A stretch of DNA of 64,000 bases from an uncultured delta proteobacterium. Lineage in GTDB: Bacteria; Desulfobacterota; Desulfomonilia; UBA1062. Made by a program: the position numbers and the translations under genes. Shown here one piece after another: positions 1 through 64,000 of the stretch; the stretch's first letter is position 1; each line of letters opens with the position of its first letter. The stretch is taken from contig CAWCTR010000004.1 in NCBI GenBank assembly GCA_963798485.1, positions 381,801 through 445,800 of the forward strand. The letters are read 5' to 3'. Below the pieces are notes generated by a model, which did not search any database, was not told the DNA's origin, and saw nothing but the letters and a program-made list of their open reading frames with translations.

Positions 1-318
1 TTCGTGAACATCGCCCGGGGAGAGCTTTCACCTGCATCCGTACTCCTGCGCCTGCTGGTCGAAGGGCTTCTTGGGGGTGTGGGGCTCGATGTCTATGAGA
101 ACGAAGGTGATCTTGCAGTAGCTCTGCGCTCGGGCATAACCATTAATAATCCTGCAATGCGCTCCGTTCTCGATCTCGCAGGACACGAGAATGTCATCCT
201 GACCCCGCACAATGCCTTCAACACCAAAGAATCAGTGGAACGCAAGGCCCACATGAGCATAGAGCAGATAGGGCACTTTTTGAAGCACAGGGAGTTCATC
301 TGGAAGGTTCAGATCTGA
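1..318 (+). CDS. D-isomer-specific 2-hydroxyacid dehydrogenase, C-terminal part (5' truncated by window)
   Basis: FVNIARG, LDVYENE and NVILTPHNAF motifs; frame open from position 1. Confidence 0.85.
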   Translation, partial: FVNIARGELSPASVLLRLLVEGLLGGVGLDVYENEGDLAVALRSGITINNPAMRSVLDLAGHENVILTPHNAFNTKESVERKAHMSIEQIGHFLKHREFIWKVQI

Positions 319-382
319 GTATTTTCTATACCATGGTTGGTCAAGATCCAAGACACCTATTCCTCTGTGCTACCCTACAATA

Positions 383-1222
383 CTAAAAGGTATATACTAA
401 TGTCAGGCTCGGTCCATAGGTGACATCTTTATAATCACCAGGAGCATAAGTATATTTAGGGGAAAAGTACCATTGCTGATACCTGTATCCAATCTGAATG
501 ATCATTTTATCAATGGGTAAATAACTCAGGCTTGCTTCAGCATTATATACTATTGAATTATCAGATTTAATTTTCATTTGATTGATAAAAGCCCAACCTA
601 ATCCACCCTGCATTCCTACAGCAATCTTATCGGAAACAGGGTATGCTACACCAACACCGGCAGTCGGCATATTTACATTGTATTTTATTGTATTTGGAAT
701 CACTATGTTAGGGTACCCGGGCTCATAAACTGTGAAATTTTCATCAATTTTAACATTTTGATACTTATATCCTGCAAATATTTTGCAATATTCAAGGAAT
801 GGATAATTATCCTTAAATTGAGAAAGTGAGTAGGAACCAGCTAGATCATAGTCATAGCGTGTGGTGTCTATGTGCGTGTTACAACCTACTGGTAGGCCAA
901 CGGCATACTGGTTAAGCTTTTGGGAAAAGTTGCTGATTACCATGGGGGCAAAGCTGATATTCCATTTCCCATCCGTGGTTTGATATCCCAATAGAGGTCC
1001 GGCTAAAAATCCAGTTCCAGTTCCTGTACTAGAGTGTATATCCCAATCATAAAGGTTTTTCAAACCTTTAACCGTATTTTGGCTAATCCAGTCTAAAACA
1101 CCCGAATCCCATTTGGTATACCAATACTTGGCCCCTAACAAGAAGGTCCCGGCTTCTGCTTTTGCGAGTGGAAAAGCCAGAAAGAAAACCAATATCCATA
1201 CAATACTGCAAGTTTTCTTCAA
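383..1222 (-). CDS. Putative outer-membrane beta-barrel protein
   Basis: Signal peptide, alternating aromatic/Gly beta-strands, C-terminal ...LVYTF barrel signature; AT-rich. Confidence 0.65.
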   Translation of the reverse strand: MKKTCSIVWILVFFLAFPLAKAEAGTFLLGAKYWYTKWDSGVLDWISQNTVKGLKNLYDWDIHSSTGTGTGFLAGPLLGYQTTDGKWNISFAPMVISNFSQKLNQYAVGLPVGCNTHIDTTRYDYDLAGSYSLSQFKDNYPFLEYCKIFAGYKYQNVKIDENFTVYEPGYPNIVIPNTIKYNVNMPTAGVGVAYPVSDKIAVGMQGGLGWAFINQMKIKSDNSIVYNAEASLSYLPIDKMIIQIGYRYQQWYFSPKYTYAPGDYKDVTYGPSLTLVYTF

Positions 1223-1284
1223 TGTATTATCCCCCCTTTAAATTTTATTATCCCCACAAATCTGCATGTTATCATGATAATGTA

Positions 1285-2109
1285 TTATAAAGTCATGGGT
1301 ATGGCCATCACTAGCTTAGCAAGATTCTTTTTTGCCCTCTCATAGTTTGGATCATATTCCAAGGCCTCTTTAAACTTTTGCTTCGCATCTTTTTCATACA
1401 TGGTTGCATCTTTTTCTTGACCCATTTTTTTCGATTCGTCTGCTTTCATCAATGCTATTTCACCGGAGTAGTTCTTCAATGAGGCATCCACCGATTTGGT
1501 TTCAATAGTGTTCAAGATTTTGCTTTGCTTCTCTTCATCCAGCATGACTTCCAAGACCTTTGTAACTTTAGTGAAAAGATTCTTCTCTACTATAAAAAAT
1601 TTATCGGTTTTACCGGTAGCCGAAGTCGCACATAGCTGGATACCTTTCTCTACAGAAAAAACCTGTGCCGATATTTTAAGTTGTCCTCCCATTTCCATGA
1701 AGGTACCTGTGAGAATGTATTTGGCAGCAGTTAATTTTCCTATGGTTACTGCGGATTTTTTATCAACAAGACCTGACTGCTGCAACTGGATTTCCTTAAG
1801 AATTTCATTAATCCTCTCTCGATCTACGATGTTGAACATCGCGGTTTCTTCTAAGTCAGTGGTAAGCATAGCTGCAATGCCGTATTCCCAAGGTTCGAAA
1901 TAATTCGCCCGTTCTTTTGATGTGGTGTTTACAAATTTTAATACGGCAAGTCCGGATCTTTCCGATCGAGGTAATATGGTACTAGTTGCTTCTACGATAT
2001 CGTAAAACTGAGAGGGCTTTCCATTACTGTCAAATGCTAAGGCGGGCGTAGTTAATAAAAAGGACTCTATCAAAAACAGTATAATCAAATGATATGTATT
2101 AATTCTCAT
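1285..2109 (-). CDS. CsgG/FlgO/TolB-N-like periplasmic protein with C-terminal TPR-like helix pair
   Basis: Signal peptide; AVLKFVN, IVDRERINEILKEIQLQQSGLVD, IGKLTAAKYILTG; ALEYDPNY TPR-like tail. Confidence 0.75.
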   Translation of the reverse strand: MRINTYHLIILFLIESFLLTTPALAFDSNGKPSQFYDIVEATSTILPRSERSGLAVLKFVNTTSKERANYFEPWEYGIAAMLTTDLEETAMFNIVDRERINEILKEIQLQQSGLVDKKSAVTIGKLTAAKYILTGTFMEMGGQLKISAQVFSVEKGIQLCATSATGKTDKFFIVEKNLFTKVTKVLEVMLDEEKQSKILNTIETKSVDASLKNYSGEIALMKADESKKMGQEKDATMYEKDAKQKFKEALEYDPNYERAKKNLAKLVMAIPMTL

Positions 2110-2123
2110 AGAATCACATCAAT

Positions 2124-2153
2124 TATATGACATCCATCTATATGACATCCATC
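2124..2153. repeat. Perfect 15-bp tandem duplication
   Basis: TATATGACATCCATC x2. Confidence 0.9.
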
Positions 2154-2247
2154 TTAATTTAATCATTCTTCATTAATTACTTGAAAATTACATCGTGTCA
2201 AGGTTTTATCCTGTTTCCCAAAGATGCCAGAGAAAGAGTAAATTACA

Positions 2248-2287
2248 TTGACAACAAGCCATATTAGTTTTATGCAAAACTAATATG
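2248..2287 (+). promoter_or_regulatory. marR promoter with palindromic operator overlapping the start codon
   Basis: TTGACA at 2248-2253; perfect 12-bp inverted repeat CATATTAGTTTT-atgc-AAAACTAATATG at 2260-2287. Confidence 0.7.
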
Positions 2288-2713
2288 GAAATCAATGAAT
2301 CCAACTTTCTGTATATCATAACCAACATACGGCAGCGGCTGTTCAAGCTCCTGGACAACGAGCTTGCAAAGAATGATATCAAGGGCATCGCTCCGTCGTA
2401 CGGGGATATCCTCTTTGTCCTTGACCAAAAAGGCACGATTACCATGCAGGAAGTGGCAAGGCATACCATCAAGGACAAGTCGACCATCTCATCGGTAATC
2501 AACAAGCTGGAGGCAGGCGGTTTTATCTTGAAGGAACGGGATGCCCTCGACGGGCGCTACACGAATCTGATACTGACTGAGAAGGCAAAGAAACTTCGGC
2601 CTGTCCTGTTTGGAATTTCGAAAGAGATGAATGCGAAACTGTTCGAGGGGTTCAGCGCCGAAGAGAAGCAGACCTTATTCACGCTCATGGAGAAGGTTTA
2701 TAAGAACATTTAG
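2285..2713 (+). CDS. MarR-family transcriptional regulator
   Basis: 142 aa winged HTH; DKSTISSVINKLEAGGFI...DGR...LTEK. Confidence 0.9.
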   Translation: MEINESNFLYIITNIRQRLFKLLDNELAKNDIKGIAPSYGDILFVLDQKGTITMQEVARHTIKDKSTISSVINKLEAGGFILKERDALDGRYTNLILTEKAKKLRPVLFGISKEMNAKLFEGFSAEEKQTLFTLMEKVYKNI

Positions 2714-2801
2714 AAGGACGTTTTTTTATCCCTGATGGTTGGGTACAAAACTAATAAACGCCATCGCTTTGCAGGAGGGAGAGGATAATGAGAGGTAAAA
2801 A

Positions 2802-3608
2802 GTGATAGAGACAGTACAATATGAACAGGTAACCCAGATACGTATGAGCAGGGAGCTCGACGGCAAGCCGGTATACTGGGTAGCGGCCCACCTGGTCAAC
2901 GGGCTGCTTATCGACACCGGGTGCAGTCATACCTCGAAGGAACTTGCTTCTTTCCTTCAGGACAAAGACCTCAAGCAAGTGGTCAACACCCACTACCATG
3001 AGGACCACATGGGCGGGAATCATGACATCATGAGCAGATATGGTATGGATGTGTATGCGCATCCCGATTCCATCCCCCTGATCGCCAAGAGGTTCGACCT
3101 CTATCCCTACCAGGAAATAGCCTGGGGCTATCCTGTTCCGACAATTGTAAAACCTATTCCTGCAGTCCTAAGGACCGATCATTACACATTTCAGATAGTG
3201 GATACCCCCGGTCATTGCATCGGGCACGTCTCCCCTGTGGAACTTTCAAAAGGGTGGTGCTTTACGGGCGATCTCTTTGCCCGGGAGAATCCGAAGTTTA
3301 TCCGGCCCGAAGAAAATATCGGGGAGATCATACGATCCATGCGCAAGGTCATCGAGCTCCCTACGGAACGACTCATCCTATTTACCGCAGTGGGAAAGAT
3401 CGTTCAGGACGGGAGAAAGGCCCTGCGTCGGTGTATTATTTACCTTACCGATCTTGCTGCAAAGGTTCACAAGCTCCATGATTCAGGATCTACCATTGAC
3501 GAGATCCTGGTCAATGAATTCGGAGGTGAGCATGTATTCAGTCAGCTCACGAACGGCCAGTTCTCCACACTCAGCCTGATCAACTCGCTCCTGGAAACAG
3601 CGTCATAA
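2802..3608 (+). CDS. MBL-fold metallo-hydrolase
   Basis: LIDTG, THYHEDHMGG, TPGH and FTGD motifs. Confidence 0.9.
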   Translation: MIETVQYEQVTQIRMSRELDGKPVYWVAAHLVNGLLIDTGCSHTSKELASFLQDKDLKQVVNTHYHEDHMGGNHDIMSRYGMDVYAHPDSIPLIAKRFDLYPYQEIAWGYPVPTIVKPIPAVLRTDHYTFQIVDTPGHCIGHVSPVELSKGWCFTGDLFARENPKFIRPEENIGEIIRSMRKVIELPTERLILFTAVGKIVQDGRKALRRCIIYLTDLAAKVHKLHDSGSTIDEILVNEFGGEHVFSQLTNGQFSTLSLINSLLETAS

Positions 3609-3665
3609 GGAAATCAATGATCGGATAAAAAACCGAGAACCAGAAGACTTAGCTCAGGTGATGTT

Positions 3666-4673
3666 TCACCCCATGTATCCTTTGGTTATATAATAATTCA
3701 CCTTGTCGTAGAGGAAGATGATACGGTTGTTGAGCTCCAGGGTGCTGTAGATCTCAAGGGGCGAGTTTAAAATCCTCTGCTTGATCACATGCACCCAGAT
3801 GTTTTTCCTGCTCAGCGCAAGGGCATTGAGGATCTCGGGCAGCGGGATATCGAGTTCCCTCATCTTTAAGCCGGCCTCCATGAACCGCTTAGCCTCAAAG
3901 GCCTTCTTTTTTTTCTCCAAACCTTCCTTGATGGCCTGGAGTACGACTTTATTTATGCCCCGGAGCATGTTCATGTGGCGATCCAGCGACGGGATGGAAG
4001 ATATTACTTCCTCGGCCCAACTCTTCGTGATGTCCTCCCTGTCCTTATCTATGACCTTGATGAGGATGTTCGACAATACCATTGCAGGGGAGGTCTCCTC
4101 TGATTGCGGTGTCCGGTCCATTCCAAGATCAGGGAAGAGCTGCTTGAAGGAGTCCATCATTGCCCAATTATCCCGGTAAAGGTCCACAAAGATTTCAACC
4201 GCCTTCTCATTGGAGGACCAGGCAAGCGGAGGCAGATCAAGGATGGGAAAATATTGTGCGTCATTTGCATCATCGCCGGGCTTGAGTTCACCACCGGTTG
4301 CCCTTACCTCATAGGTTACAATGGCAAGGCTTCCATAAAAATCATTATCAACGGTGTCTACGTCTATAAGCCTCACGATCTCACCGGTGATGCCGGCCTC
4401 CTCTTCAAGCTCGCGTAATGCTGCGTCCTTCACCTCCTCACCGCTCTCGGCAAACCCGATGGGCAGGCACCACATATCCTTGTATGGCTCCTTCTTGCGC
4501 TTGACAAGCAGCACCTGCCGTGCATCATTCACTACAAGTGCACATGCCACAGGCAAGGGGTTTTCGTAAAAGACCGTGGTGCAGCATGTGCACATGTCCC
4601 TATTCTTGCCCTCAATCTGCCGCTTCACCACAGGCTCTGCGCAATAGGGACAGTATAACCGCTCTTTCTTCAT
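3666..4673 (-). CDS. Zn-ribbon NUDIX hydrolase fused to a C-terminal helical (RsbRD_N-like) domain
   Basis: CPYC...CTCC; Nudix box GFAESGEEVKDAALRELEEEAG; ~150 aa helical C-terminal extension. Confidence 0.8.
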   Translation of the reverse strand: MKKERLYCPYCAEPVVKRQIEGKNRDMCTCCTTVFYENPLPVACALVVNDARQVLLVKRKKEPYKDMWCLPIGFAESGEEVKDAALRELEEEAGITGEIVRLIDVDTVDNDFYGSLAIVTYEVRATGGELKPGDDANDAQYFPILDLPPLAWSSNEKAVEIFVDLYRDNWAMMDSFKQLFPDLGMDRTPQSEETSPAMVLSNILIKVIDKDREDITKSWAEEVISSIPSLDRHMNMLRGINKVVLQAIKEGLEKKKKAFEAKRFMEAGLKMRELDIPLPEILNALALSRKNIWVHVIKQRILNSPLEIYSTLELNNRIIFLYDKVNYYITKGYMG

Positions 4674-5548
4674 TGCCTTCTCCTGTCATGAACAGGAAGT
4701 GTGCATCGGAATATTCCGTCATCCTTGTTAAGGATCACACTGCCATGGATGCGGGCATGCTCATACGAGGTCTTGGTGAAGGCGCTCATGACTGCATCAA
4801 TTTTTGAAGGGTGTCCCTCCAAGACCTCTTTGAAGAACAGCGGCTTCTTGATCGTGATGTATTCCATAAAATCACTGAAATGGGCATAAGGGAAGAGCAG
4901 GGAGTTCTTGTAGAAAATCGCCTTCACATCCTCAAAGAAAGGGGCGAGCCTCGTTGCCCCGTCCTCAAGAGAAAAGGCTTCGAACAGCTCATATATCTTC
5001 AGATCATCAGGCGGTTCTATACCGGCTGACTTCATGCTTTCAGACACGAGCTCCGTTACCTCATGCAGCGAATGCTTGCTGTGGGTCACTGCAATGAAGA
5101 GACCGCCGGGCTCAAGGATACGGGCGATCTCGGCGATAAGGTGAGGGAAGAAATACAGCGAGTAGCTCGTTATGACAAGATCAAAGCCGGAGTCGGCCAT
5201 ATCCCTGATGATCTCGGCGCTGCCCTGGATAAAAATACCCGTGTATCCCATATGGTTCACTATCTGTAAGAAACTGTCCCGGTTGTTCTTTTCAATAACA
5301 TCAATACCGGTAATATGGGCATTGCTGTTCAGCCTTCCGGTCAACCGCTCGGTGAAGAAACCGTATCCGCAACCCAGGTCGAGCACCCTATGCATATGCG
5401 AAAGATCAACACCTTCGAGTGCAACATCACGGATGTCTTTTGTGTTAAGTGCATACCCCTGGATGATGTCCTTGCACCTGCGGTGCCAGACAACCTCCTC
5501 GTAGGTCTTCCTGATGTCTTCGTACGAGAATAATTCTTGCACGTTCAC
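4670..5548 (-). CDS. Class I SAM-dependent methyltransferase
   Basis: VLDLGCGYG, FDLV, ILEPGG. Confidence 0.85.
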   Translation of the reverse strand: MNVQELFSYEDIRKTYEEVVWHRRCKDIIQGYALNTKDIRDVALEGVDLSHMHRVLDLGCGYGFFTERLTGRLNSNAHITGIDVIEKNNRDSFLQIVNHMGYTGIFIQGSAEIIRDMADSGFDLVITSYSLYFFPHLIAEIARILEPGGLFIAVTHSKHSLHEVTELVSESMKSAGIEPPDDLKIYELFEAFSLEDGATRLAPFFEDVKAIFYKNSLLFPYAHFSDFMEYITIKKPLFFKEVLEGHPSKIDAVMSAFTKTSYEHARIHGSVILNKDDGIFRCTLPVHDRRRQ

Positions 5549-5655
5549 ATCCCTCTTTTATTCATGTAGGCTACATAGTAAAGTAAATCAACATTGAAGC
5601 CTTGCCGACTTTTCCCCGGCATGGCTCCTATACAGTCCTTAATAAGGAGGAATCC

Positions 5656-6654
5656 ATGGAACAGCAAGACGTGTACCGGGAATTATCAAAAAAGCTTATG
5701 CTGGAAAATTCAACCATACTCCCCAAGATATGGCGGATAGTATGCAGCGATGAGGAGGCGCAGCTGGTAAACCGCCTGCCTGCTACCCTGGAACAGCTGG
5801 TGCAGGAATCCGGCAAGGCCGCCGAAAAGATGCAGGACACCATCGATGAGCTCTTCCACCGGGGCGTAATATTCGATTTTGTCAAAGACGGCGCTGTCTT
5901 TTACCGCATGCCCCGGCACATCCTGCAGTTCCATGACGCCACCATCCTCTGGCCCGAGGCCCCTGAAGAACTTTTCACGCTTTGGGAGGAGTTCGAAGAT
6001 ACGGATTATCCCCAGCTTCTTGAGCTGGTGACCGCCATCAAGCTGCCCTCGTTCATGCGGGTGATCCCCATAGGAGAGACCATCGAGGCCAGGAACCAGG
6101 TCCTGGCCTTTGAAGATGCCAGGAAGATGCTTGAAAGCGCCGGCTCAATTGCCGTCACTACCTGTGTATGCAGGAAGCTCATGAAGCGCTGCGACGGCCC
6201 CTTGGAGGTATGCCTCCAAATCAATCGCGGCGCAGAGTATAACATCAAGCGTGGGACAGGAAGAAAGGTGAGCCTTGATGAGGCCGTTGCCATCCTCAAA
6301 ATATCCGAGGCAGCGGGCCTGGTTCACATGACCGAGAACACGGCCGGAAAATCCAATGTGCTGTGCAACTGCTGCAACTGCTGCTGCGAGATGCTCAGGT
6401 TCGCAACAAACGAGAAGACAAAAGGCGTCCTTGCACCAAGCCGGTTCCAGGCAAAGGTGGATGCCGGAACGTGCACCACATGCGGGATGTGTATGGAGAT
6501 CTGCCCGGTGGAGGCCATTGCCCTGGACACCGATGATATCGCCGCGGTTAATGCTGATGCATGCATCGGTTGCGGGTTGTGCGCCACGGTGTGTCCGATA
6601 GAGGCCATAAGCCTGTTCGAGGTAAGGCCTAAGGAATTCATCCCGGGGAAGTAG
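5656..6654 (+). CDS. 4Fe-4S dicluster-domain protein
   Basis: RBS AAGGAGG before ATG 5656; CVCRK, LCNCCNCCC, two CxxCxxCxxxCP motifs. Confidence 0.85.
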   Translation: MEQQDVYRELSKKLMLENSTILPKIWRIVCSDEEAQLVNRLPATLEQLVQESGKAAEKMQDTIDELFHRGVIFDFVKDGAVFYRMPRHILQFHDATILWPEAPEELFTLWEEFEDTDYPQLLELVTAIKLPSFMRVIPIGETIEARNQVLAFEDARKMLESAGSIAVTTCVCRKLMKRCDGPLEVCLQINRGAEYNIKRGTGRKVSLDEAVAILKISEAAGLVHMTENTAGKSNVLCNCCNCCCEMLRFATNEKTKGVLAPSRFQAKVDAGTCTTCGMCMEICPVEAIALDTDDIAAVNADACIGCGLCATVCPIEAISLFEVRPKEFIPGK

Positions 6655-6669
6655 TGAGCTTAGGGGAGT

Positions 6670-7656
6670 TCAGTGAGTTGTATCTTCGCTCGGTCCCAAC
6701 ATCTTTATGAATGCGCTCAGGAGGTTATGATCAAACTCGGTGAAGGCATCCCTTTTTATGATCTCGATGGCTTCAAATGGCCTCATGGCTTTCTTGTAGG
6801 GTCGGGCTGATGTCAATGCATCAAAGATATCCGCAATGGCGCAGATGCGGGCGCATGGATGGATATCAGTCATGCCGGAGGGATACCCGGAGCCGTCCGG
6901 CTGCTCATGATGCTGCATGGAAATATAGGCAGCTTCATCGGTGAGGTGCCCGGTCTCCATGAGAATGGAATATCCCCATTCGGGGTGCTTCTTCATGATG
7001 GCCCATTCATCTTCGCTCAGTTTTCCTCGTTTTCTGAGAACAGCCAGAGGTACCCTGGATTTCCCGACATCATGAAGAAAATAACCATAGCTCTGGCGTT
7101 CAAGATTCTCAAGGTCGATCGTGCTGTCACCACGAAAGAAGTGGATGGCAAGCGAGGTGGCGAAGATGCCGACATTGACGCTGTGGGTATAGGTGTTGAA
7201 ATCGTGCTCTGTGATGGAAAAGAGGTCATTGAGCAGGACCTGGTTGTTCATAATGTTCTTGAACATGGGCTTGAGCGTTTTCTTTATCTCCTCGATCCGC
7301 TGCGAATTCGGGTCATCAAATGCCTTCCTGAGGGCATGGATGGATGATACATAGAATGTTGCAGCCTTGACCTTGGAGGGCACCGTCGGGTCGGTGAGTA
7401 TCCTGTCAGAATAAGCGCTGACATATTTTTCAAAGGCAATCGCCTCACTGCCCTTTATGAATATTTTGCTAAGGCCATAGCGGTTCAGCTCGATAAGGTG
7501 GTCCCTGGTGAAAACCCCTCCCTTGCCCAGAAAGGGCATGAGCCTGTCCTCGTGCTTGATGAACAGATCCACTACCGACTTCTCATCAAGCTGAATAACA
7601 TCAATGGGTATAGGCCGGAACACGTCCATATGTGTCTTTTCGGCATCCCGGCGCAA
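6670..7656 (-). CDS. HD-GYP domain phosphodiesterase
   Basis: HSVNV, LHDVGK, HHEQPDGSGYP, ADIFDALTSARPYK. Confidence 0.9.
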   Translation of the reverse strand: MRRDAEKTHMDVFRPIPIDVIQLDEKSVVDLFIKHEDRLMPFLGKGGVFTRDHLIELNRYGLSKIFIKGSEAIAFEKYVSAYSDRILTDPTVPSKVKAATFYVSSIHALRKAFDDPNSQRIEEIKKTLKPMFKNIMNNQVLLNDLFSITEHDFNTYTHSVNVGIFATSLAIHFFRGDSTIDLENLERQSYGYFLHDVGKSRVPLAVLRKRGKLSEDEWAIMKKHPEWGYSILMETGHLTDEAAYISMQHHEQPDGSGYPSGMTDIHPCARICAIADIFDALTSARPYKKAMRPFEAIEIIKRDAFTEFDHNLLSAFIKMLGPSEDTTH

Positions 7657-7696
7657 TATTATAAATAAACACAGTCTAATTCATTTTTACAAAAAC

Positions 7697-8854
7697 TTAT
7701 GACCTGCTCAACCACTCATTGATGTGCTTTTGCTTCTCGGACCAGGTGCCGGCAATACGCTCTTGCATGAAGGCGGAAAAGACGCTGTCAAAGAGCTGGA
7801 GCCCTGTTTCAAGAAGGCTCATGCGCTCGTAGAAAACGGCTATGCGTTCCTGGTCAGGATCGGTGATCTCGTCGCGCTCGATCTGCACCACCGGGCAGGA
7901 AAAAGAGCCCAGGGCAAAAATGTCGGCCTTCAAAGAAACCTTCCAGGAACGCGGTTCCTTTTCCAGATAGATCAGGGTCTCCGTGATGTTTTTGCCGTCA
8001 CGAATCGCCTCCCTGGTCTCGGAAAACTCCCGCTGGATACCTGTTATAGAACTCTTTCTCTTGCCCTGCTCATGCTCCGCCACCAGTACGAACTTGTCAT
8101 GGAGGTAGGCCATGAAGCCCTCGCCAATCTCAAGAGGGCCTCTCTGGTTGACCTCGTACACCGAGGAGCTGCTGCTCGTGCGATACATGAGCCACAAAAG
8201 AAAGTCCCATCCGACCCACCGGTTGCGCTTTATCTGTAGGAGCACATCCTTCGAAGGGGCTTGGTCGGCTTTTTCGAGAAGATGATGGAGGCCTTCATCC
8301 AGCACCATATGCGCCCTGCTCATGGGGTGAATCGGCTCAAGGGTCAATCCGACAAAGGTCCTTGAAAAGGTGTCTTCCACCATGTCCAGCACCCGCTCGC
8401 TGATGTTGGCTACGGCAAGGATATCCGTATCCGTGTTCCAGACAACATCATAGGTCGCCGGCACGGGCAAAGTCTTTGAGAGGAGCGATGCATGGAGGTT
8501 CTCCCTGATCTCGGCCTTGCGTTTGAAGGGCATGCGCGATATGGCAGGCCTATCCGCAAGCCACCTTGCGCATTCCTTGTCTACAAGGTTCTTCAGCACC
8601 GCTGAGGGGACTTTGCGCTGGTCTCTCCGCAAGGCAAACGCATAGTAGGGGTCGCGCCTGAATACATTCTCATTATCAAAATCAGCGCTTGTATGATCGT
8701 CAAGGTTCACCCAGCCGAGCGCCTCCTCATCGGCGGTCGTATCGATGGGCATGAACCGGTTCTTGCCCAGGCATTCCTGCACCCAGGCAACACCCTTAGG
8801 CTCTCCGATGACCTTGTACTGGTATATGCTCACGGTGTTCGACATGATCCCCAT
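7697..8854 (-). CDS. rdgC: Recombination-associated protein RdgC-like (long form)
   Basis: RBS AAAGGAG before MGIMSNT; LGWV, FALRRDQRKVP, YDVVWN, GWDFLLWL motifs. Confidence 0.65.
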   Translation of the reverse strand: MGIMSNTVSIYQYKVIGEPKGVAWVQECLGKNRFMPIDTTADEEALGWVNLDDHTSADFDNENVFRRDPYYAFALRRDQRKVPSAVLKNLVDKECARWLADRPAISRMPFKRKAEIRENLHASLLSKTLPVPATYDVVWNTDTDILAVANISERVLDMVEDTFSRTFVGLTLEPIHPMSRAHMVLDEGLHHLLEKADQAPSKDVLLQIKRNRWVGWDFLLWLMYRTSSSSSVYEVNQRGPLEIGEGFMAYLHDKFVLVAEHEQGKRKSSITGIQREFSETREAIRDGKNITETLIYLEKEPRSWKVSLKADIFALGSFSCPVVQIERDEITDPDQERIAVFYERMSLLETGLQLFDSVFSAFMQERIAGTWSEKQKHINEWLSRS

Positions 8855-8979
8855 AGGGTTACTCCTTTCATTCAAAGGACACCCCATATACGAAAGACCC
8901 ATGAAAGGGCAAGCCTGGAAAAAACCCTTGAGTGTATACTACATGAACTTAATTTGAAAAAGGCTTGGCAAACGCATTA

Positions 8980-11913
8980 TCAGATATCCCTGATGGCTTC
9001 TCCGACCTTCAGGGCAAAATCGTTCATACTGAAAGGCTTCTGGATAAAGTGCACCCCGTGCTCCAGCACACCGTGATGGACAATGACGTTTGCCGTATAT
9101 CCGGACATGAAGAGGATCTTCATATCAGGCAGCATAGCCTTAATGCTGTCCCTTAACTCCCTGCCGCTCATCCCCGGCATCACCACATCGGTTATTACGA
9201 GGTCGATGGGGGTATCCCTCTTTTCGCATAAGGCAAGGGCCTCCAGAGGGTTCCCTGTAGATAAGACCGTATACCCTAATGTTTCAAGCATATCTATTGT
9301 CATCTTGCGCACCATATCGTCGTCTTCCACCAAAAGAATCATTCCGGAACCGGAGGCCACCTGGGTTTCATTGTCCTGTTCAAGAATCTCCACTCCTTCC
9401 ATGCTTCGGGCGAGATAGATCTTGAACATGGTCCCTTGACCGGGTTCACTGTAGACATTAATGAAACCATTGTTCTGCTTGACGATCCCGTACACCATGG
9501 CAAGCCCAAGCCCCGTTCCCTTGCCGGTCTCTTTCGTGGTGAAGAAGGGCTCAAAGATATATTTTAGGGTTTCCCTATCCATTCCCGCACCATCGTCGCT
9601 TATCCCCAACAGGACATAGTAGCCGGGGGTGAACCCGAGATGATCCCGGCAATAGGCCTGATTCAGATGGATATTCGCCGTTTCTATGGTCAGCTTGCCC
9701 CCATTCGGCATGGCATCCCGGGCATTGACGACGAGATTGACAAGGATCTGTTCAATCTGTGAGGGGTCAGCCTTGATCTTCCAGAGATCTTCTCCGGGAT
9801 AAAAACGCAGGTCGATATCCTCGCCGATAAGGCGGGCAAACGTATTTTGATCACTCGTGATCAGGTCATTCAAATCCATAAGCCTTGGCTCAATGATCTG
9901 TTTTCTGGAGAATGCCAGGAGCTGGGCAGTGATGTCCCTGGATCTGCTGGCTGCCCTTTCGATCTGCACGATATCCTGTAACAGGGGGTCTTCTGCGGAA
10001 AGACGATTTTTAATCAATTCAGCATATCCGAGAATGACGCCCAGCATATTGTTAAAATCGTGAGCCACACCGCCTGCCAGGCGACCGATGGACTCCATCT
10101 TCTGAGCCTGAAGCAGTTGTCCCTCCAGCTTGGCCCTCTCCTCCTGGGCCCTCTTGCGCTCAGTGATGTCCCTGGCTACCCCCAGGACCTCAGTGGCATG
10201 GCCGGTTTCATCCCGGTTAAAGGTGGCCGTAACCTCTACCCAGACAGTGCCTCCGTCTTTGTGGAATACCTCCAACTCGAACGTTATTGACCTGTCCCTC
10301 TCGATAGGTTCCATGCTGCTTTCCCTGGCCAACTCCTCCGACAAAACCTGCTCCACCAGGGCATATGATGCGGGTGTCAGTTGCTCCTTGAGGGACATGT
10401 TCCGTATTTCTTCAGCGGTATAACCGGTGATCCGTGCGATGGACGGGCTCATATAGGTGTAGTACATCCCGAGATCCATGGTATAGATGGCATCGCGCAT
10501 ATTCTCTGCGATCATCCGGTAGCGTCTCTCGCTCTCCTCGATGGCCTTCTCCGCATTGATCCTCTCCGTGACATCTCTCCCTACGCCCCAGAACCCGATA
10601 GGCTCCCCGGATAAAGAGCGCAGAAGCGAGATGGACATCTCAATTATTCTCTTAGTCCCATCCTTTCTGATAATCTCATGATCGACGACATACAGTGGTT
10701 TGCCTGTGCGATAAATCTCGTTAAAAAGCCGGTACACCCTCTTTGCTGCCTCAGGAGAGGTATAGGCCCTGTAGTTCATACCCATGAGTTCTTGGCGTGA
10801 ATACCCATGATCTTCACACAAGGCCTCGTTGAAAAAGGTGTAGTTGCCCCTCAGATCCAGTTCAAAGTATGACTCCACCATGTTCTCTAATATAGTGCGG
10901 TGCTTCTCCTCGCTCTCACGCAATGCCTGTTCCGCCTGCTTGCGCTCGGTAATGTCGCGAACCACCCCCCTGAAGCCCGCCGGATTGCCCCACGCATCAC
11001 GCAGCAAGATCACCGAGGATTCCACGGCGATCTTCTCTCCATACTTGTTGATAACCTCCCAGTCGAATCCCTTGATGGTCTCGCCGCTATTGAATACATG
11101 CCGGAAAACCTCAAAGACCTTTTCCCCATTCTCTTTGTCCACAAACTGCCGGAAGCTCATGCCCATGACCTCTTCATTGGTATAACCGAGCCTCTTGACC
11201 GCTGTGGTATTGAAGAACGTCATTTTCCCAGTGAGGTCTACCTCGAAATATGCCTCCTCCATACTATCCAGGATGTTTCTATAGCGTTCCTCCCTCTTGC
11301 TGAGGTCGACCTCTGCCTTTCTGTGCTCGGTTACATCCCTGGCCAAGGCCCGGAACCCCACCGGGTTTCCCGAGGGACCGCGTAAGAGGGCGGCACTCAA
11401 CTCATGAATTCGTACTGACCCGTCCTTTTTGATCACCTCATAATCAATCATGCGTTCAGATATCCCGGTTTCGTAAATCCTATGGAACACTTCGAACATC
11501 TGTTGCGCCGTTTCAGAAGAGGTGTACCGGCGGTAATGCATCCCGATCATTTCATCATGATCATATCCCATCATCTTGCAGGCAGCCTCGTTTAAAAACA
11601 TTACTTTGCCCTTGAGATCGATCTCGAAATACCCCTCTTCGATACTATCGAGGATCCCTCCGTACCTCTCTTCGCTCAGACGCAGCGCTTCCTCGGCCAG
11701 CTTTCGCTGGGTAATGTGCTGTGTTTGCTCTTGCTCATTGAGTCCGCTTGGAGGCTTTGTGGGATTCAACATCTTGTTGATTGCATCAGCGAGTAAGTCG
11801 ATCTCATCATTCTTTCCTGAGACATCAAGCTTTATCGAATAATCGCCTGCCACAGCCTTCATGACTACATCAATCATCGTATTGATACGGTCCTTTTTTG
11901 ATTTTCCAGCCAT
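8980..11913 (-). CDS. Multi-PAS hybrid sensor histidine kinase/response regulator
   Basis: Four PAS/PAC repeats, AHDFNN H-box, NARDAM, GTGLGL, C-terminal receiver (DVVMP...KPF). Confidence 0.92.
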
Positions 11914-12020
11914 AGGTATTGCCCCCGATTACCCTATAGGAATTATTCTGTACACTATATACACACAAAGATGAATAACACCTTCATTTCTTGCGATGCG
12001 CTCCGATATCCGGTTTAACG

Positions 12021-12051
12021 AAAAAGGGCGAGCCATGAAAGCCCGCCCTTT
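12021..12051 (-). terminator. Intrinsic terminator of the candidate ncRNA
   Basis: Minus strand AAAGGGCGGGC-tttcatg-GCTCGCCCTTT-TT; the single imperfect pair is G-U only on the minus strand. Confidence 0.75.
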
Positions 12052-12121
12052 GCGAATGCGTAAAGTATTGGTCGGCTGGCTGGGGTGTAAAGGTCATTCA
12101 GTCAAACAGGGTCATGAGATT

Positions 12122-12211
12122 TTGCCCTGCGCGGCCCTACCACGCCTTGCACTATCGTGCCTCACCACGCCACGACTTGTCTTGCCCAGCCTTAACGCGT
12201 CGGACCAAACC
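12122..12211 (-). repeat. 18-unit GGY-NN pentamer array
   Basis: GGTTT GGTCC GACGC GTTAA GGCTG GGCAA GACAA GTCGT GGCGT GGTGA GGCAC GATAG TGCAA GGCGT GGTAG GGCCG CGCAG GGCAA; 11/18 exact GGY, 7 single-substitution variants, pyrimidine at position 3 in 18/18. Confidence 0.85.
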
Positions 12212-12237
12212 ACGGTCTTTACGCATCCGTATGTTGA

Positions 12238-12265
12238 ATAGTAATTCCGACAAGGGCATTGTCAA
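12238..12265 (-). promoter_or_regulatory. Sigma70-type promoter driving the candidate ncRNA
   Basis: TTGACA (12260-12265), 16-nt spacer, TACTAT (12238-12243); predicted TSS ~12230 at the base of the closing stem. Confidence 0.7.
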
Positions 12266-12381
12266 TAGACAAAACAAATATTTTTTCCTTAGTGTTCTTG
12301 GTAAGATAAGGACTGAAACCTCGAATAAGAATATTCAGGGTCTGGACTTCTCCCTTATGATTCTGTTAAAATGGCATCATA

Positions 12382-13884
12382 ATGATGGCGAGCGTGCAAT
12401 CAGCCACCCTGTGGGGGACTGATGCGCTTGGTGTTGTAGTTGAAGCTGACATACAGGGAGGTCTGCCGAGCATATCCATCGTAGGTCTGCCCGACAGCGC
12501 GGTCAAGGAGAGCAGAGAACGGGTCAGATCGGCCATTCTCAATTCAGGCCTCGACTTTCCACCCAGGCGCATCACCGTTAACCTTGCCCCTGCGGATGTG
12601 AGAAAGGAAGGAGGTACCTTCGACCTCCCCGTATCCGTGGCCATCCTGGCTGCTTTGGGCCTGGTACCAAGGGAAATTCTGGGCACCTATCTCATTATGG
12701 GTGAGCTTGGTCTTGACGGCAGCGTCAGGTCCGTGCGCGGTGTGATCTCGGCTGCTTTTCTCACCAGGCGCATGGGGCTCAAAGGCATCATCTGCCCGGC
12801 CGCCAACGCCCACGAGGCACAACTTGCAGAGGTTGAAGTCCTGCCCGTGAAAAGCCTCAAAGAGGCCTTTGCAATCCTGAGGGGTTCCGAGATCGCCCCG
12901 TGGAAGGCACCACAGACAGAAATCAAGCCACAAGACTCTGTGCGACTCGATCTTTCAGAGATAAGGGGACAGGCCCTTGCCAAACGCGCCCTGGAGATTG
13001 CCGCTGCAGGCGGTCATAACCTCCTCATGGTCGGTCCTCCAGGCGCAGGCAAGTCCATGCTGGCAAAGCGCTTGCCGACCATCCTGCCGCCTCTGACCAA
13101 AGAGGAGATCCTGGAGTGTACCTCCATCTATTCTGCTGCGGGCAAGCTCAGGAGAAACACCATCGTAAGCATCCGACCCTTCAGGGCGCCTCACCATACC
13201 ATTTCGGATGCAGGGCTCATCGGCGGAGGAACCATACCGACTCCAGGCGAGGTGAGCCTTGCACATAACGGTGTCCTCTTCCTTGACGAGCTGCTTGAGT
13301 TCAGACGAAGCGCCTTGGAGTCAATGCGTCAACCTTTGGAGGACGGACACGTAACCGTCTCAAGGGCGAACTTCTCATTCACCTTTAGAACGAGTTTCCA
13401 GCTCGTGACCGCCTTGAACCCCTGCCCGTGCGGATATCTTGGACACCCGGCACGGGAATGCAGGTGCCCGCCGCTCTTGGTAACAAAATACCGCTCACGC
13501 CTTTCCGGGCCTCTCATAGACCGCATCGACCTCCATGTCTGGGTGGATCCTGTGGACGCAGAGAACGTGCTGGCCCCCAAGGACAAGCCCTCGTCCGGAC
13601 TCGTGCGCGAGCGGGTTATGGCGGCGCGTTCTACCCAGATGAACAGAGGGTGCCTGAATGCAAAGACACCTGATAACCGTCTCGAAGAGAACTGCAAAAT
13701 CGACCAAACATCAAAAGGGCTCCTCATCGCCGCCATGAAGAGATATAACCTGAGTATGAGGGGATTCACCCGGGTCATCAAGGTGGCCCGGACCATCGCC
13801 GACCTTCAGGGGTGCCCTGACATCCGGGGTGAGCACATTGCAGAGGCGCTTCAGTTCAGGCCTGAATTGGGACGGGGCACGTAG
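12382..13884 (+). CDS. comM: YifB/ComM Mg-chelatase-like AAA+ ATPase
   Basis: IVGLPDSAVKESRERV, GPPGAGKS, PFRAPHH, LFLDE, NPCPCG. Confidence 0.93.
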   Translation: MMASVQSATLWGTDALGVVVEADIQGGLPSISIVGLPDSAVKESRERVRSAILNSGLDFPPRRITVNLAPADVRKEGGTFDLPVSVAILAALGLVPREILGTYLIMGELGLDGSVRSVRGVISAAFLTRRMGLKGIICPAANAHEAQLAEVEVLPVKSLKEAFAILRGSEIAPWKAPQTEIKPQDSVRLDLSEIRGQALAKRALEIAAAGGHNLLMVGPPGAGKSMLAKRLPTILPPLTKEEILECTSIYSAAGKLRRNTIVSIRPFRAPHHTISDAGLIGGGTIPTPGEVSLAHNGVLFLDELLEFRRSALESMRQPLEDGHVTVSRANFSFTFRTSFQLVTALNPCPCGYLGHPARECRCPPLLVTKYRSRLSGPLIDRIDLHVWVDPVDAENVLAPKDKPSSGLVRERVMAARSTQMNRGCLNAKTPDNRLEENCKIDQTSKGLLIAAMKRYNLSMRGFTRVIKVARTIADLQGCPDIRGEHIAEALQFRPELGRGT

Positions 13885-13974
13885 GGGACACCGAAGGGAC
13901 TTTTCGCAATCTTCTCACCCCGAAGAATCTCAGGAAAGGCGGCGAGTATCCTAAAAGGAGTTGTTGCCGGCGCT

Positions 13975-14916
13975 CTACAGGAACAGTTCGCTCACCGACG
14001 AGCATGTATAGGTACGCTTAATGGCCTCGGCCAGCAAAGGAGCCACGCTCAGCACCGTAATCTTGCCGCATGCTATAGCGTCGTCTTTCAACAAGATGGT
14101 GTCGGTGACGATGAGGTCTTCTATGGCGGAATTGCTGATACGGCTGATGGCCGGGCCTGAAAGTACGGCATGCGAGCAACATGCCACGACCTTCCTGGCC
14201 CCGGCATCCATGAGGGCTGTCGCGCCATTGGTCAACGTACCTGCGGTGTCCACGATGTCGTCCACAATGAGGCATATCTTGCCGGTTACATCACCGATGA
14301 TGTGCATCACATTGGATTCGTTGGCCCGCTCTCGTCTTTTATCAATAATGGCAAGCTCGCCCTTGAGCGGTTTGGCATAGGCCCTGGCCCTCTCCACACC
14401 CCCGGCATCAGGCGCCACGATACACAGGTCATTAGGATACTTGTCACGGATATGGCCCAGCATAACGGGTTTGGCATAGAGATTATCAACCGGGATATCG
14501 AAAAAACCCTGGATCTGGCCTGCATGGAGATCCAAGGTAAGCACCCTGTCTGCACCCGAAACGGTCAGCAGGTTGGCAACAAGCTTTGCCGTAATAGGGG
14601 CCCTGGGCGATGCCTTTCGGTCCTGCCTGGCATATCCGAAGTAAGGGATGACGGCCGTGACCCGCTTGGCGGATGCACGCTTGGTGGCATCAAGCATCAC
14701 CAGGAGCTCCATGAGATGCTCGTTCGTGGGTGAGCAGGTGGACTGAACGATAAAGATGTCCTTTCCGCGGATACTCTCATGGATATCCACCGAGGTCTCT
14801 CCATCGGAAAATCGTTTTACATCTCCGCGGCCGAGCTCAAGGCCAAGGATGCTACAGATGCTTTCGGTCAATGGCCGGTTGGAGTTCCCTGTCAGGACAC
14901 AGATGCTTGAGTTCAT
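13975..14916 (-). CDS. prs: Ribose-phosphate pyrophosphokinase
   Basis: FSDGE, YFGYARQDRK, DLHAGQIQGFF, VDDIVDTAGT. Confidence 0.97.
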   Translation of the reverse strand: MNSSICVLTGNSNRPLTESICSILGLELGRGDVKRFSDGETSVDIHESIRGKDIFIVQSTCSPTNEHLMELLVMLDATKRASAKRVTAVIPYFGYARQDRKASPRAPITAKLVANLLTVSGADRVLTLDLHAGQIQGFFDIPVDNLYAKPVMLGHIRDKYPNDLCIVAPDAGGVERARAYAKPLKGELAIIDKRRERANESNVMHIIGDVTGKICLIVDDIVDTAGTLTNGATALMDAGARKVVACCSHAVLSGPAISRISNSAIEDLIVTDTILLKDDAIACGKITVLSVAPLLAEAIKRTYTCSSVSELFL

Positions 14917-15002
14917 ATTTCATTTCCCTCCTGGAGTATCACGGCACCGAAGGATATTCTTGTGCAAGCGACTTCACCAAGGCGGTCTCACATTACAGAA
15001 TA

Positions 15003-15076
15003 TGGCTGGGACGGGAGGATTCGAACCTCCATAACGAGATCCAAAATCTCGTGTCCTGCCATTAGACGACATCCCA
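15003..15076 (-). tRNA. tRNA-Gln (TTG)
   Basis: TGGGATGTCGTCTAATGGCAGGAC...CGAGA-TT-TTG-GA-TCTCG...GGTTCGAATCC...CCA; typical position upstream of prs. Confidence 0.95.
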
Positions 15077-15113
15077 GTACACAAAGCCATCCGGTTACCG
15101 GGACGGGACTATA

Positions 15114-15386
15114 TTAGAATTGTACTTCGTTGGCAATCTTTACTTTGTAGGACTCGAGTATGGACTTTTCAATCTTGTCCCTCGTTTCCATATTCAGGGG
15201 ATGCGCAGTGTCCCTAAAGGAGCCGTCTTTACGCTTCCTGGAAGGCATGGCTACGAATAAGCCCATTGTCCCGCTGATAACCCTCAAATCGCGGATGACA
15301 AAACAATCATCAAAGACAATTGAGGCATATGCCTTAAGCTTATCATTATCCTTGACCGGAAATACCTTAACCTCTGTAATCTCCAT
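15114..15386 (-). CDS. spoVG: SpoVG-family nucleic-acid-binding protein
   Basis: MEITEVKV...LKAYASIVFDDCFVI...GLFVAMPSRK...FRDTAHP. Confidence 0.93.
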   Translation of the reverse strand: MEITEVKVFPVKDNDKLKAYASIVFDDCFVIRDLRVISGTMGLFVAMPSRKRKDGSFRDTAHPLNMETRDKIEKSILESYKVKIANEVQF

Positions 15387-16230
15387 ATATATCCCCCGTC
15401 AATCTTGTTGTGGGTATATAGTTATACCCCTCATGCCGTGCAAGACGGCTCAATGCACTGCACAGATGAGCTTGTGATTCGTAAACACCAAAAACAGCCG
15501 AACCGCTCCCCGACATGCCGGCTTTCAGCGCCCCCGAACTGATAAGCTCTTCTTTTATTCTCGTAAGCTCGGGATAAATATTACAGGCCACAGGTTCAAG
15601 GTCATTTCTGACCCAAACCTCAGGCACAATACAGTGGTACCTAGTCTTCTCTATTTTAATTCTATCCTCGTCACGAGTCAATGGCAAGATGAATTTTGAA
15701 AAAATGGCGGCAGTAGCTATGCGCAATGGAGGTATAATAATAAGATATGCACGGTCCGTAAGCTCTACCTCTGATATGGGGACATCACCGCGCGAGCCCA
15801 TGAGCATGGGTTTTTGATAGAGGAAAAAGGGACAATCAGCGCCCAAGCTGCCTGCAAGACCTGCGAGTTCCTCTCTACCAAGCCCTGCTCCAAAGAGCCC
15901 GTTCATGCCAAGCAATACGCTTGACGCATCGCTGCTGCCTCCGCCCAAACCGGCACCAACAGGGATTCGCTTAACGACCCTTATCGTAACACCCTTTGCT
16001 ATGCCGGTTTTGTCAAAGAAGAGCCGTGCAGCACGGTATGCGAGATTGTCCTCATCAGGGCAATCGCACCCCGGCGCATCAAGGGTGATCCCTAAAGGGG
16101 CAGCCTCAATAAAGATCTCATCTCCAAATTCAAGCGGCACCATGATGGTACGCAGTTCATGGTAACCGTCCAGCCTCTTCCCGACCACCTCAAGGTAGAT
16201 GTTTATCTTGGCCGGCGCTAAGATCTTCAC
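15367..16230 (-). CDS. ispE: 4-diphosphocytidyl-2-C-methyl-D-erythritol kinase
   Basis: APAKIN, GYHEL, IPVGAGLGGGSSDA, MSGSGS. Confidence 0.95.
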   Translation of the reverse strand: MKILAPAKINIYLEVVGKRLDGYHELRTIMVPLEFGDEIFIEAAPLGITLDAPGCDCPDEDNLAYRAARLFFDKTGIAKGVTIRVVKRIPVGAGLGGGSSDASSVLLGMNGLFGAGLGREELAGLAGSLGADCPFFLYQKPMLMGSRGDVPISEVELTDRAYLIIIPPLRIATAAIFSKFILPLTRDEDRIKIEKTRYHCIVPEVWVRNDLEPVACNIYPELTRIKEELISSGALKAGMSGSGSAVFGVYESQAHLCSALSRLARHEGYNYIPTTRLTGDIYGDYRG

Positions 16231-17726
16231 GGAACGTCTACAGCCACATAGAGGGGTTTCGAACCCCTTACCACCAGCAGCAGCACGGTCCGGCCCTTCT
16301 TCTTGGCAGAGATGGCCGCAAGGTATTCCTCTGTGGAGTTCACCGCCTTACGATCAACCTCCCTGATAATGTCCATCTTCTGGATCTGGCCTTTCACAGC
16401 GATGCCCTTGGGGTCGATGTCGATCACGATCACACCACCGGGCTCCTGGATGTTTAATTCCCTCTGCGCCTCGGGTGTGATGTCCATAACCGTGAGTCCG
16501 AGCCTGTCCTTAAGCCCCTGGTCTTTATGCACAGGACCTTTGTCGAGCTTGGCCACATGCTCATCGACCCTCTTCTGCAGTCTTGTGGCAAGATCGATGG
16601 AACGGCCATCTCTCCAGACCGTAATTGCGATCTTTGCATCGGGTTTCAGGCTGCCGACCATCCTTGTGAGCGAGCGGGAATCGGTAACCTCCTGCGCGTT
16701 GATCTTGAGGATGATGTCACCGGCCTTTATCCCTGCCTTGTCAGCCGGGTCCCCGGCATAAACCGTTGTGACCATTGCGCCCTTGGCCTCTTTCAGTCCT
16801 ACGGCGCGTGCTATTTCAGGCGTAACTTCCTGGATTGCCACACCAAGCCACCCTCGCGCCACTTCTCCTTTATCCTTGAGCTCAGAGAGGATCTCCTTGG
16901 CCATGTTGATGGGTGTTGCAAATCCGATGCCCTGCCCGGATGCCACAATGGCAGTATTAATACCAATAACCTGCCCCTGCATGTTCAGCAGCGGACCGCC
17001 CGAGTTGCCTGGGTTGATGGCTGCGTCGGTCTGAATGAAATTGTCATAGGGACTGGCGCCGATGACCCGCGACTTGGCTGATACAATCCCCTGGGTGAGC
17101 GTATGGCCGAATCCGAAGGGATTGCCGATGGCGATGACCCATTCCCCTATCTCCAGGGCATCCGAGTCGCCAAGCACCGCCACCGGGAAGTCCTTGTCTT
17201 TCTGAGGCTCGATCTTGATGAGCGCGATATCGGTCTTATCATCAGTCCCAATCACCTTGGCCTTAAATTCTTCTTTGTTTGCCAGCGAGACAAAGATCTC
17301 GTCTGCTCCTGCGACCACATGATTATTGGTCAGCACGTATCCGTCTGCAGAGATAATGAAGCCGGATCCAAGGCTTCGCTGCTGGAGATCCTGCTCCGGC
17401 ATGTTGTTGAAGAACTTCTTGAAAAATTCATTGAACCATTCATCATAGCCTGGCGGCGGCTCAAACTTGCGATAGATGTCCTTATTCGCCAGATTCTTGG
17501 TGGTTCGTATGTTCACGACCGAGGGGGTGACCTCCTTGGCAAGTGCGGAAAAACCCGGCAAAGGGACCTTCATCGGGGTCGGTGCAGAGGCTTCTTTCCA
17601 GAAGGTTTTGGCCTCGCTCACTGAACCAACCCTCAGGGTGGAGGCAATAAACATCCCAACGAACGCCGAACATACCGCCACCATGAGCAGTATACCGTAG
17701 AATCCGAATTTTTTCTTGATTGTCAT
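16227..17726 (-). CDS. DegP/DegQ (Do) serine protease with two PDZ domains
   Basis: TNNHVV, DIALIK, QTDAAINPGNSGGPL. Confidence 0.95.
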   Translation of the reverse strand: MTIKKKFGFYGILLMVAVCSAFVGMFIASTLRVGSVSEAKTFWKEASAPTPMKVPLPGFSALAKEVTPSVVNIRTTKNLANKDIYRKFEPPPGYDEWFNEFFKKFFNNMPEQDLQQRSLGSGFIISADGYVLTNNHVVAGADEIFVSLANKEEFKAKVIGTDDKTDIALIKIEPQKDKDFPVAVLGDSDALEIGEWVIAIGNPFGFGHTLTQGIVSAKSRVIGASPYDNFIQTDAAINPGNSGGPLLNMQGQVIGINTAIVASGQGIGFATPINMAKEILSELKDKGEVARGWLGVAIQEVTPEIARAVGLKEAKGAMVTTVYAGDPADKAGIKAGDIILKINAQEVTDSRSLTRMVGSLKPDAKIAITVWRDGRSIDLATRLQKRVDEHVAKLDKGPVHKDQGLKDRLGLTVMDITPEAQRELNIQEPGGVIVIDIDPKGIAVKGQIQKMDIIREVDRKAVNSTEEYLAAISAKKKGRTVLLLVVRGSKPLYVAVDVP

Positions 17727-18118
17727 TTCTCATCCTTCAATGCGCTGATATAGCTCATCCGCAATTCGTAGAGTATTTGTTCTACCAGGCGTTCCTCATC
17801 TGCTGAGAGGTTCCCCCTGGTCTTTTCCTGCAAGAGGTGAATGATGTCGATGTTCTGATGGGCAAAAACGAAATTTTTCCGGACCGTGCCGGTTTCAGGG
17901 TCAGGCACTCTCCCCATGCTGACCAGGGCGGAACTGGCAAGGCTCATGATCAATGTTGTAAAATCAATGGCCTGGGCAGGCCCTATTGGGTCTTCCTCTT
18001 CCGGGGGTTGAGGATTAAACTCTTTGGTTTCTTTACCCTCTTGGGGTTCTTCCTTGTCGAGTCCTCTTTTATCCGTAAAGGTGTAACCTTTTATTCCCTC
18101 TTTCTTCTCTTCATCCAT
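17723..18118 (-). CDS. DUF1844-like protein
   Basis: F..LIMSL...MG..PDP...IDII..LQEKTRGNL..DE..L...LYELRM.Y. Confidence 0.75.
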   Translation of the reverse strand: MDEEKKEGIKGYTFTDKRGLDKEEPQEGKETKEFNPQPPEEEDPIGPAQAIDFTTLIMSLASSALVSMGRVPDPETGTVRKNFVFAHQNIDIIHLLQEKTRGNLSADEERLVEQILYELRMSYISALKDEK

Positions 18119-18183
18119 AGATTCACCCCCCCTATTAAAAACTACCCCGCCCTCTCTTAGAAAAGAACCTTATAAACCCATCT

Positions 18184-19320
18184 TCATGACCTGATACCGA
18201 GGATGGGAAACACATTGGACTTGATATAGGCTATCTTATTGTCCACATAGCTGTCCACTGACTTTTTAAGCGCATCCGAAATTCTGTACGGCTGGTCTTT
18301 GAGCTCGTCGATGCCCTGCCCCGGTCCGTATACCCCGCTTCCTATACTGCCTGCAAAATGATCCACCGGATGTATCCCGTTTAATATGGCCCAGGCAAGC
18401 GTCCAGCCCCTTACAACATCCGGCACACTGTAGCCCCCGCCGCCCAGCGCAAGTACCTTGGGACAGCTCTTGCGGATCTCCTCCATGACCGCGCAGAAAC
18501 CGTTATTGGTAAGACGAAGGTTCGTAAGCGGGTCTTTCTTGAGGGTATCAAGCCCTATCTGTGCCACTACGCACTCTGGTTCAAAGGCCTTGACAAGGGG
18601 GGGGTAGATCTCCTTGAAGGCCCTGATATATGTCTCGTCATCCGTGTATTCCGGAAGCGGCAGATTGACCGTGAAGCCAAGGCCCTGGCCCTGGCCCATC
18701 TCGTTCTCGAAGCCGGTGCCCGGATATATGCTCTCGCCATTCTGATGCAATGATATGAACAGGACCTGGTCCGAGTCGTAAAATGCGTCCTGAACCCCAT
18801 TACCGTGGTGGGCGTCGATGTCTATGTAGAGGACCCTCTTGAAACCCCTTGTCAAAAGGCGCTTGATGGCTATCACGATGTCGTTCACATAGCAGAACCC
18901 CTCGGCGTGCCCCATTCCGCCATGGTGAAGCCCCCCAACAGAGCTGAACGTAGTGTCGGCCTCGCCTGATGCAATGAATTCGGCAGAGGCTACGGTGGCG
19001 CCAAGCACAAGGAGAGAGAAGTCGAAGACCCCTTTGAAGATGGGGTTGTCACTCGTACCCAGCCCATATTGGAGCATGGTAAAATCAAAGTTGCCGCCAT
19101 TACACCCCTTGAGCGCATCGATGTATTCTAATGAGTGGTACTCGGCCATGACTTCGGTGGTAGCCGGTTTGGGCTCGTACACCTTTATCCATGGATGGTC
19201 AAAGAGGCCATAGCGATAGCAGAGCTCATAGACCATGGTGGCCTTGTAGGGCTTGAAGGGATGGTCGTTACCCAGGCTGTAGGCATCGAATGCAGATGTG
19301 TATACAAAAACAGATTTCAT
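18184..19320 (-). CDS. AcuC/histone-deacetylase-family protein
   Basis: HPFKP, GGLHH, GFCYVND, DIDAHHGNG, GGGGY. Confidence 0.9.
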   Translation of the reverse strand: MKSVFVYTSAFDAYSLGNDHPFKPYKATMVYELCYRYGLFDHPWIKVYEPKPATTEVMAEYHSLEYIDALKGCNGGNFDFTMLQYGLGTSDNPIFKGVFDFSLLVLGATVASAEFIASGEADTTFSSVGGLHHGGMGHAEGFCYVNDIVIAIKRLLTRGFKRVLYIDIDAHHGNGVQDAFYDSDQVLFISLHQNGESIYPGTGFENEMGQGQGLGFTVNLPLPEYTDDETYIRAFKEIYPPLVKAFEPECVVAQIGLDTLKKDPLTNLRLTNNGFCAVMEEIRKSCPKVLALGGGGYSVPDVVRGWTLAWAILNGIHPVDHFAGSIGSGVYGPGQGIDELKDQPYRISDALKKSVDSYVDNKIAYIKSNVFPILGIRS

Positions 19321-19516
19321 CCGGGCGACTCCTTTTTGCAACAACCGGTCTATCCCGAAAAGGGGGATACTTGATTAGCTTAGCAGAAGTTCAAGGGTCG
19401 AGGAAGTCTTAAAAACCGTATTTCCCTCATCAAAAAGCTGATACTTTGAAAACCATGGATCACTTCTATGCATGTATGATACAGCCCTGAATACACGAAA
19501 AAGGAGGGCATTGAAG

Positions 19517-19909
19517 ATGGCTCAATCCATCACTGCCATTAATACTTCAAGGGCGCCAAAGGCTATCGGGCCCTATTCCCAAGCTGTTGTCGCAGGCGGC
19601 TTCGTGTTTGTTTCCGGTCAGATAGCCCTGAATCCGTCAACAGGCTCCATCATTGAAGGGGGCATCAAGGACCAGACTCTCCAGGTGCTGAAAAATATTG
19701 AGGCGATCATGAAGGAGGCAGGGCAATCACTTAACCGGGTCGTGAAGACCGAGGTCTTCCTCAAGGACTTCAATGACTTCGCAGCCATGAACGAGGTGTA
19801 TGCCACCTTCTTTCCTGGAGAAGTGAAGCCCGCCCGCGTCACGGTAGAGGTATCAAGGCTGCCCAGGGATGTGCTCATCGAGATCGGGTGTGTTGCATAC
19901 AAGCAGTGA
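19517..19909 (+). CDS. RidA-family enamine deaminase
   Basis: [27 protein letters not shown]; RBS AAGGAGG. Confidence 0.93.
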
Positions 19910-19920
19910 TCAGCATGATT

Positions 19921-19945
19921 GTAGGGGCAGGCCTTGTGCCTGCCC
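19921..19945 (+). repeat. GTAG-type REP palindrome
   Basis: GTAG-GGGCAGGC-cttgt-GCCTGCCC between convergent genes; related copy at 34132. Confidence 0.65.
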
Positions 19946-19953
19946 AGCACTGC

Positions 19954-20427
19954 CTACTGTTTCAAGCCCCGTATTTTCTTAATCGAAGCCAAACCCGTAT
20001 CGAAGCAGAAGACAAAGACCGCCATGGCAAGCAGGCTTAGGTCCCGGACGAGGTAGATCCAGGATATTCTCTGTGCCTCTTTCGATGTGGTAAAGCACCC
20101 GCATGAGATATCAAGGCCCTTCAACAGGGCCATGCCCAGGGCAAGTGCGAACACCCACAGGAGCCCGGCAATGATCAGCGAGCTGCCGGGGATAAGCATG
20201 CCGAGGATGAGGGCTATGCCGGTAATCATCTCAACGAAGGGGAGCGCCACGGCAAAGGGGTTCACCAGGACTGCGGGCAGGATCCGGTAGTTGGCGACTG
20301 CTTCGGCAAATCCCTTCGGATCAAGGACATGGACCACGCCGGTATAGAGGAATATGCACCCGAGCACGACACGGAACGCCAGCGCAATACAAGGGCTAAT
20401 CCTTGTCTGAGGTGCTGTCTGATCCAT
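19954..20427 (-). CDS. MauE/DoxX-family membrane protein
   Basis: Several TM segments; GLDISCGCF motif. Confidence 0.85.
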   Translation of the reverse strand: MDQTAPQTRISPCIALAFRVVLGCIFLYTGVVHVLDPKGFAEAVANYRILPAVLVNPFAVALPFVEMITGIALILGMLIPGSSLIIAGLLWVFALALGMALLKGLDISCGCFTTSKEAQRISWIYLVRDLSLLAMAVFVFCFDTGLASIKKIRGLKQ

Positions 20428-20927
20428 TACCTGCCCCCTTCATCAATGGGAAGCCCTTTTTCCATCCATCCCTGCCACCCGTCTGCAAAAAGGCCCAATG
20501 CCGTGATTCCCCGCCCCTGAAGGGTTCTTAAAAGCTCTTCCGCCTTCTTACACCCCTGACCGTCACAGTAAGTAATCAGGATCTTATTACCTCGCTCCTT
20601 CTCCTTAAGTCTCACCAGGTTCTGATCCACCATTTCTTTGGGCATATGGAGCGCACCAGGAAGATGACCCATCTTATACAAGGCTGCCTCCCGCGCATCG
20701 AGGAATACCGCTTTGCCTTCTTGAAGGAGGTGCAAGCAATCATCCGCCGAATATATCCTGGGACCTGATATGGGTGCTCCAGCCCCTTTCGGATGGGCAT
20801 GCACAGGTATGATCGCAAGCCCATCGGGTCTGAGGGCATTGATCGCAAAGGTTAGTACAAGGCTCAGGACAAGGATGAGAGCAGCCTCTTTCAAGGCTGT
20901 TATGATCTTCTCATGAAAACCCGACAT
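20427..20927 (-). CDS. Membrane-anchored rhodanese-like protein
   Basis: FLDAR...GHLPGA...YCDG..C...DGWQGW. Confidence 0.85.
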   Translation of the reverse strand: MSGFHEKIITALKEAALILVLSLVLTFAINALRPDGLAIIPVHAHPKGAGAPISGPRIYSADDCLHLLQEGKAVFLDAREAALYKMGHLPGALHMPKEMVDQNLVRLKEKERGNKILITYCDGQGCKKAEELLRTLQGRGITALGLFADGWQGWMEKGLPIDEGGR

Positions 20928-21181
20928 ATCTTTATAACCCTTCCTTATAAGTCATCAGCCGGCACAATCTGCAACACTGCTTATCCCAGAGATCTATTCC
21001 CGGATCAAGTGTCACGTGGAAAAGATGAACAGGAATCATACATAAAATCTTATTGCAGCCTATTGCAAATGGTAAACTGAGCATTATAATAGGCAATCAC
21101 GATTTACTTTGTTCCATTCCAAATCTATGATCAAAATTAAAAATGTTGGTTCTCATAAAAGTAATGGAAGGAGATATCGTC

Positions 21182-21490
21182 ATGAGTATCAAGAAGCCGA
21201 CCCGAAAGAAGAGTGCTGTTTGCAAAGTGACGTTTCATTTACCTAAAGAAAAAGTGGCATCAGCAAAAGATATACATCTTGTTGGTGACTTTAATAGCTG
21301 GGATACTAAGGCTACACCTATGAAGAAGCAGAAAGACGGTTCCTTCAGTATCACCTTGGATCTCAATGGGGGCCAGGAGTATCAATATCGATATCTCATT
21401 GATGGTGCTAACTGGGAGAATGACTCAAATGCAGATAAATATGTCCCTTCTCCATTTGGAGATTCAGAAAATTCTGTCTTAATCCTCTAG
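21182..21490 (+). CDS. Isoamylase early-set (CBM48-like) domain protein
   Basis: VTF, VGDFNSWD, YQYRYLIDG..WEND..AD. Confidence 0.88.
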   Translation: MSIKKPTRKKSAVCKVTFHLPKEKVASAKDIHLVGDFNSWDTKATPMKKQKDGSFSITLDLNGGQEYQYRYLIDGANWENDSNADKYVPSPFGDSENSVLIL

Positions 21491-21574
21491 TTGACATCCA
21501 CCATTGTCAGTTGAGACGATTCTGATCGTCGAGGATAACAGGGTTCTTGCCCGAGATAAGGTTCGGTTCGGATA

Positions 21575-24010
21575 TCAGACCTGCTGCCTCTGCGCGTCGG
21601 TGACGGCCTCTTCGGCACTCGGGTGGGAGAAGGCTGCAAATATGCCCTCCGGGCCTTCAGGGAAGGCTATTGCGATAACATCCTCTATAGTTTCCACAAA
21701 GTGTATGGTGAGGTCATTGGTCACATAGGGCTCGATGTCGCTGAGGTCTTTCTCGTTCATCTTGGGCATGATGATGGTGGTGAACCCGGCCCTGCGTGCG
21801 GCAAGCACCTTCTCTTTAATGCCGCCGACGGGCAGGACAACACCGCGGAGCGTAATCTCGCCGGTCATGGCAAGGTCTTCCCTGACAACCTTGTTGGTAA
21901 GGAGCGAAATAATGGAGGTGACCAGGGTTACCCCGGCGGAAGGCCCGTCTTTCGGGATGGCCCCTGCCGGTACGTGGATATGGATGCAATGGTCCTTTTC
22001 AATGGTGCACCCCATGCCCTTGATGATGCTCAAGCCAAGCCTGGCGGATTCCTTCATGACATCGCCCATCTGACCGGTAAGGATCATCTCATCCTTTCCT
22101 TCCACCAGGGCTGACTCCACGAACAGGATCTCGCCTCCGAACGGCGTCCAGGCAAGTCCCGTAGCGATGCCGGGGATGCGAATGCGCTGTTTGGCTTCGG
22201 GTAAATAGCGTACCGGACCCAGGGCCTTTTCGATGAAGGCGCAATCTATGGTGAAATCTTCGCTTGAGCCTTTTGCCACCTGGAATGCGATCATCCGCAA
22301 GACGCTAGCTATCTCGCGCTGGAGGTTCCTTACGCCCGACTCTTTTGTGTAGTGGCGGATAAGGTGGCCGACTGCCTCGTCATGGAAATCGATATGCCTG
22401 TCCGTAAGTCCGTTTGCCTCGATCTCTCGGGGGAGGAGGTAATTCTTCGCAATGGCGATCTTGTCCTCATGGGTGTAGCCCTCGATCTCCACGATCTCCA
22501 TGCGATCCTTCAGGGCAGCAGGGATGGTATCGATCACATTGGCCGTGGTGATGAAGAACACCTTGGAGAGGTCATAGGGGACATTCAGGTAGTGGTCTAC
22601 AAAGTGGTTGTTCTGCTCGGGGTCCAGGGCCTCCAGGAGTGCGGATGCCGGGTCGCCGTGGATATCGCGGGTGAGCTTGTCGATCTCGTCCAGCATGAAC
22701 ACGGGGTTTACGGTGCCCGCAGTCTTGATGCCGTTGATGATCCGGCCGGGTAAAGCCCCGATATAGGTCCTCCGGTGGCCCCTGATCTCGGCCTCGTCAC
22801 GCACGCCCCCCAACGAGATGCGTACGAACTTTCTGCCCATGGCCCTGGCGATGGACTTGCCAAGGGAGGTCTTGCCGACACCAGGCGGGCCCACGAAGCA
22901 CAGGATCGGTCCCTTGAGGTCGTTTTTCAGTTTCTTGACCGAAAGATACTCAACGATCCTCTTCTTTGGCTTCTTCAGGTCGAAATGGTCTTCGTCCAGT
23001 ATCTGCTCCACATTCCCAATCTCCAGGTTGTCTTGTGAACCTTCATGCCAGGGCAGGTCCAGGATCCAGTCGAGGTATGTGCGGATAGTGACATATTCCG
23101 AGGATGAGGGCTGCATCCTGGATATGCGTTTGAGGTCTTTGTCGACCTCGGTCCTCACCTCTTCGGGCAGTGCCTTGGCCTCGATTTCACCCCTAAGTTC
23201 ATCCATTTCATCCTCTACGTCGCCGCCTGCTTCTCCCAGCTCCTTCTTGATGGCCTTGAGCTGCTGCCTGAGATAGTATTCCCTCTGGGCATTGTTGATC
23301 TCGCCCTTGGCCTTTTCCGTGATCTTTGAGGAGAGCTCCAGGATGTTAAGCTCCTCCCGCAGGCTCTCATAGAGCAGCGCGAATTTTTTCTCGAAACCCT
23401 CTTCTTCAAGGATCTTTTGCTTATTGGCAATAGGGATGGGCAGGTTGGTGGCCGTTGTGGAGAGCAGCATGAGGGGGTCTTTGATCTTGGCGAGGTTTAT
23501 GAGCACGGTGTCCATATTCTGGTAGGACATGCGTGCGAGCTGCGAAAGGATCTCTCTGGTGGACAGCGCCAGGGCATAGACCTGCGTGCCCGGTGTGGCG
23601 TCCTCAATGAGGTTGGTGACGCGGACCTTCATGTAAGGGTTGTCCGCCACCTTTTCTTCAAGGAATACCTTCTGGATGCCCCTGATCATGATGGAGAGCT
23701 CGCCTGCCTTGACCGAGCTCACCTTGGTAATCTTGGCCACGCAACCGATCCGGTAGAGATTTGCCCACACCGCCGGGACCGGTTCGTGGGGTTTCCGCAT
23801 GCCAACGGCCACAATGGAGCTGTTCGTGCTGTGAAACTCCTTGATGAGTGATGCCGAGGTGGGGTTCGTTACAATGAGCGGGAGCACGGCGCCCGGCAGC
23901 AGGATGGCATCTTTGAGCGGGAGCACGGGCATGATCTCATGGATTTCCTCGACGTGTAAGTCATCGGACTCATCGATGCTGTTCCTGAAGATATTCTTGA
24001 GCCAGTCCAT
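21575..24010 (-). CDS. lon: ATP-dependent protease La
   Basis: [35 protein letters not shown]. Confidence 0.96.
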
Positions 24011-24066
24011 GTCCTTAATGTAGGCGCGCCCTAAAAGAAAGTCAATTGGATGCTTGTGAGGCCTTA

Positions 24067-25062
24067 TCAGAGGATCTGTGAGTATGGGGCAATGACGCTA
24101 CCCGCCTTGATCTTTTTGCCCTCGATCATGCTGCCCATGCCTATTGTTGTCCTCTCGCCGATGGTGCTGTCCTTTATCCAGGTGTTCGGCATGATCTTCA
24201 CACCTTCCCCGACCCGGCATTTTCCCATGATATGGCAATTAGGCCAGATCTCCACATCATGCGCGATCTTGACTGCAGGGCTGATCCATATGGTCGACGG
24301 GTCCTGGAGTGTAACCCCTGATTCCATGAGCGAGGTGTTGATGCGCTGCTGAAGGCGTTCCTGGGCAAAGGTGAGCTGTCCCCTGGAGTTGATCCCATGG
24401 GCCTCGTCCGGGTCTGTAGCCTTGAAGGACACCACCTTAGGGGCCATGGCCACCACGTCGGTCAGGTAGAACTCCCCTTTGGTGTTGTCCGGGCAGATTT
24501 TTTTCACCGACGAGAGCAGGAATTCCTTGTTGATGACGTATACGCCGGTGTTGATTTCGTCAATCTTGAGCTGTTTTCTCGTTGCATCGTTATGCTCGAC
24601 AATACGTTTGAGAGTTCCTTTCCTGTCGCGAACGATTCTGCCGTAACCTGATGCGTCTGCGATTCTTGCCGTGAGGACGCCGATATTTGCGCTTAGGGCA
24701 TGATAGGCATCAAGGAGACCTTTCAGGGATTCCTTCCGGATGAGTGGCATATCGCCGGGCAGGATGAGGATATGAGAGGCATGCGCTTGTTGCAGGGCAT
24801 CTTTTGCCATGAGGATGGCGTGGCCTGTTCCGAGCTGGGGTTCTTGGACCACGATTTTGACAGGGTAGGACTCAAGGTAGCGTATTACCCTGTCCCGGCC
24901 ATGGCCCACAACGGCGATCACACTCGTGGAGATGTCTCCTGCCAGACAAAGGGAGTAGTAGATCAGGGGATATCCGAGGACCTCGTGCAGGACCTTGGGA
25001 TACTCCGATTTCAATCTCGTACCTTTTCCGGCTGCAAGGATTATGCTACAAGTGGTTTCCAT
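24067..25062 (-). CDS. glmU: GlmU-like uridyltransferase with short hexapeptide tail (331 aa)
   Basis: ILAAGKGTRLKS..PKVLH, QLGTGHA, GYGRIVR, EINTG, EFYLTD, GINSR; ends after a few beta-helix coils. Confidence 0.75.
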   Translation of the reverse strand: METTCSIILAAGKGTRLKSEYPKVLHEVLGYPLIYYSLCLAGDISTSVIAVVGHGRDRVIRYLESYPVKIVVQEPQLGTGHAILMAKDALQQAHASHILILPGDMPLIRKESLKGLLDAYHALSANIGVLTARIADASGYGRIVRDRKGTLKRIVEHNDATRKQLKIDEINTGVYVINKEFLLSSVKKICPDNTKGEFYLTDVVAMAPKVVSFKATDPDEAHGINSRGQLTFAQERLQQRINTSLMESGVTLQDPSTIWISPAVKIAHDVEIWPNCHIMGKCRVGEGVKIMPNTWIKDSTIGERTTIGMGSMIEGKKIKAGSVIAPYSQIL

Positions 25063-25179
25063 TGAGGTGCTTTGCTACCATAAAGATGGGGTTTTCGCAA
25101 CCGTAGCAGATCTCCTATGCCCTTGTAAAAGACAGTCGCTTTTGTTAAGAGGGCGTGAGCAACCGATCCTCATGTGTGA

Positions 25180-27033
<1,854 letters not shown>

Positions 27034-27053
<20 letters not shown>

Positions 27054-27507
27054 CCTTGTCGGTATAATCTTCCTGGCCGTTTTCTTCGAGACGGTCCTTG
27101 TCCCCGGAGTCTGGAGCGGGCTACGCGTCGATCTCTTCATAGGCATGATCATCGGTGTCATGATCCATCTGAGCTTTGCCCAGGGACTTACCTTTGTATT
27201 GGTCACATCGCTTCTTCTCCAGGCCTTTTCAGGGGCCAGACCGGGCCTTGTCCCCATGATATATCTGTGCATCTTTTTTGTGGTCTGGCTGCTTAAAGGG
27301 ATTATCTATATGGAGAACATTTTTACCCAGCTCATCCTTGCCGGTGTCCTCTCCATCCTGGTTGCCTCTGGTCTGGTTATCTCTCTGGATCTGGACATAA
27401 GCCAGGCCGAGCTCTTCTCCATGGCGGTAGGCGGGGTGCTCACAGGGTTTTTAAGTCCTCTGATGGTTACCCTTGTAGGTCATTTGAAGAAGGCATATGA
27501 AGCCTAA
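27034..27507 (+). CDS. mreD: Rod shape-determining protein MreD
   Basis: Hydrophobic 157 aa ORF between mreC and mrdA. Confidence 0.7.
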
Positions 27508-29321
27508 CTTTACAGGCCCTCATCTGGACGAAGATCTCAAGAAGAGCACTTTGTACCTGTTGATCTTCGTGTTCACCTTGCTCGGCATCCTGATGATACG
27601 GCTGTTCGTCATGCAGATCATTAATGGGACGTATTATGAGGGTCTCTCGGAGAATAACCGTGTCCGCATCATTGCGGTCTCCGCGCCGAGGGGAAAGATC
27701 ATGGACAGGGCAGGGGCCGTACTTGCCGACAACAGGCCTGCATATAATGTCATGGTGCTGCCCGAGGACATATCAAATCCTGAAGAGATCTCAGGGCGTC
27801 TTGCACCGCTGCTGAATAAGACACCCGACGAGATCCGGCAGTCTATCCAGCATGGCAAGGGCAAACCCTATGACCCTTTGATCGTGGCAAGGGATATTAC
27901 CTTCGATCAGGTAGCAAAGATAGAGACGCAGATGTACAGCCTTCCCGGTGTCTCCATCGAGACCATCCCGGAACGGGAATATCTCTATCATGCGCTTGCA
28001 TGCCATGTGCTGGGGTTTATCGGTGAGGTCTCCAAAAAGCAGCTCGAAGAGCAAAGCGAGGAGGATGATTATGCCCCGGGCGATCTTGTGGGTAAAAGCG
28101 GGATAGAACTGGTTTACGAGGATACCTTAAAGGGAGAGAAGGGCAAGCGTGTCTTTGAGGTGGATGCAAGGGGACACAGGGTCAAGGTGCTGGGTGAGCA
28201 GGAGCCCTCTCCAGGCAAGGACGTGAAGCTTACCATCGATAAGGGGCTTCAGGAGATTGCCGCCAATGATCTTGGTGAGAGGGCCGGTGCCGTTGTGGCC
28301 ATGATCCCTTCCACCGGGGAGGTCCTGGTCATGGAGAGCACACCCGGTTTCGACCCGGCCATCTTCGCTACCTCCATGACACCCGGGCAGTGGAAAGATA
28401 TCATTGATGATCCGTTGCACCCCCTTGAGAACAAGAGCATGCGGGGTGCATATCCTCCGGGCTCCGTCATGAAGATCGTCGTGACACTGGCGGGTTTCCA
28501 GGCAGGCATCCTCGACCCCAATGAGCGTGTGTTCTGCCCCGGCTTTTACAAGATAGGCAACACGACCTTTAGGTGCTGGCAGTCTCATGGGCACGGCAAC
28601 CTTGACCTGGTGGAACGCCATCGCCCAGTCCTGCGATGTGTATTTCTATACGTTGGGAAGGGCGCTGGGCATTGATAAGATGGCGGCCACCGGCTCTGAG
28701 CTCGGACTTGGCGCCAAGACCGGTATTGCGCTTCCCGATGAATTGCCGGGGCTTATGCCCACGAAGAAATGGAAACGGCAGCGGTTTCACCAGCCCTGGC
28801 ATCCGGGTGAGGACGTAATATCAGCCATCGGCCAGGGCTATACGCTGGTCACCCCGCTGCAGGTCGCCAAGGTCATGAGTGCAATCGCCAACGGCGGCAA
28901 GGTCTATACACCCAAAATCCTGACTGAAGGTGAGCCTGTTTTGGAGCGGGACATTGCCATCCCGCAGCAGCAGCTCGCCCTTATCAAGGCCGGTCTTAAG
29001 GGTGCGGTGGAGAACGTCCACGGCACGGGCCATGCCATATATGACCCTGAATTATCCATAGGCGGAAAGACGGGCACGGCCCAGGTGGCAAGGGGATACG
29101 CATCCAAGCGTCCGGATGAGACGGACATCCCCTACAAGTATCGTGATCATGCCTGGTTTTTCGGGATCTCTCCGGTGGAGAAGCCGGAGATCGTGGTGGT
29201 GGCGCTGCTGGAACATGCCGGGCACGGCGGTTCTGTCTGTGCGCCCATTGTCAAGGACGTGATTAAGGGGTATTACCTCCGGAAAGAGGCCTCGCGTGAG
29301 CAGATACGCAAAACTAACTGA
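27497..29321 (+). CDS. mrdA: Penicillin-binding protein 2, split by a +1 frameshift near 28613
   Basis: ORF 27497-28675 has APRG and the SxxK motif (GSVMK); ORF 28587-29321 has SCD and KTG; join reads GHGNLDLV/(N)AIAQSCD. Confidence 0.85.
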
Positions 29322-30387
29322 AATCCTCGACTGGGGCATCCTTGTGACCACATTGCTCCTTATGGCCATCGGGCTGCTCTGCGTCTACAGTTCAACCGCC
29401 GGCATGGGCAGCGGTATCTTCATCAGGCAGTTACTGTGGATTAGTATCGGCACGCTCTTTTTGGCAATAGCCTTTCTGGTGGACTACCGCACACTCATGT
29501 ACTCGGCCTGGCCCTTCTACGGCTTGGTGGTCTTTGCGCTGATGCTCGTACTCGTGATCGGCAGGGAGATATCCGGCGCCAGGCGCTGGATAATAATGGG
29601 GCCGATGCGCATGCAGCCGTCCGAGATCGCCAAGATCTTTGTAATCATCTGGATGGCATACTGGGCTGAGAAGAAGAAGCATATCCTCCTTCACGGCATC
29701 AGGGAACTCATCTTTCCGGCTGTTATCATCTTCATACCCATGGTGCTGATCCTTTTAGAGCCTGACCTCGGAACGGCAGCGATTGTCGCCTTCATCGCCA
29801 TAGCCATGTTCCTCATGCTGGGGATCAGGCGTTCCACCATGCTCAGCCTGGTCGGGCTCGTTCTTGCCGCATTGCCTTTTCTGTGGTTTTCTTTGAAAGA
29901 CTATCAAAGACAACGCATATTCACCTTCCTCGACCCTTCGCGCGACCCTTTGGGCAGCGGCTACCATGCCATACAATCAAAGATCGCAGTGGGATCGGGA
30001 GGGCTCATCGGCAAGGGGTTCCTCCATGGCACCCAGACCCAGCTCAAGTTCCTGCCCGAGCATCACACCGACTTTATCTTCTCCGTGGTTGCCGAGGAAT
30101 GGGGGTTTCTGGGTTCAGGGGTGCTCATATTCCTTTACATGATGCTCATCACAAAGATCATAACCGTGGGGTTCAAGGCCAAGGACCGGTTCGGGGCGCT
30201 CCTGTGCTTCGGCATCGCCGCCTATTTCACCCTGCATGTGTTCATCAACATATCCATGGCCATCGGCATCTTCCCCGTAGTAGGGGTGCCGCTGCCCTTC
30301 ATCAGCTATGGCGGATCTTTCATGATAATCAACATGATCTGCATCGGGATCGTGCTGAATGTGGCGTGGAGGCGGTTTATCTTTTAG
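29296..30387 (+). CDS. rodA: Rod shape-determining protein RodA
   Basis: GARRWI, QPSE, EPDLGT, LPEHHTDFIF, GVPLPFISYGGS. Confidence 0.95.
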   Translation: MSRYAKLTEILDWGILVTTLLLMAIGLLCVYSSTAGMGSGIFIRQLLWISIGTLFLAIAFLVDYRTLMYSAWPFYGLVVFALMLVLVIGREISGARRWIIMGPMRMQPSEIAKIFVIIWMAYWAEKKKHILLHGIRELIFPAVIIFIPMVLILLEPDLGTAAIVAFIAIAMFLMLGIRRSTMLSLVGLVLAALPFLWFSLKDYQRQRIFTFLDPSRDPLGSGYHAIQSKIAVGSGGLIGKGFLHGTQTQLKFLPEHHTDFIFSVVAEEWGFLGSGVLIFLYMMLITKIITVGFKAKDRFGALLCFGIAAYFTLHVFINISMAIGIFPVVGVPLPFISYGGSFMIINMICIGIVLNVAWRRFIF

Positions 30388-30422
30388 CGTTCTTCTCGGT
30401 GAATTAAGGAGCGCTAAAAAAA
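30382..30422. terminator. Hairpin after rodA, possible terminator
   Basis: TTTTAGCGTTCTT...AAGGAGCGCTAAAA. Confidence 0.45.
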
Positions 30423-30429
30423 GTATTTT

Positions 30430-30988
30430 TTCACCACGAAGGACACGAAGGGCTTAACGCAGCATAGCCGCAACCAAAGTAGAGAATGTGATTCGAACAA
30501 ACATAGGATTACTTCACCACGAAGGACACGAAGAAAAGAATCCTCTTGAATTCTCTGACCGGGAAAAGGAATTCAAGAATATCCGTTGAGGATTTCCCAT
30601 GATCTTCTTTGCGCACTTAACGATGTATCGTATTTACAAGTCCCTCCCTTTAGCAAAGGGAGGACAGGAGGGATTTGAAATCTCCATATAGGTCATAACC
30701 CTTGTACAATAGAAACAAATCTCCCCTGTCCCCTCCTTGTCAAGGAGGGGAACCAAGGTAACCCTTGAATGAAGGCACCTCATGTCCTCTTATGGGTTTC
30801 TTCCAGCTCAGCATAGCCACAATCATAAGAGAAAAAATGGAATTGGCAGCATGAAAATGATGCACAAAAAACAAGAAAATGATGGATAGTAGTACGAAGG
30901 AACCTGAAAAAGTAGAAAATAAACTCTTTGACCCATTGAGCCGGGAAGCTATTTCAAGGATTTTTTTCTTCGTGTCCTTCGTGGTGAA
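30430..30988. repeat. Nested cluster of REP-like repeats
   Basis: TTCACCACGAAGGACACGAAG at 30430-30450 and 30513-30533, inverted at 30968-30988; inverted pair of CCCTCCyTT..CAAGGGAGG-like units at ~30641-30677 and ~30716-30751. Confidence 0.8.
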
Positions 30989-31049
30989 ATATATATCTCT
31001 CGTGCCTATCAATGATCCATTTATTCTTTACCGTGATGAACCATTAATT

Positions 31050-31988
31050 TTAGCGGCTGAGGCGGTAGCGATCTCCCTCATGGACAACCAGCCCCTTATC
31101 GATGAGACCATCCAGGTGCTTTAGGATCATCTGCTCTTCCCCGAACCAGAGGAGCTCGTCCGAGACCGAGGCATGGTCGGCATCGTAGAAGGGAGAGAGC
31201 CTTACGAGATCTTCTATGCCCATGAGAGGCGATTGCGAGAGGAGGCTAAGGATCTGGCGGTCGCGCTCCTCGAAGAATGCTCTATAGGTGAGGAGCCGCT
31301 TCTTGATGTACGGCTTCTTAAGCGGCCGTGCATGGGACGAGAGGTAGACCTCCACGGGCATTTCCATAACCTGGGCAATGGAATTCTTAAACATCGCAAT
31401 GTCGCACTCCGGGTTGCCGTACCACGGCCCGAAGGGACTCAGGTCTATGTCGAAGCCCATGAGGATCTTTTCATCCGGCGCCCAGAAACAATAGTGGTCA
31501 TTCAGATGCCCCGGGGTGTACAGGGCAACGAAGCTCATGGACCCGCTCGAGAATTCATATTCGTGGCTGAAGGTCGACGTGATGGTGAAGTCCTGAAAGC
31601 CGGTGAGTGCAGGGTAGGTCTCCATCCAGGTAGTGAAGAGCCGATCGCCCACAAACCGCGTGGCCAGCAGCTCTGCCGTCGCTATGGTGTCGCTGTCCTC
31701 CCCGGGCACCATGATCTCTGACCCCAAGGTCTTATCGATCATCCAGCATCCCGAGGTATGGTCCAGGTGGGAGTGCGACACGAAGACCCGGTCTATGCGG
31801 ACCTCTGAGCAGACCTTCTCGATGATCTCCGGCCCGCATCCCGTATCGAATAGGATATTCACGGTGTCCAGGACCAGGAAGGCATTACAGAAAGGCGACC
31901 GGCCCCGGTTGTTTCCATGGATCACATGGAGCTTGTCCGTAACACTGGTGATACGGATGCCTTGTTCAGTGAGCTTATCTAAAATCAT
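31050..31988 (-). CDS. MBL-fold metallo-hydrolase
   Basis: FDTG, SHSHLDH, TPGH; C-terminal winged-helix-like segment. Confidence 0.85.
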   Translation of the reverse strand: MILDKLTEQGIRITSVTDKLHVIHGNNRGRSPFCNAFLVLDTVNILFDTGCGPEIIEKVCSEVRIDRVFVSHSHLDHTSGCWMIDKTLGSEIMVPGEDSDTIATAELLATRFVGDRLFTTWMETYPALTGFQDFTITSTFSHEYEFSSGSMSFVALYTPGHLNDHYCFWAPDEKILMGFDIDLSPFGPWYGNPECDIAMFKNSIAQVMEMPVEVYLSSHARPLKKPYIKKRLLTYRAFFEERDRQILSLLSQSPLMGIEDLVRLSPFYDADHASVSDELLWFGEEQMILKHLDGLIDKGLVVHEGDRYRLSR

Positions 31989-32066
31989 AGGATAGTGCAG
32001 GACTCTATACCCGATCCGCGCAAACGGTCAAGGGGGTCTAAGGTAATAATAAAGTAAATTAATTTG

Positions 32067-32097
32067 TGAATATTCGGATTGACGCTCCGAATATTCA
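32067..32097. promoter_or_regulatory. 12-bp inverted repeat (operator) enclosing a -35-like TTGACG
   Basis: TGAATATTCGGA-ttgacgc-TCCGAATATTCA directly upstream of the AAA gene. Confidence 0.6.
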
Positions 32098-32114
32098 TGA
32101 TAATATATGAGCGC

Positions 32115-33260
32115 ATGATCAACCGGCCTGTATATTTGGAGCGGCTCGCAACCGCTGTGGAGCGGTCACCCATCACCGCCCTTCTCGGACCAAGGCAGTG
32201 CGGAAAAACGACCCTTGCCCGGACCTTTGCCAAGGGTCGCGTCTCGTCTTTGTTCGATCTTGAATCACAGCCCGATCTGATGCGCCTGCAGAACCCGGAG
32301 CTCATGCTGGGTTCCTTGCAAAATATTGTCATTATCGACGAAATTCAGGAGCGGCCGGAGCTGTTCCAGCTCCTCCGGGTCCTTGTCGATCGCCCGAAAA
32401 ACCGGGCCCGGTTTCTCATTCTGGGCAGCGCGTCACCGGATATTGTCAAAAAGGCCTCGGAGAGTCTGGCCGGGCGTGTGGAGTTTGTCGAGCTTGCGGG
32501 ATTCGACCTGACGGAGCTCGGCGCCGCAAAGGTGGACAACTTGTGGTTACGCGGCGGATTTCCGCGATCATTTCTCGCCGATTCCGAAGAAGACAGCATG
32601 GCCTGGCGAGAAGGATTTATCCGTACCTTCCTGACCCGCGATATCCCTCATCTCGGCATTGCCATCCCTCCGGCTGCCATGCGACGCTTCTGGACCATGC
32701 TTGCCCATTATCACGGCCAAACTTGGAATGCCTCGGAACTCGGCCGATCCATGGGGCTTTCCGACAAGACAGTGAGATCCTATCTCGACATCCTTTCAGG
32801 AACTTTCATGATACGCCAATTGCCGCCCTGGTATGAAAATGTAAACAAGCGCCAGGTCAAGGCGCCCAGAATATATTTCCGGGATTCCGGAATTCTCCAT
32901 GGCCTCCTCGATCTTACCGATCTTCACAACCTTTCGGGGCACCCGCGGGTAGGGGCCTCATGGGAAGGTTTCGCCCTCGAACAGGCGCTGCAGATCGTCA
33001 GGCCATCGCAAGCTTATTACTGGGCCACCCACGGCGGCGCCGAACTGGATCTTTTCTTCATGCACCGGGGGCACCGGTATGGCATGGAATTTAAATACAG
33101 CGAGGCGCCCAAAATATCCAAATCGATGCACACAGCCCTTGCTACCCTGAACATTGATCATCTATGGATTGTGCATCCGGGAAAGCATTCTTATCCTGTG
33201 GAAGAAAAGATATCAGTCTGGCCGCTTCGAGAACTTGAATCCTTGCCGAACCAACTGTAG
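32115..33260 (+). CDS. AAA_14 ATPase with DUF4143 domain
   Basis: GPRQCGKTT, IIDEIQ, LGSAS, GGFP, IYFRDSG, ELDL...EFK. Confidence 0.88.
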   Translation: MINRPVYLERLATAVERSPITALLGPRQCGKTTLARTFAKGRVSSLFDLESQPDLMRLQNPELMLGSLQNIVIIDEIQERPELFQLLRVLVDRPKNRARFLILGSASPDIVKKASESLAGRVEFVELAGFDLTELGAAKVDNLWLRGGFPRSFLADSEEDSMAWREGFIRTFLTRDIPHLGIAIPPAAMRRFWTMLAHYHGQTWNASELGRSMGLSDKTVRSYLDILSGTFMIRQLPPWYENVNKRQVKAPRIYFRDSGILHGLLDLTDLHNLSGHPRVGASWEGFALEQALQIVRPSQAYYWATHGGAELDLFFMHRGHRYGMEFKYSEAPKISKSMHTALATLNIDHLWIVHPGKHSYPVEEKISVWPLRELESLPNQL

Positions 33261-33373
33261 GATGGATGAAGCGAAGCGTAACCCATTACCAACTATGAAC
33301 CTCTCCAAGGCGGGAATTGGGGACGAGTTCACATTTCTCCCCATAAAAATAGTGCGCTAAGGCTGGCGGTCGG

Positions 33374-33793
33374 TTAATCCCAAGGATTAATAATCGCTAT
33401 GCCGGTATGTTTGAAATCGGTTTCATTCCTTGTTACTAAGCTGCAGTGGTTATGAAGTGCTGTGGCCGCTATAAGAGAATCGATTGCCGCCATTTTCTTC
33501 CCATCCGATTCAAGGGAGCCTATCAACTGACCCCACATGAGCACAACTTCAGTATCTATTGGGAGAATCCGACCACTAAACCGAGCCAGGAGTTCCTCGA
33601 TCAGCCATGAATGGAGAGTGGTTTTACGCCTCGAGTCAGGTAGTTTCTCTATCCCCTTTCTGATTTCTCCTATGGTGATCACACTCAGATAAGCGCTGTC
33701 AGGGTCTATGCTGTCTATCCAGTTGATTACTTTAGGATTGGGTTTTTTAGCGACCAGTTCTGAAATTACACAGGTATCGAGAAGATACTTCAT
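33374..33793 (-). CDS. vapC: Type II TA toxin, VapC PIN domain
   Basis: YLLDTCVISE...DSLIAATA...LVTRN..DF. Confidence 0.92.
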   Translation of the reverse strand: MKYLLDTCVISELVAKKPNPKVINWIDSIDPDSAYLSVITIGEIRKGIEKLPDSRRKTTLHSWLIEELLARFSGRILPIDTEVVLMWGQLIGSLESDGKKMAAIDSLIAATALHNHCSLVTRNETDFKHTGIAIINPWD

Positions 33794-34044
33794 AGTGAGA
33801 CATCCTCACGCATTCCGGTCATATCTCTACTGAGGTCGAGGTCGATCCCCACAAGAGGAGATTCGCGGAAGAAAGTGGAGAGCTTCTTCTGCGAGGAGAT
33901 CAGCTTACGATATTCACAATAGGATAGCATAACGGCAACTTCAACACCCCGCTTGGTAATAACCTGTGGCCCATGATGGACTGCTTCATCAACTACCTCG
34001 CTCAGTTTATTCTTCGCTTCTTGTATCTGCCAGGCACGTTTCAT
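33790..34044 (-). CDS. Type II TA antitoxin, Phd/YefM family
   Basis: WQIQEAKNKLSEVVD.A...GPQVITKRG; 4-nt overlap with vapC. Confidence 0.9.
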   Translation of the reverse strand: MKRAWQIQEAKNKLSEVVDEAVHHGPQVITKRGVEVAVMLSYCEYRKLISSQKKLSTFFRESPLVGIDLDLSRDMTGMREDVSL

Positions 34045-34057
34045 TATTCATTCCCTC

Positions 34058-34103
34058 CTGTCTAGTCTGTCTAGATGATAATATGCCCCTGGCAAACTGT
34101 CAA
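34058..34103 (-). promoter_or_regulatory. TA operon sigma70 promoter with tandem operator
   Basis: TTGACA-17 nt-TATCAT followed by CTAGACAG-a-CTAGACAG and RBS GGAGG. Confidence 0.7.
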
Positions 34104-34131
34104 GGTTTGATTTAAATATTTTCAAGAAGAA

Positions 34132-34481
34132 GTAGGGGCAGCCTTTATGGCTGCCCTTATCATATTTTATTGTTACTATCTTTTGGTGCCACAATTCGGC
34201 AGGATAGCCGAATTGGACGCACTTTACGTGCGCCCGAAGGGCGAGGGCCATGGATGGCCTGAGTCAAAAGAAAGTAACCAAAGAAAAGGCACCCCGTGAT
34301 CCAGCCCTTCGGGTCCGCTCGCTCGCTTGAAAAATCCGGGCCGCGGCTGAACTCGCTCCGTTCCACTCCGCTCAGACAAACGCCGCTTTCCCCCGAATTT
34401 TTCTGGACTCGCTCACCTGGATCAAGGGGGAAAAGAAAAACACCCCTCTCCAATGTCATTCCGAGCGATAGCGAGGAATCT
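34132..34481. repeat. Cluster of palindromic miniature repeat elements
   Basis: GTAG REP at 34132; IR GTTACTATCTTTTG/CAAAAGAAAGTAAC (34172-34278) enclosing three hairpins; TGTCATTCCGAGCGATAGCGAGGAATCT unit at ~34454-34481. Confidence 0.6.
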
Positions 34482-34699
34482 TGAATCTAAGAAGAATTTT
34501 AAACGTGCCTTGAATCTTGACATTTAATTCATGATTTAAGACCTGACACAATTAAGCTCTGTGGACTTTGATAGGGGATGTTTCAGAGTAAAGATTAAAT
34601 CTGAGAACAGGTACTTTTCAAGCCAATTTGAAAGTATCTATTTATCGCAGTAATCAATACTTGGAAAAATTCTCTCTTCCCGTGTGATCAACAATTTTC

Positions 34700-35991
34700 T
34701 TAATGTTTTATAACTTTAATATATGGGAAAATGGCTAGGGTCTTAGAATAGTTGCTATGAATGTCGCAACCTGATATTAGAAAATGATAATTAATAATAT
34801 GTGTATTGATTGGAATTAATATTTCCTGAGTATATCTATATTCTTTGATACTATTAACAGGATATATTTTATCTCCTACCAAGTAATTAGGAGATTCTAT
34901 CTTTATAAAATTCATTGTGTTAGTGAAATTTACTATTTTGTTATACTTAAATGTGAGGGCTGAATTTTTCACAATAAAATCTTCATTTCCATTAAAGTAG
35001 ATTGTTCTAATTATATGAGATAGTTCATAAATAATTTTATAATGATCAATATTATGTTTTTCAATTGAAAGAAGAGAATTATTAACATCTTGATAGTCAG
35101 AATAAGTTTCCTTGTTTAAATTACTTAGGGCCTCAGAAACACAACTAAGCAGTGATAAATAATTTTCTTCAGTTACATTCAAATATAATTTAGTCGGTCC
35201 CTGTAAATATTTTGTCAAGTTATTAAAACTTTCCAAAGATCCTTGATATTGGCCTTCTTTTATTTGAACATACATCAAACTGGATAATATGAAATAGGCC
35301 GAGTTTTTTAGGGCAGCTATTTTGTCAACAATACGCCACAGTTCACTTGAAGGGAATTCGCCATATTTATTTGATAGGTGAATATTTGTTTCAATTGATA
35401 TAAGACCATCAACTTTGTCACAAAATTTATCTGTTTCACTTGCAAATTTATAATTTCCTTGGTTCGTATTTAATAATACAGTTAACAATGAATTTGCTAG
35501 ATAATACCTGTTATCATTTACAGTTAGATCTACTATTGCCTTATTAATACATTCTAAAGATTTCTTCTCATTTCCCAACGAGTAATACAGCCAACCCTTC
35601 TCATATTCGAGATCAATATGTTTTTCATTTAATGGTACCGATTCTAATACTGATATCGCTTCTTCATTCTTCCCCTTATTTTTAAGTAATATTCCATAAT
35701 AATAAGCTACATTTGGATAATCTGGCTTTTTATTATAAATTTTTTGGAGCATTTTGGATGCTATTTCAATTTGGCCAGCTTCTTTAAAGGAAATTGCACG
35801 TTTATAATCAGAATCATAGGAGATTTCAAAAAAAACATATAATATGTTAGAAGTAAGGGAATAACAGTACAAACTAAAATTAAGAAAATTTTTAATGGTT
35901 TGATTCTGTGTTGATAACAGAATAGACTGTTGTTAAGTCTTTTTTGTTTACATCTTTCAAAATTATTAGTGAATCCCCAGCATCGACCCAT
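34700..35991 (-). pseudogene. AT-rich TPR-containing membrane-anchored protein, frameshifted at a T8 tract
   Basis: ORF 35761-35991 (Cys/His motif and TM) and ORF 34700-35872 (TPR-like repeats) join if T8 at 35828-35835 becomes T9. Confidence 0.55.
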
Positions 35992-36344
35992 TTAATAATC
36001 CTATATTAGGCCTATCCAGTAGTAAATCATATTATACTTTTATTTAACTATAAACCTATATGCAACATTGAATATTACTGCTCCTTGATTTTTTAAGGTG
36101 CATAGAAGAGATCAAATCAGTAGGCTTCTTCATCTGTGAATGCAGCTTGTGTTACTGTAGTAATTTTTTTCATATCCCCGAAACAAAAGATCACGTGCCA
36201 AAATCAAAGCTTTGCCCATACTGAAGATTTCTAAACATAATCTTTACTTTTTGATGAACAAGATGAAGTAACGAGGCATGCTCAAACCTCCTCAAACAAA
36301 TAGCACTCTAAAGGGAAATATATTCCTCGTCTATGCCCCTTTCC

Positions 36345-37754
36345 TCAGAGCCCTTCCAGAAGTCTATGAAACTCCTCCGAATCATCGAGGATCTTTGGTC
36401 CTATCTTTCGTAGGTCGTCCACCTCTTCCTTTTTCAGGCTGAAGGCCGTCGGCATATTCAGGAAGTATTCCCGCTCTTTTTGATCCTTGATCTGGTCAAA
36501 GCCGACATAGATCGCATAGGTCTCTACAGGTGCTGGCGGCTTATACGGCATACCGGCCCCTGGGCAGTTTTTATCAAGGACATCCTTGCAATCATCGTAG
36601 TTCTGAGAGTCCCTGCGCCATTCATCGAAGGTGGTAAAGAGCCCCTGCACGGTTTCGAACGAGTAGTTGCTCATGGGAACTGATGCGATATTATCTACTA
36701 TCGTGAACAGCCCGGGGCTGCATGGTGTCTTGTCTATCTTTGTCTTGGGCTCGGTGCGTGCATCGACCACGATGACCACGATCTTTTTGATTTTCCCTTG
36801 GTTCATTTTATTCGGCAGGCTCCATGGCAGGTCGTTCGAGCCCAGGGCAACCAGCACACTGCGAAGGCCGATGTTGTCGGCCACCCCGCCGTCGAGAATG
36901 TGGATGTATGTGCGCTCATTCCTATTCAGATAAGTGCGTGCAATGCGCGCGCGGTTGAAGCGCGGCGGGTTGTCGAGCAGGTCCTTTGATGCCTCCTTTA
37001 TCCAGGTTGGTTCCTGAGGGCCGCACGTACCGGCATAATTGTTTATCGTCATGGGGGAGAATGCGACGGGGAAGTTTGATGATGCCGCAACGGCACGCGC
37101 CACATGCACACCGCTTAGGTCCGAGCACAGCAGGTCAAACTGCTCCTGGATAAAGGTGAACTGTGAGCCCATGGTCATGTCGGTTGCATTGATCATGATG
37201 AAAGGCCGATGGGACTGGTTGATCAAGTCACCGAAACTTTTGTTTCTGAAGATCTCACGGTCATAAACCTCTTCGGCAAGGTCGATGCGGCCAAAGGTCG
37301 GGGATGCAAGCCGGAACCAGTTTATGGGGTTGAATAGTGAGGCCATCAGGTCTGACTGGATGTTCCGGTACAAGAAAACCTTCTGATACTTTTCCGGATC
37401 AAACAGCTCGTCACCGAACAGGCCGTAGTAGGCGGCCGTGAAGCTGCCCCCGGAAATACCGGAGATGACGTCCACCTCGTCGAGCAGCCGTCGGTCCTTG
37501 CCTTCCCATTGGATCTTGGTATCACGCAGTTTCTCCAGCACGCCGTAAGAAAGCGCTGCGGCTCGCGTCCCTCCTCCTGAGAAGGTCAGGATGACAAAGA
37601 GGCTGTCGGAATTTTCCGGTGCCGTGAGGTTCTCAAAGCGGTATCCGGACTGCGGGTCGTAATGGGCAAGGGGGGGATTGACCGGATACGTGGCGCAGCC
37701 TGTCAGAATAAGGATAATGACTGCAACCAGGGCCGTTTGGGTACGGGTTCTCAT
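36345..37754 (-). CDS. Patatin-like phospholipase, lipoprotein
   Basis: Lipobox LTGC; SGGGTRAA, GISGG nucleophile, DGG motif. Confidence 0.9.
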   Translation of the reverse strand: MRTRTQTALVAVIILILTGCATYPVNPPLAHYDPQSGYRFENLTAPENSDSLFVILTFSGGGTRAAALSYGVLEKLRDTKIQWEGKDRRLLDEVDVISGISGGSFTAAYYGLFGDELFDPEKYQKVFLYRNIQSDLMASLFNPINWFRLASPTFGRIDLAEEVYDREIFRNKSFGDLINQSHRPFIMINATDMTMGSQFTFIQEQFDLLCSDLSGVHVARAVAASSNFPVAFSPMTINNYAGTCGPQEPTWIKEASKDLLDNPPRFNRARIARTYLNRNERTYIHILDGGVADNIGLRSVLVALGSNDLPWSLPNKMNQGKIKKIVVIVVDARTEPKTKIDKTPCSPGLFTIVDNIASVPMSNYSFETVQGLFTTFDEWRRDSQNYDDCKDVLDKNCPGAGMPYKPPAPVETYAIYVGFDQIKDQKEREYFLNMPTAFSLKKEEVDDLRKIGPKILDDSEEFHRLLEGL

Positions 37755-37984
37755 CGATCACCTCCCGATGGCCGGAAATCTTGGATGCGCATAGGCTTGA
37801 TGGAAGTCGTATCTCGGACAATCATCTCGACGGATTCAGGCTGATAGTCCTGCAGGTCTCCCAGGTCGAACACATGGTGCCCACGTTCCACCCTGAGCAT
37901 ATCATTGGTCTTTCCTGCAAGCTGCCCATCGATACGAACATCCCGGGCCGTAGGATAGGAAACCACTACATATTCCATTCTCAT
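37751..37984 (-). CDS. Small hypothetical protein (PEGA-like beta fold) coupled to the patatin gene
   Basis: Strong RBS GGAGGAGG; 4-nt overlap; V.IDG...G.T...L.V..G.H pattern. Confidence 0.55.
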   Translation of the reverse strand: MRMEYVVVSYPTARDVRIDGQLAGKTNDMLRVERGHHVFDLGDLQDYQPESVEMIVRDTTSIKPMRIQDFRPSGGDR

Positions 37985-38267
37985 GATTCTCCTCCTCCAA
38001 CACAAGATTGATGCCAATACACCCGATGCCAACTAATTATAGTCTACATCATTGGACAAGTCATAACAAGGCATTTTAAAAATGAGAGCTGGGGAAGAAA
38101 ATGCTGTGAACGCCCAAGGCACTTTCTTGATATATCTGCAAATAGGGTGTCGCCCCTTATTGTCAATATAATGGCGCATCGCTGATAAACCTGTTGATAA
38201 TACGACGGTTAGCCGGGTAACATGTTTTAACCTATTGATATTATGAATTAATAAACACTACCAAATC

Positions 38268-38283
38268 TGGCACTATTCGTGCA
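38268..38283 (+). promoter_or_regulatory. Sigma54 (-24/-12) promoter
   Basis: TGGCACTATTCGTGCA (GG-N10-GC), preceded by an AT-rich tract. Confidence 0.6.
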
Positions 38284-38387
38284 ATTCCGAAGCATGGAAA
38301 TAAGTTACCTGGAGACATGCTCACAAGTTGTGCATGCAATGAAGGCCGCGATCAGGGATAGATCAATGACATAAGGGAGTCTTGGGC

Positions 38388-38792
38388 ATGAAGAGAATTC
38401 TACTTGTGGAAGATGATGAGCATATCCAATTCCTCATCAAGGAAGAACTTGTGGAAAACGGCTATGAGGTCATAATAGCATCCGACGGCGTTGAGGCCAT
38501 GAAGATGCTCCAGGCCGAAGGGGCGCCCAGTCCTGACCTTATTATCCTGGACATACGCATGCCCAAGATGGACGGGTTTGAGACCATGGGACACATCTTA
38601 AAGTCCAAGATCGACTCGCCTATCATCATCCACTCGGCATACTCGGGCTACAAGAGCCACCCCCTTACCATGGCCGCCGATGCCTACGTGGTCAAGTCAC
38701 ATAATTTTGCGCAGCTCAATGAGACCATCAGTGAGCTGTTGGGGATTAAAGACCTGCCTGATATGGACGCGCTGGCCGCAGAACCCAGTTAA
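38388..38792 (+). CDS. Single-domain response regulator
   Basis: ILLVEDD, PDLIILDIRMPKMDG, YVVKS. Confidence 0.9.
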   Translation: MKRILLVEDDEHIQFLIKEELVENGYEVIIASDGVEAMKMLQAEGAPSPDLIILDIRMPKMDGFETMGHILKSKIDSPIIIHSAYSGYKSHPLTMAADAYVVKSHNFAQLNETISELLGIKDLPDMDALAAEPS

Positions 38793-38997
38793 TCACTGTT
38801 ACAACCAAACGAAGAAAAGGGCCCCTCACCGAAGTCCCCGCGCACAAGGGGCGAGAGGACCAAGCGGCTTCATCTGAATGGAAACCCCGGTAAGGAATTT
38901 TCCTCCTTGAACATCGTGTGCAAGAGGTGCATTCTTATGGGCTAAAGAAGTGTATCAGCCCTGATGAACGGCCGGCTCAGGGGAGAGGAGCTCACCT

Positions 38998-39579
38998 ATG
39001 GAGAAACAGTTTACCAAGGAACAAGGCAAGGCACTGGTAGCACTTGCACGCAAGACCATACAGGAGAACCTGGGTGTACAAATCCCGATAAACCCGAAGC
39101 TTATTGAAGGTCTTGCCGATGATGCCTTAAAGGTCAAGACCGGGACCTTTGTCACCCTGACCATTGGCGGCCGGCTGAGGGGCTGCATCGGCAGCCTGGA
39201 AGGCCGGGAACCCATGGTGGATGGGGTGAGGCACAATGCCGTCAACGCAGCATTTCATGATCCGCGGTTTCCGGCCCTGACGAAAAAGGAATTGGACAAG
39301 CTCCGTATCGAGGTGAGCGTGCTGACCGATCCAAAACCTCTCGCCTACACGGATGCAAACGACCTGCTGAAAAAGCTAAGGCCCGGCATTGATGGTGTCA
39401 TCATCGCTCAGGGTTATGCCTCGGCCACCTTCCTGCCCCAGGTATGGGAACAGCTCCAGGACAAGGAAGAATTTCTGGCGCACCTGTGCATGAAGGCGGG
39501 GCTAAGTCCCGATGCATGGAAAGGAAACATGCTTGAGGTCCGGACCTACCAGGTCCAGTATTTTGAAGAAGAGAAATAA
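38998..39579 (+). CDS. AmmeMemoRadiSam system protein A (AMMECR1 family)
   Basis: GTFVTL...LRGCIG...DPRF...EVSVLT...ATFLPQVW...LCMKAG. Confidence 0.9.
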   Translation: MEKQFTKEQGKALVALARKTIQENLGVQIPINPKLIEGLADDALKVKTGTFVTLTIGGRLRGCIGSLEGREPMVDGVRHNAVNAAFHDPRFPALTKKELDKLRIEVSVLTDPKPLAYTDANDLLKKLRPGIDGVIIAQGYASATFLPQVWEQLQDKEEFLAHLCMKAGLSPDAWKGNMLEVRTYQVQYFEEEK

Positions 39580-39588
39580 TCTTTTCCG

Positions 39589-42500
39589 TTATGCATGCCG
39601 GTGTCTGTTGATGGTTCTGCGAATAGCCGCCTGAAGCTTGTCGAGATAAATGTAGGTAACAGGGGTGATGTACAGTGTCACTATCTGCGAAAAGAGGAGG
39701 CCGCCCACCACGGCTACCCCCAGCGGCTGCCTGGTTTCACCCCCTGCACCCAGCCCGATGGCTATGGGGAGCGTGGCCATGAGGGCCGACATGGTCGTCA
39801 TCATGATGGGCCGAAACCTGATGAGGGCGCCCTGATAGATCGCTTCTTCCGGCTTCTTCCCATCCTTTCTCTCTGCTGCAAGTGCAAAATCGATCATCAT
39901 GATGGCATTCTTCTTCACGATGCCGATGAGCATGATAATCCCCACCAGTGCATAGAGGTTGAGGTCTATGTGGAAGATCGTCAGGGTCAGGAGCGCCCCG
40001 AGCCCGGCAGAGGGGAGTCCTGAAAGGATGGTCAGCGGATGGATGAAGCTCTCATAGAGAATACCAAGCACGATATAGATGACCAGTATCGCCACGAGGA
40101 TCAGTATACCCAGACCCGCCATGGATGCCTGGAAGGCCTGTGCTGTCCCCTGTGAGCTGCCGGTAATCGTCGAAGGTAAAACCGACAGGGCCGTTTTTTC
40201 CACATTATTCACTGCGTCACCGAGAGATTTCCCTGGTGCAAGATTGTAAGACAGCGTCACAGCAGGAAGCTGACCCAGATGGTTGACCGTGAGCGGCCCC
40301 ACGGTCTGATCCAGGCTTGCCACCGTACTCAAGGGAACCAGGTTGCCGGAAGACGACCGGATATACAGGAGGTTTAATGCAGCAGGGTCCATTTGATACT
40401 TCGGTTCGAGCTCGACGATGACCTGATATTCGTTGGTGGGTGCATAGATCGTGGAGACCTGGTTTGCAGAATATGCGTTTTGGAGTGCGGTCTCTATTTG
40501 AAAGGCATTGAGACCCAGCTCCGATGCCTTGTCGCGATTGATGGTTATTGAGATCTGGGGATTCTTGATCTGGAGATCGCTGGTCACATCCTGAAATCCC
40601 GGTAGATCTTTCAGCTTTGATTCCATAATGGGTGCGTATTTATACAACTCGCCGATATCCGGGCCCTGCAGGGTGTACTGGTACTGGCTTTTTGTCAGAT
40701 ACCCGCCGATGCGTATGGGCGGCGGGTTCTGCATGTATACCTGGAGCCCGGTGACCGATGCGAGCTTCGGCCTGAGCTCCTGGATCACCTCATCCGCATT
40801 CAGGCTGCGTTCGCTGCGTGATTTCAAACGGGCCATCATGGAGCCGGTATTGGCCGAGATGCTGCCGAACCCGCTACCAACGCTTGACATGACGATATCT
40901 ACATTAGGGTCTTGTTTCAGGATCCGGGCTACCTTTTTCTGGTGATCCACCATGGATTCGAAGGATGTCCCTTGCGCCGACTCCGTAGAAGCCATGATGA
41001 GCCCGATATCCCCGCTCGGTAGGAACCCTTTGGGCATGACGGCATAGAGGTAGACGGCCCCCACCAGAAAGAGGAAAGAGATGAAAAGTGTGGTCAGGCG
41101 GTGATGTAATACCCATTGGAGGCTCCTGTCATATGCGTGGAGCAACCCGTCAAAAAAACGCTCGGAGGCCAGATAGACCCGGCTGTGCTTTTTATGCTCG
41201 ACAGGGCGCAGGGTTATACTTGCGAGCATAGGTGTCAGGCTTAAGGATACGAAACCGGAGATGAGTACTGCTACGGCGATGGTGACGGCAAACTCGTGGA
41301 GCAACCTTCCGACAATCCCACCCATAAAGAGGACCGGGATGAAGACAGCTACGAGGGATATCGTCATGGAGATGATGGTGAAGCTTATCTCCCTTGATCC
41401 GTTGAAAGCAGCATCACGCGCGCTCTCGCCATGCTCCATGTGACGGACGATATTTTCGAGCATGACAATGGCATCATCCACGACAAACCCCACGCACAAC
41501 GTCAGGGCCATGAGCGAAAGGTTGTCGAGATTGTACCCCCCCAAATACATCGCTGCAAAGGTCCCTATGAGGGACAGGGGCAGTGCGAGGCTGGGGATGA
41601 CGGTAGCGGAGAGATTACGCAGGAAAAGGAAGATCACCATGACCACGAGAACCAGTGCCAGCAGCAGTGTGAGCTGAACATCCCTGATGGAATCCTTGAT
41701 GGATTGGGACCTGTCATAGAGGATTTCGAGGTTCATGGATGCCGGGGCCAGTGAACGGTATTTCGGCAGGATATCCTTGATGGACTGAGCGACCTCGACG
41801 GTATTGGTGCCGGGCTGGCGCAGGATCGCCAGTACGATGGACCTATTGTCGTTGAACCATGAAGCGATCTTGTCATTTTCAACACTGTCGACCATGTGGC
41901 CCAGTTCACCGAGCCGTATCGGCGAGCCGCCCCTGTACCCTACAATCAACGGCTTGTAGGCTTCCGCATTTGTCAGCTGCCCGAAGGCCTGGACCGTGAA
42001 TGCCTTGTGGGCACCCCACAGTGTGCCTGTCGGGAGGTTGACGTTCCCGGAGGCCACTGCATTGGCGACATCATCAATCCCGATGGACCTGCCGGCCAGG
42101 GCCTTCGGGTCGAGCTGTATTCTGACTGCATACTTCTGCGACCCGTATACCTGCACCTCTGCCACACCGCTGATCATTGATATGCGCTGTGCAAGGAGCG
42201 TCTCTGCAAATTCGTCCACTGTTGACAGCGGCAAGGTCGGCGAATTCAGCGAGAGCATAAGAATGGGCGAGTCCGCCGGATTCACCTTCCTGAAGAAAGG
42301 CGGGCTCGGCATGTTCACAGGGAGCAGGCGCGCCGCTGTGCCGATGGCGGTTTGGACATCCTGTGCTGCTGCGTCGATGTTCCGGCTCAGGTTGAATTGC
42401 AGGGTGATCTGGGTGGTCCCCAGGGCACTCGTCGAGGTCATGGAGTCGAGGCCGGCGATGGTGGAGAACTGTCGTTCGAGCGGTGTGGCAACGGCCGAGG

Positions 42501-42678
42501 CCATGTTTTCCGGACTTGCTCCGGGGAGGCTGGCCGATACGCGGATGGTGGGGAAGTCTACATTGGGGAGCTCGCTGACGGGCAGGGCACGATAGGAGAC
42601 AACACCGAAGAGGAGGATTGACATCATGACAAGTATTGTCATGATGGGCCGCTCTATGAAGATGCTGGATATATTCAC
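39589..42678 (-). CDS. RND efflux permease (MdtB/MdtC-like)
   Basis: [32 protein letters not shown]. Confidence 0.93.
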   Translation of the reverse strand: MNISSIFIERPIMTILVMMSILLFGVVSYRALPVSELPNVDFPTIRVSASLPGASPENMASAVATPLERQFSTIAGLDSMTSTSALGTTQITLQFNLSRNIDAAAQDVQTAIGTAARLLPVNMPSPPFFRKVNPADSPILMLSLNSPTLPLSTVDEFAETLLAQRISMISGVAEVQVYGSQKYAVRIQLDPKALAGRSIGIDDVANAVASGNVNLPTGTLWGAHKAFTVQAFGQLTNAEAYKPLIVGYRGGSPIRLGELGHMVDSVENDKIASWFNDNRSIVLAILRQPGTNTVEVAQSIKDILPKYRSLAPASMNLEILYDRSQSIKDSIRDVQLTLLLALVLVVMVIFLFLRNLSATVIPSLALPLSLIGTFAAMYLGGYNLDNLSLMALTLCVGFVVDDAIVMLENIVRHMEHGESARDAAFNGSREISFTIISMTISLVAVFIPVLFMGGIVGRLLHEFAVTIAVAVLISGFVSLSLTPMLASITLRPVEHKKHSRVYLASERFFDGLLHAYDRSLQWVLHHRLTTLFISFLFLVGAVYLYAVMPKGFLPSGDIGLIMASTESAQGTSFESMVDHQKKVARILKQDPNVDIVMSSVGSGFGSISANTGSMMARLKSRSERSLNADEVIQELRPKLASVTGLQVYMQNPPPIRIGGYLTKSQYQYTLQGPDIGELYKYAPIMESKLKDLPGFQDVTSDLQIKNPQISITINRDKASELGLNAFQIETALQNAYSANQVSTIYAPTNEYQVIVELEPKYQMDPAALNLLYIRSSSGNLVPLSTVASLDQTVGPLTVNHLGQLPAVTLSYNLAPGKSLGDAVNNVEKTALSVLPSTITGSSQGTAQAFQASMAGLGILILVAILVIYIVLGILYESFIHPLTILSGLPSAGLGALLTLTIFHIDLNLYALVGIIMLIGIVKKNAIMMIDFALAAERKDGKKPEEAIYQGALIRFRPIMMTTMSALMATLPIAIGLGAGGETRQPLGVAVVGGLLFSQIVTLYITPVTYIYLDKLQAAIRRTINRHRHA

Positions 42679-42697
42679 TTATGTCACCGTTGCCGCA

Positions 42698-43795
42698 TCA
42701 CTTTGTGGTTTTTATGGATGCTTTGGCCCCCGGTATGAGCCGTACCTGTCCATCCGTGACTACCCGTTCACCGGCCTTTACTCCTTTCAGGATGACGGTC
42801 TCGCCGTTCATGACTTGGCCTGTCGTAACGGTCCTTATTTCAGCCTTGGAATCAGGCCCTATGACATAGACATACTGACCTTCCTGCCCCTGATCCACGC
42901 TCTGTGAAGGGACGAGTATCGCATTGGGATCGGTGGTGAGCATCAGGACCACATTGATAAACTGTCCCGGTAACAGCCTCTTTTCCTTGTTGGCGAAGGT
43001 CCCTTTGAGTGTAATGGTCCCGGTTGTCTTATCAACGGCGTTATCTACAAAGGTGAGTTCTCCCCTTTCAGGCCGTTCTTCGCCCGGGAGAAGGGCGTCA
43101 ACTTCGAGTTTCTTCTCGGCATAATATTTTTTAACCCTGGGCAGGTCCTTTTCAGGGATGGCAAAGGTGACGTTGATGGGTTGAATCTGATTGATGGTGA
43201 CCACCTCGATGTCATTGGCCTTGAGGATATTCCCCTGATCCACTTCCAGCTTGCCTGTCCGGCCGTCAATGGGTGAATAGATGGAGCAGTATTGAACCTG
43301 GACCTCGTTATTCCGGACAATAGCCTCGTCGGCCTTCACCGTAGCATCGAGGGCGGCAAAATTAGCCTGGATCTGGTCGTACTGTTCCTTGGCCACATAA
43401 TCCTTATTCACCAGGTCGGCATACCTCTTTACCTCTTGATCCGCATATTTCGCCTGGGCCCTATCCCTGAAAAGATTGGCCTGGGCCTGTTTGAGCGCCT
43501 CCACATTCGGGCGGCAGTCTATTTCAAGCAGAAGGTCCCCTTTCTTCACATCTTGGCCCTCATGGAAAAGGACCCTCGTAATCAGCCCGGTGATCTGGCT
43601 TCTCACCGAGATGGCCTGAAACGCCTCGACAGAACCGATGGCATTAATTTGAACGGGAATCGTCTTTTGAACTGCAACAGCCACCACTACCGGAACAGGG
43701 CGCACAGCAGATTGTTTCTTCTTTGACGAACAGCCATTCATGAATATCGCAGTAGTGCATATCAAAAGAACACCGCAGACCATGATCCTTCTCAT
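42698..43795 (-). CDS. RND periplasmic adaptor (MFP)
   Basis: Lipobox MNGC; EGQDVKKGDLL, SPIDGRTG, DKTTGT. Confidence 0.92.
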   Translation of the reverse strand: MRRIMVCGVLLICTTAIFMNGCSSKKKQSAVRPVPVVVAVAVQKTIPVQINAIGSVEAFQAISVRSQITGLITRVLFHEGQDVKKGDLLLEIDCRPNVEALKQAQANLFRDRAQAKYADQEVKRYADLVNKDYVAKEQYDQIQANFAALDATVKADEAIVRNNEVQVQYCSIYSPIDGRTGKLEVDQGNILKANDIEVVTINQIQPINVTFAIPEKDLPRVKKYYAEKKLEVDALLPGEERPERGELTFVDNAVDKTTGTITLKGTFANKEKRLLPGQFINVVLMLTTDPNAILVPSQSVDQGQEGQYVYVIGPDSKAEIRTVTTGQVMNGETVILKGVKAGERVVTDGQVRLIPGAKASIKTTK

Positions 43796-45159
43796 TGCTT
43801 TACCCCCATGGCCTTTTCCAGGCTTGCAACCGCGAGGCGGTAGTCACTCAGGGCGTTTATATACGCGGTCTTGGCGTTGATCTCCGTTACCAGCGCATCC
43901 GTCACCTCGATGGTGTTCCCCACCCCTGCCTCATATCGCCCCAGCGCAAGCTCCCGGTTCTCCTTGGCCTGCTTTACGGTGACCTCGGCCAGCACGATCC
44001 CCTCTTTGGCCTGCGTGAGGTTCGAAAAGGCCTGCTCGATGTCAAACCGGATGCCCTGCCGGATGTTCTCCTCATTCGCCCTTGCCACCTCCAGGTTGGC
44101 CCTGGCCTCCTCCACCTGGGACTTTGTCAGAAAACCGCTGAACAGCGGAAAGTTCAGCGTGGCCCCTACGGTCCACTCCTTGTCCAGAGGATAGTCCGGC
44201 CCGCTCCATCCATACCCCGCATTGCCGGTGAGCACCGGGTAGTATCCTGTCCGCGCAAGGTCTATGGACCGCTCGGCAGCCTCACGCTTCGCTGTTGCCG
44301 AGACTAGGTCGCCCCTGGCATCATAGCCCCTCTTCAGCGCGCTCGCCAGGTCAATGGGGTAATCCTGGTAGCCCGCAGTATCCTTAATCTCATAGCTTGG
44401 CGCTTCCGGCGCCCCCATGGCGTTGTTCAGTGTTATCCTCGCAATGCGCAGGCCGTTTTCGGCCTTGAGCAGGTTGAGCTTTGCCTGGCTCAGGTCCACC
44501 TCTGCATTCGTCACATCGATCTTCGGCTTGGTCCCGACCTCGTAGAACCTCCTGGCCTGGTCCAGGTGCTTTTCATACTGCACCACGGCTTCCGCATACG
44601 CATCCCGGCTCTGCCTGGCCTGCAGGATGCCGTAATATGCCTGTTTCACCCCCAGGACGATCTGACTTACCGTATTATCAAGATCCGCCCTCGCCGCATC
44701 CGCTCCCAAGGCCTGCACATCCACCTGCGCGGACGTCTTGCCGAAATCAATGAGCGTCTGGTTGAGAGTGAGACTATCCTGATACTCGTTGTAGTAGCTG
44801 CTCCCCGGGGCGACAGCACTCGTTCCCCCCTGGGCATAGTTCCGGCTGTAGGCCGAAGACGCCCCTACCTGAGGATAATAATTCGACCTCGCCTCCTTAA
44901 CCCTGCTCTCGCTTGCCTTGAGGCTCCCGGCCGCTCCCAGGATGGCGGGGTGGTTCTTCAGTGCAATGGCTATGCAGCGCGAAAGGTCAAGGGTCTCGCC
45001 GGGCTTGATCTCATCTCCCGCACTGGCCGCAAGGGGTAACAGGACAACCAGAATAAAACAACACAGGAAAAGCCATGATGATGTTATTCTGTTTATCAAA
45101 GGTATTAAAGAATCCATGTGCGCATTGTCTTTCATCATATCCGGGTATTCCACCTGCAA
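43792..45159 (-). CDS. TolC-family outer-membrane efflux protein (start uncertain)
   Basis: Two OEP repeats; ARSNYYPQV, PLFSGF, RYEAG. Confidence 0.9.
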   Translation of the reverse strand: MQVEYPDMMKDNAHMDSLIPLINRITSSWLFLCCFILVVLLPLAASAGDEIKPGETLDLSRCIAIALKNHPAILGAAGSLKASESRVKEARSNYYPQVGASSAYSRNYAQGGTSAVAPGSSYYNEYQDSLTLNQTLIDFGKTSAQVDVQALGADAARADLDNTVSQIVLGVKQAYYGILQARQSRDAYAEAVVQYEKHLDQARRFYEVGTKPKIDVTNAEVDLSQAKLNLLKAENGLRIARITLNNAMGAPEAPSYEIKDTAGYQDYPIDLASALKRGYDARGDLVSATAKREAAERSIDLARTGYYPVLTGNAGYGWSGPDYPLDKEWTVGATLNFPLFSGFLTKSQVEEARANLEVARANEENIRQGIRFDIEQAFSNLTQAKEGIVLAEVTVKQAKENRELALGRYEAGVGNTIEVTDALVTEINAKTAYINALSDYRLAVASLEKAMGVKQ

Positions 45160-45286
45160 TCACTCTCAATACATGAATGTATACTATCCCTTTCCCCTTA
45201 TCAGACGCATGAACAGGTACTTTAGTTTACAGATATATAATTATTTACTGTGATAAATCAACTTGATCAAAAGGGTAGCGGATTCT

Positions 45287-46558
45287 TCATGGCATGGGAA
45301 AGACTGGTTTGAAATCCTTCCTGGCTACGTCAGTTGGCCACACGGTTACCCGTTCGATTGCGCCGTTGATGTCACGGAACTGCACTACAACAAAACGGGC
45401 ATTCTTGTTCTGACCGGTCTTGTCGAACTCTACGCAGTTATAGCTGGCGACATCGACCCCCGGATTCCCTTTACCCCTGCACAGGTCCGTGTCTGCAAGG
45501 GCATCTCTGATCGCTTCCGGGTCAATGGATTGTGCACGTTCCAGGGCATCGGCGATTACATAGACCGAGACGAAGGCATCCACCATCTCGGCAGTAAGAT
45601 CAAAGGTGTATCTCTTTTTGAACGCTGCACTCAGTGTGGCGATGCCCTGCCTGTTTATGTCCGGCTCCCACTGTGATACATCGAAGATATTCTCGCAATT
45701 CTTGCCGGTTCCCTTGAGGAACGCTTGAGACGCAGGGCCACCGCCTGTAGATATGATGGCCTTTGCACCCACCTTCATCTGTGCCATGGCGTTTGTAAGA
45801 AGGATTGCATCCGGGGTAAGGGATGCCATCAGGATTACGTCAGGCCTAGCATTCTTGATCTTTATGGCCGTCAAGGTAAGATCGCTTGAGGTGCTTGCAT
45901 AGGGTTCAGCGAGTATCACTTTGTACCCATATTTCCCTGCAAGTTTTGTCCACTGGTCTTTCATGGCCTTTCCCCAACCCCCGTCCTCGTAGACAAAGGC
46001 AAGGGTCTTGACCTGCGTGTCTGTGGCACGGCTCATTTCATCGAGGAATTTAAACTGGTCGCGAACCCTCCAGTTGTCTTTTGCTGCAATGCGGAAGGTG
46101 TATTTCAGGCCGCGTTCCGTTATCGCGTCCCTGACGGAAACCGGTACCACATACGGTATGAGAGCCTTTTCGGCTGTCTGAGTAGTGGGGTAGGTAACTG
46201 CAGAGTTCCAGGCCCCTGAGATGATGTTTACCTTGTCGGTCTTGATGAGTGTCTCTGCGGCAGTCACCCCGAAGGAGACCTCACCCCTGCTGTTTTCCCA
46301 TACATTGACAAGTCTGGCCCCGCCCAATGATTTAATGCCGCCTGCTGCATTAATATATTCTGTGGCAAGCTCACAGGCCTTCTGGTTCTGTATGCCTGCC
46401 TGGGCAGTGGGGCCGGTCAGCGGCAGTATATATCCGATCTTGACCTCGGAAATCTTCTTGGCCTGGGCAGGAGGCAATAATATAAAAAACAGCGAGAAAA
46501 AGAGCAGAACAGCCATGATAGGCAAGATATGGATTCTAGAGAATACCTTCTTGATCAT
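45287..46558 (-). CDS. Branched-chain amino acid ABC-type substrate-binding protein (no permease genes adjacent)
   Basis: KIGYILPLTG, INAAGGIKSLGG, TERGLKYTFR. Confidence 0.88.
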   Translation of the reverse strand: MIKKVFSRIHILPIMAVLLFFSLFFILLPPAQAKKISEVKIGYILPLTGPTAQAGIQNQKACELATEYINAAGGIKSLGGARLVNVWENSRGEVSFGVTAAETLIKTDKVNIISGAWNSAVTYPTTQTAEKALIPYVVPVSVRDAITERGLKYTFRIAAKDNWRVRDQFKFLDEMSRATDTQVKTLAFVYEDGGWGKAMKDQWTKLAGKYGYKVILAEPYASTSSDLTLTAIKIKNARPDVILMASLTPDAILLTNAMAQMKVGAKAIISTGGGPASQAFLKGTGKNCENIFDVSQWEPDINRQGIATLSAAFKKRYTFDLTAEMVDAFVSVYVIADALERAQSIDPEAIRDALADTDLCRGKGNPGVDVASYNCVEFDKTGQNKNARFVVVQFRDINGAIERVTVWPTDVARKDFKPVFPMP

Positions 46559-47011
46559 TCAACTACCCCTGTATGTACTATGTGTTGCAGAAAAGGGTTC
46601 AACAACTAAACCATACATCCGACAACCGAAATGCGCAATCCTTACGTCTTACATCATACCGGGGGAATGGAAGAGGTAGCGATCCCAGTTCCCACAGGGT
46701 TGTGATGAAAGGAGCAGGTAGGGTATGCTGATGGTGAACCCCGATGAGAATGCAACTTCCAGCGCAATCTTGTTGGACCCTGCAACCATCATTGTGAGCT
46801 TACGGCTTGTCTTTCGCGCCAAGGCGATAAAGACCTTGAGGACATCTTTAATAGAGACGATGTGACCCGATAGCAACCGTACCATGCAAAACATGCGGGC
46901 CTTACGCATCATCTGTATTGAGAAATTGGAGAGTTGCCTGGTTATGAGGGGGCCGGGCCGGACACTCATGTCTGGCCGACCCCATCGGAACCGATTATCG
47001 GCAGCGAAGTC

Positions 47012-47545
47012 TTACACTGTCTGATCCACTTGGGTAGCTGATGGGGTCTGGGATGCTGAATTTACGGACCCTTGGTATTTCTGAAGGATAGACAAAAGGG
47101 TATCGGGGCTCAGGTTTTCAATATCCTGTATCGTCTGCGAATTGAGAGATTGACTCATAGAAGAAGATGATGAGCTATCCGTAGTTTGTGCCTGTTCCTC
47201 AGAAATGATATCCTGGACCAAGCCGGGGTTTGCCTGCATGAGCTTCGCATTCTCATCAGACAGCATGATATTGTAGAGGGAATCGCTTGAATCACTCGAT
47301 CCCTGGCTGCTGCCTGAAAAGATATTGTCGATAGAATTATCAGATCCATCCTGGTTATCAAGGTCAAGAAGTGGGTCGTCGTTCTGTATCTCCTGTGAAT
47401 AGTTGCTAAGGCTGACAGTGTCTGTAGCACTGATACCCGAAGCCTGTGTCTGGACATTCGACGCCTGAGTTGAAGTCGAACCGGTCTGCAGACTGTTGAG
47501 CAAACTTGAAAGGAGAGAGTTGTTGACGTTACTGATGCTTGACAT
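47012..47545 (-). CDS. Ser/Gln/Asp-rich low-complexity hypothetical protein
   Basis: RBS AAGGGGG; MSSISNV N-terminus; DTVSLS motif. Confidence 0.65.
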   Translation of the reverse strand: MSSISNVNNSLLSSLLNSLQTGSTSTQASNVQTQASGISATDTVSLSNYSQEIQNDDPLLDLDNQDGSDNSIDNIFSGSSQGSSDSSDSLYNIMLSDENAKLMQANPGLVQDIISEEQAQTTDSSSSSSMSQSLNSQTIQDIENLSPDTLLSILQKYQGSVNSASQTPSATQVDQTV

Positions 47546-47573
47546 GGCTAATCCCCCTTTTTATCATGTCTCT

Positions 47574-48044
47574 TTAAACTGTCGTACTGATGCTGCTGGC
47601 GGGGCTGGTGCTGCCATCGTTAGTACCGGCGCCGGTGCTCCCATCACTCCCCGTGCTTGCTGTAGCATTTTGAGAGTAACGGTGGTGATGATGGTGATGA
47701 TGTACTTGCCCTGCATTCTGCATATTCTGCATATCCTGCTGCAGAGATGCGAATGCCTGCTGGGCACCAGTTAAATCGCCTGAAGACAGTGCACTTGCAA
47801 GACTATTGAAATCGGTGCTGAGAGGGTTATTCTGATTTGACTGCTGCCCAGCATTGCCGACTTGGCTGACACCTTGGGTATTAGAACTCTGTAATGCCGT
47901 TAAAGCCTGCTGTGCTCCTGTCAGATCACTCGACTGGATGGCGGTTATCATATCCTGAAAATCCTGCTTCCGTTGTTTCCAGTTACTTTGCATCGTGTTC
48001 TGATAAGAATTATTACCTGATGAAATTCCTGATACTGACGACAT
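47574..48044 (-). CDS. Gln/Ser-rich protein with duplicated helical motif and poly-His tract
   Basis: RBS AAGGAGG; two DF..(L/M)..A..S.DLTGAQQA repeats; HHHHHHH. Confidence 0.7.
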   Translation of the reverse strand: MSSVSGISSGNNSYQNTMQSNWKQRKQDFQDMITAIQSSDLTGAQQALTALQSSNTQGVSQVGNAGQQSNQNNPLSTDFNSLASALSSGDLTGAQQAFASLQQDMQNMQNAGQVHHHHHHHRYSQNATASTGSDGSTGAGTNDGSTSPASSISTTV

Positions 48045-48229
48045 AGCGGCCTCCTTATGGATTTTTATGGTTATCAAGCGGCAATTTTTTCCTACCTTCC
48101 GGCATCAAAATGTGCTGGTCCTCCCATTGATTGGCTTATCCAGACATTTTTTGCTGCTTATACCCATTACATATGAGGACTGCATTTTCTATTCCACCCA
48201 GGTTCTTTAATGTGGAAAATCTACAACAG

Positions 48230-49687
48230 CTATCGATGTTCCGTAGCCGGGTTGTCATCAAGCCGATCCGGGGTGGGGAGCTCCGATACATCCCATCCGC
48301 CCCCTAGGGCCTTGATCAGCAAAATAGACGCTACAAGCCGCTGGCCACGGATGCCCAAAGCCGTACTCTCATTTGTGAGCGCAATGGTTTGGGTGCTGAT
48401 GACGTTGAGATAACTGACGATCCCGGCTTTGTACTGGTTGGTGGTCAGGACCACCGATTCTCGCGCCGAATTCACTGCTTCGTCTTGAACCTGCGTTTCT
48501 TCATCGAGGATTCTGAGTGCGGCAAGATTGTCTTCCACCTGCTGAAAACTTGTCAGCACGGTTTGTTTATAGGCAGCCACGGCAGCCTCATAGGATGCAA
48601 TGGCCTGTTCCGTCTGGGCCTTGCGGGCCCCGCCATCGAACAGCGTCTGGGACAGTGCTGCAGGGCCTAAAGCCCAGAATAAGCTGGGCGCAGTAAGCAG
48701 ATCGGCAAAAACCGGACTTTGATAACCGGCGGAGGCGGATAGGGTCAACGACGGAAAGTAGGCGGCCTTCGCCACCCCGATCTGGGCATTTGCAGCGGCC
48801 ATCTGTCGCTCTGCGGAGGCGACGTCCGGGCGGCGTTCGAGAATATCGGAAGGGATGCCGATCGGAATGTTCGGCAGTGTCGGGACGATCGGCGCCGATG
48901 CAATGGAAAAGTCAGACGGAGCCTTTCCAATCAACAACGCGATAGCGTGCTCAAGTTGCGCACGGAGGATCCCGATGTCGATTGCCTGTGCCTGGGTGGA
49001 CTCAAGCTGTGTCTGAGCCAGAACAACGTCGGCTTTAGCCGCCACGCCGGCCTTATACCGGTTTTTGGTAAGTTCAAGCGCCTTTTGGTAAGCGATAACC
49101 GTGTCTTCGAGTGTCTTCTTCTGTGCATCAACTGTGCGCAGCTGGAAATAATCCTGCGCCAGTTCCGCCTGAATTGACAATCGCAAGGCCTGTAAATCGG
49201 CGGCGCTCGCTTGTGCGCTTGCCGTGGCTGACTCCACCTGGCGCCTGACACGTCCCCATAAATCAATCTCCCAAAGAGCATCAAGCGATAACGAGTATTG
49301 ATCCGTTGGTTTCGTTCCGGAAGCGCTGGTGCTGCTCGACAGCTTGGAACGGCCGGCCGCTGCAGAAGCGGAAATTACGGGGAAATAGTTCGCCCGCGCC
49401 CCCTGAACAAGCGCCCGTGCCTGGCGGTACTGGGCCTCGGCCTGTGCAAGCGACTGGTTTGATATGCTGACCTGCTCCTCGAGGGAGTTAAGCAGGGGAT
49501 CGCCAAAAACATTCCACCACCGGGTTTTTATCCCGTCGTCACGGGGTTGCGCTTCCCTCCAACCCTTGAGTTCCTTAAATGCCATCGGGGCAGATACAGG
49601 AGGGCGTTTATAGTCCGGCCCGGCGGCGCAGCCGAAAAGCATCACTAAGCCGATCAAAATAACGCTTAGATGCAATAGTTTATTCAT
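48230..49687 (-). CDS. NodT-family outer-membrane efflux lipoprotein
   Basis: Lipobox LFGC, GPDY, WEIDLWG, LERRPDV, KALGGGW; ATGA overlap with mdtC. Confidence 0.92.
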
Positions 49688-52600
49688 CTTTGGATACCTC
49701 CAGACTGCTGCGTTACCAGAGTATGTGCCCGGCCTTTGCGGCTCTTCGCGGACAGACACCAAAGCCGGAAACGGTCAAGGTATAAATAGACGACCGGTGT
49801 AGTGTATAAGGTAAGCATCTGGCTCACGATCAGTCCACCGACAATGGAAATACCCAGCGGTCGACGCAATTCGGCCCCGTCCCCGGCGCTGAGCATGAGC
49901 GGTATCGCACCAAGAAGCGCCGCCATGGTCGTCATCATGATCGGACGGAAACGAATCAGGCATGCCTCGTAGATGGCCTCCCTGGGGTTTTTCCCTTGTT
50001 TTCGTTCCCCATCCAGGGCGAAGTCGATCATCATAATGGCGTTCTTCTTCACGATACCGATCAAGAGGATCACCCCGATCAGCGCCATGATGCTGAAATC
50101 CGTGTGGGATATCATGAGCGCAAGGAGGGCCCCGACGCCGGCTGAGGGCAATGTGGAGAGAATGGTGATCGGATGGACATAGCTTTCATACAGGATGCCG
50201 AGCACAATATAGATAGTGACCAAAGCGGCGAGGATCAGCCAGGGCTGGCTTTGCAGGGATGTCTGAAATGTCCGGGCCGTTCCCTGGAAGCTGCCCCTTA
50301 TGGAACCCGGCACACCGATACGGACCATCGCATCGCTGATGGCCTTCGTTGCATCCGAGAGCGATATGCGCTCAGGCAGGTTGAAAGAGATCGTGGAAGC
50401 TGCGAACTGCCCCTGGTGATTGACCGCTAAGGGCATATTGTTCAAGGCGTAGGACGCAAAGGCCGGAAGCGGCACTTGGGCTCCCCCTGGAAACTGTACG
50501 CTGGAAGGCACACTCATATATACATCACGGAGCGCCTCGGAACTCTGAGCGTATTGCGGCGCTACCTCCATAACGACCCGGTACTGATTAAGCGGATTAT
50601 AGATGGTGGACACCTGCCGCTGGCCAAAGGAGTCATTCAAGGTGGCATCGATGAGCGCCGGTGTCACCCCCATGCGCGACGCTGCATCGCGGTCAATGGC
50701 AACAGCGGTTTGAAGGCCCCGGTCCTGCTCGTCCGTGTTGACATCCACCAGTTCAGCGAGCCCTCCCAGGGCATTCTGGATCTTCTTCCCCCAGGTCCTC
50801 AGTTCGGTGAGATCTTCGGCCTGGAGGGTAAACTGGTACATGGCGCCGGATGAGCGTCCGCCGACCCGTATATCCTGCACCGACTGCAGGAATAATCGTG
50901 CGCCGGGTTCCCTGGCCAGTTTAGGACGGAGCCGTGCCATCACCTTATCGGCCGAATCTCTACGAACACTGCGCGATTTCAAGGACACGAACATGAAGCC
51001 GGAGTTGATCTGGCCGCCTCCCGTGAAGCCGGCGACATCCTCGACTGCCGGGTCCTTCCGGACCACATTCATGATATTTACCAGTTTTTTTTGCATGGCC
51101 TGGAAAGAAATGTTCTGGTCGGCCTGGATGCTGCCCGTCAATCGCCCCGTATCCTGCTGCGGGAAAAACCCCTTCGGGATAACCACGTACAGGTAGACGT
51201 TCAGGCACACCGTGGCCAGCAAAAGGAGCATCATAAAAGGCCCGTGCGCGAGCGCCCAGCCGAGCGAGCGCTCATACCGGTTAAGCAAACCCGTAAACAA
51301 ACGTTCACCTCTGCTGTAGAACCGACCGCGTTTCAGATCATCTCCGGTTTTGAGAAGGCGTGCACACATCATCGGTGTCGTTGTAAGAGAGACAACCAGT
51401 GATACGATGACCGCCACCGAGAGTGTCACGGCGAACTCGCGGAATATCCTGCCGATGACACCGCCCATGAGCAGGATGGGAATAAAAACCGCAATCAGGG
51501 AGAGGCTCATGGACAGCACTGTGAATCCTACTTCGCGCGCGCCTAAGAGAGCGGCTTTAAAAGGCTGCATCCCATTTTCAATGTGACGCGAAATGTTTTC
51601 CAGCATGACGACGGCATCGTCCACGACGAAGCCGGTGGCTACGGTAAGCGCCATCAGTGACAGGTTGTCCAGGCTGTAGTTGGCGAGATACATCACACTA
51701 AATGTCCCGATCAGGGATACCGGCACGGCAACACAGGGAATCAGCATGGAGCGGACGTTGCGCAGGAACAGGAATACCACGAGAATCACCAGACAAACGG
51801 AAATCATCAGGGTGCGCTCGACTTCACGCAGCGAAGAGCGGATGGTGGTGGTCTGGTCTGAAGCAATTGAGATCTTGACGGCGCTCGGCACCGAGGCCCT
51901 CAACTCTGGCAGGAGGCCCTTGACACGATCGACCGTCTCAATGACGTTGGCGCCCGGCTGCTTGCTTATAATCAGTAAAACCGAGGGTTTGCCATTGTAC
52001 AAACCTGCGTTGCGCAAGTCCTGCACGGAATCGACCACCTCGCCCAAGTCCTTAAGCCGCACGGCTGCGCCGTTCTGGTAGCTCACGATTAATGGGATAT
52101 AATCCTTGGCCGTTTTGCCCTGGTCGTTGGCATATATCTGCCAGTGACGATCTCCCTGTTCAACATCGCCCTTGGGCCTGTTGGCATTGGAAGTGACGAT
52201 CGCCTGGCGCACGGTCTCGAGGCCTATTCCGTAACGGTTGAGCAGCGTGGGGTTCAGCTCCACCCTGACCGCAGGAAGCGAACTGCCGCCGACGCTCACC
52301 TGGCCCACACCTTTGACTTGAGATATTTTCTGCGCCAGGATGGTGTCGGCTGTATCGTAAAGCTGGCCGCGGGTCATGGTATCCGAGGTAAGGGCCAGGA
52401 TCATGATCGGTGCATCCGACGGATTAACCTTGCGGTAAGTCGGGTTGCTCGGCAACCCTGACGGCAGCAGGCTGCGGGCCGCGTTGATCGCCGCCTGCAC
52501 ATCCCGGGCAGCGCCGTCGATATCACGGTCGAGATCGAACTGCAGGGTGATGCGGGTTGAACCGAGTGAACTGGCGGATGTAATCTCACTGATACCGGCA

Positions 52601-52821
52601 ATACGGCCGAGCGAGCGCTCAAGGGGAGTCGCCACGGTTGAGGCCATGGTTTCAGGACTCGCCCCGGGCAGCGATGCCTGAACGGATATGGTAGGGAAAT
52701 CCACCTGGGGCAGCGACGCCACGGGCAGGAGGAAAAAGGCGACAATACCGGTGAGCATCACCCCGAGTGTAAGCAGCGTGGTGGCGACAGGCCGGTGGAT
52801 GAATGTGGATGAGGGATTCAT
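49684..52821 (-). CDS. mdtC: RND efflux permease MdtC-like
   Basis: Second of two tandem RND permeases; [16 protein letters not shown]. Confidence 0.85.
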
Positions 52822-55800
52822 GAAGAGGCCCCGCCGGTTTCGTCAGACATTACCGGAATGTTGCGGGGACCAACTACGCGCTTGCTGAGACGATCGAAGG
52901 CCAGGTAGATCACCGGGGTGGTAAAGAGCGTCAACATCTGGCTGAAGATAAGCCCGCCCACCATCGTGATACCCAGGGGATGGCGCAGCTCTGAACCGAC
53001 CCCTGTGCCCAGCATAAGCGGCAATGCCCCGAGCAGCGCCGACAAGGTGGTCATTATAATGGGCCGGAACCTGAGCAGGGAAGCCTGGAATATGGCCTCG
53101 CGGGGTGTCTTGCCCTCCTTGCGCTCGGCATCCAGTGCAAAATCGATCATCATGATGGCGTTCTTTTTGACGATGCCGATCAAAAGGACAATGCCGATGA
53201 TGCCGATAATGCCCAGATCCGTGCGGGAAATCATGAGTGCGAGCAGTGCCCCGACACCGGCTGAGGGCAGCGTGGAAATAATCGTTATCGGATGGATGTA
53301 GCTCTCGTAAAGCACGCCTAATACAATGTATACGGCTACAATGGCGGCAAGGATCAGTAGCAGGGTGCTCGAAAGCGAGGACCTGAAAGCCAGCGCAGCG
53401 CCCTGAAAGCCGGTCCTGACGCTGATGGGAAGGCCGATTTCCTTCTCGGTCGTTTCGATTGCCTTGACCGCATCTCCCAGCGATGCGCCCTCCGCCAGAT
53501 TGAAAGAGATGGTTGCCGCGGGAAACTGCCCGAGATGGTTGACAACCAGCGGCGCCGGTTTTTCCAGGATAGTGGCGATAGAACCGAGGGGCACCTGCGT
53601 CCCTGTTAACGATGCGATGTAGAGATCGTTAAGCGCCGCCGGCCCTCGCTTATATTCGGGCTGAACCTCAAGAACGACACGGTACTGGTTCGATTGGGTG
53701 AAAATCGTGGACACGAGCCGCTGCCCGAAGGCATCGTATAATATATTATCAATGGCGGCGGTCGTGATGCCCATCCGCCCGGCGGCATTGTGGTCGATGG
53801 CGACGTAAGCCTGCAATCCTTCATCCTGAAGATCGCTTGCCACATCGGTAAGATAGGGCGACCGGGATAGCCTCTCGACAAGACGGCCATTCCACAGGTT
53901 CAATTCGCCCGGATCGGCAGTCTCCATGGTAAACTGATACTGTGTACGGCTCACCCTGTCCTCGATCGTGAGATCCTGCACGGGTTGCATGTAGAGCTCT
54001 ATGCCTTCAACCTGCATGAGCTTCGGCTGCAGGCGGCGGATGACACCTGTCGCATCGGCGTCACGTTTGTCTTTGGCCTTGAGATTGATCATTATGCGTC
54101 CGCTGTTGAGCGTGACATTGGTACCATCCACGCCGATGAAGGACGAGAGACTTTCCACGGCGGGGTCCTCTAAGATTACCTTGGCCAGGGACTGCTGGCG
54201 CGCCGCCATCGCCGAGAACGAGATCGACTGCGGGGCCTCGGATATGCCCTGAATCATGCCCGTGTCCTGCACGGGGAAGAAACCCTTGGGGATGATGACA
54301 TAAAGAAGCACGGTCAGGAGAAGCGTGGCAATGGCCGTCAGTAATGTCAACCCCTGGTGATTGAGAACCCAGGTGAGCATTTTGCCGTAGCGGGAGATCG
54401 TTTTCTCGAAGAATAACCCGCTGATACGATAAAATCGGCCCTGTTCGGCTTCGGGGATATGGTGCAGCAGTTTCGCGCACATCATGGGCGTGAGTGTCAG
54501 GGAAACAACCGCTGAAATAAGGATGGCCACGGCCAGCGTGATGGCGAATTCGCGGAACAGCCGGCCCACAACGTCCCCCATGAACAAGAGCGGGATCAGC
54601 ACGGCCACGAGAGAGATGGTAAGCGAGATAATGGTGAAGGCGATCTGCTGTGAGCCTTTGATCGCGGCTTGAAGGGGGGAGTCGCCCTGCTCGATGTATC
54701 TCGATATATTTTCTATGACGACGATGGCGTCATCCACGACGAACCCCGTAGCAATGGTAAGCGCCATCAGCGTCAGGTTGTTGATGCTGAAGCCCGCCAG
54801 ATACATCACGCCGAAGGTGCCGACGAGAGAAAGCGGCACCGCAATGCTTGGTATCACAGTGGCCGAGAGGTTGCGCAGAAACAGGAAGATCACCATGATT
54901 ACGAGCGCCACCGCCAGGAACATTTCGAACTGGACGTCTTTCACGGAAGCCCGGATGGTGGTGGTCCGGTCAGTGAGCAGCGTTACATCCACCGAGCTCG
55001 GCAGTGTTGCCCGCAGTTGCGGCATGATCTTCTTGATACGGTCCACGACTTCTATGACGTTTGCGCCGGGTTGTCGCTGTATGTTGACGATGACCGCGGG
55101 GGCATTGCTGCTCCAGGCGGCCAGACGTATATTTTCGGCGTCATCGTGCAGAGTAGCCACATCGGAGAGGTACACCGGCGCCCCATTACGGTAGGCGACA
55201 ATAAGGCGTTCATAGTCTTTCGCTAATTTGAGCTGATCGTTGGCATCGATCATCGATGCGCGCGCAGGGCCGTCGAAGCTGCCCTTGGCCTGGTTGACAT
55301 TGCCATTGGTAATGGCGGTGTGCACGTCTTCGAGGCTCAGATTATAGGCGCCAAGCGCTTTGGGATTGGCCTGGATGCGGATTGCCGGGCGCTGACCGCC
55401 GCTTATGCTCACCAGGCCGACACCCGGCAATTGCGAGATCTTCTGGGCGAGGCGCGTATCGACCAGGTCCTGGATCTTTGGCAGCGGCAGGGTTTTGGAG
55501 GTGACGGATAACGTCAGGATCGGTGCGTCGGCGGGGTTTACCTTGCTGTAGATCGGAGGCATCGGCAGATCTGTGGGCAGCAGATTCCCGGCGGCATTAA
55601 TGGCGGCCTGCACCTCCTGCTCCGCCACATCAATGGACAGGGACAGGCTGAATTGCAGGGTGATCACTGAGGCCCCGCCCGAGCTTGTGGAGGACATCTG
55701 ATTCAGTCCCGGCATCTGACCGAACTGTCGCTCCAGCGGTGCGGTAATGGATGAGGTGACCACGTCCGGACTTGCGCCCGGATAAAGTGTGACGACCTGA

Positions 55801-55934
55801 ATCGTCGGGTAGTCCACCTGGGGAAGGGCCGAGATCGACAGCACGTTGTACGCTATGATGCCCGACAGGAGAATGGCCGTCATGAGTAAGGATGTTGCGA
55901 CAGGCCGCTCGATGAAAGGACGGGAGGGATTCAT
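52818..55934 (-). CDS. mdtB: RND efflux permease MdtB-like
   Basis: [31 protein letters not shown]. Confidence 0.87.
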
Positions 55935-56001
55935 AGGGTTGTCTGTGTCAATAAGTCAGCGCGGCAATGACGTCGGTGATTGTGTGCACCATAGCTCGGC
56001 C

Positions 56002-57279
56002 TTATCCTTTAGACTTTCCCTTAGGGACACCATTACGGGAATTTTTTTTCCCCTTTGCAGGAGTGAGCGCGGCATCGTTCGTGACGATCGTCACCTTCGT
56101 GCCTTCGCGCAGTTTGTCACCTCCGACCACGACCACAAATTCTCCCGGTGCCAGACCGTTCAAGACAGCCACGTTTTCACCTTCCGTGGGACCAAGCTTC
56201 AATTGACGCACGTTTATGCTCTTGTCCCGCTTCACGACATAGGCAAAGGTGCCGATGGAGCCGCGCTGCACTGCCGCAGTGGCCATGACGGTCACGCCGG
56301 CCAAGGTGTCCACTTTCATAACGACATTGACGAATTGGTTGGGAAAAAGCTCGTTATTTGTGTTTGCGAATTTGGCCTTGAGTTTCACGGTTCCCGTGGT
56401 TGTGTCGATCTGGTTGTCGACGGCCAGCAGTGTCCCCTTGGCCAACAGGGTTTTACCATCCTGACTGTAAGCGTAGACAGGCAACACTTCTCCCGTACGC
56501 ACGCGTTTCATGATGGCGGGCAGATTATCCTGCGGCACCGAAAATACGACGGTGACCGGTTGGAGCTGCGTTATCACCGCCATCGGGTTCACATCGCTCG
56601 GTTGAACCATATTCCCCTGGTCCACCAGTCGCAAACCGATACGCCCCGATACCGGCGCAATAACCCGCGAATAGGTAAGTTGCAGTTTTGCGTTGGCGAT
56701 CTGCCCCTGGTCCGTTTTCACTGCCCCCTTGTATTGCTGCACCAGCGATTCCTGGGTGGTCACCTGCTGATCGGCGATGGAATCCTGTTTCAGCAGCAGC
56801 TTGTAACGTTCCAGGTCGCTCACGGCATTCATCAACAGCGATTCATCGCGGGCAAGCTGCCCTTCGGCTTGCATGAGCTGGACCTCAAAGGGCCTGGGGT
56901 CTATCTCGGCCAGCAACATACCTGCCTTTACAATCTGTCCCTCCTCGAAATGCACCCGTAAAAGCTGTCCGCTGACCTGGGACCTAACGGTGACCGTGTT
57001 CACGGGTATTACGGTGCCGAGGCCTCTCAGGTTGATATCCATATCCGCCTTTCTGGCTTTAACGGCCATCACCGGCAGGGGACGCTGGGCATCATTTAAG
57101 GCCTTGGCGCGCACCACGGCTTGAGTTGCCGTCTGCATCAGGAATATCTTGTAAGCTGTGCCAGCGATACAGACGACGATCACGAGCCAGATCCATCGAC
57201 TTCGCTTCATGTTAGAAAAGAAATGCGTTCCTTTCATGCGGGGTTGTTGAGTGGGCTCATTCTCTTGTGGAGGATTCAT
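56002..57279 (-). CDS. mdtA: RND periplasmic adaptor MdtA-like
   Basis: GLGTV..NTVTVRS, EIDPRPF, DNQIDTTTGT, LFPNQFVN. Confidence 0.87.
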   Translation of the reverse strand: MNPPQENEPTQQPRMKGTHFFSNMKRSRWIWLVIVVCIAGTAYKIFLMQTATQAVVRAKALNDAQRPLPVMAVKARKADMDINLRGLGTVIPVNTVTVRSQVSGQLLRVHFEEGQIVKAGMLLAEIDPRPFEVQLMQAEGQLARDESLLMNAVSDLERYKLLLKQDSIADQQVTTQESLVQQYKGAVKTDQGQIANAKLQLTYSRVIAPVSGRIGLRLVDQGNMVQPSDVNPMAVITQLQPVTVVFSVPQDNLPAIMKRVRTGEVLPVYAYSQDGKTLLAKGTLLAVDNQIDTTTGTVKLKAKFANTNNELFPNQFVNVVMKVDTLAGVTVMATAAVQRGSIGTFAYVVKRDKSINVRQLKLGPTEGENVAVLNGLAPGEFVVVVGGDKLREGTKVTIVTNDAALTPAKGKKNSRNGVPKGKSKG

Positions 57280-57356
57280 TTTACCCCTTCGCCCCGATAA
57301 ATTCTTTGGACCACGCCAAAGTTACGTAATATCGCTAAACATAGCAATTAGATGTA

Positions 57357-58457
57357 TTAATAAGGTGTTTCAACCTGAGATGCTATGCCTACAAATTCTG
57401 TTACCGTGTTATCGCCCCAATTGGCAACCCAAACATTGCCTGAACCGTCTATGGCTATGCCATATGGTTTGCTGCCTGCAGCATAAGTCCCTTTAAACAC
57501 TCCTGAAGGACTGAATTCGGTTACATTGTTGCCGGTGCTACTGACAACCCAAACATTGCCTGAACCGTCTAGTGCTATTCCTGTTGGACCGGCGCTCACA
57601 CTAAAAGTTTCTAAAACTGCTCCGGCAGAACTGAGTTCGACTACAGTGTCACTGCCCTGATTGGTAACCCAAATATTGCCTGAACCGTCTAGTGCTGTTC
57701 CTGTTGGACCGGTGCTCACCGTAAAGTTTTCTAAAACTGAACCTGAAGAACTGAATTCGGTTACATTGTTACCGGTGCTACCGGCAACCCAAACATTACC
57801 TGAACCGTCTAGTGCTATTCCTGTTGGACTGGGGTTCACAGTAAAAGATTCTAAAACTGCGCCGGTAGAACTGAATTCGGTTACCCTGTTCCCGGTGCTA
57901 CTGACAACCCAAACATTACCTGAACCGTCTATGGCTATGCCCGTCGGATTGGTGCTCACGGTAAAAGTTCCTAAAACTGCGCCGGCAGAACTGAGTTCAG
58001 TTACACTGTCACTGCCCTGATTGGCAACCCAGACATTACCAGAATTGTCTATGGCTATGCCGGATGGCTCGTCGCTGCCTACAGGGTAAGTATTTGGATC
58101 TCTCGGTGTAGCGATTACCATTGTGCCTCCATTTTCGCCCGCGCTATTCACCAACCTTACTTCAAAGATGTATGTGGTGCCGTTTGTAAGACCGGTAGCA
58201 GTGTAGCTTGTATTTGTTGTTGAACCAATCTCTGTGTAAGGTCCATCAAAAATGGTAGCTTCATATACATTATAACTTGTTGCGCCGGTTGATGCGGTCC
58301 ATGAAAGGTTTATTTGGCTGGAAGATGCCGCAGTTGCAGTCAGCCCTGTCGGCATTGTGGCGGATTCGGTGCCTTTGCAGCCATTCAGGACCATGGATAA
58401 ACATACAACAAAGAAGCAGACCAAGACGACCTTGAACTTTTCTATACCCTTCATCAT
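57357..58457 (-). CDS. FN3 + NHL-repeat beta-propeller lipoprotein (copy 1)
   Basis: Lipobox LNGC; FN3 (PTGLTA...LSW...SYNVY...LTNGTTY.FEV); six 40-aa P.GIA.D.SGNVWV repeats. Confidence 0.85.
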   Translation of the reverse strand: MMKGIEKFKVVLVCFFVVCLSMVLNGCKGTESATMPTGLTATAASSSQINLSWTASTGATSYNVYEATIFDGPYTEIGSTTNTSYTATGLTNGTTYIFEVRLVNSAGENGGTMVIATPRDPNTYPVGSDEPSGIAIDNSGNVWVANQGSDSVTELSSAGAVLGTFTVSTNPTGIAIDGSGNVWVVSSTGNRVTEFSSTGAVLESFTVNPSPTGIALDGSGNVWVAGSTGNNVTEFSSSGSVLENFTVSTGPTGTALDGSGNIWVTNQGSDTVVELSSAGAVLETFSVSAGPTGIALDGSGNVWVVSSTGNNVTEFSPSGVFKGTYAAGSKPYGIAIDGSGNVWVANWGDNTVTEFVGIASQVETPY

Positions 58458-58465
58458 AACGAAAA

Positions 58466-58687
58466 TCAGCCGATCAAGAGGCGGTCCTTTTTGGTGGATT
58501 CCTTTGAAGTGGTTTCTTTCTGCATCTCCTGGGCCATATGATCAAAAATCTCTTTGGAAAAAATTACAATGTCTTTATTCGTGAACCCGTTGCGGATGAG
58601 TTCACGGTAAAGGCTCTTGGCGAGAATCTTGACGGCTTTATCCGTATCCATATTCTTCAATAGTATGTCGAGATTTCCCTTGTGCAT
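58466..58687 (-). CDS. Small helical hypothetical protein
   Basis: RBS AGGAG; KILAKSLYRELIRNGF...IV.FS.EI amphipathic pattern. Confidence 0.6.
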   Translation of the reverse strand: MHKGNLDILLKNMDTDKAVKILAKSLYRELIRNGFTNKDIVIFSKEIFDHMAQEMQKETTSKESTKKDRLLIG

Positions 58688-58790
58688 TTGTCATATCTCC
58701 TGATTTAGAAGCGCTTTCAAGTACGTAAAGGACCCTCTCCTTTCCTGTTGATGGAGGCGCTTCCTCGACCCGGGTATCCGCCGTTAAAGA

Positions 58791-59411
58791 CTACAGAACC
58801 GTCACGACAACCGAGTCTTGCGTTGTAGCTCCAGTGTTGTCGGTCACGGTGAGCGTCACCGTATAGGTGCCGGCAGCGCTGAATCGTATTGAGCCGGGGT
58901 CCTGTGTCGTGCTGTTGGTTGCGCCACCACCGAAGTCCCACGAGTAGGTGTATGGGCTTGTCCCGTTGGATACCGTACTCTGGAAATTCACCGTCTGCCC
59001 TGCGTTAATCTGTACAGTCCCGGTGGGTGAGGTTATGCTTGCTGTAAGAGTCGATGAAGACTGAACGGTCACGACAACCGAGTCTTGCGCTGTATCTCCA
59101 GTATTGTCGGTCACCGTGAGATTTACCGTATATGTCCCTGCTGTGCTGAATGTTGTTTCACCGGGATTCTGTATCGTGCTGTCGGTTGCACCACCACCGA
59201 AATCCCAAGAAAAGGTATACGGGCTTGTGCCATTGGATACAGAGCATTCGAAATTAACCGACTGTCCCGCAGAAATAGTTATACCACTTGAGGGTGAGTT
59301 TATCGTCACTGTAAAGGGATTCACCCCCCAGAAGTCGCACCCTGTAATAAGCATTACTGTGAAGAAGATTCCGATTGCCCGTGTGATCATTGATAGTCTT
59401 GCTTTATCCAT
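58791..59411 (-). CDS. Tandem PKD-domain lipoprotein
   Basis: Lipobox ITGC; two YT.SWDFGGG...F..AGTYTV.LTVTD repeats. Confidence 0.88.
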   Translation of the reverse strand: MDKARLSMITRAIGIFFTVMLITGCDFWGVNPFTVTINSPSSGITISAGQSVNFECSVSNGTSPYTFSWDFGGGATDSTIQNPGETTFSTAGTYTVNLTVTDNTGDTAQDSVVVTVQSSSTLTASITSPTGTVQINAGQTVNFQSTVSNGTSPYTYSWDFGGGATNSTTQDPGSIRFSAAGTYTVTLTVTDNTGATTQDSVVVTVL

Positions 59412-59482
59412 TGAGGATACCCCTTATGTTCAAGGCAGTTTTCTTATCCGATTCCAAGCATGCACATTATACGCTCGTTCGA

Positions 59483-59631
59483 GATCTTTAACCTGTCCTC
59501 TTCGATTACCCTGTTCTGGGCAAGCGCAGATGTCTCATTGATTGTATCCTTTTCAAGCATATCATGCAACTTGAAGCGGTCTTTCATGATAAAATGAGTC
59601 CTGCCGAACATATCAATGTCATTATGACCAG
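59483..59631. repeat. 149-bp dispersed direct repeat, copy A
   Basis: Near-identical to 61027-61175. Confidence 0.9.
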
Positions 59632-59780
59632 AGACGTTTTCATAGAATTCTTCCCCCGTAGCTCTTTCATAGTGCCTCCTGTGTTTTTCTCTTTAGCCGT
59701 TTAAGACGTATGAGATTTCCGAAATGTCTACACAAGGACTAATTACTACTCCCCTGTTGAATATGTAAAACCAAAGGTGT

Positions 59781-60860
59781 TTAAACGTGAGATGCTATTC
59801 CTACAAATTCGGTTACCGTGTTATCGCCCTGATTGGCAACCCAAACATTGCCTGAACTGTCTATGGCTATGAAATATGGTTCGCTGCCTACATCATAAGT
59901 CCCTTTAAACACGCCGGAAGAACTGAGTTCGGTTACATTGTTATCGGTACTACTGACAATCCAAACATTGTATGAACTGTCTATGGCTATGCCTGTTGGA
60001 CTGGTGCCTACAGTAAAAGTTCCTAAAACTGCGCCGGAAGAACTGAATTCGGTTACATTGTTACCGATACTACTGACAACCCAAACATTGCCGGAACCGT
60101 CTATGGCTATGCCATATGGAGCGCTATCTACAGTATAGATCACTATAAGCCCTCCGGCAGAATTGAGTTCGGTTACCGTGTTATCGCCATGATTGGCAAC
60201 CCAAACATTGCCTGAACTGTCTATGGCAATGCCTGTCGGACTGGTGCCTACAGTAAAAGTTCCTAAAACTGCGCCTGAAGAACTGAGTTCGGTTACCTTG
60301 TTATCGGTACTACTGACAACCCAAACATTGCCTGAACTGTCTATGGCAATGCCTGTCGGACTGGTGCCTACAGTAAAAGTTCCTAAAACTGCGCCTGAAG
60401 AACTGAGTTTGGTTACCTTGTTATCGGTACTACTGGCAATCCAAATATTGCCTGAACTGTCTATGGCAATGCCTGTCGGACTGGTGCCCACAGTATAAGT
60501 ATTAGGGGCTTGCGGCGTAGCGCTTACCTGATTTGAGTAATTAGTTTCGCCTGCGGCACACACCGCCGTTACTACAAAGTAGTATGTGGTGCCGCTGGTA
60601 AGGCTTGTAGCAGTAGAACTTGTTGTTGTGGAAAAAGAAGTAATCTTTGTGTAAGGTCCTCCAGAGGTGGTAGATTCATATACATTATAACTTGTTGCGC
60701 CGTCTGATGCATTCCATGCAAGGTTTATTTTGCTGGAAGAGGCCGCAGTTGCAGTCAGCCCTGCTGGTGCTTCAACCGCTCCAGTGTCACTGCAGCCATT
60801 CATAACTATAGATAAAGATACAACAAAGAAGCATACCAAGACGACCCATAATTTTTTCAT
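59781..60860 (-). CDS. FN3 + NHL-repeat beta-propeller lipoprotein (copy 2)
   Basis: Lipobox MNGC; paralog of 57357-58457; near-identical 120-bp internal repeats. Confidence 0.85.
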   Translation of the reverse strand: MKKLWVVLVCFFVVSLSIVMNGCSDTGAVEAPAGLTATAASSSKINLAWNASDGATSYNVYESTTSGGPYTKITSFSTTTSSTATSLTSGTTYYFVVTAVCAAGETNYSNQVSATPQAPNTYTVGTSPTGIAIDSSGNIWIASSTDNKVTKLSSSGAVLGTFTVGTSPTGIAIDSSGNVWVVSSTDNKVTELSSSGAVLGTFTVGTSPTGIAIDSSGNVWVANHGDNTVTELNSAGGLIVIYTVDSAPYGIAIDGSGNVWVVSSIGNNVTEFSSSGAVLGTFTVGTSPTGIAIDSSYNVWIVSSTDNNVTELSSSGVFKGTYDVGSEPYFIAIDSSGNVWVANQGDNTVTEFVGIASHV

Positions 60861-61026
60861 AACTTTCCCATTTCTTAAATTACTGGGTAACACAAAACAA
60901 ACAGGAAAGATTGATTATTCACAGATGAAATCCTTGATACTGACGACATGATTCCCTCCTTTAATGGGTTTGATAGAAATAGAATAGTATAATTCCCTGC
61001 TAACCTGCATGCAAGAGGTTAACCAT

Positions 61027-61175
61027 GATCTTTAACCCGTCCTCTTCGATTACTTTGTTCTGGGCAAGCGCAAATGTCTCATTGATTGTATCCTTTTCAA
61101 GCATAACATGCAACTTGAAGCGGTCTTTCATGATAAAATAAGTCCTTCTAAACATATCAATGTCATTATGACCAG
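61027..61175. repeat. 149-bp dispersed direct repeat, copy B
   Basis: Near-identical to 59483-59631. Confidence 0.9.
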
Positions 61176-61194
61176 TGAAGTAGCCGGCCTTTAT

Positions 61195-62640
61195 CTATTG
61201 TTGAGATTTCGGCACCACTTCCCACCCGCCACCCAAGGCCTTGTAAAGGGCGATGAGATCGGTGACGATGCTGCGCTCGCTCAGCACCAACGCATCCTGG
61301 GAAGAGTAGAGCGAACGCTGGGCATTGAGCACGTTGAGAAAATCGGTCATGCCTTCCGTGTAGAGCTTTAGCGACAGGTCCACGGCCTTTTCGTTGGCCG
61401 CGACAGCGTTGGCAAGCACTTTACGATGTTGCTGCTCCTTGGAATATGCGATGAGCGCATTCTCCACGTCCTGTAGTGCACCCAGCACCGTTGCCTGGTA
61501 CGTGATCAAGGCCTGGTCACGGAGCGCCTCCTGCACGTGGATGTTCGAAACGATGGCGCCCCCTTCAAAAATGGACCACGTGGCCGTGGGACCGAAAAAG
61601 AATGAGCGGTTGGTTTTTGTCAACCAGGAGCCGAACCGGTTATTCTTCCAGTCCACTTCGCCGGTAAGTGAAAACGCCGGGAAGAGATCCGCGACGGCAA
61701 CGCCGATCTGGGCAGTGGCGCTGTGAAGCTGGGCTTCGGCCTCACGGATGTCGGGCCGGCGGCGGAGCAAATCCGATGGTATCCCCGCGGGGATCTGCGC
61801 AGGTATACCGGGCAGGTTGCCTGTGGGCGACAGCTGTGCCAGCAAATCCGCCGGAGGACGGGCCAAGAGCACGCTCAGTGCATAGATGGATTGTTGCGCT
61901 TCGGTTTCAAAGACGGGGATTTGAGACTCGGTCGTCGCGGCGTTGCTGTCCGCATTTGCGACATCGAGGCCGCTGTCGAACCCGACTTTGTAGAGCTTGT
62001 GCGTGATCTCTGCTGTGTGCTGCTGGCTTTTCAAATTATTTTGCACGACCACGATTTCCTGTTGGTATCCTCGGAGTTGGACATAATTGAGCGCGACTTC
62101 TGCGATGAGGCTCACCTGCACGTCTCGTAAGTTTTCAACAGCCGCCTCGATGTTCGCGTTCGCCGCTTCGACCGCACGGCGCTGGCCGCCGAATATATCG
62201 AGTTCCCATACCGCATCCAGTCCGGCCTCATAAAGACCTTGCGAAGCGTTCCCCGGCGTGACGCCCGCCGTATGCTCCCGCTGGTAACTGCCGGATACTG
62301 TCGCTGACGGCCACAAACCGCCCGCGGTCACGCCACGCATCGCGCGGGCTTGGCGCAGTCGCGCTTCGGCGAGCGCGAGATCAAGATTCGCCTTGAGGGC
62401 CTCATCGACCAGCGCGGTCAATGTCGGGTCATTGAACTGCCGCCACCACCCCGTGAGGTCGGCCTGCTGTGGTGTCGCGACGGACGGTTGGCCTGTATTA
62501 TCCACGCCGGCCCACGCACCAGGGAGCGCCGCAGGCTGCGAGGTGTGATAATCCGGGCCGCTCATGCACCCGCTCAAAAGCACCATAATCAAACCGAGCG
62601 CCCTAACCGGGACCACGTGCCATTGTTCCTTCACCTTCAT
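61195..62640 (-). CDS. NodT-family outer-membrane efflux lipoprotein
   Basis: Start at MKVKEQ after GAGG; lipobox LSGC, GPDY, WELDIFG, LRRRPDI, YKALGGGW. Confidence 0.9.
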   Translation of the reverse strand: MKVKEQWHVVPVRALGLIMVLLSGCMSGPDYHTSQPAALPGAWAGVDNTGQPSVATPQQADLTGWWRQFNDPTLTALVDEALKANLDLALAEARLRQARAMRGVTAGGLWPSATVSGSYQREHTAGVTPGNASQGLYEAGLDAVWELDIFGGQRRAVEAANANIEAAVENLRDVQVSLIAEVALNYVQLRGYQQEIVVVQNNLKSQQHTAEITHKLYKVGFDSGLDVANADSNAATTESQIPVFETEAQQSIYALSVLLARPPADLLAQLSPTGNLPGIPAQIPAGIPSDLLRRRPDIREAEAQLHSATAQIGVAVADLFPAFSLTGEVDWKNNRFGSWLTKTNRSFFFGPTATWSIFEGGAIVSNIHVQEALRDQALITYQATVLGALQDVENALIAYSKEQQHRKVLANAVAANEKAVDLSLKLYTEGMTDFLNVLNAQRSLYSSQDALVLSERSIVTDLIALYKALGGGWEVVPKSQQ

Positions 62641-62647
62641 CGCCACC

Positions 62648-64000
62648 TCATTCATATCTAAGCGCGTCGATGGGATCGAGACGCGAGCCCTTCCATGCCG
62701 GATAGAAGCCGAAAATAACGCCCACACTTGCGGACACGACCACGGCCGCCACAATCGCACCCACGGAAGGCGCTGTCGGCCAGTGGAGCACCTTGGACAC
62801 AAGATAGGAAGTGCCGCGTCCGAGGATGATGCCCATGATGCCGCCAAAAAGACAGAGCACGACCGCCTCTATCAAGAATTGCTGCAGGATGTCGTTCGGC
62901 TCGGCGCCGACCGCCATGCGAAGGCCGATCTCGTGCGTCCGCTCGGTCACCGAGACGAGCATGATGTTCATGATACCAACGCCGCCCACCACGAGCGAAA
63001 TCATGGCCACGTACAGGAGTAGTCTGGTTATCAGCTCTGTAGTCGAACTCATTGCCTTGGTAATCTCGGTCATGTCACGGACCCTGAAATCGTCCGGATC
63101 GGCCGCTAGGAGGTGGTGACGTTCCCGCAGCATGGCCGTAATTTGCCCGATGGCGGAAGGAATCGCGTCCGCTCCCTTAGCTGCGGTGAGGATCTGGTCC
63201 ACGTTGGTAAACCGTATAGGTTGCGGCAGGTCTGCCTGCTCGATGCTCGACGGAACCGGGTAGCGGCTCGAGGTGATATTCGGATAGATTTGGCTGAGCG
63301 AATTGACCTCCGTGGTGTTCGACGTATTGGTGGCGCTCTGGTTGCCACCCGAAAGGGAGGTGGCAACGACGCGGTATTTGATGGTCGTCCAAGGCGCCAG
63401 CAGGGTATCGTCCTGGTCCTGGCCCATCAGGTTCGCTCCCTTTTGCCTTAAGACGCCGATGACCTTGAAGGTGACGTTCCGGATGCGGATTTCCTTGCCG
63501 ACGGGCGATTGTCCACCGAACAACTCCCTCACGATCGTTTGGCCGACCATGCACACCTTGCTCAAGTTGAGGACGTCATGCTCGGTGAAGGCTTCGCCTT
63601 GGTCCATACCGGTCCAATCGCGCACCTTTAAAAACGACGGGGTGGTGCCATAGATGGACGTAGGCACCCAGTTGCGATTGCCGTACACGAGCTGAGCGCG
63701 GGCGCGCACAACAGGCGCCACGCTCGCGATAGCGGGACACTCCTTGACGACCGCATCCGCGTCCTGCGGTGTCAGCGTCATCATGCTCCCGATGCCCATG
63801 TTGATGCCGCCGATATTTTGAGCCCCCGGTATTATCACCAGGGTATTGGCGCCTATGCTCGTCATGGTTCGCTGGATGGCGATAGATGCGCCGTTGCCGA
63901 TCTCCATCATGGTGATGACTGCGGCAACGCCGATGACAATGCCGAGCGTGGTGAGCAGCGTGCGCATGATGTTCCGTTGAAGCGCCCCTGCAGCCGTTTT
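62648..64000 (-). CDS. MacB/FtsX-type ABC permease (5' truncated by window)
   Basis: LTTLGIVIGV, SLVVGGVGIMNIMLVSVTERT.EIGLRMAVGA, LDPIDALRYE; frame open to the window edge. Confidence 0.92.
   Translation of the reverse strand, partial: KTAAGALQRNIMRTLLTTLGIVIGVAAVITMMEIGNGASIAIQRTMTSIGANTLVIIPGAQNIGGINMGIGSMMTLTPQDADAVVKECPAIASVAPVVRARAQLVYGNRNWVPTSIYGTTPSFLKVRDWTGMDQGEAFTEHDVLNLSKVCMVGQTIVRELFGGQSPVGKEIRIRNVTFKVIGVLRQKGANLMGQDQDDTLLAPWTTIKYRVVATSLSGGNQSATNTSNTTEVNSLSQIYPNITSSRYPVPSSIEQADLPQPIRFTNVDQILTAAKGADAIPSAIGQITAMLRERHHLLAADPDDFRVRDMTEITKAMSSTTELITRLLLYVAMISLVVGGVGIMNIMLVSVTERTHEIGLRMAVGAEPNDILQQFLIEAVVLCLFGGIMGIILGRGTSYLVSKVLHWPTAPSVGAIVAAVVVSASVGVIFGFYPAWKGSRLDPIDALRYE

Follow-up and report, generated by a model that had tools for sequence, protein, structure and literature searches.

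Results

Genomic locus and transcription signals

The window, that is, the whole 64,000-nt stretch of DNA analysed here (from an uncultured member of the Desulfomonilia), carries on its minus strand the gene of a predicted small RNA of ~210 nt (12021..12230; hereafter 'the sRNA'), which comprises a ~180-nt structured body followed by a terminator and is supported by a conserved alignment block, by a covariance model (R1, see below) and by contigs from RNA libraries. Reading of the sequence and a promoter scan both identify a -35 hexamer TTGACA (12260..12265, minus strand) and, separated from it by a 16-nt spacer, a -10 hexamer TACTAT (12238..12243, minus strand); taken together, TTGACA-N16-TACTAT (minus strand, 12265-12238) matches the consensus at 10 of 12 positions. 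The promoter scan covered 1.5 kb and returned 4 promoter-like sites, compared with 1.2 expected from shuffled sequences. Transcription is predicted to start with the A at 12230, 8 nt past the -10 hexamer. At the opposite end, an intrinsic terminator (12021..12051, minus strand) is formed by an 11-bp stem (12051-12041/12033-12023, with one G-U among its 11 pairs), a 7-nt loop and a U tail, the U run extending to 12021. This hairpin was read from sequence and fold; a terminator scan did not list it, the T run being located partly inside the stem.

Both signals are well preserved. TTGACA is present in all 13 aligned genomic loci, and also in L121, L093 and L096, while the -10 hexamer appears as TAYTAT in 13 of the 13 loci. 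TTGTAA stands in place of TTGACA in L090 and L026, and the diverged copies L090 and G071 retain TTGTAA together with TATTAT. The terminator is invariant in 21 of its 27 columns, and 100% of its cells are paired in 20 sequences. The sRNA gene has a near-consensus promoter of the sigma-70 type and a strong intrinsic terminator. A first-pass annotation of this DNA had proposed the minus-strand promoter, a start at ~12230, a closing stem, nested helices and the 11-bp terminator, and we find all of them where it had placed them.

The next gene on the same strand, encoding a PAS hybrid histidine kinase (8980-11913, minus strand), begins 108 nt past the terminator. Comparison with other genomes indicates that this arrangement is peculiar to the window's own genome: the kinase adjoins the sRNA in 1 of 14 loci (tblastn; the 13 aligned loci and L026), and in the closest relatives, in which the RNA is 90% identical, ilvD is located at the kinase's place. 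Reading downstream on the same strand, one encounters the PAS kinase gene in the window's genome (G000), ilvD in two genomes (G007 and G011) and comM in six, and in 4 of the 13 loci the downstream gene is convergent. The comM gene adjoins the sRNA in 9 of the 13 loci, being divergent in G000, G007 and G011 and located directly downstream on the same strand in the six genomes; 22 further comM loci in the family yielded no match to R1 at E <= 1. Since one-base indels, which occur between the copies at several alignment columns, break any frame, no reading frame is conserved.

Because the promoter-body-terminator module is kept while flanks and neighbours vary, the sRNA is best regarded as a stand-alone gene and not as a leader of the kinase, and because the downstream genes differ between loci, a riboswitch-like role for one gene is ruled out. 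The first-pass annotation had considered, as an alternative, an attenuator leader of the PAS kinase. This proposal is contradicted by synteny, and we reject it, given that the kinase follows the sRNA in this genome only and that 4 of 13 downstream genes are convergent. Its main proposal, a discrete small RNA unit with a rod-like fold, is borne out by the conserved module, the preserved helices, the varying neighbours and the RNA-library contigs that cover the body. Hence, we consider it very probable that the locus represents a stand-alone, expressed sRNA gene.

Distribution of the module

The window's own assembly (4.3 Mb in 32 contigs, 97.5% complete) contains one copy of the sRNA when searched by BLAST with the 261-nt unit. 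Of the 14 other genomes that belong to this genus of Desulfomonilia, 11 contain copies (70-90% identity), G003 having two diverged ones; the same search detected no copy in the family's other genera (22 genomes) or in the sister family (24 genomes). The covariance model R1, built from 13 copies, scores the copies of the genus at 204-237 bits and matches the same 11 genomes as BLAST. Among 37 genomes from the family's other genera it matches a single one, G071, in which the copy is cut by a contig end; in the 12 genomes of genus g5 a copy is found only in G071, the other matches being short and terminator-like.

Three members of the genus (G001, G005 and G013) lack a copy according to both BLAST and R1, although two of the three genomes are 98-99% complete. 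With relaxed filters, the best match in G001 (23.6 bits) consists of the end of a coding region and a terminator, while those in G005 and G013 score 16.5 and 18.4 bits, respectively, the alignment for G013 barely extending past the terminator hairpin. Since these three genomes show no copy, the sRNA is either dispensable or resides in assembly gaps.

In the alignment of 13 loci (mean column identity 87%), similarity starts at the -35 hexamer and ends just past the terminator, and the flanks are not conserved. This is not a chance pattern, because the promoter hexamers are found in 13 of 13 loci and alignability stops at the edges of the unit. A scan with an IUPAC pattern yielded (i) 23 stretches in genome contigs, 11 of which are true copies according to R1, while 3 of the other 12 proved non-homologous when rescored with filters off and 9 had no R1 match at E <= 0.001 with default filters, (ii) 39 stretches in metagenome contigs, 17 of which are true copies at E <= 1e-5, contributing six new sequences including the diverged but full-length L090, and (iii) none in viral contigs. 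The carriers are uncultured anaerobes from peat, wetland, sediment and sludge assemblies. Among the genomes searched, the sRNA family is thus nearly exclusive to a single genus of Desulfomonilia without cultured members.

Secondary structure

The 212-nt RNA of the minus strand has a predicted minimum free energy of -88.7 kcal/mol (z = -4.17), and none of 200 shuffled sequences folds as well. A consensus fold obtained with RNAalifold from 13 copies comprises seven helices, that is, the closing helix H1, H2, H3, a hairpin H4 within the 5' arm, H5, the terminal hairpin H6, and the terminator; base pairs were then counted in 20 copies. The closing stem H1 joins 12217..12229 (5' strand) with 12053..12065 (3' strand) through 13 pairs, one of them G-U; across the copies, 98.1% of the cells of its 12 modelled pairs are paired, and its changes are G-U pairs and one double change. 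H2 (12203..12208/12068..12073) consists of 6 pairs, 2 of which are changed on both sides, and H3 (GGCUGGG/CCCAGCC; 12185..12191/12078..12084) is paired in 100% of the cells. The clearest single case of covariation is found in H3, where column pair 44/162 occurs as U-A (12 sequences), C-G (5) and U-G (3).

The H4 hairpin (12154..12176), supported by the consensus as well as by single folds, is located within the long 5' arm; its column pair 57/77 occurs as C-G (11), U-A (5) and U-G (4). It is followed by J45 (12141..12153), a G-rich, unpaired linker of 13 nt, and by H5 (12133..12140/12087..12095), in which 4 of 8 pairs are changed on both sides and 92.4% of the cells are paired. The terminal hairpin H6 (12107..12129; stem 12129-12125/12111-12107) carries a variable loop whose sequence is not conserved. 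All of these elements lie on the minus strand. The 5' arm is ~105 nt long and contains 38-46% G, whereas the 3' arm is ~58 nt long and contains 33-43% C; the surplus of the 5' arm corresponds to H4 and two unpaired linkers.

Standard pairs occupy 97% of 1055 cells in the 20 sequences, as compared with 28-48% when the partners are slid against each other, and 9 pairs are changed on both sides. For the percentage of paired cells, the count of double-change cells and the covariation score, none of 500 shuffles attained the observed value, whereas the number of double-change pairs was matched by 27 and the number of pair types by 128 of the 500. The copies fall into ~5 clades, and an all-against-all column scan therefore returns many spurious 'covarying' pairs. 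With few independent events and such spurious correlations, covariation is supportive but not decisive. The same scan, swamped by these clade effects, supported neither a pseudoknot nor an alternative antiterminator. When 17 copies are folded individually, H1 and the terminator recur throughout, and H3, H4 and H6 in most cases.

The helices named in the first-pass annotation are thus kept across the 20 sequences. Its argument on strandedness likewise holds: the G-U pairs of H1 and of the terminator (one each) turn into A-C mismatches on the plus strand, and many single changes in the copies are also of the G-U type. It had further suggested that the 3' arm partly masks the G-rich motifs, which is correct for H3 and H5; the hairpin H4 and the 13-nt linker J45, however, escape such masking.

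Conserved motifs and unpaired segments

Conservation is not restricted to the helices. The unpaired segments J45 (the linker) and IL2 (an inner loop) both reach 0.90, a level comparable to the 0.78-0.97 calculated for the helix strands, and in the 20 sequences 8 of 13 columns of J45 and 4 of 8 columns of IL2 are invariant. When conservation is defined as presence in at least 80% of the 17 full-length copies, the motif CGUGG qualifies at columns 58 and 88 and nowhere else, the two sites being ~30 nt apart: the first is borne by H4, and the second begins in J45 and extends into H5. By the same definition GGC is conserved at 4 positions of the 5' arm and GGA at no column; on average, a copy contains 1.6 GGA and 0.4 A(N)GGA.

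These findings modify the picture of an array of GGY motifs given in the first-pass annotation. The four GGC positions and the two CGUGG columns remain; yet Tandem Repeats Finder detected no repeat (minimum score 30), and the clade to which the window belongs has replaced the middle units of the supposed '5-nt GGC array', with one such change compensated within H4. Judged by the comparison of copies as a whole, the sRNA module is under selection for both sequence and fold and is kept while its neighbours change.

Evidence for transcription

An index search returned 17 runs from 13 studies, with small shares of the sampled words; 13 of the runs are recorded as RNA. Four RNA runs (X1, X2, X3 and X5) were mapped as contigs onto 11700-12600 at 80% likeness, and the 13 other runs (share 0.06) were left unused. 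In three wetland RNA libraries from three studies (X1-X3), 227, 134 and 164 contigs, respectively, that are at least 80% alike cover 12041-12230. Summed word depth in the bins of 12041-12257 reaches up to 2.1x10^5, 8.3x10^4 and 1.8x10^5, respectively, with relatives added together, and drops to 140-636 in the bin 12227-12257; a freshwater-sediment RNA run shows a depth of 9. The sole covered piece of the flanks belongs to comM (12475-12536) with a depth of 1.4-8. Contig depth is a poor measure of expression since it sums relatives, and neither the strand nor the true ends nor the level of a transcript can be read from contigs.

Two features located at 12230/12231, a loose end in X1 and a joint in X3, lead over into the reverse complement of the sRNA itself. 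Such a fold-back fits the predicted start, because cDNA reaching a 5' end would behave in this manner, and it hints at a 5' end of the sRNA near 12230. Contig ends at 12041-12042 coincide with the inverted repeat of the terminator and may represent assembly breaks instead of RNA 3' ends. Contig cover is missing over 11700-12040 and 12258-12474, and none of the listed contigs bridges the terminator and the kinase gene; holes of this kind prove nothing.

Taken together, these data provide good evidence that the sRNA family is transcribed, and they suggest that it is probably abundant in wetland RNA libraries.

Relation to 6S RNA

6S RNA, which binds the sigma-70 holoenzyme and templates product RNA, is otherwise near-universal. 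The first-pass annotation had named a divergent 6S-like RNA as a second alternative, but the sRNA resembles 6S RNA neither by covariance model, nor by the shape of its unpaired region, nor by synteny. The Rfam 6S model (RF00013) has no match in the window at gathering score, and none at E <= 10 in either 701 nt or 196 nt of the sRNA region. A second covariance model (R2), constructed from 16 local 6S sequences, has no match on the sRNA in 6 sRNA loci, and nhmmer searches with four 6S sequences of the family returned none in 7 sRNA loci. Moreover, the consensus fold does not contain the two-sided central bubble of 6S RNA: the unpaired region is one-sided, with 8 nt, a 23-nt hairpin and 13 nt on the 5' side facing 2-7 nt on the 3' side, and hence is not a mimic of an open promoter.

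RF00013 likewise has no match at E <= 10 in the window's own genome, in which SRP RNA, RNase P RNA and tmRNA are normally detected (6S is the only one of these four that is missing), and it matches none of the 15 genomes of the genus. The sister family, in contrast, is matched in 16 of 16 genomes at 101-129 bits, and the family's 10 other genera, represented by one genome each, yield 3 strong (68-91 bits) and 2 weak matches. In several of these other genera RF00013 has no match (again in one genome each), and their genomes searched with R1 contain no copy of the sRNA, with the exception of G071. The absence of 6S RNA and that of the sRNA are therefore not complementary.

The 6S RNA of relatives adjoins genes whose orthologues reside on contig C31 of the window's own genome, in the order zapB, zapA, a 249-nt spacer (C31:32995-33243), ygfA (encoding 5-formyltetrahydrofolate cyclo-ligase) and the gene of RNase Y. 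The order zapA-ssrS-ygfA is described in a passage of PMC7641849 as a common, though not universal, position of 6S RNA. The sRNA is never located between zapA and ygfA, but beside comM or elsewhere. BLAST finds the zapA-ygfA spacer in 8 of 15 genomes of the genus, one of them that of the window. By eye, this spacer has a CCAAC stretch and a terminal hairpin in common with the 6S RNAs of sister genera; R2 scores its terminal hairpin at 5.4 bits (E 3.1, not significant), RF00013 has no match, and with nhmmer 6 of 8 spacers show weak 6S-like matches (E 0.03-1), which are co-linear and lie on the same strand. We thus reject an identity with 6S RNA: neither RF00013, nor R2, nor nhmmer matches the sRNA, its bubble is one-sided, and the zapA-ygfA slot is occupied by a spacer of its own. 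As judged from models, fold and gene order, the sRNA is not an orthologue of 6S RNA.

Discussion

Proposed function and competing explanations

The conserved features of the sRNA suggest that it is a stand-alone RNA of ~210 nt acting in trans as a stable, protein-binding RNA, a statement which, taken as a whole, we regard as plausible but somewhat short of probable. The closing helix would bring the 5' and 3' ends together and thereby protect them, while the G-rich 5' arm of 105 nt would be displayed against the 58 nt of the C-rich 3' arm. A putative contact surface for a protein might then be provided by the G-rich segments that are unpaired and invariant, among them the two CGUGG sites ~30 nt apart. 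The bound partner, possibly a dimer or a larger assembly, would be titrated or scaffolded, RNA polymerase being one candidate. Protein binding is favoured because the unpaired segments are as conserved as the helices, CGUGG recurs at two places and the terminal loop is variable, and also because the genome offers no extended antisense target (best E 0.67) and G003 harbours diverged duplicates.

The same duplicates are, however, also typical of regulatory sRNAs, and a base-pairing sRNA acting in trans with the help of Hfq, with the G-rich linker or an opened C-rich 3' arm as seed and the U-tailed terminator as handle for Hfq, is a possibility to be taken seriously even if we deem it on the improbable side. 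It would agree with the sRNA's own promoter and terminator, the latter with a run of 5 U and the high proportion of invariant columns noted above, with an Hfq gene in the same genome, and with the occurrence of a 13-nt conserved, single-stranded segment followed by a U-tailed hairpin. Yet the entire 180-nt body is conserved rather than one seed, ribosome-binding sites would not be recognized by a seed rich in G, and the consensus fold engages the C-rich stretches in helices. Complementarity within the own genome does not exceed chance in a blastn-short search, which short seeds escape, and the summed depth in RNA libraries, albeit adding up relatives, is unusually high for such an RNA. A further candidate is a functional analogue of 6S RNA or Ms1, that is, an abundant rod-like RNA which binds polymerase and damps transcription in slow-growing cells, with the ancestral 6S RNA having become unrecognizable. 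This is an unlikely explanation in our view. The closing stem fits, as do the long duplex with its imperfect pairing, the extensive unpaired region, the high depth in RNA libraries and the distribution of RF00013 (0 of 15 genomes in the genus versus 16 of 16 in the sister family, with SRP RNA, RNase P RNA and tmRNA present), and a precedent is provided by Ms1 in mycobacteria according to a passage of PMC4191392. What speaks against it is that similarity to 6S RNA is absent by Rfam, R2 and nhmmer, that the bubble is one-sided (5' side ~44 nt, hairpin included; 3' side 2-7 nt), that the slot zapB-zapA-[6S]-ygfA exists on another contig with a spacer taking only weak 6S-like matches, and that 6S absence and sRNA presence are not complementary across the genera of the family.

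A ligand-sensing, tertiary-folded or catalytic orphan RNA that forms a unit of its own would agree with the concentration of invariant nucleotides in junction strands and internal loops, with the three-way layout of the helices and with a closing helix that abuts the terminator as in off-switch riboswitches. Such an RNA is nevertheless very unlikely here: the downstream gene is inconsistent and, in 4 of 13 loci, convergent, no pseudoknot or antiterminator was supported in the column scan (itself swamped by clade effects), and Rfam riboswitches and ribozymes do not match. The least credible of the explanations, which we consider practically negligible, is that the locus acts in cis on the gene of the PAS hybrid histidine kinase, as its leader or attenuator, or else that it encodes a small protein. 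The sRNA is indeed co-directional with the kinase gene at a distance of 108 nt from the terminator, and in this genome a frame of 24 codons starts from an AUG five bases into the RNA; but the kinase adjoins the sRNA in 1 of 14 loci, with ilvD in the closest relatives, and the one-base indels between copies break the frames.

Returning to the sRNA as a protein-binding RNA, it is tempting to speculate that in this genus the ancestral 6S RNA encoded between zapA and ygfA was remodelled past recognition, perhaps into a leader of ygfA, and that the sRNA, although unrelated to it, took over as the abundant RNA of the stationary state that sequesters polymerase or another global regulator. We consider such a takeover rather doubtful, a shade more so than the functional analogy with 6S RNA and Ms1. 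If true, it would add, after 6S and Ms1, a third architecture of RNAs that titrate polymerase or a regulator, in this case from uncultured wetland anaerobes.

Novelty and significance

Without a match in Rfam 15, the sRNA represents, as far as its sequence and predicted fold allow one to tell, an undescribed family of structured RNAs, a new family of a familiar type of gene, that of stand-alone small RNAs in bacteria. A search within one literature library found no report of a small RNA in Desulfomonilia. The sRNA could make up a visible share of the unassigned reads in wetland metatranscriptomes, and it could act as a lineage marker. Since its genus is devoid of a recognizable 6S RNA, it becomes directly testable how the function of 6S is replaced or modified there. 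It is the combination of apparent abundance in wetlands with a genus lacking recognizable 6S RNA that sets the sRNA above an ordinary orphan sRNA.

Comparison with known RNA systems

A scan of the whole window with Rfam at gathering scores returned only a tRNA (15006-15076), and permissive scans of the sRNA region gave chance-level matches only (E > 1). The Rfam comparison proposed in the first-pass annotation, 6S RNA included, thus matches no known family (Rfam 15). Several systems nonetheless share individual traits with the sRNA.

6S RNA is of a size class similar to that of the sRNA (~180 nt when the terminator is disregarded), and in both a closing stem joins the ends, the duplex is long and imperfect, and a sizeable region is unpaired; both are apparently abundant, while the genus that carries the sRNA is without a recognizable canonical 6S RNA. 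In contrast to the two-sided bubble of 6S RNA, however, the unpaired region of the sRNA is one-sided and G-rich, and whereas 6S RNA is processed from a zapA-ssrS-ygfA transcript, the sRNA has an intrinsic terminator of its own. Ms1, an RNA of ~300 nt, is actinobacterial and without Rfam-level relation to the sRNA, for which binding of polymerase is hypothetical. In PMC4191392, Ms1 is described as an sRNA of mycobacteria which is highly expressed in stationary phase and binds the core of RNA polymerase. It resembles the sRNA in that it is lineage-restricted, highly expressed and structured, was found as an abundant transcript, and belongs to a host without canonical 6S RNA.

The CsrB, RsmY and RsmZ sponges are likewise stand-alone and abundant RNAs in which a purine-rich motif recurs, and CsrA is encoded in the window's own genome (PF02599, 85.6 bits, C7:316904-317059). 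A CsrA sponge is nevertheless unlikely, given that conserved GGA or A(N)GGA motifs, which define such sponges and occur there in large number, mostly in hairpin loops, are missing and that the conserved motif is CGUGG, present twice. The TRAP protein was not found in the same genome. Nor was Ro60/TROVE (PF05731) found in this genome, which is 97.5% complete, and a Y RNA of a Ro60 RNP was accordingly rejected. An antitoxin-like repeat RNA of type III (ToxI) was discarded in view of the missing tandem repeats and of the lack of a conserved downstream gene, and a riboswitch or attenuating leader in view of the inconsistent downstream genes (PAS kinase, ilvD and comM; 4 of 13 convergent).

With Hfq-dependent sRNAs, the sRNA has in common a promoter of its own, a U-tailed terminator, restriction to one lineage and an Hfq gene in the genome (74.3 bits). 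It is, however, far more structured than these RNAs and conserved over its full length, and no seed-target pair was found: the best antisense match obtained with blastn-short in its own genome comprises 15 nt (E 0.67), which is at chance level in a search that short seeds escape. Finally, the raiA motif RNA and OLE are orphan structured RNAs, both of which are in Rfam. Like the sRNA, these are RNAs of ~200 nt that constitute their own transcription units and exhibit conserved junction nucleotides; the sRNA differs from them in having no Rfam match, an unrelated sequence and fold, and a much narrower taxonomic range.

Results

The classical slot of 6S RNA, the spacer between zapA and ygfA, was located in the genome that contains the window on contig C31 (locus L074), where it comprises 249 nt on the minus strand (L074:2496-2744) and is flanked by zapA (L074:2745-3026) on one side and ygfA (L074:1950-2495) on the other. 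BLAST matches to this spacer were obtained in 8 of the 15 genomes of the genus, this genome being counted among them, and none of the 6S models applied to it, that is, neither the Rfam model RF00013 nor R2, a covariance model built from 16 local 6S sequences, recognised it. Weak yet co-linear nhmmer matches between 6S RNAs of sister genera and the spacer were found in six of the eight loci. The spacer probably represents a 6S RNA that has diverged strongly or been remodelled. RF00013 scores are 101-129 bits in the sister family; in the family of the window they are 68-91 bits in three genera and about 19 bits in two, with no match in the remaining genera sampled. Evolution of 6S RNA appears to be unusually fast in the window's family.

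In the spacer alignment (A4), RNAalifold paired columns 24-29 with columns 248-253, the partners being a C-rich stretch at the spacer's 5' end and the G run directly before the ygfA start codon; three double changes fall on one pair of this predicted helix. As modelled, these columns may form a long-range helix that masks the ygfA ribosome-binding site.

Within the whole 64-kb window, the sole Rfam match at the gathering score was a tRNA gene (15006-15076, minus strand; 62.6 bits). The guanidine-III riboswitch model scored below its threshold at L074:3504-3560 on the minus strand (15.2 bits, cut-off 36; E 2.5). This match contains the CCGGACGAGG core; since it lies antisense within a GAF-domain ORF, it is probably due to chance.

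Discussion

The small RNA is divergent from comM (window 12382-13884, plus strand), and the gene order in the window's clade is comM, divergent small RNA and then ilvD, the latter in the congeneric genomes G007 and G011. Matches to comM are split in two in G011 (L003; C132:5638-6591), where residues 1-208 and 421-499 are matched and the middle is absent, and in G005 (C70:36272-37764), where the two pieces overlap each other; broken genes or assembly errors are both possible.

The order found in G007 and G011 resembles that of E. coli, in which the ilv leader adjoins yifB/comM. The small RNA has no leader-peptide frame, and the likeness to the E. coli arrangement is therefore probably a coincidence.
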